Part shown: positions 1 through 64,000 of the stretch, piece after piece | How positions within the stretch are numbered: the first letter of the stretch is position 1 | How the letters are laid out: every line of letters begins with the position of its first letter | Notes under the pieces: model-generated | The model's database searches: none | What the model was told of the DNA's origin: nothing | Seen by the model: only the letters and a program-made list of their open reading frames with translations | NCBI GenBank assembly: GCA_041660025.1 | Contig: JBAZXD010000002.1 | Span: 68,635 to 132,634, forward strand | DNA length: 64,000 nt | Direction of reading: 5' to 3' | DNA from: Minisyncoccota bacterium | GTDB taxonomy: Bacteria > Patescibacteriota > Minisyncoccia > Phycocordibacterales > Phycocordibacteraceae | Made by a program: the position numbers and the translations under genes

Positions 1-131
1 TCGATACTGCGACGGAGGGTTCTTACTCGCTGACCTACGCCGCCACCGACGCCGCCGGCAACATCGGCTCCGCTTCCCGCCTCGTCTCCGTTGTTGCCTC
101 TACGACAGTCGCGACCTCCACCACCCCCTAG
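1..131 (+). CDS. 3' end of a surface protein with an Ig-like (DUF5011-type) domain; the 5' part lies outside the window
   Basis: Frame 3 is open from the window edge and ends at TAG 129-131. The tail '...SYSLTYAATDAAGNIGSASRLVSVV' matches the DUF5011/Ig-like pattern '...YTVTYxAxDAAGNxA...RxVxV'. Confidence 0.5.
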   Translation, partial: DTATEGSYSLTYAATDAAGNIGSASRLVSVVASTTVATSTTP

Positions 132-153
132 GAGAGAATATAGAATGTAGTAT

Positions 154-549
154 ATGGATATACGCGATACAAAGACGGAGAAAATACGAAGTTTCAAGGA
201 TCTGCGGGCTTGGCAGCGAGCGCACGACCTCGCCATACAAACTTATTTGCTTACGAAGAAATTTCCGAAAGAAGAACTCTTTGGTATTACTAATCAAATG
301 CGCCGCGCGGCGGTTTCAGTCCCATCCAACCTTGCCGAAGGATTCAGTAGGAAATCGAGCAAAGAAAAGACACAATTCTACGCCATTTCCAAAGGTTCTT
401 TGACAGAGCTTGAGAGTCAGTACTTGATTTCGCGCGATCTTGGCTATGTCTCCGGTCAAGAATTCGCGGATATCGAGGGGAAAATAGAGCAGGTGGGTAA
501 AATAATAACCGGACTTGCAAAATCTACCAGAATCGAACGTGCGCTATAA
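154..549 (+). CDS. four-helix-bundle protein of the 23S rRNA intervening-sequence (IVS) protein family
   Basis: 131-aa ORF; 'FKDLRAWQRAHDLAIQTY...FPKEELFGITNQMRRAAVSVPSNLAEGFSRKSSKEKTQFYAISKGSLTELESQ' is the characteristic TIGR02436-like signature. The gene sits in a visibly AT-richer stretch than its neighbours. Confidence 0.75.
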   Translation: MDIRDTKTEKIRSFKDLRAWQRAHDLAIQTYLLTKKFPKEELFGITNQMRRAAVSVPSNLAEGFSRKSSKEKTQFYAISKGSLTELESQYLISRDLGYVSGQEFADIEGKIEQVGKIITGLAKSTRIERAL

Positions 550-592
550 TAGGACAGCACCTACTATCTTCTATATACTAAATACTAATTCT

Positions 593-1603
593 ATGGCTAT
601 CCGCGTCGCTATTAACGGTTTCGGGAGGATCGGCAGGGCGTTCGCGCGCCGTTCACACGGACGCGATATTGAGATCGTTGCGGTAAATGACCTCGGTTCG
701 CTCGACAATCTCGCGTACCTGCTCAAGTACGACACGGTGTACGGCCGAGCGCCGTTTACGGTCGAGACAAGAGACGGCGCACTCATCATTGATGGGAAGG
801 AAGTGAAATTCTTTTCGGAGAAGGATCCGGGCGCTCTGCCCTGGAAGGACTTAGCGGTAGACGTCGTCGTGGAGAGCACCGGATTTTTTACGAACTATGA
901 AAAGGCGCAGGTGCACATCACGGCGGGCGCGCGGCGCGTGGTCATTACCGCGCCGGTGAAGGAGGAGTCGAACCTCGGTGCGACGGTGCTTGTGGGTCTC
1001 AATGAGGAAAAGCTCGCGACCTGTTCGATATCCAGCAACGCGTCCTGCACCACGAACTCGGCGAGCCCGGTCATCGCTATTCTCGACGAGGTGATCGGTA
1101 TCGAGAAGGCTGTTCTCTCCACGACGCACGCCTACACCGCTTCGCAATCCCTCGTCGACGGTCCGTCGAGAAAGGATAAGAAGGAGGGCAGAGCGGCGGC
1201 GCAGAACATCGTACCGACGACCACCGGCGCCGCGATAGCGGTTACGGAGGCGTATCCGCAACTCACAGGAAAGTTCGACGGTATATCGCTTCGCGTGCCG
1301 GTAGTCGCGGGCTCCATCGCGGATATCACTTTCGTTGCCAAGCGTCCGACGACTGCCGAGGAGGTGAACGAGCTGTTGCGCAGTGGCGCGAAGGCAGCCC
1401 GCTGGGAGGGCATCTTCACGACGACGGACGAAGAATTGGTCTCGAGCGACATCGTCGGCGAACCGTATGCTTCTATCGCCGATCTCGGAATGACACGCGT
1501 GGTCGACGGTACCTTGGTAAAGGTTCTCGCTTGGTACGACAACGAGATGGGGTATACGGAGAGCCTCGTCCGCCATGTGATCGCCGCGTCCAAAGCTCCA
1601 TGA
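593..1603 (+). CDS. gap: glyceraldehyde-3-phosphate dehydrogenase
   Basis: N-terminus 'MAIRVAINGFGRIGR' is the Rossmann NAD motif. Active site 'SNASCTTNSASP' is present. Start chosen at ATG 593 rather than the upstream ORF-track start at 515. The stop TGA overlaps the rpiB start (ATGA). Confidence 0.93.
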   Translation: MAIRVAINGFGRIGRAFARRSHGRDIEIVAVNDLGSLDNLAYLLKYDTVYGRAPFTVETRDGALIIDGKEVKFFSEKDPGALPWKDLAVDVVVESTGFFTNYEKAQVHITAGARRVVITAPVKEESNLGATVLVGLNEEKLATCSISSNASCTTNSASPVIAILDEVIGIEKAVLSTTHAYTASQSLVDGPSRKDKKEGRAAAQNIVPTTTGAAIAVTEAYPQLTGKFDGISLRVPVVAGSIADITFVAKRPTTAEEVNELLRSGAKAARWEGIFTTTDEELVSSDIVGEPYASIADLGMTRVVDGTLVKVLAWYDNEMGYTESLVRHVIAASKAP

Positions 1604-2085
1604 CCAAGGTCTATTTCGCCGCTGACCACGCGGGATTCGCGCTCAAGAATGCGCTCATCGAGCATGTCCGGACGCGCGGATACGAGGTCGAGGACCTCGG
1701 CGCGTTCGCGCTCGCTCCGGAGGATGATTATCCGGATTTTATGACGCCGCTTGCAGAGCGCGTCTCGAACGAGCCGGACAGTTGCGGCGTCATCATCGGC
1801 GGGAGCGGACAAGGGGAAGCGATGTGCGCGAACCGCATCCGCGGCGTCCGCGCCGCGGTATTCTACGGGCCGATGCGCGTGACCGCCGCGCTCGATATCG
1901 AGGGCGGTCATTCCGAGGACGGCTATGACGCGGTGCGCCTCCCGCGACGGCACAATGATGCGAACGTGCTCTCTATCGGCGCGCGCTTCGTCAGCGGTGA
2001 AGAGGCTGATAAGGCGGTCCGTGTATTTCTCGACACGCCGTTCTCCGGTTCTCCGAGGCACGCGCGCCGCCTCGCTAAATTTTAG
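1600..2085 (+). CDS. rpiB: ribose-5-phosphate isomerase B (RpiB/LacAB family)
   Basis: 'MTKVYFAADHAGFALKNALIEHVRTRGYEVEDLG...CGVIIGGSGQGEAMCANRIRGVRAA' is the RpiB fold signature. Translationally coupled to gap. Confidence 0.88.
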   Translation: MTKVYFAADHAGFALKNALIEHVRTRGYEVEDLGAFALAPEDDYPDFMTPLAERVSNEPDSCGVIIGGSGQGEAMCANRIRGVRAAVFYGPMRVTAALDIEGGHSEDGYDAVRLPRRHNDANVLSIGARFVSGEEADKAVRVFLDTPFSGSPRHARRLAKF

Positions 2086-2102
2086 AGATACACTATATAT
2101 AT

Positions 2103-2816
2103 ATGAGCATTGTCGTCCCGGCTGTGCTCCCTTCTTCGCAAAAAGACCTCGAAGAGAAGCTCGCGCTCTTTGCAAGCATCCCTTCAGTGAGCCGCGTACA
2201 GATCGACGTGGTTGACGGACGCTTCGCCTCGCCCGCATCCTGGCCGTACAACGCTCCCCACGAGCTCAACCGTATGGCCGGCCGGCACGAGCTGTTGCCG
2301 CATCTCGACCGCATCGCGTATGAGATCGACCTTATGTGTCTCGACGCCGAGCTCGCCGCTGCGAAGTGGCTCGCGCTTGGCGCGACACGGCTCACCTTCC
2401 ACGCTGAGACCGCGACCGACCTGCCGCGAATGCTCGTCTCCGCGCGCCAACGTTACGGCGCCGGATTCGCCCCCGGGCTCGTCTCCTTCGGTCTCGCGCT
2501 TAACATCGCGAGCGACCTCGTGCTCATCGAACCCTGTCTCGACGAGATAGAGTATGTGCAATTTATGGGTATCGCGCGGATAGGACGGCAGGGGCAACCC
2601 TTCGACCGACGTGTTCTCGAGAAGGTGCGCGCATTTCACAATCGCCACCCGGAGATTCCGCTCCAGATTGACGGCGGCGTTTCGCTCGAAAGTGCGCGGG
2701 AGCTCGTCGCGCTCGGCGTCTCCAACCTGATCGTCGGTTCCGGCATCCTGCGTGCGAGCGACCCCGCTGCCGCGCTTGCGGCGTTCGAAGAACTGCGGAA
2801 CCTGTACGGCATCTGA
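2103..2816 (+). CDS. rpe: ribulose-phosphate 3-epimerase
   Basis: 'SRVQIDVVDGRFA', 'EIDLMCLDAE' and a C-terminal 'LQIDGGVSLESAREL...GSGI' match Rpe TIM-barrel motifs. Confidence 0.8.
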   Translation: MSIVVPAVLPSSQKDLEEKLALFASIPSVSRVQIDVVDGRFASPASWPYNAPHELNRMAGRHELLPHLDRIAYEIDLMCLDAELAAAKWLALGATRLTFHAETATDLPRMLVSARQRYGAGFAPGLVSFGLALNIASDLVLIEPCLDEIEYVQFMGIARIGRQGQPFDRRVLEKVRAFHNRHPEIPLQIDGGVSLESARELVALGVSNLIVGSGILRASDPAAALAAFEELRNLYGI

Positions 2817-2830
2817 GTTATACTAGACGT

Positions 2831-3688
2831 ATGGCACTTACCGACGAACAAACGCGCGCGCTCGAGAAGAAGGCGGAATCCATCCGCGAGACGATCATCC
2901 AGATGCTCGTCGCGGCGAAGAGCGGACATACCGCTGGCCCTCTGGGTATGGCGGACATCTTTACCGCATTCTATTTCCACATCCTCAATCACGATCCAAA
3001 GGATCCGGATCGGGCGGATCGAGACCGCCTCATCCTCTCCAATGGCCATATCGTACCGGTCCGGTACGCAGCGATGGCGCATGCGGGCTACTTCCCGGTC
3101 GAAGAATGCCTCACTCTGCGTGCGTTCGACAGTCGGCTCCAGGGGCACCCGGAGCGCCTGCGCCTGCCCGGGCTCGAGACTACCTCCGGCCCCTTGGGCG
3201 AAGGGCTCTCGCAAGCGGCGGGTATGGCGTACTCCTTCCGTATGGACGGCGCGAAACAGCGCGTGTATTGCCTGATGAGCGACGGCGAGCAGGAAGCAGG
3301 GAACACTTGGGAAGCGGCACTGTTCGCAGGCAAGAATAAGCTCCACAACCTCACGGCGGTAATGGACCGGAACAATATTCAGATAGACGGAATGACCGAG
3401 GATGTGATGCCGCTTGAGCCGATCGCAGACAAGTATCGTGCGTTCAACTGGCATGTGCTCGAAGTGAACGGACACGATATCCCCGCGTTCATCAGTGCGG
3501 TCGAAGAAGCGAAAACCATCTACGAGAAGCCAACGCTCATCATCGCGCACACTATTCCCGGCAGGGGCGTCCCCGAGATTGAATTCGACTATCACTGGCA
3601 CGGTAAGCCGCCGACCGCGGAAGAAGCGAAGCACTTTCTAAAAGATATCCGCACGATGGGCGGCAAGGTCCCTCACGAATATGCTTAA
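2831..3688 (+). CDS. tkt: transketolase, N-terminal (TPP-binding) subunit of a split transketolase
   Basis: 'SGHTAGPLGMADIFTAFYFHILNHDP...DRLILSNGH...CLMSDGEQEAGNTWEAALFAGKNKLHNLTAVMDRNNIQIDG' is the transketolase PP domain. Confidence 0.9.
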   Translation: MALTDEQTRALEKKAESIRETIIQMLVAAKSGHTAGPLGMADIFTAFYFHILNHDPKDPDRADRDRLILSNGHIVPVRYAAMAHAGYFPVEECLTLRAFDSRLQGHPERLRLPGLETTSGPLGEGLSQAAGMAYSFRMDGAKQRVYCLMSDGEQEAGNTWEAALFAGKNKLHNLTAVMDRNNIQIDGMTEDVMPLEPIADKYRAFNWHVLEVNGHDIPAFISAVEEAKTIYEKPTLIIAHTIPGRGVPEIEFDYHWHGKPPTAEEAKHFLKDIRTMGGKVPHEYA

Positions 3689-4667
3689 TCAAGACGCAAA
3701 ATTGGCCGAAAACATATTTGCGGACGACGTACCGCAGGCGCCGACGCGCGACGGCTTCGGGAAAGGAACGGTGGAGGCGGGGAAGGCCGATACGCGCGTG
3801 GTGGTGCTCTGCGCCGACCTCGCCGAGAGCACGCGCGCCGAGTGGTTCCAGAAAGAATTTCCCGAGCGCTACGTCGAGATGGGCGTCGCCGAGCAAAATA
3901 TGGCAGCCGTCGCCGCCGGTATGGCAGAGGCGGGGAAGATACCGTTCATCGCAAGCTACGCGGCATTCTCGCCGGGCCGCAATTACGAGCAGATCCGCAC
4001 AAGCATTGCGCTCAACCGACAGCCGGTCAAGGTGTGCGGGATGCACGCCGGCGTCTCCGTCGGCCCTGACGGCGCGACACACCAGATGCTCGAGGATATC
4101 GGGATGATGCGTATGCTCCCGGGGATGACGGTCATCGCTCCTGGAGACAGCGAGGAGGCACGCAAAGCGGTCGTCGCCGCCGCGAAAACGGACGGGCCGG
4201 TGTATCTTCGCTTCGGCCGTGCGGCGACGCCGGTCTTCACGACGAGCGAGACGCCGTTTCAGATAGGGAAGGCGCTCGTGCTCTGGGAATCGGAAAAGCC
4301 GCAAGTCGCGATACTCTCGACCGGTTCTCTAAGCTATGCCGCGCTTGTCGCGGCCCGCGCGCTCGCCGAAAGCGGTATCGAGAGCATCGTACTCCACGTG
4401 CCGACCATAAAGCCACTCGACGAGGCGGCAGTACTCGAGGTGGCGAAGCGCGCGGGCCGCGTCATTACCGTCGAAGAACACCAGGCCGCCGGCGGCTTCG
4501 GGAGCGCCGTGGTGGAATTCCTTTCCGAGCACCACCCGGTGCCCGTGCGACGGCTCGGCGTGCAGGACCAGTTCGGCCAGTCGGGTACTCCCGAAGAACT
4601 TTTAAAACACTACGAGCTCGACGCTCTCCACATCACAGAGGCTGCCCATGCGTGCATTCATATATGA
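3681..4667 (+). CDS. tkt: transketolase, C-terminal (Pyr + C-terminal domain) subunit
   Basis: 'TRDGFGKGTVEAGKADTRVVVLCADLAESTRAEWFQKEFPERYVEMGVAEQNMAAVAAGMA' is present, and the ORF overlaps the N-terminal subunit gene by 8 nt. Confidence 0.9.
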   Translation: MLNQDAKLAENIFADDVPQAPTRDGFGKGTVEAGKADTRVVVLCADLAESTRAEWFQKEFPERYVEMGVAEQNMAAVAAGMAEAGKIPFIASYAAFSPGRNYEQIRTSIALNRQPVKVCGMHAGVSVGPDGATHQMLEDIGMMRMLPGMTVIAPGDSEEARKAVVAAAKTDGPVYLRFGRAATPVFTTSETPFQIGKALVLWESEKPQVAILSTGSLSYAALVAARALAESGIESIVLHVPTIKPLDEAAVLEVAKRAGRVITVEEHQAAGGFGSAVVEFLSEHHPVPVRRLGVQDQFGQSGTPEELLKHYELDALHITEAAHACIHI

Positions 4668-4842
4668 TGGGGGTATGAAAAATACGATAAACTCCTATTT
4701 TGCAGTGCTCATCATCACCATCGCAGGCGCGAGCGCCGCTTGGCTCATCGTACATATGGCAAATTCCGTTTCCCTCATCACCACCTTCAGCGGCTCAGAA
4801 GCGACCTACGCGCAGCTTCAGCAGTCCATACTGAAACCGTAA
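4648..4842 (+). CDS. small predicted membrane protein (hypothetical)
   Basis: 64-aa ORF with one hydrophobic helix 'YFAVLIITIAGASAAWLIVHM'. No recognisable family; the start may be the internal Met at about 4675. Confidence 0.3.
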   Translation: MRAFIYDGGMKNTINSYFAVLIITIAGASAAWLIVHMANSVSLITTFSGSEATYAQLQQSILKP

Positions 4843-4855
4843 CGGTTCTTCTTAG

Positions 4856-5839
4856 TTAGAGCGTACGAACGGCGTACGAAGAGGGTGCGTCGTCGAGATA
4901 TTGTTCCAGTGCATTACGCGTGAGCAGGCTTTTCTGCGCGCCGACTTCCTGCACGACCGACATAGCATTTACCGGCCCCCAGAGAAGCGCTTCAGCAAGC
5001 GACTTTCCGAGTGCAAGTGCGGCGACGAACGTTGAAGTTGTCGCGTCGCCCGCGCCCGTGCGGTCGATCGGCGGCGAAGCATCCGGATACATCGGTACCT
5101 TGAGCGTTTCTGTGCCGTCGGAGGCGTATGCGCCGTTTCGTCCGTCGGTAATGAGCACGATCTTCGGGCCGAGCGCGCGCATCTTTTCCAGCAATGTTCG
5201 TATATCCGTCTCGCCGAGCTCCAAGATGCGCTGTGCCTCCTCTTTATTTACGGCGACGACCTCTGTCGCGGCGTAGAGCGCAGCGAGCTTCTCTTTGCCC
5301 ATCTGTATCTGGAACGTGCCGGGCTGGAAGGCAAGCTTCGTCTCGGGATGCTCGTTAAGCCACGCGACCAGCTCGCTGTGGAGCGCTTCGGCACCCTCGC
5401 CGGTCGAGGAGAGATAGAGCCACTTCGGTGCTTTAAAGCCGCTCGGAATGAGGTACGGATATGCTTCGTGCCGGATGAGGATGGTGCGCTCGGCTTCGTA
5501 CCAGAGTACGTAATGATGATTTGTCGGAATGCCGTCGTTCACGGCAACATACGTCGTATCGATACCTTCTCGGGAGAAAGTCGCAAGGATCTCTTCTCCA
5601 TACCGGTCCTTCCCGACGTTTGAGATGAATCCAGAGGAGAGGCCGAGGCGCGCGGCGGCGACTGCGGCGTTCGCCGCATTGCCTACACCCGGCACGAGGA
5701 TGGAGGCATCGTAGGGTATCTTATCGCCCCACCGCATCGAGATGGTGCAATTCTGGTTGTTGATGTCGCAGGTGACGCGCGCGTCCTTAAGCTTGATGAA
5801 CTCGTCAACAGTAGTGTCGCCGATAGCCACAAAATCCAT
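4856..5839 (-). CDS. PfkB-family carbohydrate/ribo-kinase
   Basis: Ribokinase-like motifs 'VPGVGNAANAAVAAARLG' and C-terminal 'DRTGAGDATTSTFVAALALG' (the GAGD anion-hole/ATP motif). Confidence 0.8.
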   Translation of the reverse strand: MDFVAIGDTTVDEFIKLKDARVTCDINNQNCTISMRWGDKIPYDASILVPGVGNAANAAVAAARLGLSSGFISNVGKDRYGEEILATFSREGIDTTYVAVNDGIPTNHHYVLWYEAERTILIRHEAYPYLIPSGFKAPKWLYLSSTGEGAEALHSELVAWLNEHPETKLAFQPGTFQIQMGKEKLAALYAATEVVAVNKEEAQRILELGETDIRTLLEKMRALGPKIVLITDGRNGAYASDGTETLKVPMYPDASPPIDRTGAGDATTSTFVAALALGKSLAEALLWGPVNAMSVVQEVGAQKSLLTRNALEQYLDDAPSSYAVRTL

Positions 5840-5871
5840 AGAAATATTCTAGCACGTGGTACCATAAATCT

Positions 5872-6864
5872 ATGACCGACCTTGTTGCGACCGCCCGTTC
5901 GCTCTTCGCACCCGGCAAAGGCATCCTCGCCGCGGATGAAAGCGAGCATACGGCGACCGCGCGTCTCGCCGAGTACGGCATTCCCGCAAGTGCGGAGACG
6001 CGCCGGCAGTATCGCGACCTCTTCCTCGGTGCGGAGGGTATCGAACACTATCTCTCGGGCATCATCCTTTTCTCCGAGACGCTCGCTCAGAAGGGGAACG
6101 ACAAGAAATTATTTCCGAAATCGCTCGCGGCGCGCGGTATCCTCCCGGGGGTGAAGGTGGATCTCGGGACCGAGCCGATCAGCGAGAGTCCGCGGGAGCT
6201 CATCACGCACGGCCTTCTCGATCTCCCCGAACGGCTCGTCGAATATAAGAAACAGGGTGCGGTCTTCACTAAGTGGCGCGCAGTCATCCGTATCGACGGC
6301 GACGGACTCCCGACGGCGCTCGCCACCCACGAGAACGCGAAGCGTCTGGCGAGCTACGCGAAGGAGGTACAGTCGGCCGGCCTCGTGCCGATACTCGAGC
6401 CAGAAGTATTGCTCGAAGGGAAACATAGCCGCATACGGGCACGTGCGGTTATCGAAGAAACCCTGCAGACACTTTTTTCAGTACTTGCCGAGCATTCGGT
6501 TGACCGTGCGAGCGTCATCGTGAAGACGTCCATGGCGCTCTCGGGGAGCACGAGCGGAAAGAAGGATACGCCCGACGAGGTCGCCGCCGACACGCTCGCG
6601 GCGCTTATCAAGAGCGTGCCGCCCCAGGTGGCGGGCATCGTGTTTCTTTCGGGGGGACAAACGCCCTCGGTGGCAACCGCGAATCTCTCTGCGATAATGA
6701 AACAAGCGAAGAATATGAACGCTCCGTGGCCGCTCACCTTCAGCTTCGCCCGCGCGCTCCAGGAAGAAGCACTCGCCCTGTGGAAGGGGAAGGAAGAAAA
6801 TGTTCCCGCCGCGCGCTCGGCGTTCCTCGCGCGTCTCGCCCGCGTCTCCGCCGCCCTCGGCTGA
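5872..6864 (+). CDS. fba: fructose-bisphosphate aldolase, class I (eukaryote-type)
   Basis: 'LFAPGKGILAADESEHTATARL...ETLAQKGNDKKLFPKSLAARGILPGVKVDLG' matches class I FBA, including the hallmark 'GKGILAADES'. Confidence 0.88.
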   Translation: MTDLVATARSLFAPGKGILAADESEHTATARLAEYGIPASAETRRQYRDLFLGAEGIEHYLSGIILFSETLAQKGNDKKLFPKSLAARGILPGVKVDLGTEPISESPRELITHGLLDLPERLVEYKKQGAVFTKWRAVIRIDGDGLPTALATHENAKRLASYAKEVQSAGLVPILEPEVLLEGKHSRIRARAVIEETLQTLFSVLAEHSVDRASVIVKTSMALSGSTSGKKDTPDEVAADTLAALIKSVPPQVAGIVFLSGGQTPSVATANLSAIMKQAKNMNAPWPLTFSFARALQEEALALWKGKEENVPAARSAFLARLARVSAALG

Positions 6865-6906
6865 AAAGATTGCGTTCCAGGCTCTTTTCAGTTATATTCA
6901 GGCATT

Positions 6907-7554
6907 ATGCTTACGCTCACGGTAGAGAAGCGCGAGAAAACCGGCGCGAGCGCTCCGGCGCTCCGACGCGCGGGGTCCATCCCCGCGGTCGTGTATGGCG
7001 CGCATCACGCGTCGACGCCAATCACCGTCTCGGCGGGCGCGTTCGAAAAGATTTTGCGCGAAGCTGGCGAAGCGACCATTGTGTCGCTTTCGGGTCTCGG
7101 CGCTGCGCTCCCGACGCTTATCCACGAAGTCGACCTCGACCCGCTCACGAATCGCCCGCGCCACGTCGATTTCTATGCAGTGACCAAGGGCGAGAAAGTC
7201 GAGGTCGCCATTCCGCTCTCCTTTGAAGGAGTTTCTGCGGCTGTTGAGGCGGGCGCGAATCTCGTGAAGGTGCTCCACGAACTCGAGGTGGAGGCCGACC
7301 CGATGAGCCTCCCGCACAACATCAGTGTTGATATTTCTCTGCTCGCGGCTCTCGGCGATAAGATTCACGCAAGCGACCTCGTTCTCCCGTCCGGTATTGA
7401 GCTGGTCACGCCGCCGGAAGAGGTCATCGCGCTCGTGCAGGAAGTCGTCGAGGAGAAGGAGGAGGTCGCACCCGCCGATATCGCCTCCATCGAGGTTGAG
7501 AAGAAGGGTAAGGAAGAAGCGGCGGAAGGAGAAGCGCCGGCGGAAAACGCTTAA
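6907..7554 (+). CDS. rplY: 50S ribosomal protein L25 / general stress protein Ctc
   Basis: 'LTVEKREKTGASAPALRRAGSIPAVVYG...HEVDLDPLTNRPRHVDFYAV' is the L25/Ctc fold, followed by an acidic C-terminal tail. Confidence 0.85.
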   Translation: MLTLTVEKREKTGASAPALRRAGSIPAVVYGAHHASTPITVSAGAFEKILREAGEATIVSLSGLGAALPTLIHEVDLDPLTNRPRHVDFYAVTKGEKVEVAIPLSFEGVSAAVEAGANLVKVLHELEVEADPMSLPHNISVDISLLAALGDKIHASDLVLPSGIELVTPPEEVIALVQEVVEEKEEVAPADIASIEVEKKGKEEAAEGEAPAENA

Positions 7555-7590
7555 GGTCTCCCGAAAACATCATGCTAGAATGACCGGACA

Positions 7591-8979
7591 ATGCGCCGGT
7601 TTTTCTTTTTTGTTCTCGGATGCGCGTTCTTTCTTACGCCCTCTGCGGTGTTCGCGCAGGATATTGCACAAGCGGTCACGAACCGCCAGCAGGAACTGCA
7701 GAATCAGCTGGACGAGATCGAACGGCAGATCGCCGCGCAACAACAGCTCCTGGACAAGGCGCAGGGCCAGCGTCAAACGCTCCAGACCCAGATAGACGCC
7801 TTTAACGCGGAGATCAAGAAGACACAACTCCGGATCCAAACGATCAACCTTACGATAACGCAGTTGAATGGCGACATCGGCGTACGCAACAAAACACTCT
7901 CACAACTCTCGGCGCGGCTCACCGCGGAGAAGGAGTCGCTCGCGCAGATATTGCGGCAGACGCAGGTGCTCGACGATTACTCGGTCGTCAGTGTCGCGCT
8001 CGGCTCGAAGAGCGTCTCGGGTTTCTTCAGCGACCTGGACGCCTTCGCCTCTATTAAGAGCTCGCTCGCGAAGTCGTTCGACCAGATCGAACGGACGAGC
8101 ATCTCGACCGAGGCGGAGAAGGAGGCGCTCCAGGCACGGCTCGCGGAACAGGAACAGTTGCGCACCGTCGCACAGCTCGCTAAGCAGGCGGTACAGGCGC
8201 AAGAGCAGGAGAAACAAAAACTGCTCACCCAGACCAAGGGCATCGAGGCGAATTATCAGAAGCTCATCGCGACGAGCCAGCGGACCGCCGCGCAGATCCG
8301 CAGTGAACTCTTCTCGCTCCGCGATAGCGCGGCGATACCGTTCGGTACGGCGCTGACCTATGCGCTCGCCGCCGAGCGGGCGACCGGGACGCGCGCGGCG
8401 GTTACGCTCGGGGTGCTGAAGCAGGAAACGAATCTCGGCGAGAATCTCGGCACCGGCACGTGGCGGGTCGATATGGCGCCTCTGCGCGACCAGCCGGTCT
8501 TCGTTTATATCACGCAGACGCTCGGCTTCGACCCGGACAAGATGCCGGTCTCAAAGAAGCCCTGGTACGGCTGGGGCGGGGCGATGGGCCCGGGGCAGTT
8601 CATCCCCTCGACCTGGGTCTGCTACGGCGGATTCGTGAATACCAAAACGAATACCTGCTCGCCACCGTCGGGCGCGAATAGCTCGTTCTGGCAAGGCCCA
8701 TGGCAATATGTCGCGAGCAAGGACCGTGTTCGGAAGCTCCTGAGCGGCAGCTCGCCGAGCAATCCGTGGGACGCGCAGACGGCCATTATGGCAACCGCGA
8801 TGCTGATGGCCGATAACGGCGCAGGGAAGCAGACGCTCGCCGCAGAGCGGCTCGCGGCGATGCGCTATTTCGCCGGCTGGGCGGGCGCCAATAAACCCGC
8901 CTACGCGTTCTATGGCGACGGCGTGATGGAATTCGCGGCGAAGTTCCAGCGCGACATCGACCTGCTCGGCGGTTCCTAA
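7591..8979 (+). CDS. secreted coiled-coil protein with a C-terminal lytic-transglycosylase-like (MltB/SLT-type) domain
   Basis: Signal peptide 'MRRFFFFVLGCAFFLTPSAVFA', then about 250 aa of Q/E/L-rich heptad repeats. The C-terminal domain carries 'WYGWGGAMGPGQFIPSTW', resembling the MltB-type catalytic motif. Confidence 0.65.
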   Translation: MRRFFFFVLGCAFFLTPSAVFAQDIAQAVTNRQQELQNQLDEIERQIAAQQQLLDKAQGQRQTLQTQIDAFNAEIKKTQLRIQTINLTITQLNGDIGVRNKTLSQLSARLTAEKESLAQILRQTQVLDDYSVVSVALGSKSVSGFFSDLDAFASIKSSLAKSFDQIERTSISTEAEKEALQARLAEQEQLRTVAQLAKQAVQAQEQEKQKLLTQTKGIEANYQKLIATSQRTAAQIRSELFSLRDSAAIPFGTALTYALAAERATGTRAAVTLGVLKQETNLGENLGTGTWRVDMAPLRDQPVFVYITQTLGFDPDKMPVSKKPWYGWGGAMGPGQFIPSTWVCYGGFVNTKTNTCSPPSGANSSFWQGPWQYVASKDRVRKLLSGSSPSNPWDAQTAIMATAMLMADNGAGKQTLAAERLAAMRYFAGWAGANKPAYAFYGDGVMEFAAKFQRDIDLLGGS

Positions 8980-9039
8980 GAGGAGGCGAGCGAGCTACCG
9001 GGCTTCCAAGAATTCCAGTCCTATGGTAAGCTCGGCGGA

Positions 9040-9288
9040 ATGAAGAAAGATATCCATCCCGCAGAATACCGGCAGGTCGTGTTCGAGGATCTCTCCTCGG
9101 GCGCCGCATTCCTTATCGGCTCGACCATCGCGACGACCGAAACGACGAAATTTGAGGGAAAAGAGTACCCGAAAGTGACGGTCGAGATCTCGAGCAAATC
9201 GCACCCATTTTATACCGGTGAGGACCGCACGCTCGACAAGGCCGGCCGAGTTGAACGCTTCAAACAGCGCGCAGCGAAAAAGCGATAG
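9040..9288 (+). CDS. rpmE: 50S ribosomal protein L31
   Basis: '[60 protein letters not shown]' is the L31 signature. Confidence 0.88.
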
Positions 9289-9417
9289 AACCATCCCGCC
9301 TGCATCGTTGCGGGCCCCGGCGATTTTCTCCGCCGTACCTCAGGTACGTCTCCGAAAATCGCCCGCCCGCGCCTTGCATCCGAGGCGGTTCTATCACTTT
9401 TCTGGTATCTTGATTCA

Positions 9418-10362
9418 ATGGAGTATTCTCCGGACTTTAAGAAAAATTTCGCAACCGCATACCTCGCGGAGGAATACGAACGCCTTCTGAAAGAGGCGGC
9501 GGACGCGCGCGCTTCGGCCGGGACCGACGCGGAACTTCTGCAGATGGCGGAAGAGGATGAAACTCGTGTGCGTATTCGACAGGCGGCCATCCTCGCCGAG
9601 ATAGAACAGATACTCGCCAAGGAGAAGGAGGAGGTTGCGAAGCCGATCTCGGTCGTGATGGAATTGCGAGCCGCCGCCGGCGGCGACGAGGCGTCTCTCT
9701 TCGCGCACGAGCTTAAAGATATGTATAGGACATATGCCGAGGGCCGCGGATGGAAGGCACGTTCTATCGACGACCTCACGCTCGAGATATCCGGCGCCGA
9801 TGCGTATGACGCACTACGTTACGAGACTGGCGTGCATCGGGTCCAGCGCGTCCCCTTGACCGAGAAATCGGGCCGCATCCACACCTCGACCGCCTCGGTC
9901 GCCGTACTGCCGATACGCCTGAAGCCGAAGTTTGAGATAAGTCCGGCCGATATCGAGATGGAATTCTCGAGAAGCGGCGGAGCAGGCGGGCAGAACGTGA
10001 ACAAGGTCGAAACGGCCGTGCGGCTCATCCATACGCCCACCGGCATCGATGTGCGCTCTTCGTCAGAACGCAGTCAGCTCGCCAACCGCGAGAAGGCCCT
10101 ACAGATCCTCTCGGCCAAGCTCGAGCAGATGCATGACGAGAAGGAGGCGCGGGAGCATGCCGCGGAGCGCAAGGAACAGATAGGCACGGGCGACCGCTCA
10201 GAGAAGATACGCACCTATAACTACCTTCAGGACCGCATTACCGACCACCGCATCAATGAGTCGTGGCACAATCTGCCGAAGAAGATGGCAGGCGATATCG
10301 GCGATATCGTCGAGGCGCTCCGCTTGCATAGCGGCCAAGATTCGGGTACAGTAGCGGGATAA
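9418..10362 (+). CDS. prfA: peptide chain release factor 1 (short form)
   Basis: '[25 protein letters not shown]' carries the RF1-type PxT motif, not the RF2 SPF motif. The GGQ motif is '[18 protein letters not shown]'. TGA is used as a stop elsewhere in the window, so there is no UGA recoding. Confidence 0.88.
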
Positions 10363-11060
10363 TGAATACGGGAACTGATACGGCAGAACTGAAGCGCCTC
10401 TTCGACACAGGGGCGCATTTCGCGCAGGTAAAGAGCCGCCGGCACCCCTCGATGAAGCCTTACCTGGTGGGTACCAAGGGGCGGCAGGAGATCATCGACC
10501 TCGTGAAGACGACCGAACAGCTCGAAGCGGCGAAGGCCGCGATGAGCGCGCTCGCGAAGGAAGGGAAGACAGTCCTCTTCGTTGGCGGGAAAGTCGAAAT
10601 TGCCGCGCTCGTCAAGTCGGCGGCGCAGGAGATCAGCGCGCCCTACGTAGCGGCGCGCTGGCTCGGCGGCACCATCTCCAACTGGAGCGAGATTAAGAAG
10701 CGGGTCGACCGCCTCGCAGAGCTTAAGGAAATGGCCGCTACCGGCGCGCTCGCCAAACAGCACACGAAGCTCGAACTCGTGAAGCTCGAACGCGAAAAGA
10801 AACGTCTCGAAGAGCGGCTCGACGGCATCACGACGCTCACAAAGCGTCCGGACGCGCTCCTCGTTGTCGACACCAAGCACGAGAAGCACGCGGTGAAGGA
10901 GGCGAACGATGCGGGCATCCCCATTCTCGCCATTATGAGTTCGGACTGCGATCTCCGCGACGCGGCGTACCCGATCGTCGCGAACGATACCTCGCGCGAG
11001 ACGGTCGGGCTTATCCTCTCTGAACTCGCAGGAGCTTTCCAGAAGGGGCAAACAGTGTAA
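10362..11060 (+). CDS. rpsB: 30S ribosomal protein S2
   Basis: 'HFAQVKSRRHPSMKPYLVGTKGRQEIIDLVKT...LFVGGKVEIAALV...LLVVDTKHEKHAVKEANDAGIPILAIMSSDCD' is present. The start overlaps the prfA stop by 1 nt. Confidence 0.9.
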   Translation: MNTGTDTAELKRLFDTGAHFAQVKSRRHPSMKPYLVGTKGRQEIIDLVKTTEQLEAAKAAMSALAKEGKTVLFVGGKVEIAALVKSAAQEISAPYVAARWLGGTISNWSEIKKRVDRLAELKEMAATGALAKQHTKLELVKLEREKKRLEERLDGITTLTKRPDALLVVDTKHEKHAVKEANDAGIPILAIMSSDCDLRDAAYPIVANDTSRETVGLILSELAGAFQKGQTV

Positions 11061-11172
11061 GCTTTGCGGACAAAGCTTTCTCCCTGCGCTCGTTCGGAAA
11101 AATGAAATAGGAATTTCTTTTCCGCTCACTCGCTTGGTAGTAAATTCCGCGTGTTATTATTTTTGAATCATT

Positions 11173-11754
11173 ATGGAAATCACGACCGATGTTATAAAAG
11201 AGTTGCGCGAGATGACGGGCGTATCCGTTATGCAGTGCAAGAAGGCGCTCGAGGAGGCGGGCGGCGACCTCGCAAAAGCCGCGGTCATCCTCAAGAAACA
11301 CTCGGCCGCCTCGGCCGAGAAGAAGGCAGAACGGACGCTCGCGGCCGGCGTCATCGGGAGCTACATCCACGATGGAAGCATCGGCGCGATGGTGGCGCTC
11401 TCGTGCGAGACCGATTTCGTCGCCAAGAATCCCGAATTCGGCGAGCTCGCGCGTTCGCTCGCGATGCAGGTCGCCGCGACGAACCCGGCGTATACAGCAT
11501 CTTCAGAGATTTCCGAGGACGCGAAGCAGGCGGCGACCGCCGTATTCCTGAAGGAAGTTGCCGATAAACCGAAAGAGATGCAGGCGAAGATACTCGAGGG
11601 GAAGCTCGCAAGCTACTTCCGCGACCAGGTGCTCCTCGAACAGCTATTCATCAAGGACGAGAATAAGACGGTGCGCAACCTCCTCGACGAAGCGACGCAG
11701 AAGTTCGGTGAACGCGTCGAGATAAGCCGCTTCACACGTCTTTCCGTCCGCTGA
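11173..11754 (+). CDS. tsf: elongation factor Ts (short form)
   Basis: 'ITTDVIKELREMTGVSVMQCKKALEEAGGDLAKAAVIL...AGVIGSYIHDGSIGAMVALSCETDFVAKN' matches EF-Ts; the rpsB-tsf order is conserved. Confidence 0.88.
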   Translation: MEITTDVIKELREMTGVSVMQCKKALEEAGGDLAKAAVILKKHSAASAEKKAERTLAAGVIGSYIHDGSIGAMVALSCETDFVAKNPEFGELARSLAMQVAATNPAYTASSEISEDAKQAATAVFLKEVADKPKEMQAKILEGKLASYFRDQVLLEQLFIKDENKTVRNLLDEATQKFGERVEISRFTRLSVR

Positions 11755-11759
11755 TCGCT

Positions 11760-12170
11760 ATGGGGAATCTCATCTTCCTTCTCATCACGCTCGCGCTCCT
11801 CGGCGGCTTCGTTGCGCTCACCGAGTACGAGGCGCGGCGCGGCGCGCGCGTATTCGCGCGCGAACGCGCACACCTCGACCGCAACGTCGAGCGCATTGAG
11901 TTTGTCCTCCGACACATTGATCTCGCTGCATTCCTACGGGACGAAGTGCGGCGCCTCGCCGGACGTGTCGGCCACGACATCGCGCATCTCTCGCTCCAAA
12001 CCGTGCGGAACGCTGAACGACTGCTCACGCGCCTCGTCCGGCACCTGCGTTCCCGGCACGAGGTCGAGAGCGCGCCGCGCGAGAGCACCCGGGCGTTCGT
12101 GAAGACACTCTCCGATTTCAAGGGTCGCCTGAAGGCGACGCATCCGGAGATTTCTGATATACAACACTAG
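11760..12170 (+). CDS. hypothetical protein with an N-terminal transmembrane anchor
   Basis: 136-aa ORF with N-terminal 'LIFLLITLALLGGFVAL' followed by an Arg-rich helical region. No family recognised. Confidence 0.45.
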   Translation: MGNLIFLLITLALLGGFVALTEYEARRGARVFARERAHLDRNVERIEFVLRHIDLAAFLRDEVRRLAGRVGHDIAHLSLQTVRNAERLLTRLVRHLRSRHEVESAPRESTRAFVKTLSDFKGRLKATHPEISDIQH

Positions 12171-12175
12171 GAGAG

Positions 12176-12249
12176 GCCGCCTTAGCTCAGTTGGCTAGAG
12201 CGCCACTTTTGTAAAGTGGATGTCCTCGGTTCGAATCCGAGAGGCGGCT
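12176..12249 (+). tRNA. tRNA-Thr (anticodon UGU)
   Basis: Cloverleaf read by eye: acceptor GCCGCCT/AGGCGGC, D-arm GCTCAGTTGGCTAGAGC, anticodon stem CCACT/AGTGG with loop TTTGTAA (anticodon TGT), T-arm CTCGG-TTCGAAT-CCGAG, discriminator T. CCA is not encoded. Confidence 0.85.
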
Positions 12250-12926
12250 CAAAGGTTAGTAGTCGTTTGAGAGGTCGTTGAGACCAGCGCGCCCTTGGGG
12301 AACTGTTTCTCGAGGTCCTCGAGCGTGGTGAAGCCGTAATACTGCTTGCCGTTGATGACGAATGCGGGGAAAGTGCTCTTCACCTTCGTAACGGCGATGA
12401 ACGTTTTCAGGGCGCCGAGGTCGAGATTGTAGTCGAACGAATACACGCGCAAGGTCGGATACGTGTCGCGCAGGTAGGAGAGCGCGTAGCCTGCCTTGTC
12501 GCAGTCGGCGCAATCGCCGGCATTGCTATAGAAATAGAGAACCGTCACCGGCTTCGTACCGCAGGCCTCCGCGAGCTTCTTTGTGATGAGATAGTCGCGT
12601 ATCTCGAGCAGGGAGTATTGCTCCTTCAGCCGTATCACTTGCGCCGTGTCGCTCCCGAGCTGATTCTCGGCGTAGGCAAGGCGATTGCCCATATCTGCGA
12701 GTTCGCCGGTCAGCGCGATAGAAGAGGCGGCGCTGTCGCAGGGCGCCGCCTCGAGCAGGGAGAACTGTGTGTCGAGCGACAGGATGTCGATGGAGAGCTG
12801 GTCCTCGATGGTCGAGAGTTCGTTGATGCGTACGCGGTTCAGGTAGCTGATGGCGTACGCGACCGTGCCCGCAAGCAGGACGGTGATACCGAGAGCTATG
12901 AGCGCGTTCCGGGCAACGAGTGACAT
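12249..12926 (-). CDS. membrane-anchored thioredoxin-fold protein (CxxC 'CADC')
   Basis: N-terminal TM helix 'ALIALGITVLLAGTVAYAI', a coiled linker, and a C-terminal domain 'VTVLYFYSNAGDCADCDKAGYALSYL...FPAFVINGKQYYG' typical of thioredoxin/DsbA-like folds. Its 3' end abuts the tRNA 3' end. Confidence 0.6.
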   Translation of the reverse strand: MSLVARNALIALGITVLLAGTVAYAISYLNRVRINELSTIEDQLSIDILSLDTQFSLLEAAPCDSAASSIALTGELADMGNRLAYAENQLGSDTAQVIRLKEQYSLLEIRDYLITKKLAEACGTKPVTVLYFYSNAGDCADCDKAGYALSYLRDTYPTLRVYSFDYNLDLGALKTFIAVTKVKSTFPAFVINGKQYYGFTTLEDLEKQFPKGALVSTTSQTTTNL

Positions 12927-12929
12927 ATA

Positions 12930-14168
12930 TCAATTCCGCCAATCGCGGCGTTTGCCGGTGGTGACATCAGCCGTGGCACGCAGAAGCCACAGCGGCACGA
13001 CAAGCCCGTAGAGCAGGGTGTAGGAAACGAGTCCGAACGTAATATCTCCCGGCGTCTTCGAGATGCGTTTCCCGATGAGAATGAGGGAGAGCGAGGCGAG
13101 GAGCGTTACCGCACCAAGAACGAGGTAGAAGTTAGCGGAGAAGAACAGCCACTCGAATGAGCCGTGCGGTACGAGCGCATAAGAAAGCGGAACGCCGGCG
13201 CGGACTTCGAAGGCGGCAAAGGCGTTCCGCGCAATCTCAAAGAGCATAAAAAAGAACAGCACCATACCGCTCCCGATAGCGAGAAGCGCGCTTGGGAGCA
13301 TAAGCATACCGAGTGCGCCGTGGCGGCGGTTCGCGATGAGTCCGCGGTATTCGCCGAAGATGTTCCGCAGGAAGCCGGACGTCCAGCGCGTGCGCTGCTT
13401 CAAGAGCTTCATGATGGTACTCGGCGCTTTCGTATAGACGCGCGCGCGCGGTGCGTTCTCGATACCGTACCCCGCCTGTTGGATGCGGAGCGCCATTTCC
13501 ATATCCTCAGTCTGGTGTCCGTAACGGAATCCGCCGAGCTTCTCAATGATGGCGCGCCGGTAGAACGAGAAGGGTCCCGGTGTGACGTAGAGGCCGTTTA
13601 TCGAGGCGATGGCGTGTCGGAATGTGATGCCGAAGATATATTCGGCATTTTGCATATGCTGGAGGATGTTCCCCGGCTTGTGGATCGACATCGCACCGGT
13701 CGCGGCCGCGACGTTCGGGTCCTCAAAGCACGGGAGGATCTCGAGGAGCGCGTCCGGCTCGACGAACGAGTCTGCATCAAGACAGGCGACAAACTCGGCA
13801 TTTGTCGCGGCGACGCCAGCATTTAGCGCGGTGTGTTTGCCGCCGTTCTCTTTGCGGATGATGCGCACTTGCGCTTCGCTCGCGAAACGCGCCATAGCGG
13901 CGGGCGTTGCATCGGTCGAGCCGTCATCGACGAGGATGATCTCGAGTTTCTCCTTCGGATAATCGAGCGCGAGTAGTGATTCGCACGTCGCGGCGACGGT
14001 CGCCGCTTCATTCCAGCAGGGGACGATAATGGCGACGGAAGGCGTCGCGGTACCGGGGGTTCGCGCGCGCGCCGCGCGCGCGGGCTTCGAGAGAAGCGTC
14101 ACAAGGACGAAAGACTCGAAGAATATCGCGATGAAGAGGAACGGATAGGCAAGCGCCTCCAGACTCAT
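12930..14168 (-). CDS. family-2 glycosyltransferase, processive/membrane-integrated type
   Basis: 'VAIIVPCWNEAATVAATCESL...LEIILVDDGSTD...FVACLDADSFVEPDAL' carries the GT-A DxD and 'QxxRW' ('LKQRTRWTSG') motifs, with multiple C-terminal TM helices. Start set at internal Met 'MSLEALAYPFLF'; the ORF-track start at 14261 is likely an upstream read-in. Confidence 0.75.
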   Translation of the reverse strand: MSLEALAYPFLFIAIFFESFVLVTLLSKPARAARARTPGTATPSVAIIVPCWNEAATVAATCESLLALDYPKEKLEIILVDDGSTDATPAAMARFASEAQVRIIRKENGGKHTALNAGVAATNAEFVACLDADSFVEPDALLEILPCFEDPNVAAATGAMSIHKPGNILQHMQNAEYIFGITFRHAIASINGLYVTPGPFSFYRRAIIEKLGGFRYGHQTEDMEMALRIQQAGYGIENAPRARVYTKAPSTIMKLLKQRTRWTSGFLRNIFGEYRGLIANRRHGALGMLMLPSALLAIGSGMVLFFFMLFEIARNAFAAFEVRAGVPLSYALVPHGSFEWLFFSANFYLVLGAVTLLASLSLILIGKRISKTPGDITFGLVSYTLLYGLVVPLWLLRATADVTTGKRRDWRN

Positions 14169-14199
14169 ATATAGCGCCACTGTAGCACAAAATCTCCCG

Positions 14200-15351
14200 C
14201 TAACGAATCGTCGCGCCGAAGTTCTTAACGGTGGCGGCTTCGAGCTTGGAGTGGAGGGCATTCACCTCGTCATTCGTAAGTGTCTTGTCGATGCTTCGGT
14301 AGGTGATTCGGTACGCGTAGCTGACCCTGCCGGCACCCAATTTTTCCTCATTCTCATACGTATCCACGAGCGTCATCTGTTCGGCCATATCACCGACCAC
14401 ATCGCGTACGAGGTCGAAATAATTGTTCGGGACGAAATCCTTGCCGACGACAAAGGAGATATCGCGCACGACCGGCGGATATTTACTGACCTCGACGAAC
14501 GCGTGTCCCAATCGGAGTTGTTTCTTTACGCGTTCATCCTCGCTCCAGAAAAGGCGGATATCGGGAACCTCGGTGCCGATTATCGCGAGCCGTTCGAGCC
14601 CGAAGCCGAATGCCCAGCCGTGGTATCCGACAACGCCCATCTTTTTGAGTACGCTCGCCTTCGGCATACCTCCACCGAGTATTTCGATCCACTCGCTCCC
14701 CGCTGCTTGTGCCGCCGCGCCCGAGACCCCGACCTCCACCTCAAGCGATGGGTCGGTGTACGGGAAGGTGTCGGGATTGAAACGGAATTTCGTATCTTCG
14801 CCGAAGACGCTTTTCACCACCTGCGAGAGCGCGCTCTTAAGGTCCTCGATATCGAGCGGCTCTGACTCTGGAGTAAGGAACCAGCCGCCCATCTGATGGA
14901 AGATGTTCATATGGCGACGGTCGATCTCATCCTTACGATAGACCTTGCCGTAGCAGAGCGCGCCCATCGATTCTCCGCGCAGGATACGCTCCTTGATCTC
15001 GGGCTGGTTGAGGTAGTAGTACCAAAAGACAGTGTCGTGCGTGCGCAGGATATTCTCGGTATCCACGTAGTACGTGTCTGAAGAAGAGCGCGCGGGGTGG
15101 TCGGCAGGGAAGTCGAAGAGGTCGAAGCTGATGCTTGCGGGCACGATTTCCGGTATCTCGATATCATCGAAGTCTTTGAAGACAGGGAGCGCTTTCACGC
15201 GCTCAACAATCTCACGGAGCGGGCTTCCGGGCGTGCGGGAGAGGTCCGGCATCGCCAGATACCGCTTCATACGCTCCGCGTCCACGTCGGTCCGTTGCTC
15301 CAGTTCGGCTCGGAGCAGCTCCTCCTCGGCCCTCGATATTCTGATATCCAT
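14200..15351 (-). CDS. pheS: phenylalanine--tRNA ligase, single-chain mitochondrial-like form (PheS catalytic core fused to a C-terminal FDX-ACB anticodon-binding domain)
   Basis: Class II motifs 'FPYTDPSLEVEV' and 'GWAFGFGLERLAIIG' are PheS alpha-subunit hallmarks. The C-terminal ~90 aa 'RDISFVVGKDFVPNNYFDLVRDVVGDMAEQMTLVDTYENEEKLGAGRVSYAYRITYRSIDKTLTNDEVNALHSKLEAATVKNFGATIR' matches the FDX-ACB domain of PheT C-termini and mitochondrial FARS2. The typical bacterial PheS N-terminal coiled coil is absent. Confidence 0.85.
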   Translation of the reverse strand: MDIRISRAEEELLRAELEQRTDVDAERMKRYLAMPDLSRTPGSPLREIVERVKALPVFKDFDDIEIPEIVPASISFDLFDFPADHPARSSSDTYYVDTENILRTHDTVFWYYYLNQPEIKERILRGESMGALCYGKVYRKDEIDRRHMNIFHQMGGWFLTPESEPLDIEDLKSALSQVVKSVFGEDTKFRFNPDTFPYTDPSLEVEVGVSGAAAQAAGSEWIEILGGGMPKASVLKKMGVVGYHGWAFGFGLERLAIIGTEVPDIRLFWSEDERVKKQLRLGHAFVEVSKYPPVVRDISFVVGKDFVPNNYFDLVRDVVGDMAEQMTLVDTYENEEKLGAGRVSYAYRITYRSIDKTLTNDEVNALHSKLEAATVKNFGATIR

Positions 15352-15400
15352 AGATATTTTAGAATATCACATTTTGTGCTAGAATATAGGCAACAAACGT

Positions 15401-17485
15401 ATGGCTAAAACGACCGACACAGAGCCTAAAAAGAAGGCGTACGACGCCTCGTCTATTACCGTCCTTGAGGGGCTCGAGCCGGTGCGGAAGCGACCGGGTA
15501 TGTATATCGGGACGACCGGTCCCGAGGGACTCCACCATCTCATCTGGGAAATATTCGACAATGCGCGCGACGAGGCGATGGGCGGATATGCGAACGACAT
15601 AGAGGTCGCGCTTCTCCCCGACGGCTATGTGCGCGTGGCGGACAACGGTCGCGGCATTCCGGTCGGCATCCACCCGAAGACGAAAGTCTCCGCGCTCGAG
15701 ACCATTATGACCACGCTTCACGCCGGCGGTAAGTTCGGCGGAGAAGAGTCGGGCTACAAGGTCTCGGGCGGCCTTCACGGCGTCGGTGCGTCAGTGGTGA
15801 ACGCGCTTTCGGTGCACACCTCGGTCATCGTGCACAAGGAGGGCGGCATACACCTGCAGGAATATAAGATCGGGAAACCGCTCGCGAAGGTGAAGAAAGT
15901 CGGCACGACGAAGCTCGTCGGTACCATCGTGAAGTTCAAGCCGGATGCGGAGATATTCAAAGAGGGTGTCGAGTGGGATTGGGAAAAGATCGTCGCGCAC
16001 CTGCGCCAGCAAGCCTACTTGGTGAAAGGGGTTCGCATCAGTGTCATCGACGCGCGCGCTTGCGCGCGTGTCGCCGATGAAGACTGTTTCTATCTGCGCG
16101 AATTGAAGGGATTCGCAGCACCATCGCTCACCTTCTACTTCGAGGGTGGGCTGAAGTCGCTCGTCGCTTTCCATAACAAGCATCAGACGCCGGTGCACAA
16201 GAACATCTTTTATATCGACCGCGAACACGAGAATGTCGCGGTTGAAGTCGCGCTCCAGTATGTCGACGACCTCACGCCGCGGATCACCGCGTTCGCGAAC
16301 AACACCTACAACAGCGAGGGCGGCACGCACATTACCGGCTTCAAGACGGCGCTCACGCGCTCGCTCAACACGTATGGGCGGAACGCGAACATTCTCAAGG
16401 AGAAGGATGAAAACTTCACTGGCGACGATGTGCTCGAGGGTATCACGGCGGTGGTCTCAGTGAAGCTTCCCGAGATCCAGTTCGAGGGACAGACGAAGGC
16501 GAAGCTCGGCTCGGTCGAGGCGCAGGGCGCGGTCGCTACGGTCTTCGGCGAGGCGCTCGGCTCCTTCCTCGAAGAGAATCCGGATGACGCGCGCGCCATC
16601 ATCAACAAAGTCCTTCTCGCGCTCAAGGCGCGTAAGGCGGCGAAAGCGGCGAAGGACTCGGTCCTGCGCAAGGGCGCGCTCGAGGGTATGACGCTCCCGG
16701 GTAAGCTCGCGGACTGCCAGACCAAGAGTGCAGAAGAGGGCGAGCTGTTCATCGTCGAGGGGGATTCGGCCGGCGGCTCGAGCAAGCAGGGTAGGGACCG
16801 CCGCACGCAAGCCATCCTCCCTTTGCGCGGCAAGATCCTCAACGTTGAACGCGCGCGCATTGACCGTATGCTCGCGTCGGTTGAGATTCGCGCGCTCGTT
16901 ATCGCGATGGGCACCGCCATCGGGGACGTCTTTGATATATCGAAACTCCGTTATCATAAAATAATCATCGCGACCGATGCTGACGTCGACGGTGCGCACA
17001 TTCGCACACTTCTCCTCACGCTCCTCTATCGCCACTTCCGGCCGATTATTGAAGGCGGCTTCGTCTATATTGCCCAACCGCCGCTCTATAAAATCACGAA
17101 AGGGAAGTCAATCGCGTATGCGTATTCGGATAAAGAAAAAGAAGTCGTACTGAAAGAGTTCGGCGTTGCCCCTTCGGAGGTCTCTGAGAATCCTCTGGAA
17201 GGCGATGAGGAAACCGTCGGAGAAGAAGCGGAAGCGGAAGCGGAAATCGCGAGCGCGAAGAAGCCAGCGAAGGTGAATATCCAGCGCTACAAAGGTCTCG
17301 GAGAAATGAACCCGAGCGAGCTTTGGGAGACGACGATGGACCCCGCGCGGCGCGTGTTGAAGCGAGTGAACGTCGGGGATGCTGAAGCGGCTGATCGCAT
17401 CTTCGATATCCTTATGGGCACTGACGTCGCTTCGCGCAAGTCGTTCATCCAGTCGAACGCGAAACTCGCGAATCTGGACGTCTAA
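15401..17485 (+). CDS. gyrB: DNA gyrase subunit B
   Basis: GHKL ATPase 'HHLIWEIFDNARDEAMGG...DNGRGIPV...GLHGVGASVVNALS'. Toprim 'ELFIVEGDSAGGSSKQGRDRRTQAILPLRGKILN'. C-terminal 'KGLGEMNPSELWETTMDP'. Confidence 0.92.
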   Translation: MAKTTDTEPKKKAYDASSITVLEGLEPVRKRPGMYIGTTGPEGLHHLIWEIFDNARDEAMGGYANDIEVALLPDGYVRVADNGRGIPVGIHPKTKVSALETIMTTLHAGGKFGGEESGYKVSGGLHGVGASVVNALSVHTSVIVHKEGGIHLQEYKIGKPLAKVKKVGTTKLVGTIVKFKPDAEIFKEGVEWDWEKIVAHLRQQAYLVKGVRISVIDARACARVADEDCFYLRELKGFAAPSLTFYFEGGLKSLVAFHNKHQTPVHKNIFYIDREHENVAVEVALQYVDDLTPRITAFANNTYNSEGGTHITGFKTALTRSLNTYGRNANILKEKDENFTGDDVLEGITAVVSVKLPEIQFEGQTKAKLGSVEAQGAVATVFGEALGSFLEENPDDARAIINKVLLALKARKAAKAAKDSVLRKGALEGMTLPGKLADCQTKSAEEGELFIVEGDSAGGSSKQGRDRRTQAILPLRGKILNVERARIDRMLASVEIRALVIAMGTAIGDVFDISKLRYHKIIIATDADVDGAHIRTLLLTLLYRHFRPIIEGGFVYIAQPPLYKITKGKSIAYAYSDKEKEVVLKEFGVAPSEVSENPLEGDEETVGEEAEAEAEIASAKKPAKVNIQRYKGLGEMNPSELWETTMDPARRVLKRVNVGDAEAADRIFDILMGTDVASRKSFIQSNAKLANLDV

Positions 17486-18255
17486 GATCCGAGAACCGTT
17501 ACCTTCGCGGAAGCACTGTTGTTGTCCGTACTCGATTCTGCGACCGTGCGGTCGAAGTTCGCGGTAATCGAGATCATCTGATCGACCCCTTTGTTCGATT
17601 GGTCGAAGCCGAGCGTGTAGTCGATACTGTCGCCTGGGCCGAGCGTTTGCTGGGTCTGGGATTGGTAGAGATACGCGGTTTGCGTCGGGATGGATGCGCT
17701 CCAGCGCCACGGACCGCTTACGTTCGTACCGATATTTTTAATAGTGAATTTGACTGCGGGGCGGCTGTCGGCAGGGACCGTCGAAGTTGCGACAAATGAT
17801 TCTGCTGAATTCGAGGCGAGGTAGCCGACTGCATTGATGGTCACGACGAAGTCGGGAAGGCCTGAGAGCACACCGGTCGCAAGGGCGCCACCGATCTGAT
17901 ACGTGCCGCCCGTCTTTTTTCCCGCCGTAGGAGCGGTTTTCGTCTCGGCTGGAGCGGTCGGTGAGGTCGTACTTACCTCTGTCGAAGAACCCTCTTCGCC
18001 GAAGGGGATTGTCGTCGATGCGACGGGCGTCGGGACAACCGAGAGGGTAGGCTCGTCCGCCGGAGTGAAGACCGAGCCGAGGTAGACGGCGGCACTGCCG
18101 ATACGACCGGCGACGTCCGGGACATAGCGTGTCGAATAGACCGCGAGCCACATACTCGCGCCGATAAGCGCAACGAATCCAACCACGGCGAGCGTGTTTA
18201 TGAAGAGGTGGCGATTTGAGGCAAGAGACTGCGATTCGTTCATAGATAAATACAT
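17482..18255 (-). CDS. membrane-anchored surface protein with a Ser/Thr/Pro-rich linker and a CARDB-like beta-sandwich domain (hypothetical)
   Basis: N-terminal TM 'LAVVGFVALIGASMWLAVY', linker 'PTLSVVPTPVASTTIPFGEEGSSTEVSTTSPTAPAETKTAPTAG', and C-terminal 'VKFTIKNIGTNVSGPWRWSASIPTQ...ANFDRTVAESSTDNNSASAKVTVLG' resembling CARDB domains. Divergent from the sortase gene. Confidence 0.55.
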   Translation of the reverse strand: MYLSMNESQSLASNRHLFINTLAVVGFVALIGASMWLAVYSTRYVPDVAGRIGSAAVYLGSVFTPADEPTLSVVPTPVASTTIPFGEEGSSTEVSTTSPTAPAETKTAPTAGKKTGGTYQIGGALATGVLSGLPDFVVTINAVGYLASNSAESFVATSTVPADSRPAVKFTIKNIGTNVSGPWRWSASIPTQTAYLYQSQTQQTLGPGDSIDYTLGFDQSNKGVDQMISITANFDRTVAESSTDNNSASAKVTVLGS

Positions 18256-18345
18256 ACCATACTGTACTTTCTATGTCAAGTGTCTGGCGGCGACACCACG
18301 TCTTGACAAGGATGCTACAATGGCGTATTAATGGATTAAGACTAT

Positions 18346-19017
18346 ATGGGGAAAATCATCAACTTCATCGTCCGACTCATCCGGGTCGGCAAGCAGGCGT
18401 ATACGAGGAAGTGGAGCTTCTTCGGCATTTTCGTCATAGCATTCCTCGGCAGTGTGAATATGCTCGCCACACTCGATCTGTTGCCGCAGGTTCCGCTCAC
18501 CGCCGTACTGGCGGCGACGAATCCGACCGTTCCTCAACACGCGCGCGGACAGGAACCGGTCGCGATCGTCGAGCTACCGACGAGCATTGAGATCAAGACC
18601 ATCGATCTCCTCGCGACCATTGAGAATCCGACGGCGACCGATGCCGCACTACTCGACCAGGGGCTGTTGCGCGGTGCGGTGCGTTACCCGACGTCGGCCA
18701 AGCTTGGCGAGACGGGCAATGTCGTCCTTTTCGGCCACTCGAGCTATCTGCCGGTCGTGGGCAACCAAGCGTACAAGACATTCAACGGCATTCAGAAGCT
18801 CGCGGCAGGAGAAGTCATTACCGTATATTCCCTTGATACGGCATATACGTATCGGGTACGGACCGTCGCGAAAGAGAGCGCGGATAATAATACGGCGATC
18901 CCGCTCTCTGTTTCCGGGAAGGCGCTTACGCTCGTGACCTGCAATTCTTTCGCCACGAAGGCAGACCGTTTCGTCGTTACCGCGGACTTTGTTGAAAGTC
19001 GTTCGATTTCCGGCTAA
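18346..19017 (+). CDS. sortase-family transpeptidase
   Basis: N-terminal TM anchor, catalytic His in 'GNVVLFGHSSY', Cys in 'ALTLVTCNSF' (sortase TLxTC motif) and a downstream Arg 'ADRFVVTADF'. Confidence 0.78.
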   Translation: MGKIINFIVRLIRVGKQAYTRKWSFFGIFVIAFLGSVNMLATLDLLPQVPLTAVLAATNPTVPQHARGQEPVAIVELPTSIEIKTIDLLATIENPTATDAALLDQGLLRGAVRYPTSAKLGETGNVVLFGHSSYLPVVGNQAYKTFNGIQKLAAGEVITVYSLDTAYTYRVRTVAKESADNNTAIPLSVSGKALTLVTCNSFATKADRFVVTADFVESRSISG

Positions 19018-19035
19018 CGCCGGAAATCGAACGAC
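18998..19035 (+). terminator. perfect 17-bp hairpin that spans the sortase stop codon (terminator- or attenuator-like)
   Basis: GTCGTTCGATTTCCGGC-TAAC-GCCGGAAATCGAACGAC. The TAA stop of the sortase gene lies in the loop, and no clean U-tract follows. Confidence 0.45.
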
Positions 19036-19119
19036 TCTCCGCAAGGAGAGCAGGAACGTTGTTCTTTCTACTCAATCCGATTAACGCCGCAGTAGCGGCA
19101 CAGCAAAAAGGAGATATCG

Positions 19120-20169
19120 ATGAGTAAAATCATCGCAGTGCTGGCGCTCGCAATCGCGACGCTGGCTGTCCCAGTCGCATCTGTTGCGGCGACTTGGAAA
19201 CCGTTCTTCCGTGGGATTAACAACCCTGCGGAACTCGAGGGCAAGATAGAAGCCTCACTCGCGAAGAACCCGAAGGGTACCAGTATGCTCGACCCGGAGC
19301 GTTGTAAGCGCGACGGATCGTGTGCCACGCCTCTGAATTATTTAGAGGCGCTGAAGCAGGTGGATCCAGGCGCACACCTTACCAGTGTGGCGCAGGTTCC
19401 CGGCTTCCTCCGGACGCTTCAAGTGATTGACGCGCCCGTTGGCGAATACTGGATCTCGTGTTTGAAGCCTTCGGGCCGCGGCACCTATCGGGCAGTACTT
19501 CACTGTCTCTCTCGCTCATTCAAGAAAGGCGAGAAGGCGTGGGTTGATCCGAAGACGAATAAAATCGTGTTCGCCTCGGATTGCACGAATCCGGTGGAAA
19601 AGCCGGTGAAAGAGGAATGTGTGTACATTCCGTTCATCACGAAATCCGTCAACACAGTCGTGCGATTCGCAGCTGTCGGTCCCGCTGACATCCGGAAGGA
19701 CGATGATTGCCTCGCGGTGAAAGCGGCAGGCGATACGGAGTTCGAGAGGTGGTGGGCCGACAAATGTGCTTCGGTGTACTGCGATTTCTCTGCTCCCGCC
19801 GCAGTGGTCGGACAGAGAATCCTGGTCATCGGTAGTTATGAACCGAAACCAGGCGAGCACATCCTGCGTCTTCCGAAGTACTTTGCAGAAAAAGGGTCGC
19901 TGTTCGTGACTCTTCTCTGCATCGAAAATACGAAGATGACGTGGCCGGAGCTTCCGAACCAGTCGGCTTCTCGGGAACAAATCGCTGAATGGATTGCCGG
20001 ACACTCCGACACCATAGGTGTCCGGTGGCATGACTATCGGGTAACGCAATCCGGGAGAAGGGAAGCAAGGGTGTTTTACACCAAGGCCGATGTTCCACCG
20101 GGTCTGTCCGTGTCTCAGTCCGAGCTGTATTGGCATTGGGGCGAATGGGCCCGGATGCAAGCGCGTTAG
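19120..20169 (+). CDS. secreted cysteine-rich protein (hypothetical)
   Basis: Signal peptide 'MSKIIAVLALAIATLAVPVASVAA' followed by about 12 Cys in motifs 'ERCKRDGSCATP', 'DCTNPVEKPVKEECVY', 'DKCASVYCDF'. No sortase C-terminal signal. GC is visibly lower than in neighbouring genes. Confidence 0.6.
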   Translation: MSKIIAVLALAIATLAVPVASVAATWKPFFRGINNPAELEGKIEASLAKNPKGTSMLDPERCKRDGSCATPLNYLEALKQVDPGAHLTSVAQVPGFLRTLQVIDAPVGEYWISCLKPSGRGTYRAVLHCLSRSFKKGEKAWVDPKTNKIVFASDCTNPVEKPVKEECVYIPFITKSVNTVVRFAAVGPADIRKDDDCLAVKAAGDTEFERWWADKCASVYCDFSAPAAVVGQRILVIGSYEPKPGEHILRLPKYFAEKGSLFVTLLCIENTKMTWPELPNQSASREQIAEWIAGHSDTIGVRWHDYRVTQSGRREARVFYTKADVPPGLSVSQSELYWHWGEWARMQAR

Positions 20170-20271
20170 CTTGTCGGACGACAGGGAGAATGCGGGGGCG
20201 TTGAATAAACGCTCTCGCATCCACTCCCTTTTTATACGCCGCGCAAGCGGCAGAGGAGTATTTCACAAATC

Positions 20272-21720
20272 GTGATAAAAACAAAAACAGCACTTACGTA
20301 TTATGGTCGACCGATTCTTATCGGTCTCTTTACCGTGCTATTTACGGTCGCTATCGGCATGTCAATCGCGTTTGCAACAGGCTTCACTACGCCGGCAAAA
20401 GTCTTGGCTCAGGTACTGCCGCCTTGTTGCGTCATACCTCCGCCCCCTCCGCCTGCCCCAGTACTTCCTCCGTGTTGTGTCATTCCGCCACCTCCTCCGC
20501 CACCCCTGCCGCCACCTCCGCCGCCACCCCTGCCTCCTCCTCCGCTTCTCGCACCGACTCCCATAACGCCGGCTCCGACGCCGACGCCTGCTCCCACGCT
20601 CGTTCCGGAACCAACTCCCACACCGACCCCTGAACTCCCTCCCGCGCCTACTCCAACTCCCACACCAACGCCAACGCCAACGCCAACCCCCGAACCCCCG
20701 TCTCCGCCGCCTCCAACTCCCGAACCTCCTCTACCTCCTCCTCCCGAACCCCCACTCCCACCTCCTTCTGGCGGTGGTGGTAGTAGCGGTGGCGGCGGAG
20801 GGGGTGGCGGCGGCGGAGGCTCGCCCTCGCCGACCATCACGCTCGCAGTGCTCCCGCACGTGCTTTCTCAGCCGCTCGCGTATCTCTATCTCTCACAGAT
20901 CCCGTATACCGGCCTCGACCTCGGACCGATCGGCACCGTGCTCTATTGGCTTGCGCTTATCGGTTGGTCGCTTGCGCTCGCCTACCTCATCCTCTTCGGC
21001 GCCGCGCCGCTGGCGAACCGCCGCGTGCGCGACTTCGCATCTCGCATCAAGACCGCGCTCAACGCGCGTGAACTCCTGCCCGAGGAGAGGCAGGCGGTTC
21101 CTGCTGTCGCGCACACGGATGAGAAACCGCGTACGGAGCATACATTCCCCGAACCGTCGCGCGGGCACTCTTCGTATGAAGGATTCAAGTCGTATGCACA
21201 CGGCGGCGCTCTCTCGATCGAGGATATCGTGAAGGCTCTTTCGCGGGAGCGCCACGAAACGGCCACCGAATACGGCTCGCAATCGCGTCCGGCAGTCGAG
21301 CCGGTGTATGAAAATGTCGAGCCGATCTACGAACACACTGAGCCGGTGTATGAAAATGTCGAGCCAATCGCCGCTGCCGAGGTAAGAGTAGTGCCGCCGC
21401 ACATCCGCGGCTTCATCAGCGCGCTTGTTGAGGGCGACCGCACGGCGGTCTTTGCCGGATTGCGCCAGCACGTGCGCGGTGCCGGTGCGCCGGAACAACT
21501 CATCTCGTCCGCGATTTGTCTCCTCGATGATGCCTACCGTGCGCGTGTTGACGGAACCCTCTGCGACGAAAATATCGCGCGGCTGACCGCGCGCCTCAAC
21601 ACGCCGACTCTGGAGAAGCTTATCGCTTCGCTCGCCACAGCGGTCGATTCAAGCTATTCAGAAGGAGTCATCGGCGCGAAACTCGCGCTTACCCGCGCTC
21701 TCGCCGTCATCGGCGCTTAG
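20272..21720 (+). CDS. proline-rich low-complexity membrane protein with an internal sortase-like sorting signal and a cytoplasmic tandem-repeat tail (hypothetical)
   Basis: GTG start, N-terminal TM helix, duplicated 'VLPPCCVIPPPPPP', (PT)n and poly-Gly tracts. Then 'IPYTG' + hydrophobic helix 'LDLGPIGTVLYWLALIGWSLALAYLILFG' + 'NRRVRDFASR'. Then about 230 aa with tandem 'EPVYENVEPIYEHTEPVYENVEPI'. Confidence 0.6.
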   Translation: MIKTKTALTYYGRPILIGLFTVLFTVAIGMSIAFATGFTTPAKVLAQVLPPCCVIPPPPPPAPVLPPCCVIPPPPPPPLPPPPPPPLPPPPLLAPTPITPAPTPTPAPTLVPEPTPTPTPELPPAPTPTPTPTPTPTPTPEPPSPPPPTPEPPLPPPPEPPLPPPSGGGGSSGGGGGGGGGGGSPSPTITLAVLPHVLSQPLAYLYLSQIPYTGLDLGPIGTVLYWLALIGWSLALAYLILFGAAPLANRRVRDFASRIKTALNARELLPEERQAVPAVAHTDEKPRTEHTFPEPSRGHSSYEGFKSYAHGGALSIEDIVKALSRERHETATEYGSQSRPAVEPVYENVEPIYEHTEPVYENVEPIAAAEVRVVPPHIRGFISALVEGDRTAVFAGLRQHVRGAGAPEQLISSAICLLDDAYRARVDGTLCDENIARLTARLNTPTLEKLIASLATAVDSSYSEGVIGAKLALTRALAVIGA

Positions 21721-22950
21721 TTACTTCCGCGAGCGGATCTCTTCGCTCGCTTTCGGTATGAAATCCGAGAGGGAAGCTATATCCAGTTTCCCCTGGTCGC
21801 GACTGTCGACTGAAATGGTTTTCGCCTCTACTTCCTTATCGCCGACGATGAGCAGATAGGGGATTTTTTCCGTCTTTGCATTTCGTATTTTCTTACCGAG
21901 CGATTCGTTCGCCTCATCCGCATCTGCGCGGATATTTGTCGCTTTCAATGCATTCAAAACTTCTTTTGCGTACGCAGTGTGCTTCTCAGAGACCGGGAGC
22001 ACGCGCGCCTGCACCGGACTAAGCCAGAGCGGAAGTATGCCAGCCGTGTGCTCAAGCAGAACAGCCGTGAAGCGCTCAATGGAGCCCATAATGGCGGAGT
22101 GGATCATCACAATGCGCTCGTGCTCGCCTTTCTCATTGACGCAGGAGAGGTCAAAGCGCTCGGGGAGGTTCATGTCGAGCTGAATAGTCGCTACCTGATG
22201 CTGACGGCCAAGAGAATCGCTTGCGATGAAGTCGAGTTTGGGTCCGTAGAGCGCGGCCTCGCCCGGTGCTTCAAAAGAATCGGCACCGCGCTCGCGCGCT
22301 ATCTCTCGCAAAGAATCTTCCGCGCTTTTCCAGATCTCCGGCGTGCCGAGATATTTCTCAGGCGCTTTCGGGTCGTGGAACGAGAGCCGCACTTTGAGGT
22401 CGGTGAATCCGAATTGTGTATAAAAGGTATCGATGATATCCCAAATCTTAAGGAATTCTTCTTTGATTTGCGTTGTGCGGCAAAAAACGTGGCTGTCGTC
22501 CTGCGTGATAGAGAGTACACGCGTGAGTCCGTTCAGTTCTCCCGATTGTTCGTCGCGATACACCATCGTCGTCTCGGCATACCGTTGAGGCATCTCGCGA
22601 TAAGAGTGCGGCCGGCGGGCGAAGATTTGCGTGTGATGCGGACAATTCATCGGTTTGATAGCGTACTCGCGCTCGTCGCGCGAGGTCATTTTGAAGAGGT
22701 CTTCGGCAAATTTTTCCCAATGGCCGGAAGTCTCGTACAGACTGCGCTTCGTGATGTGCGGGATGGTGACTCGCTGATAGTCGTATTTCGAGCGGAGCTC
22801 CCAGACGAACTGGTCCAACTCCTGGCGAACAACTGTGCCCTTTGGCGTCCAGAGCGGGAGGCCGGAGCCTACGAGCTCAGAGAAGGTAAACAAATCGAGC
22901 TCTTTGCCGAGCTTCTTGTGGTCGCGCTCTTTACCAGCTTCTGTATCCAT
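21721..22950 (-). CDS. thrS: threonine--tRNA ligase, catalytic + anticodon-binding domains only (no N-terminal TGS/editing domains)
   Basis: Class II core 'YAIKPMNCPHHTQIF...RVLSITQDDSHVFC' with the Zn ligands and a C-terminal anticodon domain. Start set at internal Met 'MDTEAGKERDHKKLGKELDLF'; the upstream 35 codons in the ORF track look like read-in. Confidence 0.85.
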   Translation of the reverse strand: MDTEAGKERDHKKLGKELDLFTFSELVGSGLPLWTPKGTVVRQELDQFVWELRSKYDYQRVTIPHITKRSLYETSGHWEKFAEDLFKMTSRDEREYAIKPMNCPHHTQIFARRPHSYREMPQRYAETTMVYRDEQSGELNGLTRVLSITQDDSHVFCRTTQIKEEFLKIWDIIDTFYTQFGFTDLKVRLSFHDPKAPEKYLGTPEIWKSAEDSLREIARERGADSFEAPGEAALYGPKLDFIASDSLGRQHQVATIQLDMNLPERFDLSCVNEKGEHERIVMIHSAIMGSIERFTAVLLEHTAGILPLWLSPVQARVLPVSEKHTAYAKEVLNALKATNIRADADEANESLGKKIRNAKTEKIPYLLIVGDKEVEAKTISVDSRDQGKLDIASLSDFIPKASEEIRSRK

Positions 22951-22976
22951 ATAGAGAAGAGAATAGCATACCGAAA

Positions 22977-25900
22977 TCAGAGCGGCTTCAGCTCCTCGAT
23001 AGCGAGCGAAGGCTCGCCGTTCCTGACCGAGACCTTGCCCTTCACCAGGAGGCACGTACCGGGTGCGATAAGAGTCGCGTGTTCCTTTAAGAGCTTCGGG
23101 AAGATAACCGCCTCTATCGAGTCGGTCGTGTCCTCAACGGTGATGAACGCCATCTTCTCTCCGCTCTTGGTAAGGATGTTACGCACGATGGTAACGAGGA
23201 CCGGCAGGATGAGCAGCATTCCCGGTTGCGGCTCCTCCTTCACTTTCTTGATGGAGAGGTGAGCTTTCTTGGTGATAGCCTCGTGCGCGTCGAGCGGATG
23301 ACCGCTCACATAGATACCGAGCAGTTCTTTTTCCCACGCAAGCTTGTCGAGGAGAGACGTCGCTTTTCCTTCGGGAAGGATAAGGGAAGGAGCGGCGAAC
23401 GCGCCGAAGAGGGAATCTTGCGGTGCCGCCGCCGTCGCTTCACGGTGGAATGCAAGCATGGTTTCAATATTTTCGAGCATCGAGCCGCGCTTGTGCTCCG
23501 ACGTGTTGAGAGAATCTAGCGCGCCGCACTTAATCAATGATTCCAGTGATTTTCGGTTCAGATTCTTCGAACCGACGCGCGAGAGGAAGTCGGATAGCGT
23601 CTTGAAGGGACCGTGCGTTTTTCGTTCGGCGATGATGGCTTCCGAAATTCCGTCGCCGAAATTTTTTATTGAAGAAAGTCCAAATCGAATTGCTTCGCCG
23701 TTTGAAACTACCGTAAATACCGTTCCGCTCTCGTTCACATCTGGCGGGAGCACGGGGATTCCCATGCGCTTCGCCTCGGCGACGAAGATGGAGATCTGCT
23801 CAGTGTCGCCCGAGTCGGCGGTGAGGACTGCCGCGAGATATTCCACCGGATAATTCGCTTTCATATAGGCGGTCTGATAGGCGACCTTTCCGTAAGATGC
23901 GGCGTGCGCCTTATTGAAGCCGTAGGCGGCGAACGGCTCTATCAGCTCCCACAGTTTTTCGGAGAGCTGTTTGGAGAGTTTGCCGTATTCCATAAAACCT
24001 TTCATCAATTTCTGCTTCTCCGCCTGCATGACCTTCGGGATTTTCTTGCCCATCGCTTTGCGGAGCGCGTCCGCTTCGAGCCACGAATAACCGCCGAGCT
24101 TGATGGCGGTGAGAAGCACATCGTCCTGATAGACGAGAATGCCGTAGGAGAAATCAAGATACTCTTTCATCCGCGGGTCGAGATAATGGATGAGCTTCGG
24201 GTTATGTTTGCGTTCAATGTAGCTGGGAATCGTTTCCATCGGCCCCGGGCGGTACAGGGCGACCATTGCGTTGATGTCGTGGATGGTGGACGGCTTCAGC
24301 TCTTTGAGCCAGCGAGTCATGCCGGAGCCATTCAGCTGAAACGTTCCTTCGGTTTCGCCGCGCGCGAGCATCTGATAGGTCTTTGCGTCGTCGATCGGTA
24401 CGTTCTCGATATCGACCGCAATTGAGCGCGATTCCTTCACTCGCGCGACCGCATCAGCGAGAATGGCGAGGTTCTTGATACCGAGAAAATCGAATTTCAG
24501 GAGCCCGACGCCGCCGTACTCGTCGGTGATGGAATACATATCGTACTGCGTGATGATCTTTCCGGTGCCTTTCGGGTCGGGCTGAATAGGAGTCCATTCA
24601 ATGAGCGGGGTCGGTGCGACCACGACGCCCGCTGCGTGGACGCCGACGTGTCGCACACATCCCTCGATGCGTTTCGCGAGGTCGAGGATTTCCCGGGACT
24701 CATCGTCCTCATCGTAGAGCGCTTTCAGGTCCGGTTCCAGCTCGAGCGCATGGTCAATGGTCATCGGGAATCCCTGGGAGCCCATCGGGATAAGTTTCGC
24801 GATTCGGTCTCCGGTGGTGTAGGAGTGTCCGAGCGCTCGCGCGACGTCGCGCACCGCCGCGCGCGCCATCATCGTGCCGAAGGTGCCGATCTGTGCCACG
24901 TGGTCCTCCCCATATTTTTTCTTCGTATACGCGATCATCTCGTCGCGTCGATTATCGGCGATGTCCATATCAATATCCGGCGCTTTCGGGCGCTCCGGGT
25001 TAAGGAACCGTTCGAACGGCAGTTTATAGAAAAGCGGGTTCACGTTCGTGATGCCGATGAGATATGCGACGAGACTTCCGGCTGCGCTTCCGCGCGTGGT
25101 GGTGAGGATGCCAGCTCCTCGTGCGAAGGCGAGCAGGTCGGCGACGATGAGGTAGTACACGGCGAAGCCTTTGCCGATGATGATGTTCAATTCGTATTCG
25201 ATGCGGTCGGTGACCTCTTTCGTTTCTTCGAGCTTTCGCGTGGCAATACCGGCATAGGCCTTTGCACGCAGTTCTTCATCGTGATTTTTGAAGCCGGGTG
25301 AGACGGGAACTGCGGGGAAGGTCCATTTCCCGAGGTCGAAGGAGAGGGAACAGCGGTCGGCGATCTTCCGTGAGTTGTCTACCGCCTCGGGGATATCGTT
25401 GAAGAACGAGAGTGCGCGCTTCTCGCCGATGAACGAGAAATCCTCGTCCTCGTTCTTTCCGTGCGCGCCGTGCTGGATGCGGCGCATGATCTCGGTCGCC
25501 TCGCGGTCGTCGGGCGCGAGGTAATAGACGTCGTTCTGGGCGACAAGCGGCGTTGCGCTCGCGCGAGCGAGTGCGACGATTTTTTTCATCAATGCTTCGT
25601 GCCCCTCGACTTTCGGATGGTGCGTAATCTCGAGGAATACATTTTCAGTACCAAAGATGCCCTTGAATTCCGAAAGCGCGGCCGCCGCGCCGTTCTCGTC
25701 GCCCGCGCGCAGGAGCTGGGCGACGTCGCCGGCAAAAGAGGGAATGAGCGCGATGAGACCGCGAGCATGTTCGCGTAGCAACTCTTTATCCATACGCGGC
25801 CGCTCATAGAACCCTTCCGTCCACGACTTCGTCACAAGCGCGAGAAGATTGGTGTAGCCCTCATTATTTTCCGCTAAGAGGACGATGCGCGAGCGCTTCG

Positions 25901-26153
25901 CGTCGATGTTCTGGTCTCGGTCGTGGCGCGAGCGCGGGGCGAGATAGGCGTCGACGCCGAGAATCGGCTTGATGCCCGCACTGGTCGCCGCCTTATAGAA
26001 CTCGATTGCGCCGTGCATATTGCCGGCGTCAGTGAGTGCGAGCGCATCCATCCCCTCCTTTTTCGCTTTCTCCACAAGCTCGTCCACCTTCGGGAGCGCC
26101 TGGAGAAACGAATAGTGGCTGTGCGTATGCAGGTGGATGAAGCGACTTACCAT
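22977..26153 (-). CDS. dnaE: DNA polymerase III alpha subunit (DnaE), compact form of about 1059 aa
   Basis: PHP N-terminus 'MVSRFIHLHTHSHYSFLQALPKVDELVEKAKKEGMDALALTDAGNMHGAIEFYKA' and the Pol III alpha core follow. The ORF track extends to 26864 only because the antisense of rnhB carries no stops; start set at ATG 26153. Confidence 0.9.
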   Translation of the reverse strand: MVSRFIHLHTHSHYSFLQALPKVDELVEKAKKEGMDALALTDAGNMHGAIEFYKAATSAGIKPILGVDAYLAPRSRHDRDQNIDAKRSRIVLLAENNEGYTNLLALVTKSWTEGFYERPRMDKELLREHARGLIALIPSFAGDVAQLLRAGDENGAAAALSEFKGIFGTENVFLEITHHPKVEGHEALMKKIVALARASATPLVAQNDVYYLAPDDREATEIMRRIQHGAHGKNEDEDFSFIGEKRALSFFNDIPEAVDNSRKIADRCSLSFDLGKWTFPAVPVSPGFKNHDEELRAKAYAGIATRKLEETKEVTDRIEYELNIIIGKGFAVYYLIVADLLAFARGAGILTTTRGSAAGSLVAYLIGITNVNPLFYKLPFERFLNPERPKAPDIDMDIADNRRDEMIAYTKKKYGEDHVAQIGTFGTMMARAAVRDVARALGHSYTTGDRIAKLIPMGSQGFPMTIDHALELEPDLKALYDEDDESREILDLAKRIEGCVRHVGVHAAGVVVAPTPLIEWTPIQPDPKGTGKIITQYDMYSITDEYGGVGLLKFDFLGIKNLAILADAVARVKESRSIAVDIENVPIDDAKTYQMLARGETEGTFQLNGSGMTRWLKELKPSTIHDINAMVALYRPGPMETIPSYIERKHNPKLIHYLDPRMKEYLDFSYGILVYQDDVLLTAIKLGGYSWLEADALRKAMGKKIPKVMQAEKQKLMKGFMEYGKLSKQLSEKLWELIEPFAAYGFNKAHAASYGKVAYQTAYMKANYPVEYLAAVLTADSGDTEQISIFVAEAKRMGIPVLPPDVNESGTVFTVVSNGEAIRFGLSSIKNFGDGISEAIIAERKTHGPFKTLSDFLSRVGSKNLNRKSLESLIKCGALDSLNTSEHKRGSMLENIETMLAFHREATAAAPQDSLFGAFAAPSLILPEGKATSLLDKLAWEKELLGIYVSGHPLDAHEAITKKAHLSIKKVKEEPQPGMLLILPVLVTIVRNILTKSGEKMAFITVEDTTDSIEAVIFPKLLKEHATLIAPGTCLLVKGKVSVRNGEPSLAIEELKPL

Positions 26154-26174
26154 GCGCTCCAGTATACTTTCTGT

Positions 26175-26768
26175 ATGCGATTTATGCTCGGGGTGGATGA
26201 GGCGGGGCGGGGGCCTCTTGCGGGGCCGGTAGCGGTCGGCGTGGTCGCCGTACCGGAGGGATTCGATGTGGCGCGGGAGTTCCCGGGAGTTGCAGACTCG
26301 AAAAAGCTCTCGGAAAAGAATCGCGAGAAGATTTTTACACTGCTTACCACGCGCGTCGCGGCGGGCGATGCGCGCTTCGCAGTCGAATTCGAAAGTGCCG
26401 AGGTTATTGATAAGGAAGGCATCGCGGTGGCGGTGCGCCGCGCGCTCGCGCGCGGCGTGAATGCGCTCGCTCCAGATGCGGCGCTCGTGCGTGTCCAGCT
26501 CGACGGCGCGCTTCACGCGCCGCCTGAATATTCCCAAGAAACCATCATCAACGGCGACGAACTCGTCCCGCTCATCTCGCTCGCCTCCATCGCGGCGAAG
26601 GTGGCGCGCGACCGGCTGATGGTGGAGGTCGCGAAAGAGTATCCGCTCTACGGTTTCGAACAGCATAAAGGCTACGGTACTCGGGCGCACTACGAAATGC
26701 TCGAGAAACACGGCCTCTGCGCTATCCACCGCCGCTCCTTCATACACCTTGATTTTAGAGACAAATAG
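26175..26768 (+). CDS. rnhB: ribonuclease HII
   Basis: 'MLGVDEAGRGPLAGPVAVGVVAV...GVADSKKLSEKNRE' is the RNase HII DEDD signature. Start at ATG 26175 or 26184. Divergent from dnaE with only about 21-30 bp between the starts. Confidence 0.85.
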   Translation: MRFMLGVDEAGRGPLAGPVAVGVVAVPEGFDVAREFPGVADSKKLSEKNREKIFTLLTTRVAAGDARFAVEFESAEVIDKEGIAVAVRRALARGVNALAPDAALVRVQLDGALHAPPEYSQETIINGDELVPLISLASIAAKVARDRLMVEVAKEYPLYGFEQHKGYGTRAHYEMLEKHGLCAIHRRSFIHLDFRDK

Positions 26769-26789
26769 GACTATATTGTCCGCTTGTGT

Positions 26790-27215
26790 CCAGCTATGGT
26801 AATCACCATGGGGGATGGGCACATAGAACAAGAACCTTTGATTTCGGAGAAGAGAAAGTGGCAAAAGAAAAAGGGAAGCATTGGTTAGAAGTAGACAGTC
26901 ATAAAAAAAGGCTTAAGGGAACCGGATTTGTAAAATGTATCCAGTGTCCCGGAGCCACAGGAAGAATCGCATCGGGAATCGTGGGAGAAGAGAGGGGCAA
27001 GAAGCTTATGGATTGCTCAAGGGTCTACGGGAAGGTTAAGTTGATAACCGAGGATCAAGCCAAGAGATGTGATGGCAAAAATCCTCTGTCGTCCAGCAAG
27101 GACGAAATACTCCAAGCGCACCATAAGCCAAGTCCTATATTTCCACGTCACAGACATCATCAACTGTGACATCTCGGCTTCGGCCATAACCAGCGCGTCT
27201 CCCTCGGGAGCGCGC
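26790..27215 (+). ncRNA. candidate structured RNA gene in an AT-rich island ending at an intrinsic terminator; identity unresolved (RNase P RNA is one possibility)
   Basis: About 425 bp visibly AT-richer than the flanking CDS. The only ORF here (26786..27169) has non-protein-like composition with no hydrophobic core. It ends at the 27193..27227 terminator. Short matches to bacterial RNase P RNA: 'GUCCCGGAGCCACAGG' (cf. P4 'GUCCGGGCUCCAUAGG'), 'AAGCGCACC' (cf. 'GAGCGCACC'), 'ACAGA...CGGCUU' near the 3' end. Confidence 0.3.
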
Positions 27216-27227
27216 TTTGTATTTTTA
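27193..27227 (+). terminator. rho-independent terminator
   Basis: GCGCG(T)CTCC-CTCG-GGAGCGCGC followed by TTTGTATTTTTA. Confidence 0.6.
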
Positions 27228-27252
27228 TACTCGCTGTGATAAGGTAGCACCT

Positions 27253-27609
27253 ATGTCAATCCGAATGCGCCATACAAGAGGCCACACCGGCAACCGCCGG
27301 TCGCATCACGCGCTCTCCGCCACCAAGACGGTGACGGATAAAGAGAGCGGGAATCTCCGCCTCCCTCACCACCTCGACGAGGCGACGGGTATGTACCGTG
27401 GCAAGCAGATCGCGGCACCGCGCGTGAAGGCCGCGAAGGGCGAGAAGAAGGTAAGAGGTCTATCGACCGAACCGACGCCTGTGCACATTCACGAGCATGC
27501 GGCAGAGGTACACGCGAACGCCGAAGCGAAGAGTTCGAAGGGTATCTCCGGCAAGGTCGCTACCGGCGGTCGGCCGAAGGCGCGGAGCGGTTTCGGCGGT
27601 GGAGTGTAA
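27253..27609 (+). CDS. rpmF: 50S ribosomal protein L32 with an unusually long C-terminal extension
   Basis: 'MSIRMRHTRGHTGNRRSHHALSATKTVTDKESGNLRLPHHLDEATGMYRGKQI' matches the L32 pattern (RRSH.AL...HH...YRGK). An extra ~60 basic/Gly-rich residues follow. Confidence 0.72.
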   Translation: MSIRMRHTRGHTGNRRSHHALSATKTVTDKESGNLRLPHHLDEATGMYRGKQIAAPRVKAAKGEKKVRGLSTEPTPVHIHEHAAEVHANAEAKSSKGISGKVATGGRPKARSGFGGGV

Positions 27610-27623
27610 TTTTCAACAGGAGA

Positions 27624-27652
27624 AAAACGGCCGCGCTTGCGCGGCCGTTTTG
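27624..27652 (+). terminator. rho-independent terminator after rpmF
   Basis: AAAACGGCCGCGC-TT-GCGCGGCCGTTTT, a 13-bp perfect stem, then GTTTGC. Confidence 0.65.
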
Positions 27653-27681
27653 TTTGCTATACTACTCGCACAGATCTTTCC

Positions 27682-28605
27682 ATGGCGAACCGACATTTAG
27701 CGCGCTCAGTTGTTCTCCAGACGCTCTTCGAGTGGGACACCACCCGCGCGAGCGAGAAGGACACGTTTGCCATCCTCGCCCGTAACGTCGCGGAATTTGG
27801 CGGCGATGATGTTGATCAGCCGTTCATGGACAGCCTCCTCAAGGGTGTGCTCGCAAAGAAGGATGATATCGACCTTGTCATCGGCAAGGCGGCGCCTGAG
27901 TGGCCCCTAGAGCGTATCGCCCCAGTCGACCGCAATATCCTCCGGCTCGGGCTCTACGAGCTCCTCTTTGCTGACCGCACGCAGGTGCCGGCGAAGGTCG
28001 CTATTAATGAAGCTATCGAGCTCGCCAAGACCTTCGGCGGGGATTCATCCGGCCGGTTCGTCAACGGTGTCTTGGGCGCGGTCTATAAGGAGCTCGGCGA
28101 GCCGGGCAAGGATGAGCAGGGAGCGAAGAAGGTGAAGCGCGAGGAACTCCCGCTCGAGAAGATGGGCGGCGCTATCGTCTACGCCAAGCACGATGGGCAG
28201 TATTATCTCGCGCTTGTGCACGACGTGTTCGGCCGCTGGACGCTCTCAAAGGGGCACATTGAGGAGGACGCCACGCCCGAGGCGGGCGTGGCGCGCGTCA
28301 TTAAGGAAGAGCTCGGGCTCACTGCCGTAGTGGAGAATCGCGTTGGCGAGAACGAGTACATCGCTTCGCATCCGGAGAAGGGGAAGGTTAGGAAGCACGT
28401 CTGGTTCTTCCTCGCTTCGAGCCAGTTCGAGCCCTTGATACTGAAGAAGAGCGGCGGGCTCGACGACGCGAAATGGTTCCGCCTCCAGGACATCATTGAC
28501 CTCAACTTCTACGATGATATGCTCCCCATCGTTACGGTGGCCGTTCAAAAGCTCCTCGATAAGGCGGGGAGTGAGAGAAGCCGCAGTGCACCAGCACATG
28601 CCTGA
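27682..28605 (+). CDS. nusB: NusB antitermination-factor domain fused to a C-terminal NUDIX hydrolase domain
   Basis: N-terminal 'MANRHLARSVVLQTLFEWD...APEWPLERIAPVDRNILRLGLYELLFADRTQVPAKVAINEAIELAKTFGGDSSGRFVNGVLG' is NusB. The C-terminal 'GGAIVYAKHDGQYYLALVHDVFGRWTLSKGHIEEDATPEAGVARVIKEELGL' carries the Nudix box GX5EX7REUXEEXGU. Confidence 0.8.
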   Translation: MANRHLARSVVLQTLFEWDTTRASEKDTFAILARNVAEFGGDDVDQPFMDSLLKGVLAKKDDIDLVIGKAAPEWPLERIAPVDRNILRLGLYELLFADRTQVPAKVAINEAIELAKTFGGDSSGRFVNGVLGAVYKELGEPGKDEQGAKKVKREELPLEKMGGAIVYAKHDGQYYLALVHDVFGRWTLSKGHIEEDATPEAGVARVIKEELGLTAVVENRVGENEYIASHPEKGKVRKHVWFFLASSQFEPLILKKSGGLDDAKWFRLQDIIDLNFYDDMLPIVTVAVQKLLDKAGSERSRSAPAHA

Positions 28606-29287
28606 TTTCCACACATTTGCAGAAAAACTCGGCCTTTCCTTTAACACTCTCGATCTCCTTATCGAGGCTTTGACGCACCGCTCGTACCTGAACGAGCACC
28701 GCGAGTACACCGGCTCCCACAACGAACGGCTCGAATTTCTCGGAGATGCAGTGCTCGAACTCGCCGCTACTGATTTCCTTTTTAAGAAATTTCCGACGAA
28801 GCCCGAGGGCGAGCTTACCGCGTACCGCGCCGCGCTCGTGAACACCGTCTCCTTGGCCGAGAGCGCACAACTGCTTGGCGTCAACGATTATTTACTGCTC
28901 TCGAAGGGTGAATCGAAGGATACTGGACGCGCGCGCGACGTAATCCTCGCGGACGCGTTCGAGGCCATCATCGGCGCGGTGTATCTCGACCAAGGGTTCG
29001 CGGCCGCCGAAGCGTTCATCGCGAAAAACATTTTTAATAAAATCGATAAGGTCATCGCAAATCGTTCGTACCAGGACGCGAAGAGTCGCTTCCAGGAAAT
29101 CGCACAGGAGAAGCGGGGCACCACGCCGTCATACGAAACGCTCTCTGAAATCGGTCCCGATCATAATAAGCGCTTTACCGTCGGCGTCTTCATCGGTTCC
29201 GAGGAGATCGCCCGCGGAGAAGGGCAGTCGAAACAGGAGGCGGAACAGGCTGCGGCTCAAGCAGGCCTTGACAAAACTGGGTGGTAG
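28598..29287 (+). CDS. rnc: ribonuclease III
   Basis: 'LTHRSYLNEHREYTGSHNERLEFLGDAVLELAATDFLFKKFP...EGELT' is the RNase III signature, with a C-terminal dsRBD 'KSRFQEIAQEKRGTTPSYETLSEIGPDHNKRFTVGVFIGSEEIARGEGQSKQEAEQAAAQ'. Overlaps nusB-nudix by 8 nt. Confidence 0.9.
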   Translation: MPDFHTFAEKLGLSFNTLDLLIEALTHRSYLNEHREYTGSHNERLEFLGDAVLELAATDFLFKKFPTKPEGELTAYRAALVNTVSLAESAQLLGVNDYLLLSKGESKDTGRARDVILADAFEAIIGAVYLDQGFAAAEAFIAKNIFNKIDKVIANRSYQDAKSRFQEIAQEKRGTTPSYETLSEIGPDHNKRFTVGVFIGSEEIARGEGQSKQEAEQAAAQAGLDKTGW

Positions 29288-29356
29288 GTTCATAATTTAA
29301 CCAGAACAGGAGCTGATGAATTCCTCGTCGGCAGAACCTTTGCGAGGTAATTGAAT

Positions 29357-29497
29357 ATGTTTAAATTCAGAACGTGGAAGACTGTACTGCCTGTAGCTTT
29401 TGGTGGTGCCGTTTATGTGGCAACTAAAGGAAACATCCCAGCCACGACCATGATTGCCTTCCTTACCGCATTTGTGATTACGGTATGTGGAATATGA
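29357..29497 (+). CDS. possible 46-aa small hydrophobic protein (not in the ORF track)
   Basis: ATG 29357 to TGA 29495-29497 encodes 'MFKFRTWKTVLPVAFGGAVYVATKGNIPATTMIAFLTAFVITVCGI'. It lies in an AT-rich spacer and is followed by the 29515..29546 terminator. Confidence 0.3.
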   Translation: MFKFRTWKTVLPVAFGGAVYVATKGNIPATTMIAFLTAFVITVCGI

Positions 29498-29514
29498 TGG
29501 ACAGTCACACCGAC

Positions 29515-29546
29515 ACGCCCTCCACCGAGAGGGCGTTTTGTTTTTA
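29515..29546 (+). terminator. rho-independent terminator
   Basis: ACGCCCTC-CACCGA-GAGGGCGT followed by TTTGTTTTTA. Confidence 0.6.
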
Positions 29547-29564
29547 TGGGTTATAATAAAATGA

Positions 29565-31775
29565 ATGTTGAAGCGACTGGAGATAGTCGGATTTAAATCA
29601 TTCGCCAAGAAGACGGTCTTGGACTTTTCGAATGCGACCACGGCGATAGTGGGGCCGAACGGCTCGGGCAAATCAAATGTCGCTGAGGCGTTTCGCTTCG
29701 CGCTCGGCGAGCAGTCGATGAAGAGTATGCGCGGCAAGCGCGCCGAGGATCTCATCTGGGGCGGTTCGCACACCGCGCCGCGGGCGAACCGCGCTTCGGT
29801 CGCCATCATCTTCGACAACTCGCGCCGGCAGTTCAAGATAGATTTCGACGAAGTGTCCCTCGAGCGGGCGGTCTTCCGCGACGGGACGAGCGAATATTCT
29901 ATCAACGGCTCGCGTGTCCGGCTCCGCGACATCGAGGAGCTGCTTGCCGGTGCGAATATCGGCGAGACGGGGCACCACATCATCTCCCAGGGCGAGGCCG
30001 ATCGGATACTGCTCGCCAGCCCTCGCGACCGGCGCGCGATGCTCGAGGACGCGCTCGGGCTTAAAATCTATGAATTCAAGAAGCAGGAGGCGACGAAGAA
30101 GCTCGGGAAAACCGAGGAGAATATCTCGCAGGTGAATTCGCTCCGCCGAGAGCTCGCGCCGCATCTGCGCTTCCTCGAGAATCAGGTGAAGAAGCTCGAG
30201 CGTGCCGACGCTCTGCGCATCGAGCTCGTCGGCCTCGCCCAGACCTATTTCGCCATCGAGGACGTCTATATCGCACAGGAGAAATCGAAAGTTGCGGGAG
30301 AGAAACGCGATGCGACGGAACGGCTCGCGGTGGTAAGTGCCGAGCTCGACCGGGTCGCCGACCCGAAGTCGGCTGACCAGGGGACGATTACGCGCACCGA
30401 AGCATTGCGAAAGGCGGAGCGCGAAGTCTCCGAGCTTTCCGGAGAACGTGCGACGCTCTCGCGCGAGATGGGTCGTATCGAGGGCGCGCTCGCCGAGGTG
30501 AAGCGCCGCGCCACCCTGGTTGCGCGCGAGCCGTATGCGAAGGTGCCGCGCGAGGAGCTCGAGGCCCTGCATACCGAAGTGGAGCGGCAGGCGGAGAACG
30601 TCGGAAGCAATATCGAATCCCTGCGCGCCGCGCTCGACGCCATCCGCGCGGCGGTGAAGTTCTTCTTCAGCCGGCACGGCGCGCCGGGCGACGACCGATT
30701 CTCTGAAGAGGAGGACTCAGCGTTCAGACTTGAGGCGGAACGCGCCGCGCTCGCCGAGAAATATGCAACGATTTCCGCCGGTCTCGAACGGGCAGAAACG
30801 GCACGCGCGCGTTCCCGCGAAGCGATGGTCGCACTCGAAGAGACCGACCGCGAGGTTCGGCGTCGCATTCTCGATTCCGCTCAGGCCAAGGCACACGAGG
30901 AGGGCACTGTCGCAAAGGCCACTGCAAGGGAGTACGAGCTCTCGCTCCTCGCTGAAGCGCTCGAACGCGAGAAGGGAGAGGTGCTCGCGATAGGTGGCGC
31001 CGCGACCGTCTCCTACGCCCCGGTAACGCATCTGCCCGACGAAGACCGTAAGACGCAGGAAGAACGCAAACGGTCTCTCGAACGTACGAAAATTCGCCTC
31101 GAAGAAGCGGGAGGCACGGGCGAGGAGATACGACAGGAGCACAAGGAGGTGTCCGAGCGCGAAGCGTTCCTCGCGACTGAGCTCGACGACCTCGCGAAGT
31201 CAGCCGCGGGATTAAAAGCACTCATCGACGACCTCGATACGGAATTGCAGAAGCATTTCTCCGAGGGGCTTGCTTCGGTCAATGCGTCATTCGGCGAATA
31301 CTTCGCGCTTATGTTCGGCGGCGGCGGTGCCCGACTCACGCTCGAAGAACCTGAAGAGCCTGAGGAACTAGACGGAGAAGAGCAAGAAGAATTTAATGAT
31401 GAACCAAGGGAGAAGGAGCGTCCGGGCATCGAGATCGCCGTCAACCTGCCGAAGAAGAAAGTGCGTTCGCTGATGCAGCTCTCGGGCGGCGAGCGCGCGC
31501 TCACGAGTATCGCGCTCATCTTCGCGATGAGTCAGGTGAACCCGCCGCCGTTTTTGATACTGGACGAGACCGACGCCGCTCTCGATGAAGCCAACAGTCG
31601 CCGCTACGGCGATATGATAGAGAACCTCGCGAAGAAGTCCCAGCTCATCGTCATCACCCACAACCGCGAGACGATGAGCCGCACGAGCATCCTCTACGGC
31701 GTCACGATGGGCGCTGATGGTATCAGTAAGCTCCTCTCGGTGAAGTTCGACGAAGCGGTGGCAGTTGCGAAGTAG
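29565..31775 (+). CDS. smc: SMC-family chromosome segregation ATPase, short form of 736 aa
   Basis: Walker A 'IVGPNGSGKSNVAEAFRFALGEQS', long coiled coil, signature motif and Walker B 'LSGGERALTSIALIFAMSQVNPPPFLILDETDAALDEANSRRYGDMI'. It is much shorter than canonical SMC; a hinge-reduced or RecN/Rad50-like variant cannot be excluded. Confidence 0.8.
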   Translation: MLKRLEIVGFKSFAKKTVLDFSNATTAIVGPNGSGKSNVAEAFRFALGEQSMKSMRGKRAEDLIWGGSHTAPRANRASVAIIFDNSRRQFKIDFDEVSLERAVFRDGTSEYSINGSRVRLRDIEELLAGANIGETGHHIISQGEADRILLASPRDRRAMLEDALGLKIYEFKKQEATKKLGKTEENISQVNSLRRELAPHLRFLENQVKKLERADALRIELVGLAQTYFAIEDVYIAQEKSKVAGEKRDATERLAVVSAELDRVADPKSADQGTITRTEALRKAEREVSELSGERATLSREMGRIEGALAEVKRRATLVAREPYAKVPREELEALHTEVERQAENVGSNIESLRAALDAIRAAVKFFFSRHGAPGDDRFSEEEDSAFRLEAERAALAEKYATISAGLERAETARARSREAMVALEETDREVRRRILDSAQAKAHEEGTVAKATAREYELSLLAEALEREKGEVLAIGGAATVSYAPVTHLPDEDRKTQEERKRSLERTKIRLEEAGGTGEEIRQEHKEVSEREAFLATELDDLAKSAAGLKALIDDLDTELQKHFSEGLASVNASFGEYFALMFGGGGARLTLEEPEEPEELDGEEQEEFNDEPREKERPGIEIAVNLPKKKVRSLMQLSGGERALTSIALIFAMSQVNPPPFLILDETDAALDEANSRRYGDMIENLAKKSQLIVITHNRETMSRTSILYGVTMGADGISKLLSVKFDEAVAVAK

Positions 31776-31802
31776 GTCCGCTTGAAAGCTGGGCGTCTAA
31801 AT

Positions 31803-31831
31803 CGAACGGCTCAGACCCCGTCTGAGCCGTT
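31803..31831. repeat. palindromic hairpin element between convergent smc and rnr, copy 1 of 2 (the second copy is at 62074..62102)
   Basis: CGAACGGCTCAGAC-CCC-GTCTGAGCCGTT. The 29-nt string is identical at 62074..62102. It sits exactly at the rnr stop codon and probably acts as a bidirectional terminator. Confidence 0.7.
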
Positions 31832-33786
31832 CAAATCGGTACGAAATCGAGCTCTTTTTCGGCGAGACGTGCGGCGGTGAGCTTCACCTTGATGGGGTCG
31901 CCGAGGCGATATGACTTCTTCGTGCGGCGGCCGAGGAGCTGATAATTTTTCTCATCGTATTCAAAATAATCATCACCGACGTCCTTCACGCGTATCATAC
32001 CGTCGGCGTGCGTCGTCTGTTCCTCGACGTAGAGACCGCGCTCGGTCACGCCTGAGATGACGGCGTCAAATTCTTCGCCGATGCATGTCGAGAGGAACTC
32101 CACCTGCTTCATCTTGATAGAATCGCGCTCGGCGTCGGAGGCAGCGACCTCGCGCTCGGAACTGTGCAGAGCGAGCTTGTCGAACGCCTGCATTTCAGCT
32201 GGCGTTATCGGCGTGCCGCCCGCGTGCGCCTTGATGAGCCGGTGGATGACGAGGTCGGGGTAACGGCGTATCGGCGAGGTGAAGTGCGTATAGAAGTCGA
32301 AGGCAAGGCCGAAGTGGCCGATGTTGCGCGTGGTGTAGACAGCCTTGCTCATTGAGCGGAGGGTCGCCATCTTCACGAGGTATTCCTCGGGTTTGCCCTT
32401 CACCGACTCGAGAAGTTTGTTCAGTTCCGCGCCGGTGACGGTGCCCGCGCCCGAGGTCTGTAGGTGATAGCCCATCACGCGAAGCAGGTTCGCGAGATTC
32501 TCGATGCGGTCGGTGTCCGGCGCATCGTGAACGCGGTAGAGCGAATAGAAATGCGGGCCGCCGTTCTTGGTCAGCTTAGAAAGATGCTTGGCGACTGCCT
32601 CGTTCGCGAGCAACATAAAGTCCTCGATGAGGAGGTTGGTCGCCTTACGCTCTTTCAGGCGGATAGCGATGGGTTTGCCCTCCTTATCAAGCTCGACCTT
32701 CACTTCGGCGGTGTCGAATTCGATGGCGCCCTTGGCCTGTCGGCGTGCGCGGATCTTCTTCGAGAGCTCGAGAAGCGTCGAGAGCTCTTCGTGCATCGTG
32801 CCGGAGCCCGCATCCAACACTTCCTGGGCGTTCTCGTACGTAAAGCGTTTGTCGGAGTGGATGACCGTCTCGCCGAACCATACGTTCTGGATGTTCGCCT
32901 CGCTATCGAGCGTGAAGACCGCCGAGACCGCGAGGCGATCCTCATCCGGCTTCAGCGAACAGAGGTCGTTGCTGAGTACCTCGGGGAGCATCGGGATGGT
33001 GCGGTCGACGAGGTATACGCTCGTTGCGCGTGCGATGGCCTCCTTGTCGAGGTCGGTGCCGGGCGAAACAAAGTATGAGACATCGGCGATATGTACGCCA
33101 ACCTCGATTTTCCCGCCGGGAAGTTTTTGTACTGAAAGCGCGTCGTCAAAGTCCTTTGCATCGAAGGGGTCGATTGTACAGGTCGGCACTTTGGTAAAGT
33201 CGCGGCGTTTGAGATTCTTCGCTTCTTCGGCGAGAAGCGCGACGCCTTCGGCCTCAAGTCGTTTCGCATCTGCGACGACGCCGGGAGGGAAGTCGCTCGA
33301 GAATCCTTGGCCCAGAGCGAGCGCGCGCATCTCGGTCTCGTGCACACCCGCCTTGCCGATGACCTCGACGACGCTGCCAAGCGGATAATCTTTGTCGGCG
33401 GCCCACTCGCCGAGACGCACAAGCACTTTCTCGCCTAACTGCGCACCTCCTCTGTCCAGTATGACGAGAGGCACGTACATCTTCTTGTAGTCCGGTGCAA
33501 GCAGGGTGAGCCCGTTCTCTTCGACGAGTGTACCGACGAAGGTCTCGCGGGCGCGAGAGATGATCTCGACGACCTTACCCGCCTCCCGTGGAGGCATCGT
33601 CCCGCGCGGGTCGCGATAGGAGCCCGCCGGGGCGACTTTCACTATGTCGCCCGAGAGCGCGTGGTTCGTCCATTCGGGCGGGATGAGCAGGTCTTCTTTG
33701 TCCTCACCCACGGAGAAAAAGCCGAAACCTTTCCGGGTCATCGTGATAGGACCTTCGTAGATGGTATCTCCTGACATTTCCGTCAC
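31831..33786 (-). CDS. rnr: ribonuclease R (RNB-family 3'-5' exoribonuclease)
   Basis: N-terminal cold-shock-like 'TRKGFGFFSV', an RNB catalytic domain, and a C-terminal S1 domain 'GDPIKVKLTAARLAEKELDFVPI'. Confidence 0.88.
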   Translation of the reverse strand: MTEMSGDTIYEGPITMTRKGFGFFSVGEDKEDLLIPPEWTNHALSGDIVKVAPAGSYRDPRGTMPPREAGKVVEIISRARETFVGTLVEENGLTLLAPDYKKMYVPLVILDRGGAQLGEKVLVRLGEWAADKDYPLGSVVEVIGKAGVHETEMRALALGQGFSSDFPPGVVADAKRLEAEGVALLAEEAKNLKRRDFTKVPTCTIDPFDAKDFDDALSVQKLPGGKIEVGVHIADVSYFVSPGTDLDKEAIARATSVYLVDRTIPMLPEVLSNDLCSLKPDEDRLAVSAVFTLDSEANIQNVWFGETVIHSDKRFTYENAQEVLDAGSGTMHEELSTLLELSKKIRARRQAKGAIEFDTAEVKVELDKEGKPIAIRLKERKATNLLIEDFMLLANEAVAKHLSKLTKNGGPHFYSLYRVHDAPDTDRIENLANLLRVMGYHLQTSGAGTVTGAELNKLLESVKGKPEEYLVKMATLRSMSKAVYTTRNIGHFGLAFDFYTHFTSPIRRYPDLVIHRLIKAHAGGTPITPAEMQAFDKLALHSSEREVAASDAERDSIKMKQVEFLSTCIGEEFDAVISGVTERGLYVEEQTTHADGMIRVKDVGDDYFEYDEKNYQLLGRRTKKSYRLGDPIKVKLTAARLAEKELDFVPI

Positions 33787-33845
33787 TGTAGCAAATTATC
33801 AGGCTATTTGCGATTTCGGTACCGTTCTGGTACAGTTCTGCCTAC

Positions 33846-34331
33846 ATGTTGATGATTCGTTTCCAGCGCATCGGCCGGACCAATGATCCGGCGTTTCGCA
33901 TTGTCGTCCTCGAGAAGGAGCGCGCGGCGAAGGCCGGTAATATCGTCGAACTCCTCGGCACCTACAACCCGCGGAGCAAGGCGCTCACGCTGAACGAGGA
34001 GAGCGTAAAGGGCTGGATGGCCAAGGGTGCCCAGCCGACGGACTCCATTCGCAACCTCCTTATCAATAAGAAAGTCATCGAAGGGAAGAAAGTGAACGCG
34101 CTCCCGAAGAGGACGCCGCAGAAGAATGAGGCGAAAATAGCGGCCGAAGCGGCAGCAGCCGAGGCAGCGAAAGTGGCCGCAGCAGCGGCGAAGGCGGAAG
34201 CAGAGGTTCCGGCAGAAGTAGAAGCTCCGACCGAGGCAGAAGTCGCCGCGGAAGCCGAGCCGGCTGTTGAGGAAGCGCCCGCAGAAGTTCCGGTAGTCGA
34301 AGAGACTCCCGCCGAAACTCCGGCAGCCTAA
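33846..34331 (+). CDS. rpsP: 30S ribosomal protein S16 with an Ala/Glu/Pro-rich C-terminal extension
   Basis: 'MIRFQRIGRTNDPAFRIVVLEKERAAKAGNIVELLGTYNP' is S16. It is followed by about 70 aa 'AAEAAAAEAAKVAAAAAKAEAEVPAEVEAPTEAEV...'. Confidence 0.85.
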   Translation: MLMIRFQRIGRTNDPAFRIVVLEKERAAKAGNIVELLGTYNPRSKALTLNEESVKGWMAKGAQPTDSIRNLLINKKVIEGKKVNALPKRTPQKNEAKIAAEAAAAEAAKVAAAAAKAEAEVPAEVEAPTEAEVAAEAEPAVEEAPAEVPVVEETPAETPAA

Positions 34332-34365
34332 CTCATCGCCCTGGTGGCGGTGCTAACATATCCCT

Positions 34366-34665
34366 ATGGAACCAGACCAAGCACTACTCGAATACGCGGT
34401 AAAGGCGATTGTTGACCATCCTGAAGCAGTCGAGACGACGCGCACCATCGACCAGATGGGCGTTCTGCTTACTCTCACCGTCCATCCCGAGGATATGGGC
34501 AAGATCATCGGCAAGAGCGGTAAGACCGCCGAGGCGCTCCGCATCCTCCTGCGCGTCGCTGGTATGAAAGGGAACGCGCGCGTGAACCTCAAGATAAACG
34601 AGCCCGTCGGCGGCAAGCGCGATCCGGAAATAAAAACCGTCGACCAAGTCGTGGAAGAATTGTAA
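34366..34665 (+). CDS. KH-domain RNA-binding protein (YlqC/UPF0109 family)
   Basis: 'LLEYAVKAIVDHPEAVETTRTIDQMGVLLTLTVHPEDMGKIIGKSGKTAEALRILLR' carries the KH GxxG motif 'IGKSGK'. Its position between rpsP and trmD is the conserved one. Confidence 0.82.
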   Translation: MEPDQALLEYAVKAIVDHPEAVETTRTIDQMGVLLTLTVHPEDMGKIIGKSGKTAEALRILLRVAGMKGNARVNLKINEPVGGKRDPEIKTVDQVVEEL

Positions 34666-34750
34666 TCGCTCGGAGGTTCGTAATTTCGGATAGCGTTACG
34701 CTTCGCTGCACTAGGCATTTCAACTATCCGAAATCACAAACCTCTCGCTC

Positions 34751-35407
34751 ATGAAATTCCATCTCATTACATTGTTTCAAGACGCGTGCGACGCGTATTT
34801 AAGCGCGTCTATCATCGGGCGCGCGCGGAAGGAAAAAAAGATTACAATAAAATACCAGAACCCCCGCGACTTCGTCGCGGGACCGGCGGGGAGCTATAAG
34901 AAGGTGGACGAGCGCCCGTACGGCGGTGGCCCGGGAATGGTGATGTCAGCCATGCCTGTCATCAAAGCCGTGGAGAAAGCGCTGAAAGGGAAGAAGGCGA
35001 AACCCGTCATCATCTGGTTCAGCCCGGGAGGGAAGCAGTTTACGAATAAAGACGCCGACGCGCTCGCGAAATACAGCGACGTGGTGCTCGTGTGCGGTCG
35101 GTACGAGGGCATAGACGAACGCGCGAAGAAGATATTAAAGACGCTCGCGTCGGTGAAAGAGTTTGCCGTGGGCGAAGCCGTGTACACGGGCGGGGAAGTC
35201 CCGGCGCTCGCGATAGTAGACGCCGTCACGCGCCGTCTGCCCGGCGTCCTCGGCAAGGACGCTTCCATAGAGGAGCGCCGCATCGCCTCTTCTGCCGTCT
35301 ATACCCGCCCCGAAACCATTTTGTATAAAAAGAAGAAGTATCGCGTCCCGAAGGTTCTCCAAACCGGCCATCACGCCAAGATAGATGCATGGAGGGAGAA
35401 ACAGTGA
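34751..35407 (+). CDS. trmD: tRNA (guanine37-N1)-methyltransferase
   Basis: SPOUT fold 'YGGGPGMVMSAMPVIKAVEKAL', 'VCGRYEGIDERA' and a C-terminal 'VLQTGHHAKIDAWREKQ' (cf. TrmD 'VLLSGNHAEIRRWR'). Confidence 0.88.
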   Translation: MKFHLITLFQDACDAYLSASIIGRARKEKKITIKYQNPRDFVAGPAGSYKKVDERPYGGGPGMVMSAMPVIKAVEKALKGKKAKPVIIWFSPGGKQFTNKDADALAKYSDVVLVCGRYEGIDERAKKILKTLASVKEFAVGEAVYTGGEVPALAIVDAVTRRLPGVLGKDASIEERRIASSAVYTRPETILYKKKKYRVPKVLQTGHHAKIDAWREKQ

Positions 35408-35735
35408 TACGCTTGATACGTGCAAATTTGATAAGGAGATAATTGTGAAGATAGAGTTCTTTACGAACCCCGCGGCGTTGAAAGTCGGAAGTCTCGTCGC
35501 CGGGCCATCGGCACTAACAGACATACGGTTGTTCGGCATGATTGGCACGCCGCTCTACGAGATCACCGAAATCGTTAATCGGCGCGTTCTGTGGGTCAAG
35601 ATGCACTACGCCAAACTCCGCCGCTTGTCTGACGGGGAAGTGCTCAAAATCGACCTGAACTCGCCCAGCGATTTCTTCGCGCGATCTACACCAACGGACC
35701 TGCGAGAAAATTGGGCACAAATCAACCCAATCTGA
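35385..35735 (+). CDS. hypothetical protein in an AT-rich insert downstream of trmD
   Basis: 116-aa ORF; a GTG at about 35446 is a more plausible start ('VKIEFFTNPAALKVG...'). No family recognised. It is in the same frame as the duplicated trmD tail at 35790..35849. Confidence 0.35.
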   Translation: MHGGRNSDTLDTCKFDKEIIVKIEFFTNPAALKVGSLVAGPSALTDIRLFGMIGTPLYEITEIVNRRVLWVKMHYAKLRRLSDGEVLKIDLNSPSDFFARSTPTDLRENWAQINPI

Positions 35736-35789
35736 TTTCCACCACCTCACGGCCACATTCGCCCCGTCCAAAACGGGGCTTTCCTTTAT

Positions 35790-35849
35790 CCAAAAGTCCT
35801 CCAAACCGGCCACCACGCAAACATTGACAAGTGGAGAGAAAAGAGGTAG
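35790..35849 (+). repeat. degenerate duplicate of the trmD 3' end (encodes 'PKVLQTGHHANIDKWREKR*')
   Basis: About 75% nt identity to 35348..35407 ('PKVLQTGHHAKIDAWREKQ*'), including an identical 14-mer CTCCAAACCGGCCA. The differences are largely synonymous. Confidence 0.65.
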
Positions 35850-35928
35850 CATAACTTCAACGTCGCTTGTTCTTTTCCCATCTTGGCAAGCAGGTTCGCG
35901 ACGTTACTGCGGGTCCAAGGAGAAATAA

Positions 35929-36309
35929 ATGAAGTTCCATACTGTCACTATCCCTCTAACTATGACACGGGCTGATGAAGTGAATCCGCATATGAGTGGT
36001 TTTGTGAACGAAGTGAGAAGGATGCGGATACAACGTAAGGCCCGGGTGTACCAAACTTATGTGAACGACGGCGACAAGAAATACGCATTCGTCACCACCT
36101 CCAAGGATTTGCATCTCGGTCTTGGCGAAATGACGAAAGAAGCACAAGTACTTCTGACCAAGCTTCTCGAGTACGAATTTGCCCGAGGAAACTTTGGGCA
36201 ACTGATACTTGGCATTCAGAAAGACGAAGGCGACGAATGCAACTATACGCTGGTTGCCATGTCGACGTATCTCGGTGAGATCAGTTTCGGATTCTCGCCT
36301 ACCCGCTAA
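35929..36309 (+). CDS. hypothetical protein (orphan ORF in an AT-rich region upstream of rpoB)
   Basis: 126-aa ORF 'MKFHTVTIPLTMTRADEVNPHMSGFVNEVRRMRIQRKARVYQTYVNDGDKKYAF...'. No family recognised. GC is lower than in the core genes. Confidence 0.45.
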   Translation: MKFHTVTIPLTMTRADEVNPHMSGFVNEVRRMRIQRKARVYQTYVNDGDKKYAFVTTSKDLHLGLGEMTKEAQVLLTKLLEYEFARGNFGQLILGIQKDEGDECNYTLVAMSTYLGEISFGFSPTR

Positions 36310-36546
36310 TCAACTAGAAACCGCGCCACTCCGGTATATGGGTGGTTTTTTGTTGTCCACACATGGGCTTGCGGGAAAAGGTGGGGGGTGGTAGGTTGGG
36401 GGAACAAGATACGACTGAGTAGCGGAGGGCGGGGCGACAGATTCATACGGGAACCGAAGAAAAACGCATAAGCGCAAGCGGATTTATTTCCGTGCGTTCG
36501 CATTTCTATATTTTGCTTTTTAATTAACAACCTCACGCCACGACTC

Positions 36547-39500
36547 ATGCAAAAGAAACTCGTCCAGAAGACCTTCGGTGCGTACCAGGCTCCCTCGGTT
36601 CCGTTCCCGGATCTCGTCGGCCACCAGCGGTCTTCGTTTGACTGGCTCCTCAAAGACGGACTCACCGAGCTCTTCAAGGAGTTCTCGCCGATCACCGATT
36701 ACTCGGGGAAGAAGTTCGAGCTGAAGTTCGAAGATTTCGAAATTGGCGAACCGAAGTACGACGAGCAGTTCGCGCGCGAGAATATGCGCACCTACGAGTC
36801 GCCGATAAAGATTACCGTCAAGCTCGTGAATAAGACCTTCGGCTCGGAGAAGTCGCAGGAGATATTTCTCACCGATATGCCGATGATGACGCCGCACGGC
36901 TCATTCATCGTCTCCGGCGTCGAGCGCGCCATCGTCCCCCAGCTCGCCCGCTCCTTCGGCGCGTTCTTCGTCTCCGAGCTTCTGCGCGGCAAGCCGTTCT
37001 TCGGCGCGAAGATAATCCCGCTCCGCGGCGTGTGGATCGAGATCGATTCAGAGGCGGACGGCGCCATTTTCGTGAAGATCGACCGGAAGCGAAAGTTCCC
37101 CATCACCCAGCTTCTTACCGTCTTCGGCGGAGGGCTTGGCGAGGCCGTGGCTAAACATTTCGCCAAGGACCCACTCGCCCTCTCGGCTATCAAGGCGACC
37201 CTCGAGCACGACGAAGCGAAGTCGATCGAAGAGGCCTATATCGAGATACACCGCCGTATGCGTGACGGTGATCTCGCCACGCCCGAGAACGCCAAGAATT
37301 TCGTGCAGTCGCTCTTCTCGGTCGAGCGCTACGACGTCGGCCGCGTCGGTCGCCATCGCCTCAACTCGCGCTTCGGTCTCCCTCTTAGCGAGAAGGCGCT
37401 CGAGAAGCGTGTCCTCACGCTCGCGGACTTCGTCCGCATCATTTCAGAAATTACGAAGCTGAACGCCGACCCTTCAGCGCGTCCCGACGATATCGACCAC
37501 CTCGGCTTCCGCCGCGTGCGGTTCGTCGGCGAGCTTCTCCAGGCGCGTATGCGCGTCGGTATGAGCCGTATGAAGCGCAACATCCAGGACCGTATGTCGA
37601 CCATTGAGAGCGAGACTACGCTCCCGACGGCGCTCGTGAATCCGCGCCCCTTCCACGCGTCGGTGCACGAATTCTTCACCGCCAACCAGCTCTCCCAGTT
37701 TATGGATCAGCAGAATATCCTCGCGGAGCTCGAGAATATGCGCACGCTCTCGGCGCTCGGTCCCGGTGGCCTAACTAGAGAGCGGGCGGGCTTCGAGGTG
37801 CGCGACGTACACCCCTCCCACTACGGACGCCTCTGTCCTATCCACACACCGGAAGGCCAGAACATCGGTCTTATCCTCCGGCTTGCGACCCACGCGCGCA
37901 CGAACGACTTCGGCGTTATCGAGACTCCCTACGTCCGCGTAAAGAACGGGAAGGCGACAAGCGAGATAGTGTACCTCAACGCGCTCGATGAAGAGCTCGA
38001 GTACATCGCCCACGGCGCGACCAAGCTCGACGAGAACGGCCGCATTGTCACCGACTCAGTCGAAGCACGCCACAAGGGCGACCCAATCATCGTCACGCGC
38101 GACCTGATCACGCTTATGGACGCCTCGACGTATCAGATGTTCTCCATCGCCACGTCGATGATCCCGTTCGTCGACCACGACGACGCGAACCGCGCCTTGA
38201 TGGGTTCGAACATGCAGAAGCAGGCGACGCCGGTCCTCATCCCCGAGGCCCCGCTCGTCGCCACCGGCATCGAGACCCACGCCGCGATGAGCACCGGCCG
38301 CCTCGTGCTCGCCACCGAATCAGGCGAGGTCACGCAGGTCGACGCCCGCAAAGTCATCGTGAAGAATAAGGAAGGGAAGTCAAAGGAATACCGTCTCCAG
38401 GGGCTTACCCAGACCAACCAGAACTCGGCATTTATGCAGAGGCCGTCGGTCGTGCTCGGCGACACAGTAAAGAAGGGCGACGTGCTCGCGGATAACTCCT
38501 CGACCGAGAAGGGCCAGCTCGCGCTCGGACAGAATGTGCGGGTCGCCTTCATGAGCTGGAACGGCGCCAACTACGAAGACGCCATCATCATCTCCGAACG
38601 GCTTGTCGAAGAGGCGAAGTTCACCACCGTGCATATCGAGGACTTCGATTGCGTCGTGCGCGACACGAAGCTCGGTCCCGAGACCACAACGCACGACATC
38701 CCGAACGTCGGCGAGCTCCGGCTCAAGAATCTCGACGAAGAGGGTGTTATCCGCATCGGTGCGGAGGTGCGCCCGGGCGACATCCTCGTCGGTAAGGTAA
38801 CGCCGAAGGGCGAGACCCAGCTCACACCGGAGGAACGCCTCCTGCGCAGTATCTTTGGCGATAAGGCAAAGGACGTGAAGGATACAAGCCTTCGTATGGA
38901 GGGAGGCAAGCAGGGGCGCGTCATCGGCGTACGCGTCTTCTCTCGCGAGAAGGGAGACCAGCTCGAGACCGGTATCATCAAGAAGATGGTCGTGACGGTC
39001 GCGCAGGTTCGTAACGTCTCGGTCGGCGATAAGCTCGCCGGACGCCACGGCAACAAGGGCGTCATCAGCCGCGTACTGCCGGTCGAGGATATGCCGTACG
39101 ACAAGGACGGCAATCCGATCGACCTCATCCTCACGCCGCTCGGCGTTCCGTCCCGTATGAACCTCGGACAGATCCTCGAGATGCACCTCGGACTCGCGGC
39201 ACACACACTCGGCTACCAGGCCATCGTCCCGCCGTTCGCAGGCGCGACTGCTGACGAGATCCGCGACGAACTCGTCCTCGCAGGGTTCGACAAGAGCGGC
39301 AAGATGCAGCTCTACGACGGCCGCTCGGGCGACGCCTTCGCCCAGACCATCGCGGTCGGCTATATGTATATTCTCAAACTGCACCATATGGTGGAGGACA
39401 AGATCCATATGCGAAGCATCGGTCCTTACAGCCTCATCACGCAGCAGCCGCTCGGCGGCAAGGCGCAGAACGGCGGTCAGCGCTTCGGCGAGATGGAAGT

Positions 39501-39723
39501 GTGGGCTCTCCTCGGCTACGGCGCCGCGTACACGCTCCGCGAGATGCTCACTATCAAGTCAGACGACATCCAGGGCCGCTCTGCCGCCTTCGACGCCATC
39601 GTGAAGGGAGAACCGATCAGCCACACGGGCACTCCGGCATCCTTCGCAGTCCTTACCAACCAGATCCGCGGTCTTGCGCTCGACGTCGAGCCGCTGAATC
39701 TGCCGCCCGAACCGGAGGCGTAA
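36547..39723 (+). CDS. rpoB: DNA-directed RNA polymerase subunit beta (compact, 1058 aa)
   Basis: Rif-region-like 'FFGAKIIPLRGVWIEID', 'LSALGPGGLTRERAGFEVRDVHPSHYGRLCPIHTPEGQNIGL', and a C-terminal 'GGQRFGEMEVWALLGYGAAYTLREMLTIKSDD'. Confidence 0.95.
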   Translation: MQKKLVQKTFGAYQAPSVPFPDLVGHQRSSFDWLLKDGLTELFKEFSPITDYSGKKFELKFEDFEIGEPKYDEQFARENMRTYESPIKITVKLVNKTFGSEKSQEIFLTDMPMMTPHGSFIVSGVERAIVPQLARSFGAFFVSELLRGKPFFGAKIIPLRGVWIEIDSEADGAIFVKIDRKRKFPITQLLTVFGGGLGEAVAKHFAKDPLALSAIKATLEHDEAKSIEEAYIEIHRRMRDGDLATPENAKNFVQSLFSVERYDVGRVGRHRLNSRFGLPLSEKALEKRVLTLADFVRIISEITKLNADPSARPDDIDHLGFRRVRFVGELLQARMRVGMSRMKRNIQDRMSTIESETTLPTALVNPRPFHASVHEFFTANQLSQFMDQQNILAELENMRTLSALGPGGLTRERAGFEVRDVHPSHYGRLCPIHTPEGQNIGLILRLATHARTNDFGVIETPYVRVKNGKATSEIVYLNALDEELEYIAHGATKLDENGRIVTDSVEARHKGDPIIVTRDLITLMDASTYQMFSIATSMIPFVDHDDANRALMGSNMQKQATPVLIPEAPLVATGIETHAAMSTGRLVLATESGEVTQVDARKVIVKNKEGKSKEYRLQGLTQTNQNSAFMQRPSVVLGDTVKKGDVLADNSSTEKGQLALGQNVRVAFMSWNGANYEDAIIISERLVEEAKFTTVHIEDFDCVVRDTKLGPETTTHDIPNVGELRLKNLDEEGVIRIGAEVRPGDILVGKVTPKGETQLTPEERLLRSIFGDKAKDVKDTSLRMEGGKQGRVIGVRVFSREKGDQLETGIIKKMVVTVAQVRNVSVGDKLAGRHGNKGVISRVLPVEDMPYDKDGNPIDLILTPLGVPSRMNLGQILEMHLGLAAHTLGYQAIVPPFAGATADEIRDELVLAGFDKSGKMQLYDGRSGDAFAQTIAVGYMYILKLHHMVEDKIHMRSIGPYSLITQQPLGGKAQNGGQRFGEMEVWALLGYGAAYTLREMLTIKSDDIQGRSAAFDAIVKGEPISHTGTPASFAVLTNQIRGLALDVEPLNLPPEPEA

Positions 39724-39745
39724 CTTTATTAATTCTTCTACCTTT

Positions 39746-43468
<3,723 letters not shown>

Positions 43469-43489
43469 TTTGAAAGTATAAAAAAGTTT

Positions 43490-43530
43490 AACGGCGCGGA
43501 CCTTTTCAGGTTTCCGCGCCGTTTTGGCTT
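43490..43530. terminator. bidirectional intrinsic terminator after rpoC
   Basis: AACGGCGCGGA-(12-nt loop)-TCCGCGCCGTT flanked by A-rich sequence 5' and TTGGCTT 3'. Confidence 0.6.
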
Positions 43531-43708
43531 AACAACGAAAGGTAACGAAAAGAAGAGAACCCCACGCCATGTAATAGAGCTTGTGGACTATCCCAGCCAA
43601 GAAGGCTGTTTCCGAACCTCCAAGTTGAGTACCGATAGCGCTATCGAGCAGAGAACCTACGACAGCACCGATGACTGCAACCACGATGAAAATCAGGCCT
43701 TTATTCAT
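43529..43708 (-). CDS. possible 59-aa small membrane protein (not in the ORF track)
   Basis: The minus strand encodes 'MNKGLIFIVVAVIGAVVGSLLDSAIGTQLGGSETAFLAGIVHKLYYMAWGSLLFVTFRC', with one clear TM helix. Convergent with rpoC. Confidence 0.3.
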   Translation of the reverse strand: MNKGLIFIVVAVIGAVVGSLLDSAIGTQLGGSETAFLAGIVHKLYYMAWGSLLFVTFRC

Positions 43709-43841
43709 GTTCGCTCCTTCTCTGGTGGCCGGACTGTGACCGAAATATTCGACTCACAAACGGCATGCAATCTAAGGGATAGGATAGCATAGTCAAGCAG
43801 TTTTGTCAAGCACGCGCAAAACGCGGTAGAATTGAGAAATC

Positions 43842-45530
43842 ATGGCGAAGGATACGGTGGCGGAGATTAAGGAGCGATTGAGCATTCAGGACATCATCAG
43901 TCCGTATGTGAAGTTGCGGCGGGCGGGGAGGTCGATGGTCGGCCTGTGCCCGTTCCATAAGGAGAAGACCGGTAGCTTCCACGTCAGTCTCGAGCGCGGG
44001 AGCTGGCACTGCTTCGGCTGCGGGGAGGGTGGCGATGGTTTTTCTTTTATTGAGAAGATAGAGGGGGTAGATTTCAAGGGCGCGCTGAAGATGCTCGCCG
44101 AGAAGGCGGGCGTCACTATCGAATATTCTGGTGGTGGCAATAAAGAAGACGCGACGAAGAAAGAACGCCTGCGCGCCTTGATGAGTCGCGCGAGCGAGTG
44201 GTACGCGGGTAAGCTCGCGGGCAGTCCCGCTGAAGCGTATGCGAAACAGCGCGGCTTGACCCCCGAGACTATTGCCACGTGGCGCCTCGGCTATGCGCCC
44301 GAGGCGTGGCGCGCCCTGCTTGAAGCGTTCACGGCCGAGGGATTCTCGGTAGATGAGCTTCTCGCCGCAGGGCTTATCAAGGAGGCGGATGGGAAGCCGG
44401 GCACCTACTACGACCGATTCCGCAATCGGCTGATGTTCCCGATACGTGATGCCGCCGGCCGTGTCGTCGCTTTCACCGGACGCGCGCTCGCGGCGGATGA
44501 CCTCGCGAAGTATCTCAATTCTCCAGAGACCGAGCTCTACCACAAATCCGAGATTCTCTTCGGCATGGACTTCGCGAAGGATGCGATACGGGTGCGTAAG
44601 TTCACGATGCTCGTCGAAGGACAGATAGATGTACTCCTCGCACACCAGGCCGGATTTCAGAATGCAATTGCGCTCTCGGGTACGGCGCTTTCAGAAAAGC
44701 ATCTATCTCTGATGAAGCGGTACAGCGAGAATTTGATGCTCGTTCTCGACGCCGATGCCGCCGGCCTTACCGCGACCGCGCGGTCGTCCGCGCTCGCGCT
44801 TCGCGAGGGGTTACGTGTGAAGGCGGCACGGCTCCCGGCGGGGAAAGATCCGGCAGAGCTCATCAGCGAAGACGCAAAAGATTTTGCGAAGCGTGTTACC
44901 GAGGCGAAACCGATTGTAGATTTTTTTCTTGCGGAGCTCGCAGAAAAGGAGAGCGATCCGCACCGGCTCTTGCGCGTGGCAGAGCATATCGTGCTCCCGC
45001 TCATCGCGGCGATGCCGAGCCCGATGGAGCGTGAACATTTCATACAGGCGACTGCGCGCTCTCTCTCGCTTTCGGGTGAAGCTGTCCGTGAGTCGCTTAA
45101 GCGCCTACCGAAACTTCAGGAAGCCGGCGGTAGTACTACCATACAGAAGCCAATGGCATATTCCGTGCTCTCAGCGCGAAAGGCACGAGAAGAGCAACTC
45201 CTCGCCGTTGTCCACGCTTACCCTGATACGCCCCTTGCCAAACGCATCAAAATTGAGTATTGTCGAATTACTGAAGCTCAGGAGTTGCCGCTCGCTACGC
45301 CTCCGGAATCGGCCCTGTTCTATGCGGAACAGACATTCGGCGAAGGTTCGGACAGTGATGCGGCAAACGAGCTTCTCCACGCCTTTGAAGAAGCGGTTAT
45401 CCGCGAGGCGTATCAGGGAGCAGTAACAAACCTACGAAGAGCCGAGGCTGCAGGGGACGCGGCCGCGGTTGCAGTTGCACAAGCGGTGTGCACCAAGCTC
45501 TCTGCACGTCTCGCGTCGCTCGGGGGCTAA
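43842..45530 (+). CDS. dnaG: DNA primase
   Basis: CHC2 Zn finger '[34 protein letters not shown]', and Toprim '[33 protein letters not shown]...LVLDADAAG'. Confidence 0.92.
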
Positions 45531-45568
45531 TCAAACCATTTTCATTTTATTTCATTGTATTTTTTAGC

Positions 45569-46810
45569 ATGGCGAAATCTGTTGCAAAAAAGAAGAAAGC
45601 CGCAAAGAAGCCCGCAAAGAAGCGAGTTGCTAAGCGCGCGCCTGCCAAGAAGAAAAAGCCGGTGAAGTCGAGTCATAATAAGGCGAAACACGCCGCGAAG
45701 AAGATTATCCGCACCGCAGTGCGCGGTGCGAAGGCAAAGGCGAATACGCAGAAGGCGCTCTCGGCGGAGACACTTATCGAGAAGGGAAAGGAGCGCGGCT
45801 ACGTCACCTACAGCGAAATCCTGAAATCGTTCCCGCACGTCGAGGACGATGTCAGCTTCCTCGAATCGCTCTACGAACGGTTCGCTATCGCGGGCGTCGA
45901 CGTGCTCGAGGGTGGGATGCTCGAGGACGCCGCCGACGAGTATCTCGCCACGCGCAACATCAAGGACCGTCACTCCACCGGCTATGATTCCATTCAGATA
46001 TATCTCCGCGAGATAGGCCAATACCCGCTTCTCACCGCCGCCGAGGAGCGCGAGCTCGCGAAGCGCATCGAGAAGAGCGACGCGGAGGCGCGCAACATCC
46101 TCGCGCGCTCGAACCTGCGCCTCGTGGTCTCTATCGCGAAGAAGTATGTCGGCCGCTCGCCCGACCTCACCCTGCTTGATCTTATTCAAGAAGGGAATCT
46201 CGGCCTGTTCCGCGCCGTAGACAAGTTCGATTGGAAGAAGGGGTACAAGTTCTCGACCTACGCGACGTGGTGGATCCGCCAGGCGATTACGCGCGCCCTA
46301 GCCGACCAGTCGCGCACCATCCGCATCCCCGTGCATATGGTGGAGACCATCGCTAAATATAAGCAGATATCGCGCCGCCTCGCGCAGGCGCTCGGCCGCG
46401 ACCCTCAGCCGGAGGAGATTGCAGTGGAGATGGGTGTCGAGCCGGAGAAGATATATCAGATAGAGAAGATTAATCAGGACACGCTCTCTCTCGAGAATCC
46501 GGTCGGGAGCGACGACGACGATAAATCGACACTCGGCGACTTCATCCCCGACGATAAGATCCCCTCGCCGGTACAGGAATCCTCGGAGCGCATCCTCTCT
46601 GAGCAGGTGAAGGCGATACTGAGCGACCTCTCGCCGAAGGAACGCAAGATTTTGGAAATGCGCCATGGGCTCATGGACGGCATTTATCACACGCTGGAGG
46701 AAGTGGGGCGCGAGTTCGGCGTGACCCGCGAGCGCATCCGCCAGATAGAAGCGAAGGCGCTCGAGAAGATCCGTACCCACGACAAAGCCCGCCACCTGAA
46801 ATCGTACTAG
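45569..46810 (+). CDS. rpoD: RNA polymerase sigma-70 factor
   Basis: Lys-rich N-terminus, region 2 '[41 protein letters not shown]', region 4 '[45 protein letters not shown]'. Start at ATG 45569, in-frame with the longer track ORF. Confidence 0.92.
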
Positions 46811-46826
46811 AGGGTATACTCCTCCC

Positions 46827-47762
46827 ATGAGGAGAAAGAAGAAAACGGTAAAAAAGGGGAAGAAGCTCTTGCCCATCAAGCACTGGAGCCATTCGAGCTT
46901 GATGGCGTTTTTGAGGAATCCCTTGGCTTGGTACAAGCGCTACGTGGAGGAGATATATGACGCGCCCACGACGCCCGCGGCCGTCATCGGGAGCGCGGGG
47001 CACCTCGCGCTGGAGCATTTCTACCTCCAAGTGAGTGAGTGCCAGAAGAACGCTTCAGAGCGCTCTTCTGGCCGAGCGAACGCCGGAGGCAACACTTCCT
47101 TGGAGAAGTGTTATAAGGGCGCGCCGAAGGATATCGCGATACAAAAAGGTCTCGAATACGTACGCAACGTTGCCGACTTCGAGATTAATCTCGGCAAAGC
47201 GAAGAGCAAACGTGCGAAGAAGGAAAAGCGTAAGCACATGGAAGAAGAGTATCTGCGTGCCATCGGGTATTACCTCGCGCGGCCGCCGCGGCACAAGGTG
47301 CTCGGGGTCGAGGTACGAGGTGTTGTGGAGATAGAGGGGGTCCCGCTCCCCATCAAAGCGATTTCAGACCTGGTCGTTGAGTCGCGCGTAGAGAAGGGCG
47401 CGGTGGACATCGTGGACCATAAGTTCGTCGCATCGTTTAGCAAGGGAGGCGCCGCGAAGTCCCTTTTCATCGTGCAAGCGATTTTCAATTACTACACCGT
47501 GAGCGTGATGTTCGGGAAGCCGGTGCGGCGCTTTATCGTCTACGAATGCAAGAAGACGCGGAACGCTGACGGGAGTTCGCAGATGAAGCGGTATGAAATA
47601 GATTTCGCGAAGCACGCACAGGACTTCAAGGTCTTCCATCGGCTCATCAACGATGCGACGGCAGAGATATCTCGACAACGCGTGTACCTCCCGAACCCGT
47701 CCGATATGTTCGAGGGCGACAACTCGTTTGATATTTATCGGCTTGAATTGGTGGACGATTAA
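46827..47762 (+). CDS. PD-(D/E)xK nuclease, Cas4/RecB-like, stand-alone
   Basis: N-terminal 'HWSHSSLMAFLRNPLAWYKRY' (Cas4/AddB-like motif I), and a catalytic core 'ISDLVVESRVEKGAVDIVDHKF' with D...E.K spacing. Confidence 0.6.
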   Translation: MRRKKKTVKKGKKLLPIKHWSHSSLMAFLRNPLAWYKRYVEEIYDAPTTPAAVIGSAGHLALEHFYLQVSECQKNASERSSGRANAGGNTSLEKCYKGAPKDIAIQKGLEYVRNVADFEINLGKAKSKRAKKEKRKHMEEEYLRAIGYYLARPPRHKVLGVEVRGVVEIEGVPLPIKAISDLVVESRVEKGAVDIVDHKFVASFSKGGAAKSLFIVQAIFNYYTVSVMFGKPVRRFIVYECKKTRNADGSSQMKRYEIDFAKHAQDFKVFHRLINDATAEISRQRVYLPNPSDMFEGDNSFDIYRLELVDD

Positions 47763-48421
47763 TTTGCAAGCGCTTCGTCGATAAGTTTCTTTACCGCGTC
47801 GTAGGGGTAGGCGCCTGCCATCTCGATCGGCGGCTTGCCGTCAACGAGGATGAGCGAATAAGGGGTACCCCGGGCGTCCATATCGAGCGCATTCTGGCGG
47901 TCCGCCAGAATGCGCGCCTCAACAGTGGTGGAGGCGCTTGCGAAGCAGGTCGCGAACGCGTCGCCCGAGATACCCACTGAAGCGGCGAGCGTGCCGTAGC
48001 TTCCGGTATCAGCCGGTTGGTTCGCGAAGAGCGCATCACTGAACTTCCAGAAGACATCATTGCCTGCGACGGAGGCGGCACACTCGGCGGCGCGCGCGTG
48101 GGTAAGCGCGTTCGGGTGTATCTCGATGAGCGGGAATTGACGGAAGACCCACGCGACGTCGCCGTCCGCGCCTTCGTTCGCGATGACTTGATGCAGAGTA
48201 TCGTGGAAATCTTTGCAGAATTCGCAGTCGAAGTCCGAGTACTCAATGATCATAACCTTCGCGGCGGGATTTCCGAGGATATGGTCGGCGGCGCCGACTG
48301 GCCGTACAAGCGAAGGGTTGCCGATGTTCGTCGGCGTCTTCGGCACCGAGGCGTAGAGCGCCCCGGCGACGATGACGCCCCCGAGGATAATTGCCAGAGG
48401 GATGGTGTAGGACGACCGCAT
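47759..48421 (-). CDS. DsbA-family thiol:disulfide oxidoreductase
   Basis: N-terminal TM anchor, then 'MIIEYSDFDCEFCKDFH' (CxxC) and 'ARGTPYSLILVDGKPP'. Start at internal Met 'MRSSYTIPLAII'. Confidence 0.8.
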   Translation of the reverse strand: MRSSYTIPLAIILGGVIVAGALYASVPKTPTNIGNPSLVRPVGAADHILGNPAAKVMIIEYSDFDCEFCKDFHDTLHQVIANEGADGDVAWVFRQFPLIEIHPNALTHARAAECAASVAGNDVFWKFSDALFANQPADTGSYGTLAASVGISGDAFATCFASASTTVEARILADRQNALDMDARGTPYSLILVDGKPPIEMAGAYPYDAVKKLIDEALAN

Positions 48422-48497
48422 GTCCCTATAGAGTATCAAAAAAAAGCGCGCGGGTAACTTACCCACGCGCATAACCTTTCCTAGAGCTTCATTCTTT

Positions 48498-48830
48498 TTA
48501 ATTCGACAGAAACTTTCCGATCGGTGAGACCAGGAAGTAGCTCACGCCGACCGCTATCATCACGCCGACCAGAGCACTGGCGAGCGAGTAGCTAGCACAC
48601 AGCAGTATCCAGAATGCCCACGGATAGGCGTGGCCCTGGGGGACAAGGTGCGGCGTATAAAGTACTACGCCGAAAGCCAGTATCGCGGCTGTGTACAGGA
48701 TGGTGCGACCATCCCACACAAGGACAAGCCGCCGCCTGTTTTGAGTCGCGTCGGCGCCCATACAGCCGTGCATGAAGCCGAATGTCACTATCGCCAACCA
48801 GATGGCGGATAACCCGATGTTCTGTAGCAT
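48498..48830 (-). CDS. small multi-pass membrane protein (hypothetical)
   Basis: Three or four hydrophobic helices. ATG at 48830 is preceded by a strong AGGAAAGGAGG RBS; the track ORF starts two codons upstream at a GTG. Confidence 0.5.
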   Translation of the reverse strand: MLQNIGLSAIWLAIVTFGFMHGCMGADATQNRRRLVLVWDGRTILYTAAILAFGVVLYTPHLVPQGHAYPWAFWILLCASYSLASALVGVMIAVGVSYFLVSPIGKFLSN

Positions 48831-48952
48831 CTTCACCCCTCCTTTCCTATGTCCATCTTAATCCGCAGAGTGCGGGTGGCGGGGAATCCGCCGGAACTAC
48901 AAGCCGGATTGCATTATATAGATAAAGATTTCTTTGTCAATTAAAAAACAAA

Positions 48953-48982
48953 AACGCGCGGAGGGATGCCCCGCGCGTTTTT
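48953..48982 (-). terminator. intrinsic terminator for the minus-strand membrane-protein gene 48998..49324
   Basis: AACGCGCGG-AGGGATGCC-CCGCGCGTT. On the minus strand it is followed by TTTTTGTTTTTTAATT. Confidence 0.6.
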
Positions 48983-48997
48983 CCAAGCTGTTGTCGG

Positions 48998-49324
48998 CTA
49001 CTTGCCGCTCTGTAAAGCCGAGCGTTGTTTAAGACCGAGCAGCTTGAAGACGATGCCCCAGAAGTAAAACGAAGCTATCGTCATCGCAATCTCGACAAGT
49101 GCGGAGACGGTATAGTACATCCACAATGACAGACCAGGATACCTCTCAGTCATCGTAAACCCAAACAGTACCGCCCCTACCCAGTACAGACCGAAAGTTG
49201 CCCCCAGCATCATCGGGAGATCCTTATCCGGTTCATTGCTGTTGTACTGGGAACGAAAGGCGCTTCCCATTACCAGCACGGAAATGAGCATTGCTAAGAA
49301 TCCAGCTTCCCCAAACGTCAACAT
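48998..49324 (-). CDS. small multi-pass membrane protein (hypothetical)
   Basis: 108 aa with three hydrophobic helices. No family recognised. Confidence 0.5.
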   Translation of the reverse strand: MLTFGEAGFLAMLISVLVMGSAFRSQYNSNEPDKDLPMMLGATFGLYWVGAVLFGFTMTERYPGLSLWMYYTVSALVEIAMTIASFYFWGIVFKLLGLKQRSALQSGK

Positions 49325-49447
49325 ATAATTCTCCTCCGAGAAATCTCTGTCCCGCAGAGCCGGTGAGCGAAAGATTCGCTAAACAATCAATCTAAAGGCA
49401 GTATAGGTAAAAATTTCGTGTCGTCAACGTACGGCGCCGGAGCTTTT

Positions 49448-50035
49448 CTAGAGCGGGAAGGCGTGGGTCATTGCCGGCGCGAGAGAAGCGCTGGTAGGAA
49501 CAATCCAGTGGGAAGTGTCGAGCTTGATATCGCGGATGTCGCGCAGGTCTTTGTATTTCAGCACGCCATGATTGAGCGCATAGTCGTAGAGCTCGCGCGT
49601 GAGGCGGACGTCCTCGATACAGTATTCGGCGACCTTGTCTCGCTTACCCTCCTTCCACCACTCGCCGGCCTTGAGTCCGTCGCCTTTCTTCCCGCGACCG
49701 AGCGTGGCTTCAGCGAGCGACTGGAGCCGGATACGGCGGCCGAGCACCTTCTGCACCTCGGAGAGCAGGTCGAGCGAGCGGATGTGGGAGAGATTGCCTG
49801 GGTAGTAGCGATTCAAAAGCGGGATGTCGAACGTGTCGGAATTGAATCCGATGAGCTGATCTGCGCGTTCGAGTATTGGCCAGAGCCGAGGGAGCTCTTC
49901 TCTGAAGTATGAGGAATATTCGCCGGTCTCCGAGTCGTGGATGCCGACAACAGTGAGTTCCTGCTGATTCACGTCGATATGGCCGCGCACCACGGAATCG
50001 GAAATGGATTCAATATCGAAGGTGATGGCGCGCAT
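49448..50035 (-). CDS. DEDD-family 3'-5' exonuclease (RNase T/D- or DnaQ-like)
   Basis: Exo I 'AITFDIESI', Exo II 'LIGFNSDTFDIPLL', Exo III 'VAEYCIEDVRLTRELYDY' (DEDDy-like). Confidence 0.7.
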   Translation of the reverse strand: MRAITFDIESISDSVVRGHIDVNQQELTVVGIHDSETGEYSSYFREELPRLWPILERADQLIGFNSDTFDIPLLNRYYPGNLSHIRSLDLLSEVQKVLGRRIRLQSLAEATLGRGKKGDGLKAGEWWKEGKRDKVAEYCIEDVRLTRELYDYALNHGVLKYKDLRDIRDIKLDTSHWIVPTSASLAPAMTHAFPL

Positions 50036-50039
50036 AGGA

Positions 50040-51308
50040 TTAGCTCTCCGCGCGCAAGCGCGCGGAGAGCTCGGAGAGGGGAAGTCCGACTTCCTCGCCG
50101 GTCGCGAGTATCTTCATACGGATCGTATTATTCGTGTTCTCGTCCGCGCCGTAGGCGGCAAAGAGCGGGATGCTGCGTTTCACCGCGTCCTTGATCTGGT
50201 CGCCGAGCGCGCGGCCGCTCAGGTTGACGAAGATGCGACAGCCCTGTGCGCGGAGCGTGTTCGCGAACGCCTGTGCGGCAGGAATGTCGCTCTCGTTCGG
50301 CGTACCGAGATAGAGTTGCGGCCTGCCGTTGCTTGCACTTGGTACGAGCGAATGTGTCTCGAGGAAGTCAGAGAGTGTGACGTCGCCGAGCGCGAAGCCG
50401 ACTGCCGGGATAGGGTCGCCGCCCCAGAGAGCGACCAGGCCGTCGTAGCGGCCGCCGCCGAAGAGCGCACGCGGGTTCGCGGGGTTCGTGTCGTACACTT
50501 CGAAGATCATACCGGTGTAGTAGTCGAATCCGCGCGTGATGCCCGAATCGAAGACGACGTTGCCGACGCCGCGCGCCTTGAGCGATTCGATGAAGTCGAG
50601 CAGTCGGCGCTTCTCGCCCGCAACAGTCGAATCTTCGCTCGAATTCTCGATGAGCGCGAGCGGGTCCTTCGCAGAGATCGTCGCACTCGCCGCGGCGAAG
50701 GCCTCGGGTGCCATCTTCGACTTCTTATCGAGGAGGCGCAGGTATTGCCGGACATCGTCGCCCGTGAGCCCTGCCGCCGCGCATGCGGCAGAGAGTAGGG
50801 TGCGCGAGTTGATGCGGATGATGAAGGAGTTCTCGGCGGCTCCAAATGCCTTGAGTATCGCGGAGGCAATCTGCACAATCTCCATATCCGCTTCGCCCTC
50901 GGGGAGTCCAACCAGGTCGATATCCGCCTGATAGAACTCGCGCAGACGACCTTTCTGCGGCCGCTCGTAGCGGAAGCGGTCGCCGATAGAGAACCAACGA
51001 AGCGGGAAGGCGAGCTCGCGCCGTTTGCCGGCGACCATCCGCGCAAGCGTCGGCGTCATCTCGGGGCGGAGCGTCACGCGGCGGTCGCCGCGGTCGGTGA
51101 AGGTGTAGGTTTGTTCGCCGACTATTTCTTCCGAGGTCTTCGCTTCGTAGAGCTCGGCACGCTCGAGCGGAGAGGCGTTGTACTCTTCATACCCCCACTG
51201 CCGAAGCGTCTCGCGGACGCGCGCGAACAGCGCATCAAGCCTCCGCCAGTCGGCGGGATAGAAATCGCGGACGCCCTTGTAAGGGTCGGTTGAAAGCGGT
51301 TCGGACAT
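50040..51308 (-). CDS. hisS: histidine--tRNA ligase
   Basis: 'KGVRDFYPADW...LRPEMTPTLARMVA...RWFSIGDRFRYERPQKGRLREFYQADIDLVG' is class IIa HisRS, with a C-terminal anticodon-binding domain. Confidence 0.92.
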   Translation of the reverse strand: MSEPLSTDPYKGVRDFYPADWRRLDALFARVRETLRQWGYEEYNASPLERAELYEAKTSEEIVGEQTYTFTDRGDRRVTLRPEMTPTLARMVAGKRRELAFPLRWFSIGDRFRYERPQKGRLREFYQADIDLVGLPEGEADMEIVQIASAILKAFGAAENSFIIRINSRTLLSAACAAAGLTGDDVRQYLRLLDKKSKMAPEAFAAASATISAKDPLALIENSSEDSTVAGEKRRLLDFIESLKARGVGNVVFDSGITRGFDYYTGMIFEVYDTNPANPRALFGGGRYDGLVALWGGDPIPAVGFALGDVTLSDFLETHSLVPSASNGRPQLYLGTPNESDIPAAQAFANTLRAQGCRIFVNLSGRALGDQIKDAVKRSIPLFAAYGADENTNNTIRMKILATGEEVGLPLSELSARLRAES

Positions 51309-51430
51309 AGAGCGATTTTATCACGGACCACAGGGGATAACATCATCCGGTCTGTACGGCAGGTCTATACTAATGACGGATGGGCGGTTGTACACCTTGA
51401 TTCCGATCAACCTTGATAAGGGAGGTGGGT

Positions 51431-51589
51431 ATGAAGATATTCGATGCCATTTTCGATGCTTGGAATGCTTTTTTCGAGCAACGGAGGAAAACGGCTGCGG
51501 AGCGGGAATTCAGGCGCCTTGTTTCGAGATGGGATTCTCGTCATCCGTACAGCGGTAGCGCAGGACCCTATCTCCAACTCGAAAAGTGA
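51431..51589 (+). CDS. possible 52-aa small protein with a strong RBS (not in the ORF track)
   Basis: AAGGGAGGTGGGT-ATG encodes 'MKIFDAIFDAWNAFFEQRRKTAAEREFRRLVSRWDSRHPYSGSAGPYLQLEK'. A same-strand terminator lies about 100 nt downstream. Confidence 0.3.
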   Translation: MKIFDAIFDAWNAFFEQRRKTAAEREFRRLVSRWDSRHPYSGSAGPYLQLEK

Positions 51590-51695
51590 GGTGACTATAT
51601 CTCATCGCCGCGAAGCCCAAGTTAGCCTTGTTCTGATTTCGGCTCATTGTTCGAACGGCGAGGTACAAGTTTTCCCCCGACGATAGGAATTTCGC

Positions 51696-51729
51696 GGGCT
51701 CACACAAGACGGCATCAAAACCGTCTTGT
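51696..51729 (+). terminator. rho-independent terminator (plus-strand orientation)
   Basis: CAAGACGG-CATCAAAA-CCGTCTTG followed by TTTTGTATTT. Confidence 0.55.
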
Positions 51730-51738
51730 TTTGTATTT

Positions 51739-52272
51739 CTATACGCCCGTACCCGGTTTGGTGGAGACGTATTTGAGGATGAGGTCGCGCATTTGCCCGG
51801 GACGTGAGATGCCGCGCATCGTGAATTCCACATCCGCACCTGCGCTCTGGACCTTAATATCGCCGATGTCGAGCAGAGAGGAGACGACCCCGGAGATGTT
51901 CGTTGTCACATCCTGGACGCGCGGCAAGAGCAGGCTCGACACTTCGCGGACGAAGAAGCGACGCTGTTTGATGGTGGCGATGCGCTGGTTGGTGAGCACC
52001 CAGACATTAAGGAAGTAGCGGGTGAAGGAGCCCCACGCGCCCATCCAGGAGAGAAGCAGCCAGATGCCGAGCGTCGCACGCCCGAGCGGCGTGGAGAAGT
52101 CGAAGAATGCCGCGTAGGAAGCGAAGGGCGGCGCAAGGACGAGCAGTTTCGGAAGCGCGAATGGAGCAATGATAAGAATGGCATAAGGCAGGAGCCCCGC
52201 GAGGAAGAGGAGCCAGTGCTTGCGCACCTGCTTCACAACGTGTTCGCCCGGTTCGAGTTCAAATTCTTTCAT
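51739..52272 (-). CDS. membrane protein with a bacterial PH (YdbS/DUF304-like) domain
   Basis: Start at 'MKEFELEPGEHVVKQVRKHWL', then two TM helices, then 'NQRIATIKQRRFFVREVSSLLLPRVQDVTTNISGVVSSLLDIGDIKVQ'. The longer ORF-track start looks like an upstream read-in. Confidence 0.6.
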   Translation of the reverse strand: MKEFELEPGEHVVKQVRKHWLLFLAGLLPYAILIIAPFALPKLLVLAPPFASYAAFFDFSTPLGRATLGIWLLLSWMGAWGSFTRYFLNVWVLTNQRIATIKQRRFFVREVSSLLLPRVQDVTTNISGVVSSLLDIGDIKVQSAGADVEFTMRGISRPGQMRDLILKYVSTKPGTGV

Positions 52273-52562
52273 GGCAGGTATGCGGAGAGGAAATACCCCT
52301 GGCCGGAAAGGACGTACGACATAAGCGCGAGCGATACGAATAGATGGAGAGCTATCGCGGGGAGAGCAACCAGCGAAGCGTGGGAATATTTCAGCCAATG
52401 ATAGATGGCGACCAGCGTGTAGACGGCCCAGAAGGCGAAGACCGCGTAGAGTACCCAGACCACAGTGCCGCCGGTCGAGAAGTTCGCCGAGAATCCGTCC
52501 GGCAGGTACGAGAGCAGGGCAGAGGAGGGTGGCGCAAATGGCTGGAGCGGTTGGTCGAGCAT
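52269..52562 (-). CDS. small membrane protein (hypothetical)
   Basis: Start at 'MLDQPLQPF'. Three hydrophobic helices. Its stop overlaps the downstream start (ATGA) and its start overlaps the prmC stop. Confidence 0.5.
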   Translation of the reverse strand: MLDQPLQPFAPPSSALLSYLPDGFSANFSTGGTVVWVLYAVFAFWAVYTLVAIYHWLKYSHASLVALPAIALHLFVSLALMSYVLSGQGYFLSAYLP

Positions 52563-53302
52563 TAGGAGAATGATACAACGAGGAGGCGGGGAGTGCCGTA
52601 CTGGTCGGTGCGTATCTTCGCGGAGAGGTTTTGTGCCGCAAAGAGCGCGCACGCGGCGGCCGCGTGCGCGCTATCGAATTCGATCCAGGCCTCGCCGCCT
52701 TCGGCGAGCCGTTTTGGGAGCTCCTCGGCGACGCGACGGATAACCGCGAGCCCATCCTCACCGGCGAAGAGGGCGCGGGATGGCTCGTGTTCGGCAACGC
52801 TCGTAGGGAGCGCGCGCCCGGCGGGTATGTAGGGAGGATTTGCGGCGATAATATCGAATTTCAGATTATCGAATGGCTCGAAGAGGTCGCCGATACGCAC
52901 GCTTGCGCGCGATTCATCCAACCCGTTCTCGCGGATATTTTTCAGAATCGTCGCTTCGTGTGCCGGGTCGATCTCGCCGAAAGAGACCCGTGTGTTCGGG
53001 AGCCTGGCGAGCGCCGCGCACCCGATGGCGCCCGAGCCGGAACAGAGGTCGAGGAGATGCAGGGGCTCTGCCGACTCTCGGCTTGTGAGCGTATTGAGCA
53101 ACTGCTCCGTCCACCACTCCGTCTCGGGGCGGGGAATGAGCGGTTTTGAATCAAGGTAGATTTTCAATCCGAGAAAAGGTTGCCAGCCGATGACGTAACC
53201 GAGCGGCTCGCCTGCGGCGAGCCGCTCTCTGTCCGCTGCATATGTCGCTGTCGCGATTCCATTATATTTTTCTTCCAAGAGCCACTGCTCGTCGCGATTC
53301 AT
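52562..53302 (-). CDS. prmC: release-factor glutamine N5-methyltransferase (PrmC/HemK)
   Basis: SAM motif 'LLDLCSGSGAIG' and substrate motif 'DIIAANPPYIP' (NPPY). Confidence 0.85.
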   Translation of the reverse strand: MNRDEQWLLEEKYNGIATATYAADRERLAAGEPLGYVIGWQPFLGLKIYLDSKPLIPRPETEWWTEQLLNTLTSRESAEPLHLLDLCSGSGAIGCAALARLPNTRVSFGEIDPAHEATILKNIRENGLDESRASVRIGDLFEPFDNLKFDIIAANPPYIPAGRALPTSVAEHEPSRALFAGEDGLAVIRRVAEELPKRLAEGGEAWIEFDSAHAAAACALFAAQNLSAKIRTDQYGTPRLLVVSFS

Positions 53303-53397
53303 ACGGGAAAGCTAGCACATTTTTGCGCGGAGGGTGCGCTTTTTGGGTTATACAGGGATATACACAGCTTTTGCACTGTTTTATCCGCAGATTTTAC

Positions 53398-53600
53398 TTG
53401 ACATACGCAATAGGTTAAAGAGAATATATGTAGTTCATTCTCTTTTGGGAAGAACCTTAACAACACTACAGGTCCGTTATATGCGAATTCAATTGTCGCT
53501 ACCTAGGACCACTTATGTAACCGAGGCTCATTCCCAACTAGAAGAATGAACGGGCAGGAGAAGCCCCACACCGTGGGACTTTTCCTTTAATTTTTTTAAT
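53398..53600 (+). promoter_or_regulatory. AT-rich spacer with a sigma70-like promoter and a plus-strand terminator that delimit a candidate small RNA of about 160 nt
   Basis: TTGACA at 53398..53403, then a 17-18-nt spacer, then AGAATA/GAATAT. Downstream is the hairpin GCCCCACACCGTGGGAC followed by TTTTCCTTTAATTTTTTT near 53565..53600. No plus-strand CDS lies within 600 bp. Confidence 0.3.
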
Positions 53601-53627
53601 ACGACGAAATTGGGGAGTATGTAAAAC

Positions 53628-53661
53628 AAGAACGCCCGCGCTTACGCGCGGGCGTTCTTGT
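53628..53661 (-). terminator. intrinsic terminator of the RRM-protein gene
   Basis: AAGAACGCCCGCGC-TTAC-GCGCGGGCGTTCTT. On the minus strand it is followed by GTTTTACAT. Confidence 0.6.
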
Positions 53662-53680
53662 ATTGTCTTGGCGAGACTAA

Positions 53681-54046
53681 TTAGTATCCGCCGCGACCGT
53701 ATCCGCCGCCGTTGCCGCCGCCGAATCCGCCGCGATCACCGCCGCCGAAACCGCCTTCGCGACGCGGAGGGCGATCGCCCTGCGGGCGAGCGAAGGAGAC
53801 CGAGAGCGTGCGCCCGTCGAGCTCCTTACCGTCCCATCGGTCAATAGCCGCCTGAGCTTCCGCCTCGGTGGCCATCTCGACGAAGCCGAAACCGCGCGAG
53901 CGGCCCGTCATACGGTCGGAGATAATGCTCGCGGACACGACATTGCCGGCCTCACCGAAGGCCTTCTTAAGATCGTCTTCCGTCGAGCGATAGGGGATAC
54001 CGCCCACATAGAGCTTGTTCCCCTGTACTGCTGATTGCTGATCCAT
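53681..54046 (-). CDS. glycine-rich RNA-binding protein (single RRM)
   Basis: RNP2 'KLYVGGIPY', RNP1 'RSRGFGFVEM', then an RGG/GGY tail 'GGFGGGDRGGFGGGNGGGYGRGGY'. Start at Met 'MDQQSAVQGNKLYVGG'. Confidence 0.82.
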   Translation of the reverse strand: MDQQSAVQGNKLYVGGIPYRSTEDDLKKAFGEAGNVVSASIISDRMTGRSRGFGFVEMATEAEAQAAIDRWDGKELDGRTLSVSFARPQGDRPPRREGGFGGGDRGGFGGGNGGGYGRGGY

Positions 54047-54201
54047 GAAATACAGATAACTGGTTAATCTCGCCGAAACTGAACACTTGCGGCCGTGAAG
54101 CCGAGCGAAGCTCGAATACTCTGCGAGTGGGAAAAGTATGCCAGAAATGTCAACAAAGCGCAACCCTATATAACAAGGGTGTGGATAAGGTCTTGAGTGC
54201 G

Positions 54202-54229
54202 TTGACAGTGTGTAGTAAGGGAGTACAAT
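54202..54229 (+). promoter_or_regulatory. sigma70-like promoter upstream of the large secreted-protein gene
   Basis: TTGACA (54202..54207), a 16-nt spacer, then TACAAT (54224..54229). Confidence 0.45.
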
Positions 54230-54322
54230 TACCTACGAGATTGACAATTTGTGTTCGTGTTGTCTGGAGGTGATTTTGCCGATCTTATTATCAAGGGGCA
54301 GTTCGTAAAAAATAAAACAAGT

Positions 54323-57300
54323 ATGAAGAATGCACTGCGTGCGTCCCTGCCTGTTCTCTTTTCCGTTCTCGCATTCGGAGCCTCTGCTCCCCTCGCGTTT
54401 GCAGCGACTCTAACCGTTCAGTCGAACGCGGGGAATGCGCCGTACTATAGTGCCGTGGTAAAAGCGGCGGATCACCTCCTGTCACAGCAAAATACTGATG
54501 GTGGTTGGAAATGGTACGGAACCCTTTCCACCCCGAGTGACGAAAATCTTTTTGGTGTTACCGCTTTGGGACTGTTGAACGCATACCAGCTGACGCACAA
54601 GGCAACGTACCTTGCAGGAGCAACTTCGACCGCGGATCACTTGGTTGCTAAACCGATTCCGGCAGATGCAACGGCAGATGCAACGGCAGGAAACAAATTC
54701 TATTCCTCGGACATCACGTTTCTGGCAAAGATGGCTCAGGTGACCGGTAATACTGCCTATTCAGACAAGGCGACTGCCTTGATGACCCACTTCATATCGC
54801 AACCGAATCGTTATTGCACTGCCGGTTGTGCAACGGCGCAGAACATAGCCGATACATATCATGGGTGGTATCCAGCTCCTTCAGGCGTTGGCGATTGGCA
54901 GCTTTCTTTGTGGGTTGAGGCAGCGAAAGCAACGGGGCAAACGACGTGGGGCACCGATCTAGCGAACATCATAAAGACGGATGTTCTTGATTCCGCATAT
55001 GATCCAGCCCTCCATCTCACGCAAGACAAAAACTATGCGCTTGGACTTGCCGCTGCCCTTAAGGCAACCGCATTATTTTCTCTCGATAACGCCAGCATCA
55101 ATACAAAGTTAGTAGCAGAGCAAGACGGAGCCACAGGGGCTATAGCAGCAAACTCTGTTGACGGTATTGATCAGGCGACGGCATATTCCGTGTTAGGACT
55201 TTCTGCTGCAGGCGATTCTCCGCACGCTGCAACTTCAGCACACTTCTTTTTGGGGAATCAAAACCTCAACGGAGGGTGGACGGAGAGTGATACTCTTGAG
55301 TACACGGAAGTAAATAGTGAGATTATTCAGGCAATCTTCAGCATTCTTCCCGCCAATACCTTCTACACCATTCAAGACGCAGTTGACGCCGCCTCGTCTG
55401 GCGACACTGTGAATGTCGAAGCAGGTACGTACACGACAACCGGGCAAGTTGTTATTGATAAGAACCTCTCGATTGTCGGGGCTGCATCTACAACGGTGAC
55501 AATAATGACGGATGGTGATACGGGAAACGCAGGCGATACCAAAGGATGGTTCCTTGTGAATTCTGGAAAGACGTTCAACATCTCTGACGTTACGCTAGAT
55601 GGAACCGGACATAAAATTTATCAGGCAATTCGTTACAACGGCAACGGTGTTGTAAATCGTGTCAGGTTTACGAATATCGCGTATGAACAAAGCGGACCGG
55701 CATACAGGGGAGGCGGTGTACGGATTGGTTCTCCCGGCAATGTAAACATAACGAACTCCACGTTCGATAATATAGGACGGGTCGGAGTGCTCGCCGAAGG
55801 CGGCACCGGTACATTCAGCGATAACACATACACCGGAAAAGGGGCTGGAGATTGGCTCGATTACGCATTCGATATCGAGTATGGCGCGAACATCACGATC
55901 TCGAATAACCAGGTCTCGCATAACAGGGGAGTTGCTACTGTAGACGGTTCGACCTCATCCGCAATCTCCGTGTGGGACGATGCCGGCACGCAGGCGACGA
56001 TAAATGGCAACACGTTCACAGATAATACGGCAGGCATTGCCATCGCAATGGCTTCGGGGGCGAGCGATCCTGTGGTTACCATCGGCTCTGGCAATTCGTT
56101 CGAGGGGAACGATGTCGGTATCGATATACAAAGTGTCGGTACTGTCGGGTCACCGACCGTCGCTGTCACTGGTTCGGCATTCTCGAATAACACATCCGGC
56201 ATTCAGGTGACCGCCGGCATGGATGTGGCTAACATCTCGCTCCACAACAGCTCGTTCTCGAGCAATGCGACAAGCACGGGGAACTACGGTGTCGGTATTC
56301 TTGATGCGCTCAATAATTGGTGGGGCACGGCGAGCTCGACAGAAATTGCCGCTAAGATCATCGGTTCCGTGAATCACGATACGTGGTATCTCAATCCGAG
56401 CATGAGTGTATTGTCGGGCACTGTTATTGACGGAGCGGCAGATTCCACCACCGCTGACTTTGACGTGCCAGGTACGAATTCTGGAACGGCGGATATTCCG
56501 GAGGGCATCACGGACATCACTTTGTCTGATGACACTACGCTCGACCTCTCGAGCGCCACAACGACTTCGGCACTCCCGGATGTCATAATCGGTGGCAACA
56601 CCGTTGACCTGACGCAAGAGGTTATTCTCCAATCCGGAGTTCAGGACGAACCGATTGTATTGAGTAACTCAAACCTCGCGGATGTTAGTGCAAGCATTCC
56701 CGATGGAACGACGATCTCGGGCCCGGCCGAGTGGGACGGTACCATCGCGCCGCCCACTTCCACGACCGGCTCAGGAGACTCCCTGCCAGGTTTCATTGTC
56801 GGCGGGACAGTCATCAGTGTTGGTTCGCCTGATGTAGTACTTGTCTTCAACAAGCCAGTTACATTGACGCTTGCAGGAGTAACGGGACCGGTAGGATATA
56901 GACCGGCAGGCTCGGATACGTGGGTACAGATAACTAACACTTGTTCGGATTACAACAATCCGGCAGATCCGCCGGCTAACAGCGAGTGCGCGGTAAGCAA
57001 CGGCACTGACACCAAGATTCTCACCTACCACTTCACGACATTCGGCTCGCTCATTGCGAATCTGTCCGGACCGGGCAGTGTAGGTGGTAACGGAGGCGGT
57101 GGTGGCGGATACTCGCCAGCAACGCCAGCGACACCCGCGACTCCGGCGACGCCGACCGTGGCCGCGGCAACGCCCGCGACTCCGGCGACGCCAGCCGCGC
57201 CCGCACAGGGACAGGTGCTCGGTGCCACGACGTATAACTTCACCAAGGCGCTTGCGGTCGGCTCGCGCGGTGCTGATGTGACGGCGCTCCAGCAGTTCCT

Positions 57301-57580
57301 CATTGATAACGGCTTCTCGGTGCCGGCCGGCGCGACGGGCTACTACGGCGCGCAGACACGCGCGGCGGTCATTGCCTTCCAGAAGGCTCGAGGCATCGCC
57401 CAGGCGGGCGTTATAGGCCCCCTGACCCGCGCAGAGCTCAATAAGGGCGCGATCATCTCGGCGGTAGCAGGGAAGACGAATCTCACGACAGAGCAGGCGA
57501 ACGCGATCATCTCGATTATCGAGTCTTTCGGGGCCGACGCGGCGGTCATCGCGAAGGTCAAGGCCGCTCTCGGACAGTAG
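54323..57580 (+). CDS. large secreted multidomain protein: alpha/alpha-toroid (prenyltransferase/terpene-cyclase-like repeats), right-handed beta-helix repeats, (PAT)n linker, and a C-terminal peptidoglycan-binding domain
   Basis: Signal peptide 'MKNALRASLPVLFSVLAFGASAPLAFA'. 'LLSQQNTDGGWKW' matches the QxxDGGW repeat. The repeated 'NNxxGIxI/GNDVGIDIQ/NNTSGIQV' matches pectate-lyase-like beta-helix turns. Also 'PATPATPATPATPTVAAATPATPATPAAP'. The C-terminal 'GSRGADVTALQQFLIDNGF...GYYGAQTRAAVIAFQKARGI' is a PG_binding_1-like domain. Confidence 0.75.
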   Translation: MKNALRASLPVLFSVLAFGASAPLAFAATLTVQSNAGNAPYYSAVVKAADHLLSQQNTDGGWKWYGTLSTPSDENLFGVTALGLLNAYQLTHKATYLAGATSTADHLVAKPIPADATADATAGNKFYSSDITFLAKMAQVTGNTAYSDKATALMTHFISQPNRYCTAGCATAQNIADTYHGWYPAPSGVGDWQLSLWVEAAKATGQTTWGTDLANIIKTDVLDSAYDPALHLTQDKNYALGLAAALKATALFSLDNASINTKLVAEQDGATGAIAANSVDGIDQATAYSVLGLSAAGDSPHAATSAHFFLGNQNLNGGWTESDTLEYTEVNSEIIQAIFSILPANTFYTIQDAVDAASSGDTVNVEAGTYTTTGQVVIDKNLSIVGAASTTVTIMTDGDTGNAGDTKGWFLVNSGKTFNISDVTLDGTGHKIYQAIRYNGNGVVNRVRFTNIAYEQSGPAYRGGGVRIGSPGNVNITNSTFDNIGRVGVLAEGGTGTFSDNTYTGKGAGDWLDYAFDIEYGANITISNNQVSHNRGVATVDGSTSSAISVWDDAGTQATINGNTFTDNTAGIAIAMASGASDPVVTIGSGNSFEGNDVGIDIQSVGTVGSPTVAVTGSAFSNNTSGIQVTAGMDVANISLHNSSFSSNATSTGNYGVGILDALNNWWGTASSTEIAAKIIGSVNHDTWYLNPSMSVLSGTVIDGAADSTTADFDVPGTNSGTADIPEGITDITLSDDTTLDLSSATTTSALPDVIIGGNTVDLTQEVILQSGVQDEPIVLSNSNLADVSASIPDGTTISGPAEWDGTIAPPTSTTGSGDSLPGFIVGGTVISVGSPDVVLVFNKPVTLTLAGVTGPVGYRPAGSDTWVQITNTCSDYNNPADPPANSECAVSNGTDTKILTYHFTTFGSLIANLSGPGSVGGNGGGGGGYSPATPATPATPATPTVAAATPATPATPAAPAQGQVLGATTYNFTKALAVGSRGADVTALQQFLIDNGFSVPAGATGYYGAQTRAAVIAFQKARGIAQAGVIGPLTRAELNKGAIISAVAGKTNLTTEQANAIISIIESFGADAAVIAKVKAALGQ

Positions 57581-57594
57581 TTCCGCAACGTAAT

Positions 57595-57632
57595 ACACAA
57601 CCCCCGCCGTAGGCGGGGGTTGTGTGTTTTTA
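57595..57632 (+). terminator. rho-independent terminator
   Basis: ACACAACCCCCGCC-GTAG-GCGGGGGTTGTGT followed by GTTTTTA. Confidence 0.65.
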
Positions 57633-57657
57633 GTATTTGTTGTATCGTTATCGGCAC

Positions 57658-58599
57658 ATGAAGAAGCCGCTTTTGCACCATCTCCACGACTACTTTTTTC
57701 CGCACCCGCGCAATAATTACCGCCCGCATCTTTTCAGCGTTGCTTCGATCGCGGTACTCGCTATCGCCGTCATCATCTTCGAAGCCGGCTATCTGGTGCA
57801 GACGAAATTCGTCTTCCTGAAAACCGATTTCCTCGCGTCCGTCCTCCCGGGTACCCTCGTCGCGCTCGCGAATCAAGACCGCGCGATGATCGGCGTTCTC
57901 GGCGTCACCGAAGACTCGCTCCTGAGCTCGGCAGCGCAGGCGGCCGCCGACGATATGGCGGCAAGGGGTTACTTCTCCCACATCTCGCCCGACGGCAAGA
58001 CGCCGTGGTATTGGCTCGACCAGGCGGGGTACCGCTACAGTTATGCGGGACAAAATCTCGCGGTCAACTTCACCGACTCGGAGAATGTAGAGACGGCGTG
58101 GATGGCGTCGCCGACGCATCGCGCAAATATCGAGAAGCCGCAGTATACGAAAGTCGGCATCGGCGTGGCGAACGGCATCTATGAAGACAAGGAGACGACC
58201 TTTGTTGTTGAATTCTTCGCGGCGCCCGCTTCTCCGGCGGCACAGACGAAAGTCGTAGTCGTGGAGCCACCGCCGGGAGAGCAACTAGCGACGTCTACTC
58301 AAGTGCTCGGCAGTCAAACCGCAGTAGTTGACGCCGCTGAGGTCGCAGTCGCCGCGGCGACTGCTCCGGTCGGGCCGGGCTGGTTCACGCGCCTGCTCGC
58401 CTCTCCTCTAAATACGCTGGTAGCCATTCTGACCGTCCTTCTCGGCGCTATCGCGGTTTCGTTTACCGTCTCTATTTTCATACGCGGCAAAGTCCAGCAC
58501 CCGACCGTGATTATCGGCGGAGTGTTCCTCCTTCTGCTTATTTCCGGAGCGATACTCCTGAGTGTCGTGCTCTCTGGTCCAGTGATTATCAACAACTAA
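57658..58599 (+). CDS. membrane-anchored CAP/SCP/PR-1-like (YkwD-type) domain protein
   Basis: N-terminal TM, then 'AARGYFSHISPDGKTPWYWL...AGQNLAVNF...WMASPTHRANIEKPQYTKVGIGVA' (CAP motifs), then a Thr/Ala-rich region and a C-terminal TM helix. Confidence 0.75.
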   Translation: MKKPLLHHLHDYFFPHPRNNYRPHLFSVASIAVLAIAVIIFEAGYLVQTKFVFLKTDFLASVLPGTLVALANQDRAMIGVLGVTEDSLLSSAAQAAADDMAARGYFSHISPDGKTPWYWLDQAGYRYSYAGQNLAVNFTDSENVETAWMASPTHRANIEKPQYTKVGIGVANGIYEDKETTFVVEFFAAPASPAAQTKVVVVEPPPGEQLATSTQVLGSQTAVVDAAEVAVAAATAPVGPGWFTRLLASPLNTLVAILTVLLGAIAVSFTVSIFIRGKVQHPTVIIGGVFLLLLISGAILLSVVLSGPVIINN

Positions 58600-58606
58600 C
58601 GCTCTC

Positions 58607-58699
58607 TAGTACAAGCCGAAGACGAGACCGGGAATAAGGGTGCCTATCATCCCGAGGGCGAGGAGGAGGACGATGATGATGGCGAACGCGCGTTTCATA
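58607..58699 (-). CDS. possible 30-aa single-helix membrane peptide (not in the ORF track)
   Basis: The minus strand encodes 'MKRAFAIIIVLLLALGMIGTLIPGLVFGLY'. Very short and speculative. Confidence 0.2.
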
Positions 58700-58794
58700 T
58701 CGCTCCAGTATACCCCATGAGATAACGCTATGCTATGCAAGATAAACTCGATGCGTTGTATCTCACGGGGTATACCAAATGTCCAAAAAATTGT

Positions 58795-60459
58795 TCAAGA
58801 GATGGTCTTGATCATATCCCGTTTGATATCGGCAAAGGTGCCACCGACTTTTTTACCCGGATTAAGAATATTGAGCGGATCAAAGACTTTCTTCGTCTGC
58901 TCGAAGAGCGCGACCATCTCCTTCCCAAAGAGCAAGGGGAGGTACGGGGTGCGGATAATGCCGTCGTTGTGCTCGCCGGTCGTCGTGCCGCCTTCCTTGA
59001 TGACCAGTTCGTAGATCTTGGGTGCGAGGTCGAGGATGACCTGTCGGTTATCCGCCTTCGAGAGATCCATAAGCGGGATGATATGGAAATTGCCGTCGCC
59101 GACGTGTCCGGCGATGGTGTAGATGAAGTGCGACTTGTATTCGTCGAGGAGTGCATTCAACTTCGGCAGGAATTCGGCGTAGCAGGCGGGCGGCACGACG
59201 AAGTCGTCGATAAAAGGTGCAGTGTGGAGTCCGTGGACGTTCTTGCGCAGAAGGTTGAAGCTCTCGCGCCGGACTATCCAGTACTTCTCAGACTCTTTTT
59301 CATCCTTCTCTATCTTTATTTTCAGATGCAAGTCCATAAGAGCTTCCTTGACCGCCAGAGCTTTCGCGTCGGCGACTTCGATCGTGTCCTCGGCAAATTC
59401 CGCCATAAGGAGGAGCTTCGGCACGCCGCCGGTCGCGACCATCGCCGCCTCGGGGATGAAGTCGATACCGAGGCGGGCCGCCTTGAGGAATCCCATCTGC
59501 GAGAGCATTCCCGGGATGAGCTTCACGGCGAGCGTGAAGGTGTGGTCGTCGAAGCTCTCGAACGATTCGGGATTGAAGGGGAGCATACGCTTCACCACCT
59601 CCGGCAGTATCGCGAGGTCGTAGAGGAATATGACGACCATCGCACGGTGTTCCTTCGGCTTCACCAGGTTCAATTTTGCTTTCGTCCAGAGCGCGAGCGT
59701 CCCTTGCGAGCCGCAGATAAGCTTCGCGAGATTAAAGGTATTCGTCTTCGTATCGCGGATTCTCCAGAGCGCGTAGCCGGCGGAGTTCTTCGACACCTTC
59801 GGCCGGTGCTCCTCGATGAGCGCGGCGTGTTTGGTAACAAGAGCGTCCATCGTGCGATATATCTCGCCTTCGAGTGTTTGGAGCTTCTTCTTTTCTTCTA
59901 ATTCAGTTGGCGTGAGTGGCCCAAACGTTACCTGCGAGCCGTCGGAGAGGACAACATCGACTGCCTCCACATATTTTTCCGTCTGGCCGTATTGGAGCGT
60001 GCGTTCACCACCGGCATTGTTCGCCACGATACCGCCGAGTGCGGCTATCTCGCGGCTCGCGGGGTAGGAGGGAAGGAGCAACCCCTTCTCGAGCGTCGCC
60101 TTCTCAAAATCTCTATAAAAAACGCCCGGCTCGGTGACGGCATAATCCTCGCCGACTTCAAGCACCTTGTTCATATGTTTCGTGAAGGAGACGACGACGC
60201 CGGTGGTCAAGGGGCCGCCGGACATATCGGTTCCGCCCGAGCGTGCCGCTAAGGAAACCTCCGCGCCAGCCAAGCGGGCGCGGCCTATCTCTCTTACCAT
60301 CGTACTCACATCATTCGCGTCTTCCGGATACACCACCAGCTCCGGCATCCGCTCGAAAAGAGAAGTGTCGCGACTCAACTTTTTTAGCGTTTCCACATCG
60401 TCCGACACTTCTCCCCGCATCGCGCTCGCGAGCGCGCTCTTCAGCTCGTCAGTGGTCAT
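58795..60459 (-). CDS. FAD-linked oxidase (GlcD/D-lactate dehydrogenase family)
   Basis: FAD-binding PCMH domain 'VVYPEDANDVSTMVREI...ARSGGTDMSGG', then a C-terminal 'FAD-oxidase_C'-like region 'AGHVGDGNFHIIPL...GGTTTGEHNDGIIR'. Start at Met 'MTTDELKSAL'. Confidence 0.8.
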   Translation of the reverse strand: MTTDELKSALASAMRGEVSDDVETLKKLSRDTSLFERMPELVVYPEDANDVSTMVREIGRARLAGAEVSLAARSGGTDMSGGPLTTGVVVSFTKHMNKVLEVGEDYAVTEPGVFYRDFEKATLEKGLLLPSYPASREIAALGGIVANNAGGERTLQYGQTEKYVEAVDVVLSDGSQVTFGPLTPTELEEKKKLQTLEGEIYRTMDALVTKHAALIEEHRPKVSKNSAGYALWRIRDTKTNTFNLAKLICGSQGTLALWTKAKLNLVKPKEHRAMVVIFLYDLAILPEVVKRMLPFNPESFESFDDHTFTLAVKLIPGMLSQMGFLKAARLGIDFIPEAAMVATGGVPKLLLMAEFAEDTIEVADAKALAVKEALMDLHLKIKIEKDEKESEKYWIVRRESFNLLRKNVHGLHTAPFIDDFVVPPACYAEFLPKLNALLDEYKSHFIYTIAGHVGDGNFHIIPLMDLSKADNRQVILDLAPKIYELVIKEGGTTTGEHNDGIIRTPYLPLLFGKEMVALFEQTKKVFDPLNILNPGKKVGGTFADIKRDMIKTIS

Positions 60460-60520
60460 ATATTTGCAGTATACAGCATCATTTCTCTTTGAAGCCTCGG
60501 CGAATTGAGTTGAGGTTATA

Positions 60521-60547
60521 AAAAAGCGACCGGATGGTCGCTTTTGC
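60521..60547 (-). terminator. intrinsic terminator in minus-strand orientation, 60 nt upstream of the FAD-oxidase start
   Basis: AAAAGCGACC-GGAT-GGTCGCTTTT. On the minus strand the stem is followed by TTTTTTATAA. Confidence 0.5.
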
Positions 60548-60773
60548 CTCACTTCAGTCGTTCAGTCAGTCCTGCAGAAGTATTCCGCGGAAATCGCGAT
60601 GAAGTTTGCGATCCGTAGATTGCCTTGCCTTTCATCGCGACTCTCCCCGTCTATTGAATCCCGCGCAAGAGGTTCTTCCTGAGCGAAGTGGCCGGACTTA
60701 TGGCCCTTCGATACATAAGTGTCTCTGTCCATCTTCCAATTTCCTTTAAAGAGCATTCGGTTGTAACAAACAA

Positions 60774-60815
60774 TAAAGAGAGCGGCCCTCGCAGAGAGCC
60801 GCTCTCTTTGTTTAT
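60774..60815. terminator. bidirectional hairpin terminator in an AT-rich spacer
   Basis: AAAGAGAGCGGC-CCTCGCAGAGA-GCCGCTCTCTTT, a 12-bp stem, flanked by AATAA and GTTTATT. Confidence 0.5.
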
Positions 60816-60958
60816 TACTAACCAATATAGCACATATATTTCGCAGGAGCAATACTCACCGTCTTATTGACACTCATAGGGGCGAGAGTACCCTGGAATG
60901 AGATTGAAATAAGGATTGAACCCCATCTTCTGTTTCGTGATACTCACAAGGAGGCATC

Positions 60959-61336
60959 ATGTATAGCCACGTCGCAACCTATGTACCGGATGGTCTGAAG
61001 TTTTTCGAGTATTGGTCAGGGCTCGCGGCGAAAGATCCTGAACAATTCGAAATTGAAAGGAAAAAAGCCGTCGAGAAAGCCATATTCCGTTCCTCTGAAA
61101 GAATTCAAAAACGATTGTGGCGGATGCAATGGCACATCGACACATTGCGTGCTCGAGCACGTAATCCGCTCGTCTTTGGCGTCCGCCTGAATCAGATGAT
61201 GTGGGAATCCATCTGCGCCGAAAGAGGATTCTTGAACGCCCATATACATTTCCTGGAATGGAACACTGCTTTTTTCGAACGATACAATCTCCCTCCTCCA
61301 GGAAAGACGCGGGTTCTCCCGTTCAAAAGGAAGTAG
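60959..61336 (+). CDS. DUF3135-like small protein (hypothetical), lower GC than the surroundings
   Basis: RBS AAGGAGG. 'ERIQKRLWRMQWHIDTLRARARNPLVFGVRLNQMMWESI' resembles the DUF3135 pattern 'RLRGLQ..ID..R.....PL..C...S.MMHES', as remembered. Confidence 0.5.
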   Translation: MYSHVATYVPDGLKFFEYWSGLAAKDPEQFEIERKKAVEKAIFRSSERIQKRLWRMQWHIDTLRARARNPLVFGVRLNQMMWESICAERGFLNAHIHFLEWNTAFFERYNLPPPGKTRVLPFKRK

Positions 61337-61344
61337 CGATTACA

Positions 61345-61376
61345 AAAGCCCGGCCGTACAGGCCGGGCTTTTCATT
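61345..61376 (+). terminator. rho-independent terminator
   Basis: AAAGCCCGGCC-GTACA-GGCCGGGCTTT followed by TCATTAC. Confidence 0.55.
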
Positions 61377-61480
61377 ACTCCGGCAAAGTAGCTTCTAGCC
61401 TCCTATATTTCCCTTTTACATCCAAAGTGGTAATCTCGAAAACGGACTGGACTGATTGATCAACCAAAAAGAGGTGCGAA

Positions 61481-62011
61481 ATGCATGGAACGCAAGAATT
61501 GCCGCCGGTGCAAGTACAGGTCCCGCTCAACGTTCTCGTCAAGCTTGAAACCGACAAGGTCAACCACCATCGGCTCAAACTGTGGAGACCTGGGACGGTG
61601 GCCATCACTGAAAACTCGGAGGGAAAGATCCTCCTCATCCGGTCAACGAGAAGTCGGAATTGGGGTTTCCCGCAGGGAGGAGTAGAACGCGACGAAGACC
61701 TCATCCGGGGTCTTGTGCGGGAATTATATGAGGAGACGGGCATTGCGGTGTCTGAAGTGCGCAACTTCTGTCTCCTCGACAAGCAAGATATTCCGAACTG
61801 GGAGAGAGATGGATTTACCAAGGGCAAGCGGTACTATTACTTCCACGTGCTGTGCGAAGGAGTGCCCGACGTCGCTCTTCAGCTCAGCGAGGTTTGCGAC
61901 TTCCAGTGGCTCTCGCCACGACGGGCGGAAGAGTTCATCTCCGCCATCGGAGACGAGTATCGGCAAAAAAGAGAAAGTATGCTCATCGCTCTGAAGAACG
62001 CGGTCGGTTGA
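61481..62011 (+). CDS. NUDIX hydrolase
   Basis: Nudix box 'GFPQGGVERDEDLIRGLVRELYEETGI'. Confidence 0.75.
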   Translation: MHGTQELPPVQVQVPLNVLVKLETDKVNHHRLKLWRPGTVAITENSEGKILLIRSTRSRNWGFPQGGVERDEDLIRGLVRELYEETGIAVSEVRNFCLLDKQDIPNWERDGFTKGKRYYYFHVLCEGVPDVALQLSEVCDFQWLSPRRAEEFISAIGDEYRQKRESMLIALKNAVG

Positions 62012-62073
62012 TCGCGACCTCAAGCGGGGTACGGCTGGCGAATTTGCCAGCCGTTGTTTTTATCCCCCTTCAG

Positions 62074-62102
62074 CGAACGGCTCAGACCCCGTCTGAGCCG
62101 TT
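62074..62102. repeat. second copy of the 29-nt palindromic hairpin element (the first copy is at 31803..31831)
   Basis: CGAACGGCTCAGACCCCGTCTGAGCCGTT, identical to copy 1. It is located after the NUDIX gene and followed by TGGCGC. Confidence 0.7.
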
Positions 62103-62138
62103 TGGCGCACAGTAGAATCCTCAAGATTCTGGTACACT

Positions 62139-62642
62139 TTGAGTATGAAGAAATATGTACTTATTGCCGGGGTGCTGGTGCTGGTTATTGTCGGGGGATT
62201 GTGGGCGGTAAATGTGCGTATTGCGCAGGCGCCCGGTGGGCGGGCGTGCACGATGGAGGCGAAGCTCTGTCCCGACGGCTCCGCCGTCGGGAGGACCGGC
62301 CCGAACTGCGAATTCGCCGAGTGTCCCTTCGGCGATCCCGTCACGCTTGAAGCACAGATAGGGCAGGAGGTCAGCGGCCTCGATGTGCGTGTCACGCCGC
62401 TTACGGTGCTCGAGGACAGTCGGTGCCCCCTCGACGTGGTGTGCATTCAGGCGGGGACGGTGCGGGTGCGAGCGCGCCTCATAAGCGGCCTCGGCACCGC
62501 GATGCAGGAATTCAAGCTCGGTCAGCCGATAACGACGGAGGCGGAGAGTATCACGCTCACGCAAGTCATCCCCCAGCCGAAAGCGGGAATCAAGATACAA
62601 GACAGCGAATACGTATTCAGCTTCGAGGTTGCAAAGCGCTAG
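62139..62642 (+). CDS. secreted/membrane-anchored hypothetical protein with conserved Cys pairs
   Basis: Signal anchor 'MKKYVLIAGVLVLVIVGGLWA', then 'CTMEAKLCPDGSAVGRTGPNCEFAECPF' and a beta-rich C-terminal half. Confidence 0.55.
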   Translation: MSMKKYVLIAGVLVLVIVGGLWAVNVRIAQAPGGRACTMEAKLCPDGSAVGRTGPNCEFAECPFGDPVTLEAQIGQEVSGLDVRVTPLTVLEDSRCPLDVVCIQAGTVRVRARLISGLGTAMQEFKLGQPITTEAESITLTQVIPQPKAGIKIQDSEYVFSFEVAKR

Positions 62643-62720
62643 TCGGGTTGTGCACCTACCGCCGCCGGGCTTTGCCTGGCGGCGGTATCATTATGGTATT
62701 AGCCGAATAACCTTATTGGT

Positions 62721-62996
62721 ATGAATCATCACATCGATCCTGTGAAGACCGGGCTCTCGGTTGGAGCATTCCTCGGCGGGTTACATCTCGTGTGGTCGCT
62801 TCTTGTCGCGTTCGGATGGGCACAGGCGCTCGTCGACTTCGTCCTCTGGATGCATATGATCAACTTGCCGTACGTCGTGACGGCGTTTGATCTCTCCGCA
62901 GCGACGACGCTCGTCGTTATTACCGCGCTATTCGGATGCGTACTCGGTTATTTCTACGCACGCATCTGGAATCGCGTGCACCGCGTGGAAGTCTGA
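62721..62996 (+). CDS. small membrane protein (hypothetical)
   Basis: 91 aa with three hydrophobic helices. Confidence 0.5.
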   Translation: MNHHIDPVKTGLSVGAFLGGLHLVWSLLVAFGWAQALVDFVLWMHMINLPYVVTAFDLSAATTLVVITALFGCVLGYFYARIWNRVHRVEV

Positions 62997-63878
62997 TCAC
63001 CCGGCGAGAAGAGCGAGTCCGAGGAGGATAAGCAGGAAGGAAACGACCTTGACCCACAGTTTCTTCTCATGGAAGTAAAGGTTGCCTGAGATCATTGCGA
63101 AGAATATATTCAGCGCCCGCTTCGCCGCGGCGATGACTGACGCCGTGCCGAAGAAGTAGGCGAAGCCCATGACGGAACTGCCGACGCCCATGAGGAACGA
63201 TTGCGTGAAGAATATCGGATGCGCGAGGAGTCGGAGAGGGTTCTCTTTCGCCCGCGCGAGCGCCATGATGAAAAAGAAGATCACGAGCACGAAACAGACG
63301 ATGCCCTGTTCCGCTTCGACCGAATTAAAGTTGGTAACGTCGTACTTGAAGAGCGAGATCGTGGCAACGGCGTTTACCGCGGTGAAGACGACGAGCCACG
63401 CGCCCTCGCGGCGGATACCATGGTTGATGAATATGAGGATCAGGCTCGCGATGATGAGCGACATCCCGGCGATCTGCGGCAGGCTCACGGAATAGGAGAG
63501 GGCGACGTCCGTGGCAAGGAGGAGCGGAATAGTAATGGTGTGTAGAAAGCCGGATGTGCTCCGGTCGGCGCGCACGATAGCGTACGCGCCCGCGAGTGCC
63601 TGAAGTATCTCGAGCCCGACGCGGGGAAGGAACGTCGGAAGAGAAGCAGTGCTGAAAACAAATCCGCTTGGGAAGCCTGGCGCGAAAAAGTCCTTCGGAA
63701 TGAGGAACGCGAACGCGAGCAGGAACAGGGTTGTCCAAAAATAACTGAGAAAGCCAAGCGACAGCACGCTCTCTTTTCCGCGCGCGGTCTCCCATTTGCC
63801 GACCGAAACGCTGATCTCTTCAACGAAAGCCGCGCCGGCGGTTAATACGATGCCAAACATCCCTACAGTATCGCACAC
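62997..63878 (-). CDS. polytopic membrane protein, possibly a DMT/EamA-like transporter
   Basis: About 9-10 hydrophobic helices across 293 aa. The start may be the Met at 63860 ('MFGIVLTAGAAF'). Confidence 0.55.
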   Translation of the reverse strand: MCDTVGMFGIVLTAGAAFVEEISVSVGKWETARGKESVLSLGFLSYFWTTLFLLAFAFLIPKDFFAPGFPSGFVFSTASLPTFLPRVGLEILQALAGAYAIVRADRSTSGFLHTITIPLLLATDVALSYSVSLPQIAGMSLIIASLILIFINHGIRREGAWLVVFTAVNAVATISLFKYDVTNFNSVEAEQGIVCFVLVIFFFIMALARAKENPLRLLAHPIFFTQSFLMGVGSSVMGFAYFFGTASVIAAAKRALNIFFAMISGNLYFHEKKLWVKVVSFLLILLGLALLAG

Positions 63879-63896
63879 GGTCTGGTATCATCGCCC

Positions 63897-64000
63897 TATG
63901 ACTCAAGGCGAAGCGCTCACGATATTGAAGACGGGTGCGAACGTCTACCTCACCGGCGAGCCGGGGAGCGGGAAGACGCACACGATAAACGAGTTCGTCG
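63897..64000 (+). CDS. 5' end of a P-loop NTPase (helicase/AAA-like); truncated by the window edge
   Basis: 'MTQGEALTILKTGANVYLTGEPGSGKTHTINEFV' is a Walker A 'GEPGSGKT' motif. Confidence 0.6.

Follow-up and report, generated by a model that had tools for sequence, protein, structure and literature searches.

NusB is a core and well-studied part of the rRNA antitermination machinery, in which it binds ribosomal protein S10 (NusE) and, in the leader of the nascent rRNA, boxA RNA. We found no published version of this factor that carries a nucleotide-binding or enzymatic domain. The locus described here, which lies in a 64-kb window (the whole stretch of DNA that was analysed, from the ultra-small bacteria called Patescibacteria), raises the question of whether a NusB protein with a C-terminal Nudix domain is real and, if so, what the second domain contributes. 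The initial annotation reported the two domains in one ORF, credited the second with a complete Nudix box, and read the adjacency to rnc as a sign that the metabolism of RNA 5' ends or nucleotide caps, with RppH-like or NAD-decapping activity as candidates, is coupled to rRNA transcription and processing. A conserved NusB-Nudix fusion adjoining rnc survived our analysis; the complete box, the adjacency as a clue to the role of the Nudix domain, and the RppH or NudC identity did not. The broader idea, that nucleotide or 5'-end chemistry is coupled to rRNA antitermination, may still hold.

The fusion gene (27682..28605, plus strand) starts with an ATG at 27682 and ends with a TGA at 28603-28605. 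Its translation has zero internal stops, giving a single ORF of 307 aa plus the stop codon, and it includes both strings quoted earlier for the two domains, MANRHLARSVVLQTLFEWD...VNGVLG and GHIEEDATPEAGVARVIKEELGL. Both Pfam models score above their gathering cut-offs: NusB (PF01029) matches aa 7-136 (E 8e-35, 120.5 bits versus a cut-off of 23.1) and NUDIX (PF00293) matches aa 176-274 (E 8e-11, 42.6 bits versus 21.1). The HMM scan that had been proposed as a check therefore confirmed an N-terminal NusB and a C-terminal NUDIX domain in one uninterrupted frame. Within the 64-kb window, no NusB or Nudix matches were found besides this gene. The protein is identical to NCBI MFA5998274.1 (Candidatus Paceibacterota), a record named NusB.

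The NusB domain (27682..28095, plus strand, aa 1-138) is all-helical and is defined by PF01029, TIGR01951, AF2 and Foldseek. It reaches 127.7 bits against the TIGR01951 nusB equivalog (cut-off 88.35), AF2 predicts seven helices across aa 4-138 with pLDDT > 90, and Foldseek superposes this half on the NusB structures 3imq and 1eyv with a TM of 0.85. It also shares 53-63% identity with the stand-alone NusB encoded at the equivalent locus of other Patescibacteria. Judged by sequence and gene position, the gene is the organism's nusB orthologue. The linker that follows (28096..28152, plus strand, aa 139-157) begins with a YKELGEPGKD motif, also present in the NusB-only proteins P0153, P0158 and P0178, and is otherwise poorly conserved. 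The Nudix-fold domain (28153..28587, plus strand, aa 158-302) is of the NUDT2/aq_158 Ap4A-hydrolase type according to PF00293, AF2, Foldseek and a family profile, and its predicted fold is alpha/beta/alpha. The linker is disordered in the AF2 model, with pLDDT < 50 at aa 145-150, the whole-model pTM is 0.68, and no confident interdomain contact appears; the model thus fits two domains that are joined flexibly.

Could such a gene be an artefact of chimeric assembly, of a frameshift error in sequencing or of read-through across two genes? The ORF is continuous, and its two halves are alike in composition (GC/GC3 of 0.60/0.75 and 0.59/0.78). The survey of orthologues suggested in the initial annotation recovered the same fusion, in a single frame, in 51 species-level Patescibacteria genomes. 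Both Pfam domains are present in 120/120 of the best database clusters, which come from several independent databases and include contigs of up to 993 kb, and 57 full-length clusters were counted among the best 150 representatives. The fused proteins keep one frame down to 29% identity. The evidence from the ORF, the databases and the composition effectively refutes an artefact, to which we assign a negligible probability, and the fusion is real and old.

No convincing split version, with separate nusB and nudix genes, was found among these relatives. Two Nudix-only representatives were considered as stand-alone genes and rejected: P0251 sits at the edge of a contig and is preceded in frame by a NusB C-terminus, and P0239 is on a contig of only 695 bp. 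The C-terminal extensions of NusB-only Patescibacteria were likewise dismissed as degenerate Nudix domains; they comprise Lys-rich or acidic tails of low complexity, fragments with frameshifts and an unrelated ~120-aa domain. Literature searches returned no published description of a NusB-Nudix fusion, and NCBI labels the fused proteins only as 'transcription antitermination factor NusB', in keeping with the earlier impression that the architecture is not a described family. Thousands of database entries labelled 'NusB' conceal a second domain.

The surroundings of the gene are conserved as well. Upstream lies rpmF (L32; 27253..27609, plus strand; Pfam Ribosomal_L32p), a neighbour retained in most related loci. 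After rpmF, a terminator scan located an intrinsic-terminator-like hairpin at 27624..27651 (12-pair stem, 8 GC pairs) with a T run. It is followed by TGCTATACT at 27655-27663, so that hairpin and sequence together span 27624..27663 on the plus strand. Read by eye and not returned by the scan, TGCTATACT may be an extended -10 element that serves a nusB-nudix/rnc transcript. Directly downstream, rnc (28598..29287, plus strand) encodes an RNase III of 229 aa with the Pfam domains Ribonucleas_3_3, Ribonuclease_3 and dsrm, and its orthologues align from residue 1. Its ATG at 28598 falls within ATGCCTGA, where the rnc start and the nusB-nudix stop share 8 nt, so the overlap had been described correctly. 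The fusion stands where nusB is expected in a gene block, dnaE(-)/rnhB/rpmF/nusB/rnc/smc, that is common to the 51 fused and about 29 NusB-only Patescibacteria species genomes, and a distant fused relative has the same gene arrangement. Because rnc directly follows nusB in the rnhB-rpmF-nusB-rnc-smc order of the NusB-only relatives, where the Nudix domain is absent, this adjacency arose before the Nudix domain was inserted and gives no clue to the role of the Nudix domain. Rfam and ARAGORN detected a single tRNA (tRNA-Thr) over the window, and no rRNA operon or boxA context within it.

The Nudix box is where the protein departs most clearly from its first description. The box, GHIEEDATPEAGVARVIKEELGL (28252..28320, plus strand, aa 191-213), is degenerate on direct reading and in the family survey: it reads G191-x5-A197-x7-R205-V206-I-K-E209-E210-L-G212-L213 against the consensus Gx5Ex7REUxEExGU. 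The canonical residues G191, R205, E209, E210 and G212 are kept, but the box-7 Glu is replaced by A197 (nt 28270-28272) and the box-16 Glu by V206 (nt 28297-28299), so the box is not complete. The substitutions are shared by 120 close relatives, in which box 7 is Glu in 0/120 and box 16 is Val or Ile in 120/120. The standard dead mutant of E. coli RppH, E53A, is altered at this same box-16 position. In the profile alignment V206 corresponds to E58 of human NUDT2, the nearest enzyme that has been characterised, and NUDT2 E58A is inactive and does not dephosphorylate pppRNA (PMC8616924). Residual or altered catalysis may nevertheless occur here, given R205, E209, E210 and also D196, which adjoins the missing box-7 Glu and is invariant in the query's own clade.

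To which Nudix subfamily does this half belong? A family profile built from 25 Nudix halves was compared with solved proteins and matched the Aquifex Ap4A hydrolase aq_158 (3i7u) best, with E 8.6e-21, followed by CT771 (E 1e-15), the Ap6A hydrolase Ndx1 (1vc8; E 5e-14), human NUDT2 (E 1.6e-13) and the Nudix domain of Dcp2 (E 6e-10). The match to BdRppH was partial (37 positions, E 4.7e-5), and E. coli RppH was not among the profile matches at E<=1e-3. Foldseek gave TM values of 0.80-0.84 for NUDT2/aq_158-type structures, with 0.84 for both 3i7u and 1vc8. An RppH identity is contradicted by a score of 14.9 bits against NF001936 (cut-off 118), confined to aa 171-216, together with the weak BdRppH match and the Val at box 16. 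A NudC identity is contradicted by 14.3 bits against NF001299 (cut-off 158), and a NudC-type zinc motif is impossible because the Nudix half contains no cysteine, none being present past residue 150. The curated cut-offs for MutT and RsmB membership were not reached either. These comparisons, in which Ap4A/Ap6A hydrolases match best, leave no place for the RppH-like or NAD-decapping (NudC-like) assignment and put the Nudix half in the subfamily of Ap4A hydrolases of NUDT2/Aquifex type.

In human Ap4A hydrolase, the P1 phosphate site is held by Lys42 and Tyr82, while the adenine is stacked by a loop Tyr and Phe128 and its amino group is contacted by Glu130 (PMC4734340). The profile alignment pairs K190 (28249..28251, plus strand) with the P1-phosphate Lys42, Y226 with Y82, K238 with K89, W265 with W116, Y277 with F128 and D279 with E130; Y226 and Y277 thereby align to the adenine-stacking pair. 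These six residues (K190, Y226, K238, W265, Y277 and D279) make up a conserved putative ligand-binding set. Among 53 diverse clusters K190 is conserved in 96%, Y277 in 98%, and W186 and W265 in 92% each, and the positions of K190, Y226, Y277 and D279 are 83-98% conserved across the fused family.

The fate of the catalytic residues was followed in 102 fused proteins. Glu16 is kept in 35/102 and lost in 67/102. The 35 proteins with Glu16 keep the other box residues at 94-97%; in the 67 without it, E7, R15, E19 and E20 are kept at only 55-75%, and K190 (96%), Y277 (93%), W265 (93%) and Y226 (88%) are retained. No column shows a consistent gain of a compensating acidic residue in the proteins without Glu16, which argues against a relocated catalytic base. 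Changes at Glu16 are scattered over the tree and number at least 18 by Fitch parsimony. A canonical box persists in L002-L004 and L032, which at 71-77% identity are the nearest relatives beyond the query's clade, so the loss in this clade, fixed in 120/120 close clusters, is recent. The canonical box is fully kept in about half of the species-level relatives. Selection has probably maintained hydrolysis in much of the family, and this activity might persist in the present protein by another route. The median identity to the query is 55% for the Nudix half, compared with 58% for Rnc, 56% for DnaE, 48% for SMC and 46% for RNase HII; being conserved at the level of its housekeeping neighbours, the Nudix half is not a decaying remnant. 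The most degenerate members, P0236 and P0202, have no Pfam NUDIX match at all.

This pattern bears on the closest successor to the original proposal, that the Nudix half works on RNA 5' ends as an active enzyme, RppH-like or decapping, delivered by NusB to the pre-rRNA leader, where conversion of a triphosphate or cap to a monophosphate would license processing together with RNase III. The subfamily itself lends this some plausibility, as human NUDT2 strips 5' phosphates from pppRNA (PMC8616924) and the family profile reaches the Dcp2 Nudix domain. R205, E209 and E210 are retained, the gene is co-transcribed with rnc, the stop and start codons overlapping, and for the roughly half of species-level relatives with a canonical box such an activity is plausible. 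Against it stand the loss of both Glu, here and throughout the 120 close relatives, the equivalence of one of them to the dead NUDT2 E58A, the RppH and NudC scores far below their cut-offs, and the occurrence of nusB-rnc adjacency in the absence of a Nudix domain. The drift of the remaining catalytic residues once Glu16 is gone is likewise unexpected under continued catalysis. For the present protein we consider this reading unlikely.

The repeated loss of catalytic residues from a domain that is still kept, down to the two members that Pfam no longer recognises, could also be explained if the Nudix fold had become a ligand-free protein-protein scaffold within the rRNA antitermination complex. 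SuhB offers a model, as a protein of inositol-monophosphatase fold that serves as a structural subunit of the E. coli antitermination complex. However, the best-conserved positions (K190, Y226, Y277, W265 and D279) are exactly the ones aligned to the phosphate-binding and adenine-stacking residues of Ap4A hydrolases. Because conservation centres on these pocket-aligned residues, a retained ligand pocket is favoured over a new protein interface, and we regard a ligand-free scaffold as very improbable.

Another possibility is that the two domains share little more than their expression, the Nudix half being an ordinary house-cleaning or alarmone hydrolase, or a binder of free dinucleoside polyphosphates, that was fused by accident in a compact genome and has no physical role in antitermination. 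Its closest solved relatives are indeed free-standing Ap4A/Ap6A hydrolases, the linker is flexible with no predicted interdomain contact, and patescibacterial NusB C-termini tolerate several unrelated tails. An accident is harder to reconcile with the single frame kept in 51 species genomes and across proteins with as little as 29% identity, with the lack of any convincing split version, and with the expectation that a pure hydrolase stripped of its catalytic residues would not keep housekeeping-level conservation. We therefore judge this explanation to be quite unlikely.

The reading that we prefer, and to which we give about an even chance, is that the protein is a NusB orthologue to which a module for adenine nucleotide polyphosphates is tethered. 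Here this module probably does no more than bind, or acts very slowly, and its role would be tied to rRNA transcription. In one branch of Patescibacteria, nusB has gained a C-terminal Nudix domain, inserted between nusB and rnc. The NusB half would act as a normal antitermination factor, with S10 and boxA binding assumed from its family. The Nudix half, derived from NUDT2/Aquifex-type Ap4A hydrolases, would have retained a pocket that accommodates an adenine nucleotide and its polyphosphate chain, formed by K190 and Y226 at P1, by Y226 and Y277 around the adenine, by D279 and by the E209/E210 pair. Relatives with an intact box probably hydrolyse the ligand. In the query lineage, with V206 and A197, binding is more likely than hydrolysis, and the ligand would most likely be bound uncut or be cut very slowly. 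Its inferred role would be to equip the NusB/S10/boxA complex, as it sits on RNA polymerase, with recognition of a nucleotide polyphosphate. Candidate ligands are the 5' end of nascent pre-rRNA, as pppA or with an Np4A cap, and free alarmones of the Ap4A type. NrtR regulators with a dead Nudix domain follow the same logic.

If the argument is carried further, a large branch of Patescibacteria may possess an rRNA antitermination complex with a built-in nucleotide-polyphosphate reader. The pocket would either take hold of the 5' end of nascent pre-rRNA, in its pppA or Np4A-capped form, or act as a sensor of Ap4A-type alarmones, and so link 5'-end status or stress to rRNA transcription and to processing by RNase III. 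Hydrolysis would take place in lineages whose box is intact, and those that, like this one, lost the catalytic Glu would only sense or tether. We offer this extended scenario as a tentative one and think it doubtful as a whole. Conservation of NusB joined to an Ap4A-hydrolase-type Nudix domain would count as evidence from nature that rRNA transcription complexes interact with dinucleoside polyphosphates or with the chemistry of RNA 5' ends, a link that has so far existed only as a hypothesis. The family is at the same time a natural experiment in the passage from enzyme to pseudoenzyme, with many catalytic losses and conserved ligand-binding residues, and its active-looking and dead-looking orthologues at 71-77% identity are suited to paired biochemistry.

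Among known systems, the NusB half resembles the NusB proteins of E. coli (3imq/3d3b) and M. tuberculosis (1eyv) in its equivalog score, predicted helical fold and nusB locus, from which the fusion differs by ~170 extra C-terminal residues that form the linker and the Nudix domain. A precedent for joining a NusB-fold RNA-binding domain to an enzymatic domain that works on rRNA is RsmB/Sun, the 16S rRNA m5C967 methyltransferase. Unlike it, the fusion has no methyltransferase domain and matches the RsmB model weakly (57.6 versus a cut-off of 319), and its NusB half is a true equivalog rather than an RsmB-type paralogue. The Nudix half finds its best profile and fold matches in NUDT2-type ApnA hydrolases (3i7u, Ndx1 1vc8, CT771 4ilq, NUDT2 3u53 and C. 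elegans 1ktg), with which it shares the D-x4-W-T-x-P-K-G hallmark, the P1 Lys/Tyr and the adenine-stacking aromatics. T. thermophilus Ndx1, Chlamydia CT771 and the other enzymes of this type are free-standing and have an intact box, whereas here the Nudix domain is attached to NusB and has neither the box-7 nor the box-16 Glu. With RppH and NudC, which act on RNA 5' ends, it has the Nudix superfamily in common. Dcp2 offers a similar layout of helical domain, flexible hinge and Nudix domain, and Foldseek aligns 250-276 columns over both domains. However, Dcp2 is eukaryotic with an intact box, and since both domains together superpose poorly (TM 0.30-0.35, rmsd 10-15 A), kinship of the N-terminal halves is unsupported.

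A further parallel is with the NrtR/AraR regulators (3gz8, 5bs6), both structures being among the fold and profile matches of the fusion. In these regulators, too, a Nudix domain accompanies a module with a role in transcription, and intact and perturbed signatures are mixed: some NrtR members have an intact signature and are active, and others have a perturbed one, are catalytically inactive and sense a nucleotide ligand through the pocket (PMC2330246). The fused proteins show the same evolutionary mixture, with Glu16 present in 35 and absent from 67 and the binding residues kept in both groups. The NrtR Nudix domain is derived from ADP-ribose pyrophosphatases and lies N-terminal to a winged-helix DNA-binding domain, while in the fusion the partner is an N-terminal, RNA- and S10-binding NusB and the Nudix domain comes from Ap4A hydrolases; neither Pfam nor AF2 shows a wHTH in the fusion protein. 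The fusion may therefore work in an NrtR-like mode, by analogy and not by family membership.

The nusB-nudix gene (27682-28605, + strand) joins two domains that are known individually. Their combination is undescribed but widely conserved, and its history of repeated catalytic loss is unusual. The gene is a single open reading frame of 307 codons that starts with ATG, ends with TGA and is free of internal stops, and its translation contains both peptide strings that the initial annotation quoted for a NusB-NUDIX fusion. Both domains score above their Pfam cut-offs, NusB at aa 7-136 (E 8e-35; 120.5 bits, cut-off 23.1) and NUDIX at aa 176-274 (E 8e-11; 42.6 bits, cut-off 21.1). The nusB equivalog TIGR01951 (NCBIfam) reaches 127.7 against a cut-off of 88.35, and the protein is, judged by these profiles, a NusB family member. 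GC and GC3 content are equal in the two halves. A search of a 5.8-billion-protein database returned both Pfam domains in all 120 best matches (85-94% identity to the query), which were drawn from NCBI, JGI, ENA and Logan assemblies and included contigs of up to 993 kb. When a library of 50%-identity clusters was searched, 146 representatives reached E<=1e-30; 57 of the best 150 representatives were 270-360 aa long, and the majority of these aligned with the query over the full length, at identities as low as 29%. The fusion is genuine. The identical protein is deposited in NCBI as MFA5998274.1 under the name 'transcription antitermination factor NusB [Candidatus Paceibacterota bacterium]', and no description of the architecture was found in the literature searched, in agreement with the initial annotation, to which this architecture was not known as a described family.

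A tblastn survey with the proteins of the window, using one genome per GTDB species, revealed the fusion in 51 of 80 loci, from genomes labelled Kaiser-, Zambryski-, Nomura-, Ryan-, Niyogi- or Komeili-bacteria, or just Paceibacterota or Patescibacteria. NusB without Nudix is encoded in the remaining ~29 loci (Moran-, Azam-, Yanofsky-, Nealson-, Staskawicz-bacteria and others). The block dnaE(-)/rnhB/rpmF/nusB/rnc/smc/rnr(-) is common to fused and unfused genomes, and the order rpmF, nusB-nudix, rnc recurs around P0211, a distant fused relative. As had been noted, the fusion lies directly upstream of rnc (Ribonuclease_3 and dsrm domains; + strand), whose ATG at 28598 overlaps the fusion stop by 8 nt within ATGCCTGA. 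Since rnc also directly follows nusB in the NusB-only genomes, this adjacency is older than the Nudix domain, which is, on this gene order, an insertion between nusB and rnc. Together with the shared block, it identifies the fusion as the nusB orthologue of the carrier organisms; no second NusB or Nudix match was found elsewhere in the 64-kb window. The position of rnc is therefore informative on NusB and RNase III in Patescibacteria and says nothing specific on Nudix, for whose role it had been taken as evidence.

Upstream, rpmF (27253-27609, +) is followed by a strong terminator-like hairpin (27624-27651, +). The sequence TGCTATACT, directly after this hairpin (region 27624-27663, + strand) and some 19 nt upstream of the nusB-nudix start codon, is a possible extended -10 element on sequence reading, absent from the promoter-scan output. 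No obvious Shine-Dalgarno precedes the ATG, and this suggests a very short leader. If TGCTATACT is a true -10, nusB-nudix and rnc would form a separate two-gene unit. The rpmF product itself has 118 aa, roughly double what is usual for L32; the Pfam match is confined to aa 6-54, and the Lys/Ala/Gly-rich C-terminal tail is matched in the closest relatives only, distant loci matching residues 1-53 to 1-68. The interval between rnc and smc contains a small ORF (29357-29497, +) for a 46-aa hydrophobic peptide, MFKFRTWKTVLPVAFGGAVYVATKGNIPATTMIAFLTAFVITVCGI, which is preceded by a near-consensus promoter-like site (TTGACA-17-CATAAT, 29268-29296, +) and followed by a terminator-like hairpin (29515-29536, +). 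This region (29268-29540), at which Rfam gave no match, could hold the gene of a small membrane protein, or else a small RNA. The SMC-like gene downstream (29565-31775, +) encodes only 736 aa, with Pfam SMC_N at aa 1-721 and no hinge domain among its Pfam matches. In more distant relatives the protein matches in two pieces with a longer middle region between them, so that the coiled coil or hinge may be shortened in the SMC of this lineage.

Other observations concern the relatives. Patescibacterial NusB often ends in the motif Y[KR]E[LM]GEPxK[DE], followed by varied tails in NusB-only cluster representatives (P0153, P0158, P0178, P0189, P0249 and P0257). The tails are Lys-rich in P0178 and P0189 and acidic or Ala-rich in P0249 and P0257; that of P0158 is an unknown domain of about 120 aa, and that of P0153 gives a weak, below-cut-off cytidylyltransferase-like match. 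In Patescibacteria, the C-terminus of NusB looks like a hotspot of module gain. One fused species locus (L048:6001-6951, CAZWMQ010000003.1, GC 28.5%) carries three in-frame TGA codons, aligned to the near-invariant Trp residues W74, W186 and W265 of the query, and its dnaE has two more, also aligned to Trp. In this organism TGA seems to encode Trp (code-4-like) and not Gly (code 25), the reassignment known from other Patescibacteria, e.g., Gracilibacteria and Absconditabacteria.

The Nudix subfamily was sought with a profile of 25 Nudix halves against all PDB sequences. Its matches included the Ap4A hydrolase of Aquifex (aq_158; E 8.6e-21), Chlamydia CT771 (1.3e-15), the Ap6A hydrolase Ndx1 of T. 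thermophilus (5e-14), human Ap4A hydrolase NUDT2 (1.6e-13), the C. elegans Ap4A hydrolase (1.2e-12), MutT1 (1e-10), Dcp2 (6e-10) and BdRppH (4.7e-5, over 37 positions only). Curated models gave 14.9 bits for RppH (cut-off 118) and 14.3 for NudC (cut-off 158), and MutT and RsmB also fell below their curated cut-offs. The profile E-values and the low RppH and NudC scores group the Nudix half with NUDT2-type ApnA hydrolases rather than with the RppH-like or decapping enzymes proposed earlier; the D-x4-W-T-x-P-K-G hallmark is common to the Nudix half and the ApnA hydrolases. The AlphaFold2 model, computed from an alignment of 60 fused proteins, has a helical domain (aa 4-138) and an alpha/beta/alpha domain (aa 158-302); the linker between them falls below pLDDT 50 at aa 145-150. 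The mean pLDDT of 91.5 and pTM of 0.68 fit two well-folded domains without a fixed mutual orientation. In Foldseek searches of the PDB, the predicted N-terminal half matched NusB (3imq and 1eyv, TM 0.85) and the C-terminal half matched the Aquifex enzyme (3i7u) and Ndx1 (both TM 0.84), and also M. smegmatis MutT1, the C. elegans and human Ap4A hydrolases, CT771, the NrtR Nudix domain and Dcp2; no solved protein with both domains was found.

By fold and HMM the C-terminal half is a Nudix superfamily member, with a box that is incomplete, contrary to the initial annotation. Aligned to Gx5Ex7REUxEExGU, it reads G191-HIEED-A197-TPEAGVA-R205-V206-I-K-E209-E210-L-G212-L213, with Ala for Glu at box position 7 and Val for Glu at position 16. 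Among the 120 close relatives none has Glu at position 7 and all have Val or Ile at position 16, while G1, D6, R15, E19, E20 and G22 are essentially invariant. Position 16 is E53 in E. coli MutT and RppH, where its mutation is the usual route to a dead enzyme. In the profile-search alignment it corresponds to E58 of NUDT2; the E58A mutant (PDB structure 4ijx) does not dephosphorylate pppRNA or pppGpA (PMC8616924). Residual activity in the query is possible, as R205, E209, E210 and the invariant D196 are retained. The loss in this lineage is recent, because the closest relatives outside its clade (loci L002, L003, L004 and L032; 71-77% identity) keep a fully canonical box.

Across 53 diverse representatives, the best conserved positions of the Nudix half are non-catalytic: Y277 (98%), K190 (96%), W186, W265 and position 242 (Tyr; Phe in the query; 92% each), G163 and T187 (89% each), D181 (85%), Y226 (83%) and K238 (77%). 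The corresponding figures are about 25% for box Glu16, 53% for Glu19 and 57% for Arg15. In the profile-search alignment K190, Y226, K238, Y277 and D279 are Lys42, Tyr82, Lys89, Phe128 and Glu130 of NUDT2. In Ap4A hydrolases, Lys42 and Tyr82 hold the P1 phosphate site, a loop Tyr and Phe128 sandwich the adenine ring by stacking, and Glu130 contacts the adenine amino group (PMC4734340). When 102 fused proteins (representatives and species loci) were divided into those with Glu16 (35) and those without (67), E7 was present in 94% vs 58%, R15 in 97% vs 55%, E19 in 94% vs 60% and E20 in 94% vs 75%, whereas K190 (97% vs 96%), Y226 (86% vs 88%), Y277 and W265 (each 100% vs 93%) hardly differed. No column gains a compensating acid in the proteins without Glu16. 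Canonical boxes are interspersed with degenerate ones in neighbour-joining trees, and, with the box columns left out of tree building, Glu16 changed at least 18 times by Fitch parsimony; were it ancestral and never regained, ~30 losses would be needed, a figure inflated by neighbour-joining tree errors. The most degenerate members, P0236 and P0202, have lost the Pfam NUDIX match entirely. Despite box loss, the Nudix half is as conserved as its housekeeping neighbours, with a median identity to the query of 55% over 44 fused loci, compared with 58% for Rnc, 56% for DnaE, 48% for SMC and 46% for RNase HII.

What thus stands of the initial annotation is a real and undescribed fusion; an RppH or decapping activity and a meaning of the rnc adjacency are unsupported for the query protein. 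In the aligned family, catalytic residues can be lost, pocket residues cannot, and the domain is strongly constrained. The same three-part pattern is known from NrtR, Nudix-related transcriptional regulators in which members with an intact signature are active ADP-ribose pyrophosphatases and those with a perturbed one are inactive and use the pocket for ligand sensing (PMC2330246). On this likeness we see the family as NusB orthologues to which a module for adenine nucleotide polyphosphates is tethered. In about a third to a half of the lineages this module looks catalytic; in the others, including that of the query, it is probably binding-only or very slow. Candidate ligands would be free dinucleotides of the Ap4A type, on which the parent subfamily acts, or the pppA or Np4A-capped 5' end of nascent pre-rRNA. 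NusB/S10 binds boxA of the rRNA leader, close to the 5' end of the transcript. Because of this, and because NUDT2 acts on pppRNA (PMC8616924), the pre-rRNA 5' end is a plausible pocket ligand. A concrete, testable hypothesis, derived entirely from sequences of uncultivated organisms, would be that the rRNA antitermination complex senses nucleotides or 5' ends; close orthologues, active-looking and dead-looking, are available for side-by-side comparison. Among known systems, the query falls by sequence into the NUDT2-type subfamily, yet without its catalytic Glu. Dcp2 has a similar layout of helical domain, hinge and Nudix, but the two-domain superposition is poor (TM 0.30-0.35). NrtR is alike in logic and unlike in architecture.

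Follow-up and report, generated by a model that had tools for sequence, protein, structure and literature searches.

Chromosomal hotspots between conserved core genes, as reportedly described by Oliveira, Touchon and Rocha in 2017, are filled by homologous recombination in their flanks. During natural transformation in Acinetobacter and Streptococcus, homology-facilitated illegitimate recombination combines a homologous anchor with an illegitimate join at a microhomology of 3-8 nt. Furthermore, in the orphan C-terminal modules of rhs/cdiA successive new gene ends, with their linked small gene, push the older ends downstream. A related situation exists at the 3'-end of icd in E. coli, where the insert (e14 or phage 21) brings a replacement end and the original one is displaced as the icdC fragment (PMC13626634, citing Hill et al. 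1989). As the replacement end is supplied by the insert, the essential gene remains intact, and the icd ends differ mainly by synonymous or conservative changes (PMC13626634).

Here we analyse a repeated trmD end in a stretch of 64,000 nt from a tiny groundwater bacterium, which we call the window. The repeat probably marks a small foreign gene that came with its own replacement trmD end and was spliced into a gene-exchange hotspot between trmD and rpoB, and it is an unusual small-scale case of a known type of event. As in e14/icd, the essential gene is kept intact by an insert-supplied 3'-end and the old end lies downstream as a short non-functional fragment; the direct repeats of the tail flank the insert, and trmD is restored by the copy belonging to the insert. 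However, e14, a prophage of 15 kb, has an integrase of its own and an att core that is precise, whereas the insert in the window measures about 440 nt and carries one small gene and no recombinase. Also unlike e14/icd, the junctions appear imprecise across loci and the displaced trmD tail would retain a role, as promoter of the next gene.

The two trmD tails and their genes

The genes rnr, rpsP, KH, trmD, rpoB and rpoC are neighbours in the window and in its relatives. The assignments of rpsP, the KH gene and trmD were borne out by Pfam, and the trmD product is 64-91% identical in amino acids to those of related loci. The features of the locus are collected in Table 1.

Table 1. Features between trmD and rpoB, in positions of the window
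Feature	Position	Strand	Remarks
trmD, intact, 218 aa	34751..35407	+	Pfam tRNA_m1G_MT, E = 1.8e-35
Copy 1, working trmD tail (PKVLQTGHHAKIDAWREKQ and stop), 'A-type'	35348..35407	+	no embedded TTGACA promoter
14-nt core CTCCAAACCGGCCA in copy 1	35357..35370	+	apparent left crossover region
ORF-A ribosome-binding site AAGGAG	35433..35438	+	6 nt 5' of GTG 35445; read in sequence
ORF-A, 96-aa accessory protein, insert cargo	35445..35735	+	homologues at 70% and 66% identity
ORF-A intrinsic terminator	35761..35789	+	stem-loop GCCCCGT-ccaaa-ACGGGGC, then TTTCCTTTAT
TTATCCA, remnant of 'TTATCC(A/C)CA box'	35786..35792	+	fused to trmD codon P199
Copy 2, displaced tail (PKVLQTGHHANIDKWREKR and stop), 'K-type', non-translated	35790..35849	+	no start codon or ORF over copy 2
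Sigma-70-like promoter TTGACA-17-TAGCAT inside copy 2	35824..35852	+	predicted ORF-B promoter; -10 overlaps old stop codon
ORF-B conserved 5' UTR	35853..35928	+	hairpin AACGTCGC...GCGACGTT; AAGGAG at 35917..35922
ORF-B, 126-aa accessory protein	35929..36309	+	homologues at 71% and 58% identity; dN/dS 0.10-0.16
ORF-B intrinsic terminator	36325..36352	+	
rpoB promoter region	36353..36397	+	box variant TTGTCCACA, TTGCGG 36369..36374, 17-nt spacer, TAGGTT 36392..36397
rpoB 5' leader, conserved	36404..36546	+	right homology arm of hotspot

The duplication of the trmD tail reported in the initial annotation was confirmed by alignment at both positions, as were the identical 14-mer CTCCAAACCGGCCA (in copy 2 at 35799..35812) and the predominance of synonymous codon changes (10 against 3 non-synonymous). 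The identity had been overestimated, being 42 of 60 nt (70%) rather than 75%. Copy 1 comprises trmD codons 200-218 and the stop codon, and copy 2, in the same orientation 442 nt away, matches 16 of the 19 amino acids with its stop codon in register. When all the 60-mers on both strands of the window were scored, copy 2 alone reached 32 or more matches (z about 8). Outside the 60 nt no similarity between the copies was found, and it drops abruptly at both ends. The dN between the copies is 0.105 and dS is saturated (NG86). Differences dominated by synonymous changes at saturated dS mean that the tails come from different lineages, by neither local duplication nor decay of a paralogue, and they indicate that the two are xenologous, i.e. 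orthologous trmD tails of different lineages.

Regarding their provenance, copy 2 shares 89% identity with the tail of L049, the closest relative, a value close to that of the gene body (88%), and is most likely the original trmD tail of the resident genome. Copy 1 is only 75% identical to the closest relative's tail and departs from those of the closest relatives past the core. That section is linked to ORF-A, as in L003 and L193 the ORF-A homologues come after a tail of this type and a UTR homologous to that of the window. The designation of copy 2 as native draws on about 15 discriminating bases and on synteny, and the tails are intrinsically variable.

ORF-A most likely starts at GTG 35445 and not at ATG 35385, because an AAGGAG precedes the GTG and the N-terminus MKIEFF is conserved in the homologues. 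The sharing of a frame between copy 2 and an ORF at 35385..35735, to which attention had been drawn, has no significance. Both ORFs are identical to the NCBI MAG genes WC814_02755 and WC814_02760 (Candidatus Paceibacterota), so this record is not an independent assembly; the public gene starts of ORF-A and ORF-B are probably wrong. The two had been regarded as orphans. Their homologues are indeed few and neither has a significant Pfam, PHROGs or PADLOC match, but the existing homologues give dN/dS values of 0.10-0.28 (0.16-0.28 for ORF-A), indicating purifying selection on genuine genes. A profile search with ORF-A retrieved 11 cluster representatives among 1.84 billion, and the distant members of its family do not adjoin trmD. 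The AF2 models, made from alignments three sequences deep, were poor (pLDDT 55 for ORF-A and 38 for ORF-B).

The insert codes for no recombinase, its single 96-aa ORF having no match in Pfam, PHROGs or PADLOC, and tblastn gave no phage or plasmid match for ORF-A or ORF-B. A phage or plasmid origin was rejected: the 23 viral contigs with the core pattern were chance matches. Between the window and L001, dS is 0.57 for ORF-A and 1.39 for trmD, and this lower value indicates that ORF-A has moved horizontally. Homologous terminators follow ORF-A in L001, L003 and L194.

Behind the terminator of the window, the junction reads TTTATCCA followed directly by AAAGTC. The box of which TTATCCA is a remnant normally opens the rpoB promoter region, and in minimal loci it lies 2-4 nt past the trmD stop codon. 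As CCA (35790..35792) is common to both partners, this appears to be a microhomology junction. In L003, TTTTATCCACA stands between the ORF-A terminator and the rpoB leader; TTATCCACA, directly 3' of that terminator, opens the rpoB promoter region in most loci.

Copy 2 runs straight into the predicted promoter and the 5' UTR of ORF-B, matching the relative L006, which represents the empty site: trmD, promoter-bearing tail, same UTR, ORF-B and rpoB, with no insert. K-type tails and near-identical UTRs stand before the ORF-B homologues of L006, L009 and L018, and the layout TTGACA-17-TAnnnT is kept in the K/N-type tails of at least 15 loci, including those before ORF-B in these three. For ORF-B, dS between the window and L006 is 1.76, against 0.6-0.7 in the flanks. 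The rpoB promoter region was delimited by an alignment of 19 loci.

The block had been described as AT-richer, which is correct (GC 0.47-0.50 over 35300..36400 against 0.58-0.64 in the flanks), and as breaking a ribosomal operon, which is not. Actually, rplS and rimM are absent from the window but were not displaced, as the vicinity of trmD has neither in every Paceibacteria-like locus; since they are missing clade-wide, no operon has been disrupted here, and trmD followed by rpoB is the order throughout the clade, with gaps down to 206 nt. No tRNA was found in the 28-46 kb region, and there was no Rfam match in the window between 30 and 40 kb nor in eight related loci. A replication origin was also discarded: DnaA-box-like motifs are enriched window-wide and unclustered at the trmD-rpoB spacer, where there is no skew switch.

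The trmD-rpoB spacer in related genomes

In 55 related loci (Candidatus Paceibacterota) rpoB follows trmD, with gaps of 206-4492 nt. On either flank the window is nearest to L006, L010 and L049 (dS about 0.6), whose cargo is wholly unlike that of the window, save for the ORF-B common to L006. When L006 and L049 are compared with each other, trmD is about 98-99% identical until 90 nt before its stop codon, the 3 kb starting at the rpoB leader are 98.8% identical and the spacer is unrelated, a pattern that provides direct evidence of homologous allele replacement. Conserved core-gene flanks enclose divergent content between close relatives, and the breakpoints fall within the flanks, in L006/L049 at the two limits just given and in the window at the 14-nt core. 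The trmD-rpoB spacer is a recombination hotspot with allele exchange and linkage between tail and cargo.

At least 12 related loci have one or two extra trmD tails with differing cargo (L009, L010, L012, L013, L018, L044, L049, L091, L093, L094, L194 and L003-5; three copies in L018 and L091). The displaced tails are as short as that of the window, and nhmmer and tblastn returned tail-length copies only. These tails have their left ends at positions 1, 2, 8, 9, 10, 11, 13, 14, 15, 17 and 29, so that 14 of 15 start at or before position 17, and the boundary stretch of 17 nt ends at CCGGCC. The 14-mer is identical in both tails of the window; in L012 and L093 the core of the working tail is unlike that of the displaced one. 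The array cargo includes a SocA/Panacea toxin-antitoxin pair and a DUF5674 pair, and L093 has a minimal insert of 135 nt without any ORF. In L194, an independent assembly, an ORF-A family gene is followed by a terminator and then by a displaced tail.

In the relatives, many displaced tails have structured hairpins 5-15 nt on their upstream side. These hairpins are dispersed repeats that also occur elsewhere, e.g. 3' of rnr in L091, and their motif ACGACCGT was not found in the insert of the window. The gaps of the relatives, the large ones included, showed no ORF resembling an integrase, and a literature search gave no report of trmD as an integration target.

Origin of the arrangement

The proposal of an insertion or recombination at the trmD terminus is upheld by the xenologous tails, by the contiguity of copy 2 and ORF-B as in L006 and by the at least 12 analogous loci. 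According to our best model, to which we give an even chance, a homologous exchange in trmD and an illegitimate join at CCA stacked one allele of the hotspot on another. The alleles would be self-contained expression units made up of the last 40-90 nt of trmD, an accessory gene with its own ribosome-binding site and a terminator. In many lineages the trmD tail would encode a sigma-70-like promoter, with the -35 in codons I-D-K/N and the -10 over the stop codon, so that the tail must travel with the gene that it drives. The window would hold two such alleles head to tail: the resident one, with the K-type tail and its promoter followed by ORF-B, and an acquired unit consisting of the A-type tail, ORF-A, the terminator and the beginning of the rpoB-promoter box of the donor. 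At the left end, homologous recombination within trmD would have switched sequences at or beside the 14-nt core; at the right end, the unit would have been joined illegitimately to trmD codon P199 through the 3-nt CCA. This would be homology-facilitated illegitimate recombination, probably following DNA uptake. TrmD would remain intact with a foreign C-terminus, and ORF-A would be transcribed by read-through from the rpsP-KH-trmD operon, ending at its own terminator. The displaced 60-nt tail, no longer translated, would survive as a carrier of the ORF-B promoter because this promoter sits within it.

Some observations fit this model less well. The left boundaries are concentrated within 17 nt, with few further on, which is not obvious from random illegitimate joins; the range would, however, be made narrower by long direct repeats being unstable and by selection to keep the embedded promoter. 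The sequence switch in the window occurs at the sole 14-nt block of identity, very short for an exchange of the RecA type, and the ORF-B divergence from L006 exceeds that of the flanks.

ORF-A was probably the incoming gene. The junction is equally informative in both directions, and it is conceivable, though unlikely, that trmD with the A-type tail and ORF-A was resident and that a partial tail with ORF-B arrived, its homologous anchor being the rpoB leader or rpoB itself and its illegitimate join the TTATCCA box of the resident. The ORF-A family genes directly 3' of trmD in L001, L193 and L194 and the high ORF-B dS against L006 would suit this direction. Nevertheless, L006, one of the three closest relatives on both flanks, has ORF-B but no ORF-A, the genome with the nearest ORF-A homologue has a far more distant trmD, and it is copy 2, not copy 1, whose identity to the closest relative equals that of the gene body. 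That the arrangement arose in the assembly, as a chimeric join or a repeat-induced false duplication in a MAG contig, is highly improbable: although the one further record that shows precisely this arrangement comes from the same MAG, the copies share at most 14 consecutive bases, below assembler k-mers, at 70% identity, the phylogeny of both flanks is concordant and independent assemblies from other sites, such as L194, show the same architecture. We give hardly any credence to a tandem duplication in place or to a second trmD of which only a decayed remnant is left, which the two trmD-like tails in the same orientation might suggest. For synonymous sites to be saturated while the amino acids are conserved, the tails must have evolved apart for a long time, each as the end of a working gene. 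The DNA between them holds an unrelated gene, which has homologues elsewhere, and upstream of 35790 a comparison in register is at chance level, which together with the equally short copies of the relatives contradicts the decayed paralogue initially considered.

Alternatively, a recombinase encoded in trans might recognise the trmD core, minimally CCGGCC at tail positions 17-22, and insert circular, integrase-less mini-cassettes carrying a trmD-tail mimic, newer insertions pushing older tails downstream with a logic like that of integrons or IMEX. The switch at the 14-mer found at both window junctions, the narrow range of the tail starts, the arrays of up to three tails with unrelated cargo, the ORF-less insert of L093 and the hairpins upstream of many displaced tails would agree with such a system, but we concede it only a small chance. 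No recombinase was found in or beside any array examined, the junction positions are imprecise (1-17 and 29) and the core, by inspection, is without the dyad symmetry typical of recombinase core sites. Moreover, as the cores differ in L093 and L012, an exchange at an identical core is impossible for these two loci, the L006/L049 breakpoint lies away from it, the hairpins are dispersed in the genome and missing from the window insert, and no viral contig carries a trmD tail. In its extended form, for which the chance is slimmer, Paceibacteria would have a dedicated platform for the capture of cassettes, in function an integron analogue of the Candidate Phyla Radiation, with the trmD tail as both its attachment site and its built-in promoter: a trans-acting recombinase would insert at CCGGCC integrase-less mini-cassettes made of a tail mimic, a gene and a terminator or GACC hairpin. 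This would give arrays of up to three units or more, in which the displaced tail in front of each unit drives its expression.

Comparison with other systems and significance

The locus resembles the core-gene hotspots in its conserved essential flanks, its content varying between close relatives, its breakpoints in the flanking genes and its lack of mobility genes. However, it takes up single genes of about 100 aa, the coding tail of the left arm is the promoter of the cargo, and stacked alleles leave repeated tails. The junction of TTATCCA with AAAGTC fits homology-facilitated illegitimate recombination, but here the join would lie upstream of the anchor end and so give a duplication instead of a deletion. 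As in rhs/cdiA, there are arrays of short repeated 3' fragments with a partner gene after each. Nevertheless, in rhs/cdiA the variable C-terminus is a toxin and the partner its immunity gene, whereas the end repeated here, the trmD tail, is conserved and its cargo has no relation to what TrmD does. Integron arrays are similar in having small, mostly uncharacterised genes in the same orientation, toxin-antitoxin pairs among them, at a fixed site, and some relatives have hairpins at the cassette 3'-end; however, the repeats are promoter-bearing gene tails and not attC, the hairpins are genome-dispersed and the window insert has none.

Several candidates were discarded. Neither intI nor attI lies beside the array in the window or the relatives, and no attC was found (R''-L''...L'-R', RYYYAAC/GTTRRRY): the insert ends in a plain terminator, and the hairpins of the relatives have a GACC tetraloop and stems without GTTRRRY. 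An integrase-borne element was rejected on the lack of a tyrosine or serine integrase in the insert and of any seen in the gaps of relatives. No 28-bp dif-like dyad (11-bp arms, 6-bp spacer), as in an IMEX/dif module, surrounds CTCCAAACCGGCCA by inspection. For a diversity-generating retroelement, the differences fall in all four bases and the spacer has no ORF of reverse-transcriptase size.

For annotation, the repeat is the footprint of a horizontal acquisition, and neither a pseudogene nor an assembly error. Repeated trmD tails are a simple signature for mining the accessory genes of Paceibacteria, including toxin-antitoxin pairs, and if a dedicated recombinase did exist, they would define a new type of cassette platform. 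The locus illustrates, at single-gene resolution, how ultra-small genomes of the Candidate Phyla Radiation, with no mobile-element machinery in sight, may acquire accessory genes and shuffle them: a pair of essential genes would provide the homology arms, one of the pair would lend its coding tail as promoter to the gene landing behind it, and imperfect exchanges would leave stacked units flagged by repeated gene tails.

The repeated trmD end and its neighbourhood

The last 20 codons of trmD (copy 1, 35348..35407) are found again at 35790..35849 as a displaced tail (copy 2), with the small gene ORF-A between the two copies and a further small gene, ORF-B, downstream. The copies are identical at 42 of 60 nt and at 16 of 19 residues, their stop codons are in register and they share an identical 14-mer, the core (CTCCAAACCGGCCA). 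Their codons differ by 10 synonymous and 3 non-synonymous changes (dN 0.105, dS saturated), and copy 2 was the sole 60-mer with at least 32 matches to copy 1 among all window 60-mers on both strands (z about 8). The repeated tail is real and no artefact, and the initial annotation was right in proposing an insertion or recombination at the trmD terminus. Its other suggestion, a decayed trmD paralogue, is wrong because the likeness is confined sharply to the tail and breaks off abruptly at either side. The window ORF scan found no start-codon ORF covering copy 2. The GC content of 35300..36400 is 0.47-0.50, compared with about 0.58-0.64 in the surroundings, and Pfam confirmed the identities of rpsP, the KhpA-type KH gene and trmD. 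Ribosomal protein S16 has a C-terminal extension with many Ala, Glu and Pro residues (AAEAAAAEAAKVAAAAAKAEAEVPAEVEAP...).

Regarding the gene order, rplS and rimM are not in the window. Among 160 trmD loci from metagenomes and GTDB genomes, rpoB follows trmD in 55 with a TrmD identity of 64-91%, the gap ranging from 206 nt (L105, L023, L032, L015) up to 4.5 kb, and rplS or rimM lies within 5 kb of trmD only in distant, non-Paceibacteria loci. Therefore, their lack near trmD is a clade-wide trait and not, as had been supposed, a displacement due to the insertion. The minimal loci carry a TTATCC(A/C)CA box 2-4 nt past the trmD stop, then the rpoB promoter and the leader. This DnaA-box-like 9-mer is kept about 7 nt upstream of the rpoB -35 element, reappears at spacer unit boundaries and could be a regulator-binding site or a mere flank marker; one-mismatch matches to TTATCCACA are about 3 times enriched window-wide (16 observed, 5.4 expected), without clustering. 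The strongly conserved rpoB leader (ACAAGATACGAGTGAGTA.GGAGGGC...GATTCATACGGGAAC...AACGCATAAGCGCAAGCGGATTTATTTCCGTGCGTTCGCATTT) matched no Rfam family, and a long-range helix is predicted in it, covariation being weak (3 of 17 pairs); in the Paceibacteria clade the leader may serve the rpoBC operon as a cis-regulatory RNA.

Features of the window and of related trmD loci (L numbers)
Locus	Feature	Position	Strand	Remarks
Window	Ribosomal protein S16	33846..34331		C-terminal extension, ~90 aa past Pfam S16 domain
Window	trmD, intact	end 35407	+	
Window	Spacer, 37 nt	between trmD and ORF-A	+	with AAGGAG
Window	ORF-A, 96 aa	35445..35735	+	GTG start; homologues start MK(I/L)E
Window	ORF-A terminator hairpin	35761..35779	+	then T-rich tract ending ...TTTATCCA
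Window	Copy 2	35790..35849	+	predicted promoter TTGACA-17-TAGCAT at 35824..35852; -10 element overlaps old trmD stop codon
Window	ORF-B 5' UTR, 76 nt	35853..35928	+	hairpin and AAGGAG; conserved
Relatives	ORF-B UTR	L006 397-476; L009 1719-1798; L018 about 4457-4534		
Window	ORF-B, 126 aa	35929..36309	+	conserved N-terminus MKFHTV
Window	ORF-B terminator	36325..36346	+	
Window	rpoB promoter region	3' of ORF-B terminator	+	TTGTCCACA, then TTGCGG-17-TAGGTT, leader, rpoB
Window	rpoB leader, ~143 nt	36404..36546	+	also L003, L006, L010, L015, L049, L091, others
Window	TTATCC(A/C)CA	36353..36361; 35786..35794		also L003, L009 (twice), L044, L094 (twice), L193, others
Relatives	Hotspot cargo	L009 691..1601; L012 5675..6312; L018 4095..4397, 4946..5622; L044 about 750..1158		
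Relatives	Palindromic elements	L002 493-577, 655-686; L003 17-56; L010 2017-2138; L012 6346-6461; L044 1188-1225; L049 6020-6062; L091 5813-5941; L093 1329-1372; L193 551-592		
Relatives	Palindromic elements	L091 at 1539; L100 at 5761	-	

ORF-A, ORF-B and the tails that precede them

ORF-A and ORF-B are genes. Their homologues show identities of 70% and 66% (ORF-A) and of 71% and 58% (ORF-B), with dN/dS of 0.16-0.28 and 0.10-0.16 respectively. Of 1.84 billion cluster representatives, just 11 belong to the ORF-A family; neither gene matched Pfam, PHROGs, PADLOC, phages or plasmids, and the AlphaFold models of both are unreliable. An NCBI Candidatus Paceibacterota MAG carries both in identical form (WC814_02755 and WC814_02760), with public start codons that are probably wrong. 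ORF-A is annotated there from ATG 35385, with 20 extra codons reaching into the trmD tail, and this extension (MHGGRNSD...) is the tail in another frame, an artefact also present in protein record P0009. ORF-B is annotated from Met12, 11 codons too short.

Each gene goes with its own tail variant. Upstream of ORF-B homologues there is always a K-type tail (...ANIDKWR...) with its embedded promoter and the same UTR; this tail is fused to trmD in L006 and displaced in the window, L009 and L018. An A-type tail (...AKIDAWR...TGA) and a window-like UTR precede the ORF-A homologues in L003 and L193. The predicted promoter, TTGACA-17-TAnnnT, is conserved in K- and N-type tails of at least 15 loci, and the displaced tail would persist because it doubles as predicted promoter of the neighbouring accessory gene. 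The hairpin of the ORF-B UTR is 8 bp long (AACGTCGC...GCGACGTT) and surrounds the palindrome CTTGGCAAG; ORF-B may be regulated through this element.

Exchange and proposed joining of spacer units

The trmD-rpoB spacer is a hotspot of recombination. On either flank the window is closest to L006, L010 and L049 (trmD dS 0.58-0.74, rpoB dS 0.56-0.63), and despite these close flanks the spacer genes differ: ORF-B only in L006, a 257-aa membrane protein and a 148-aa ORF in L010, and a 90-aa and a 187-aa ORF in L049. Between L006 and L049, identity is about 98-99% in trmD up to 90 nt before the stop and 98.8% over 3 kb from the exact start of the rpoB leader, and the sequences between these breakpoints are unrelated. 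This is a clean allele replacement via homologous exchange in the flanks and shows that tail and cargo move together.

Extra tails accompany a SocA/Panacea antitoxin and a 121-aa partner in L009, the 257-aa membrane protein in L010, a DUF5674 protein and a 94-aa partner in L012, the 90-aa ORF in L049 and an ORF-less insert of 135 nt in L093. L018 and L091 have three tails altogether, L013 a partial tail and nothing more, and L003-5 a tail fragment that lacks a trmD body 5' of it. In L194 an ORF-A family gene, a terminator and a tail follow each other, an independent analogue of the window. Older displaced tails decay by in-frame stops, indels and truncation (L044 decayed, L094 truncated). As for the cargo, the SocA/Panacea-domain gene with its partner occurs in relatives, and a DUF5674 protein with a 94-100 aa protein (motif FANLGADVSRCITAA) is a recurrent pair in a toxin-antitoxin-like arrangement, the small partner also standing alone or beside a truncated DUF5674 gene.

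Related loci, but not the window, also contain a family of palindromic elements of about 40 nt, with an outer stem of 8-16 bp (subtypes TATCCTTATC, GTTCGTTAAC, TGTTCCATA, ATATCAAAAG, ATTCTTAT, TTGTTATC), an internal loop, an inner stem of 2-5 bp and an invariant GACC tetraloop. The inner stem covaries (A-T, C-G or T-A beside a constant C-G). They often stand in tandem within a conserved ~150-nt module immediately 5' of displaced tails, but are also present 3' of rnr and 5' of the rpoB leader. They had no Rfam match and resemble a dispersed, REP-like repeat of the relatives' genomes.

At the right junction, TTTATCCA|AAAGTCCTCC, the partners have only CCA in common. In L003, TTATCCACA lies directly 3' of the ORF-A terminator, and in most loci the rpoB promoter region begins with it; CCAAAAGTC is genuine trmD sequence (cf. 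L012, L018, L094). The arrangement would have arisen by one homologous crossover within trmD and one illegitimate, microhomology-mediated join at the right junction, which would have stacked the donor allele ahead of the resident one; evidence for this comes from the CCA-only junction, from boundaries that are imprecise at other loci and from the exchange demonstrated in the flanks. Although no recombinase is encoded nearby, site-specific recombination at the core is a possible alternative, to which the multi-copy arrays, L093 as a minimal empty insert and the clustering of displaced-tail boundaries before CCGGCC (tail positions 17-22) point. The left ends lie at positions 1, 2, 8, 8, 8, 8, 9, 10, 11, 13, 14, 15, 17, 17 and 29, and the sequence from CCGGCC onward is kept in all displaced tails except one. 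However, the junctions are imprecise, dyad symmetry is lacking in the core, the functional and displaced tails within L012 and within L093 have non-identical cores, and the trmD stop is 90 nt away from the L006/L049 breakpoint, which lies upstream of it.

Under the crossover and illegitimate join, ORF-A is favoured as the probable newcomer, because copy 2 is relative-like, ORF-B is present in L006 and the dS values of ORF-A and trmD disagree. The tail of L049 is 89% identical to copy 2 and 75% to copy 1 (gene body 88%), the window trmD is relative-like up to the core and divergent past it, and copy 2 matches the relatives in the discriminating segment N-I-D-K-W, although the tails are intrinsically variable. 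Among the three closest relatives L006 shares ORF-B, although the two versions are rather diverged (dS 1.76). The closest ORF-A homologue is at dS 0.57, and trmD of the same genome at 1.39.

Known systems and meaning

Homologous-recombination hotspots between core genes, homology-facilitated illegitimate recombination and the orphan C-terminal arrays of rhs/cdiA loci follow a similar logic. Integron, IMEX, DGR and trmD paralogue were rejected, since the locus lacks what defines each of them. The closest formal analogue is e14, an integrase-bearing prophage in icd with a displaced icdC fragment (PMC13626634). e14 brings its integrase, whereas the trmD-rpoB locus is a variant of a known phenomenon on a small scale and without an integrase; a dedicated recombinase, if found, would raise its interest. 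The twist is that the tail of an essential gene is also the predicted promoter of the adjoining accessory gene.
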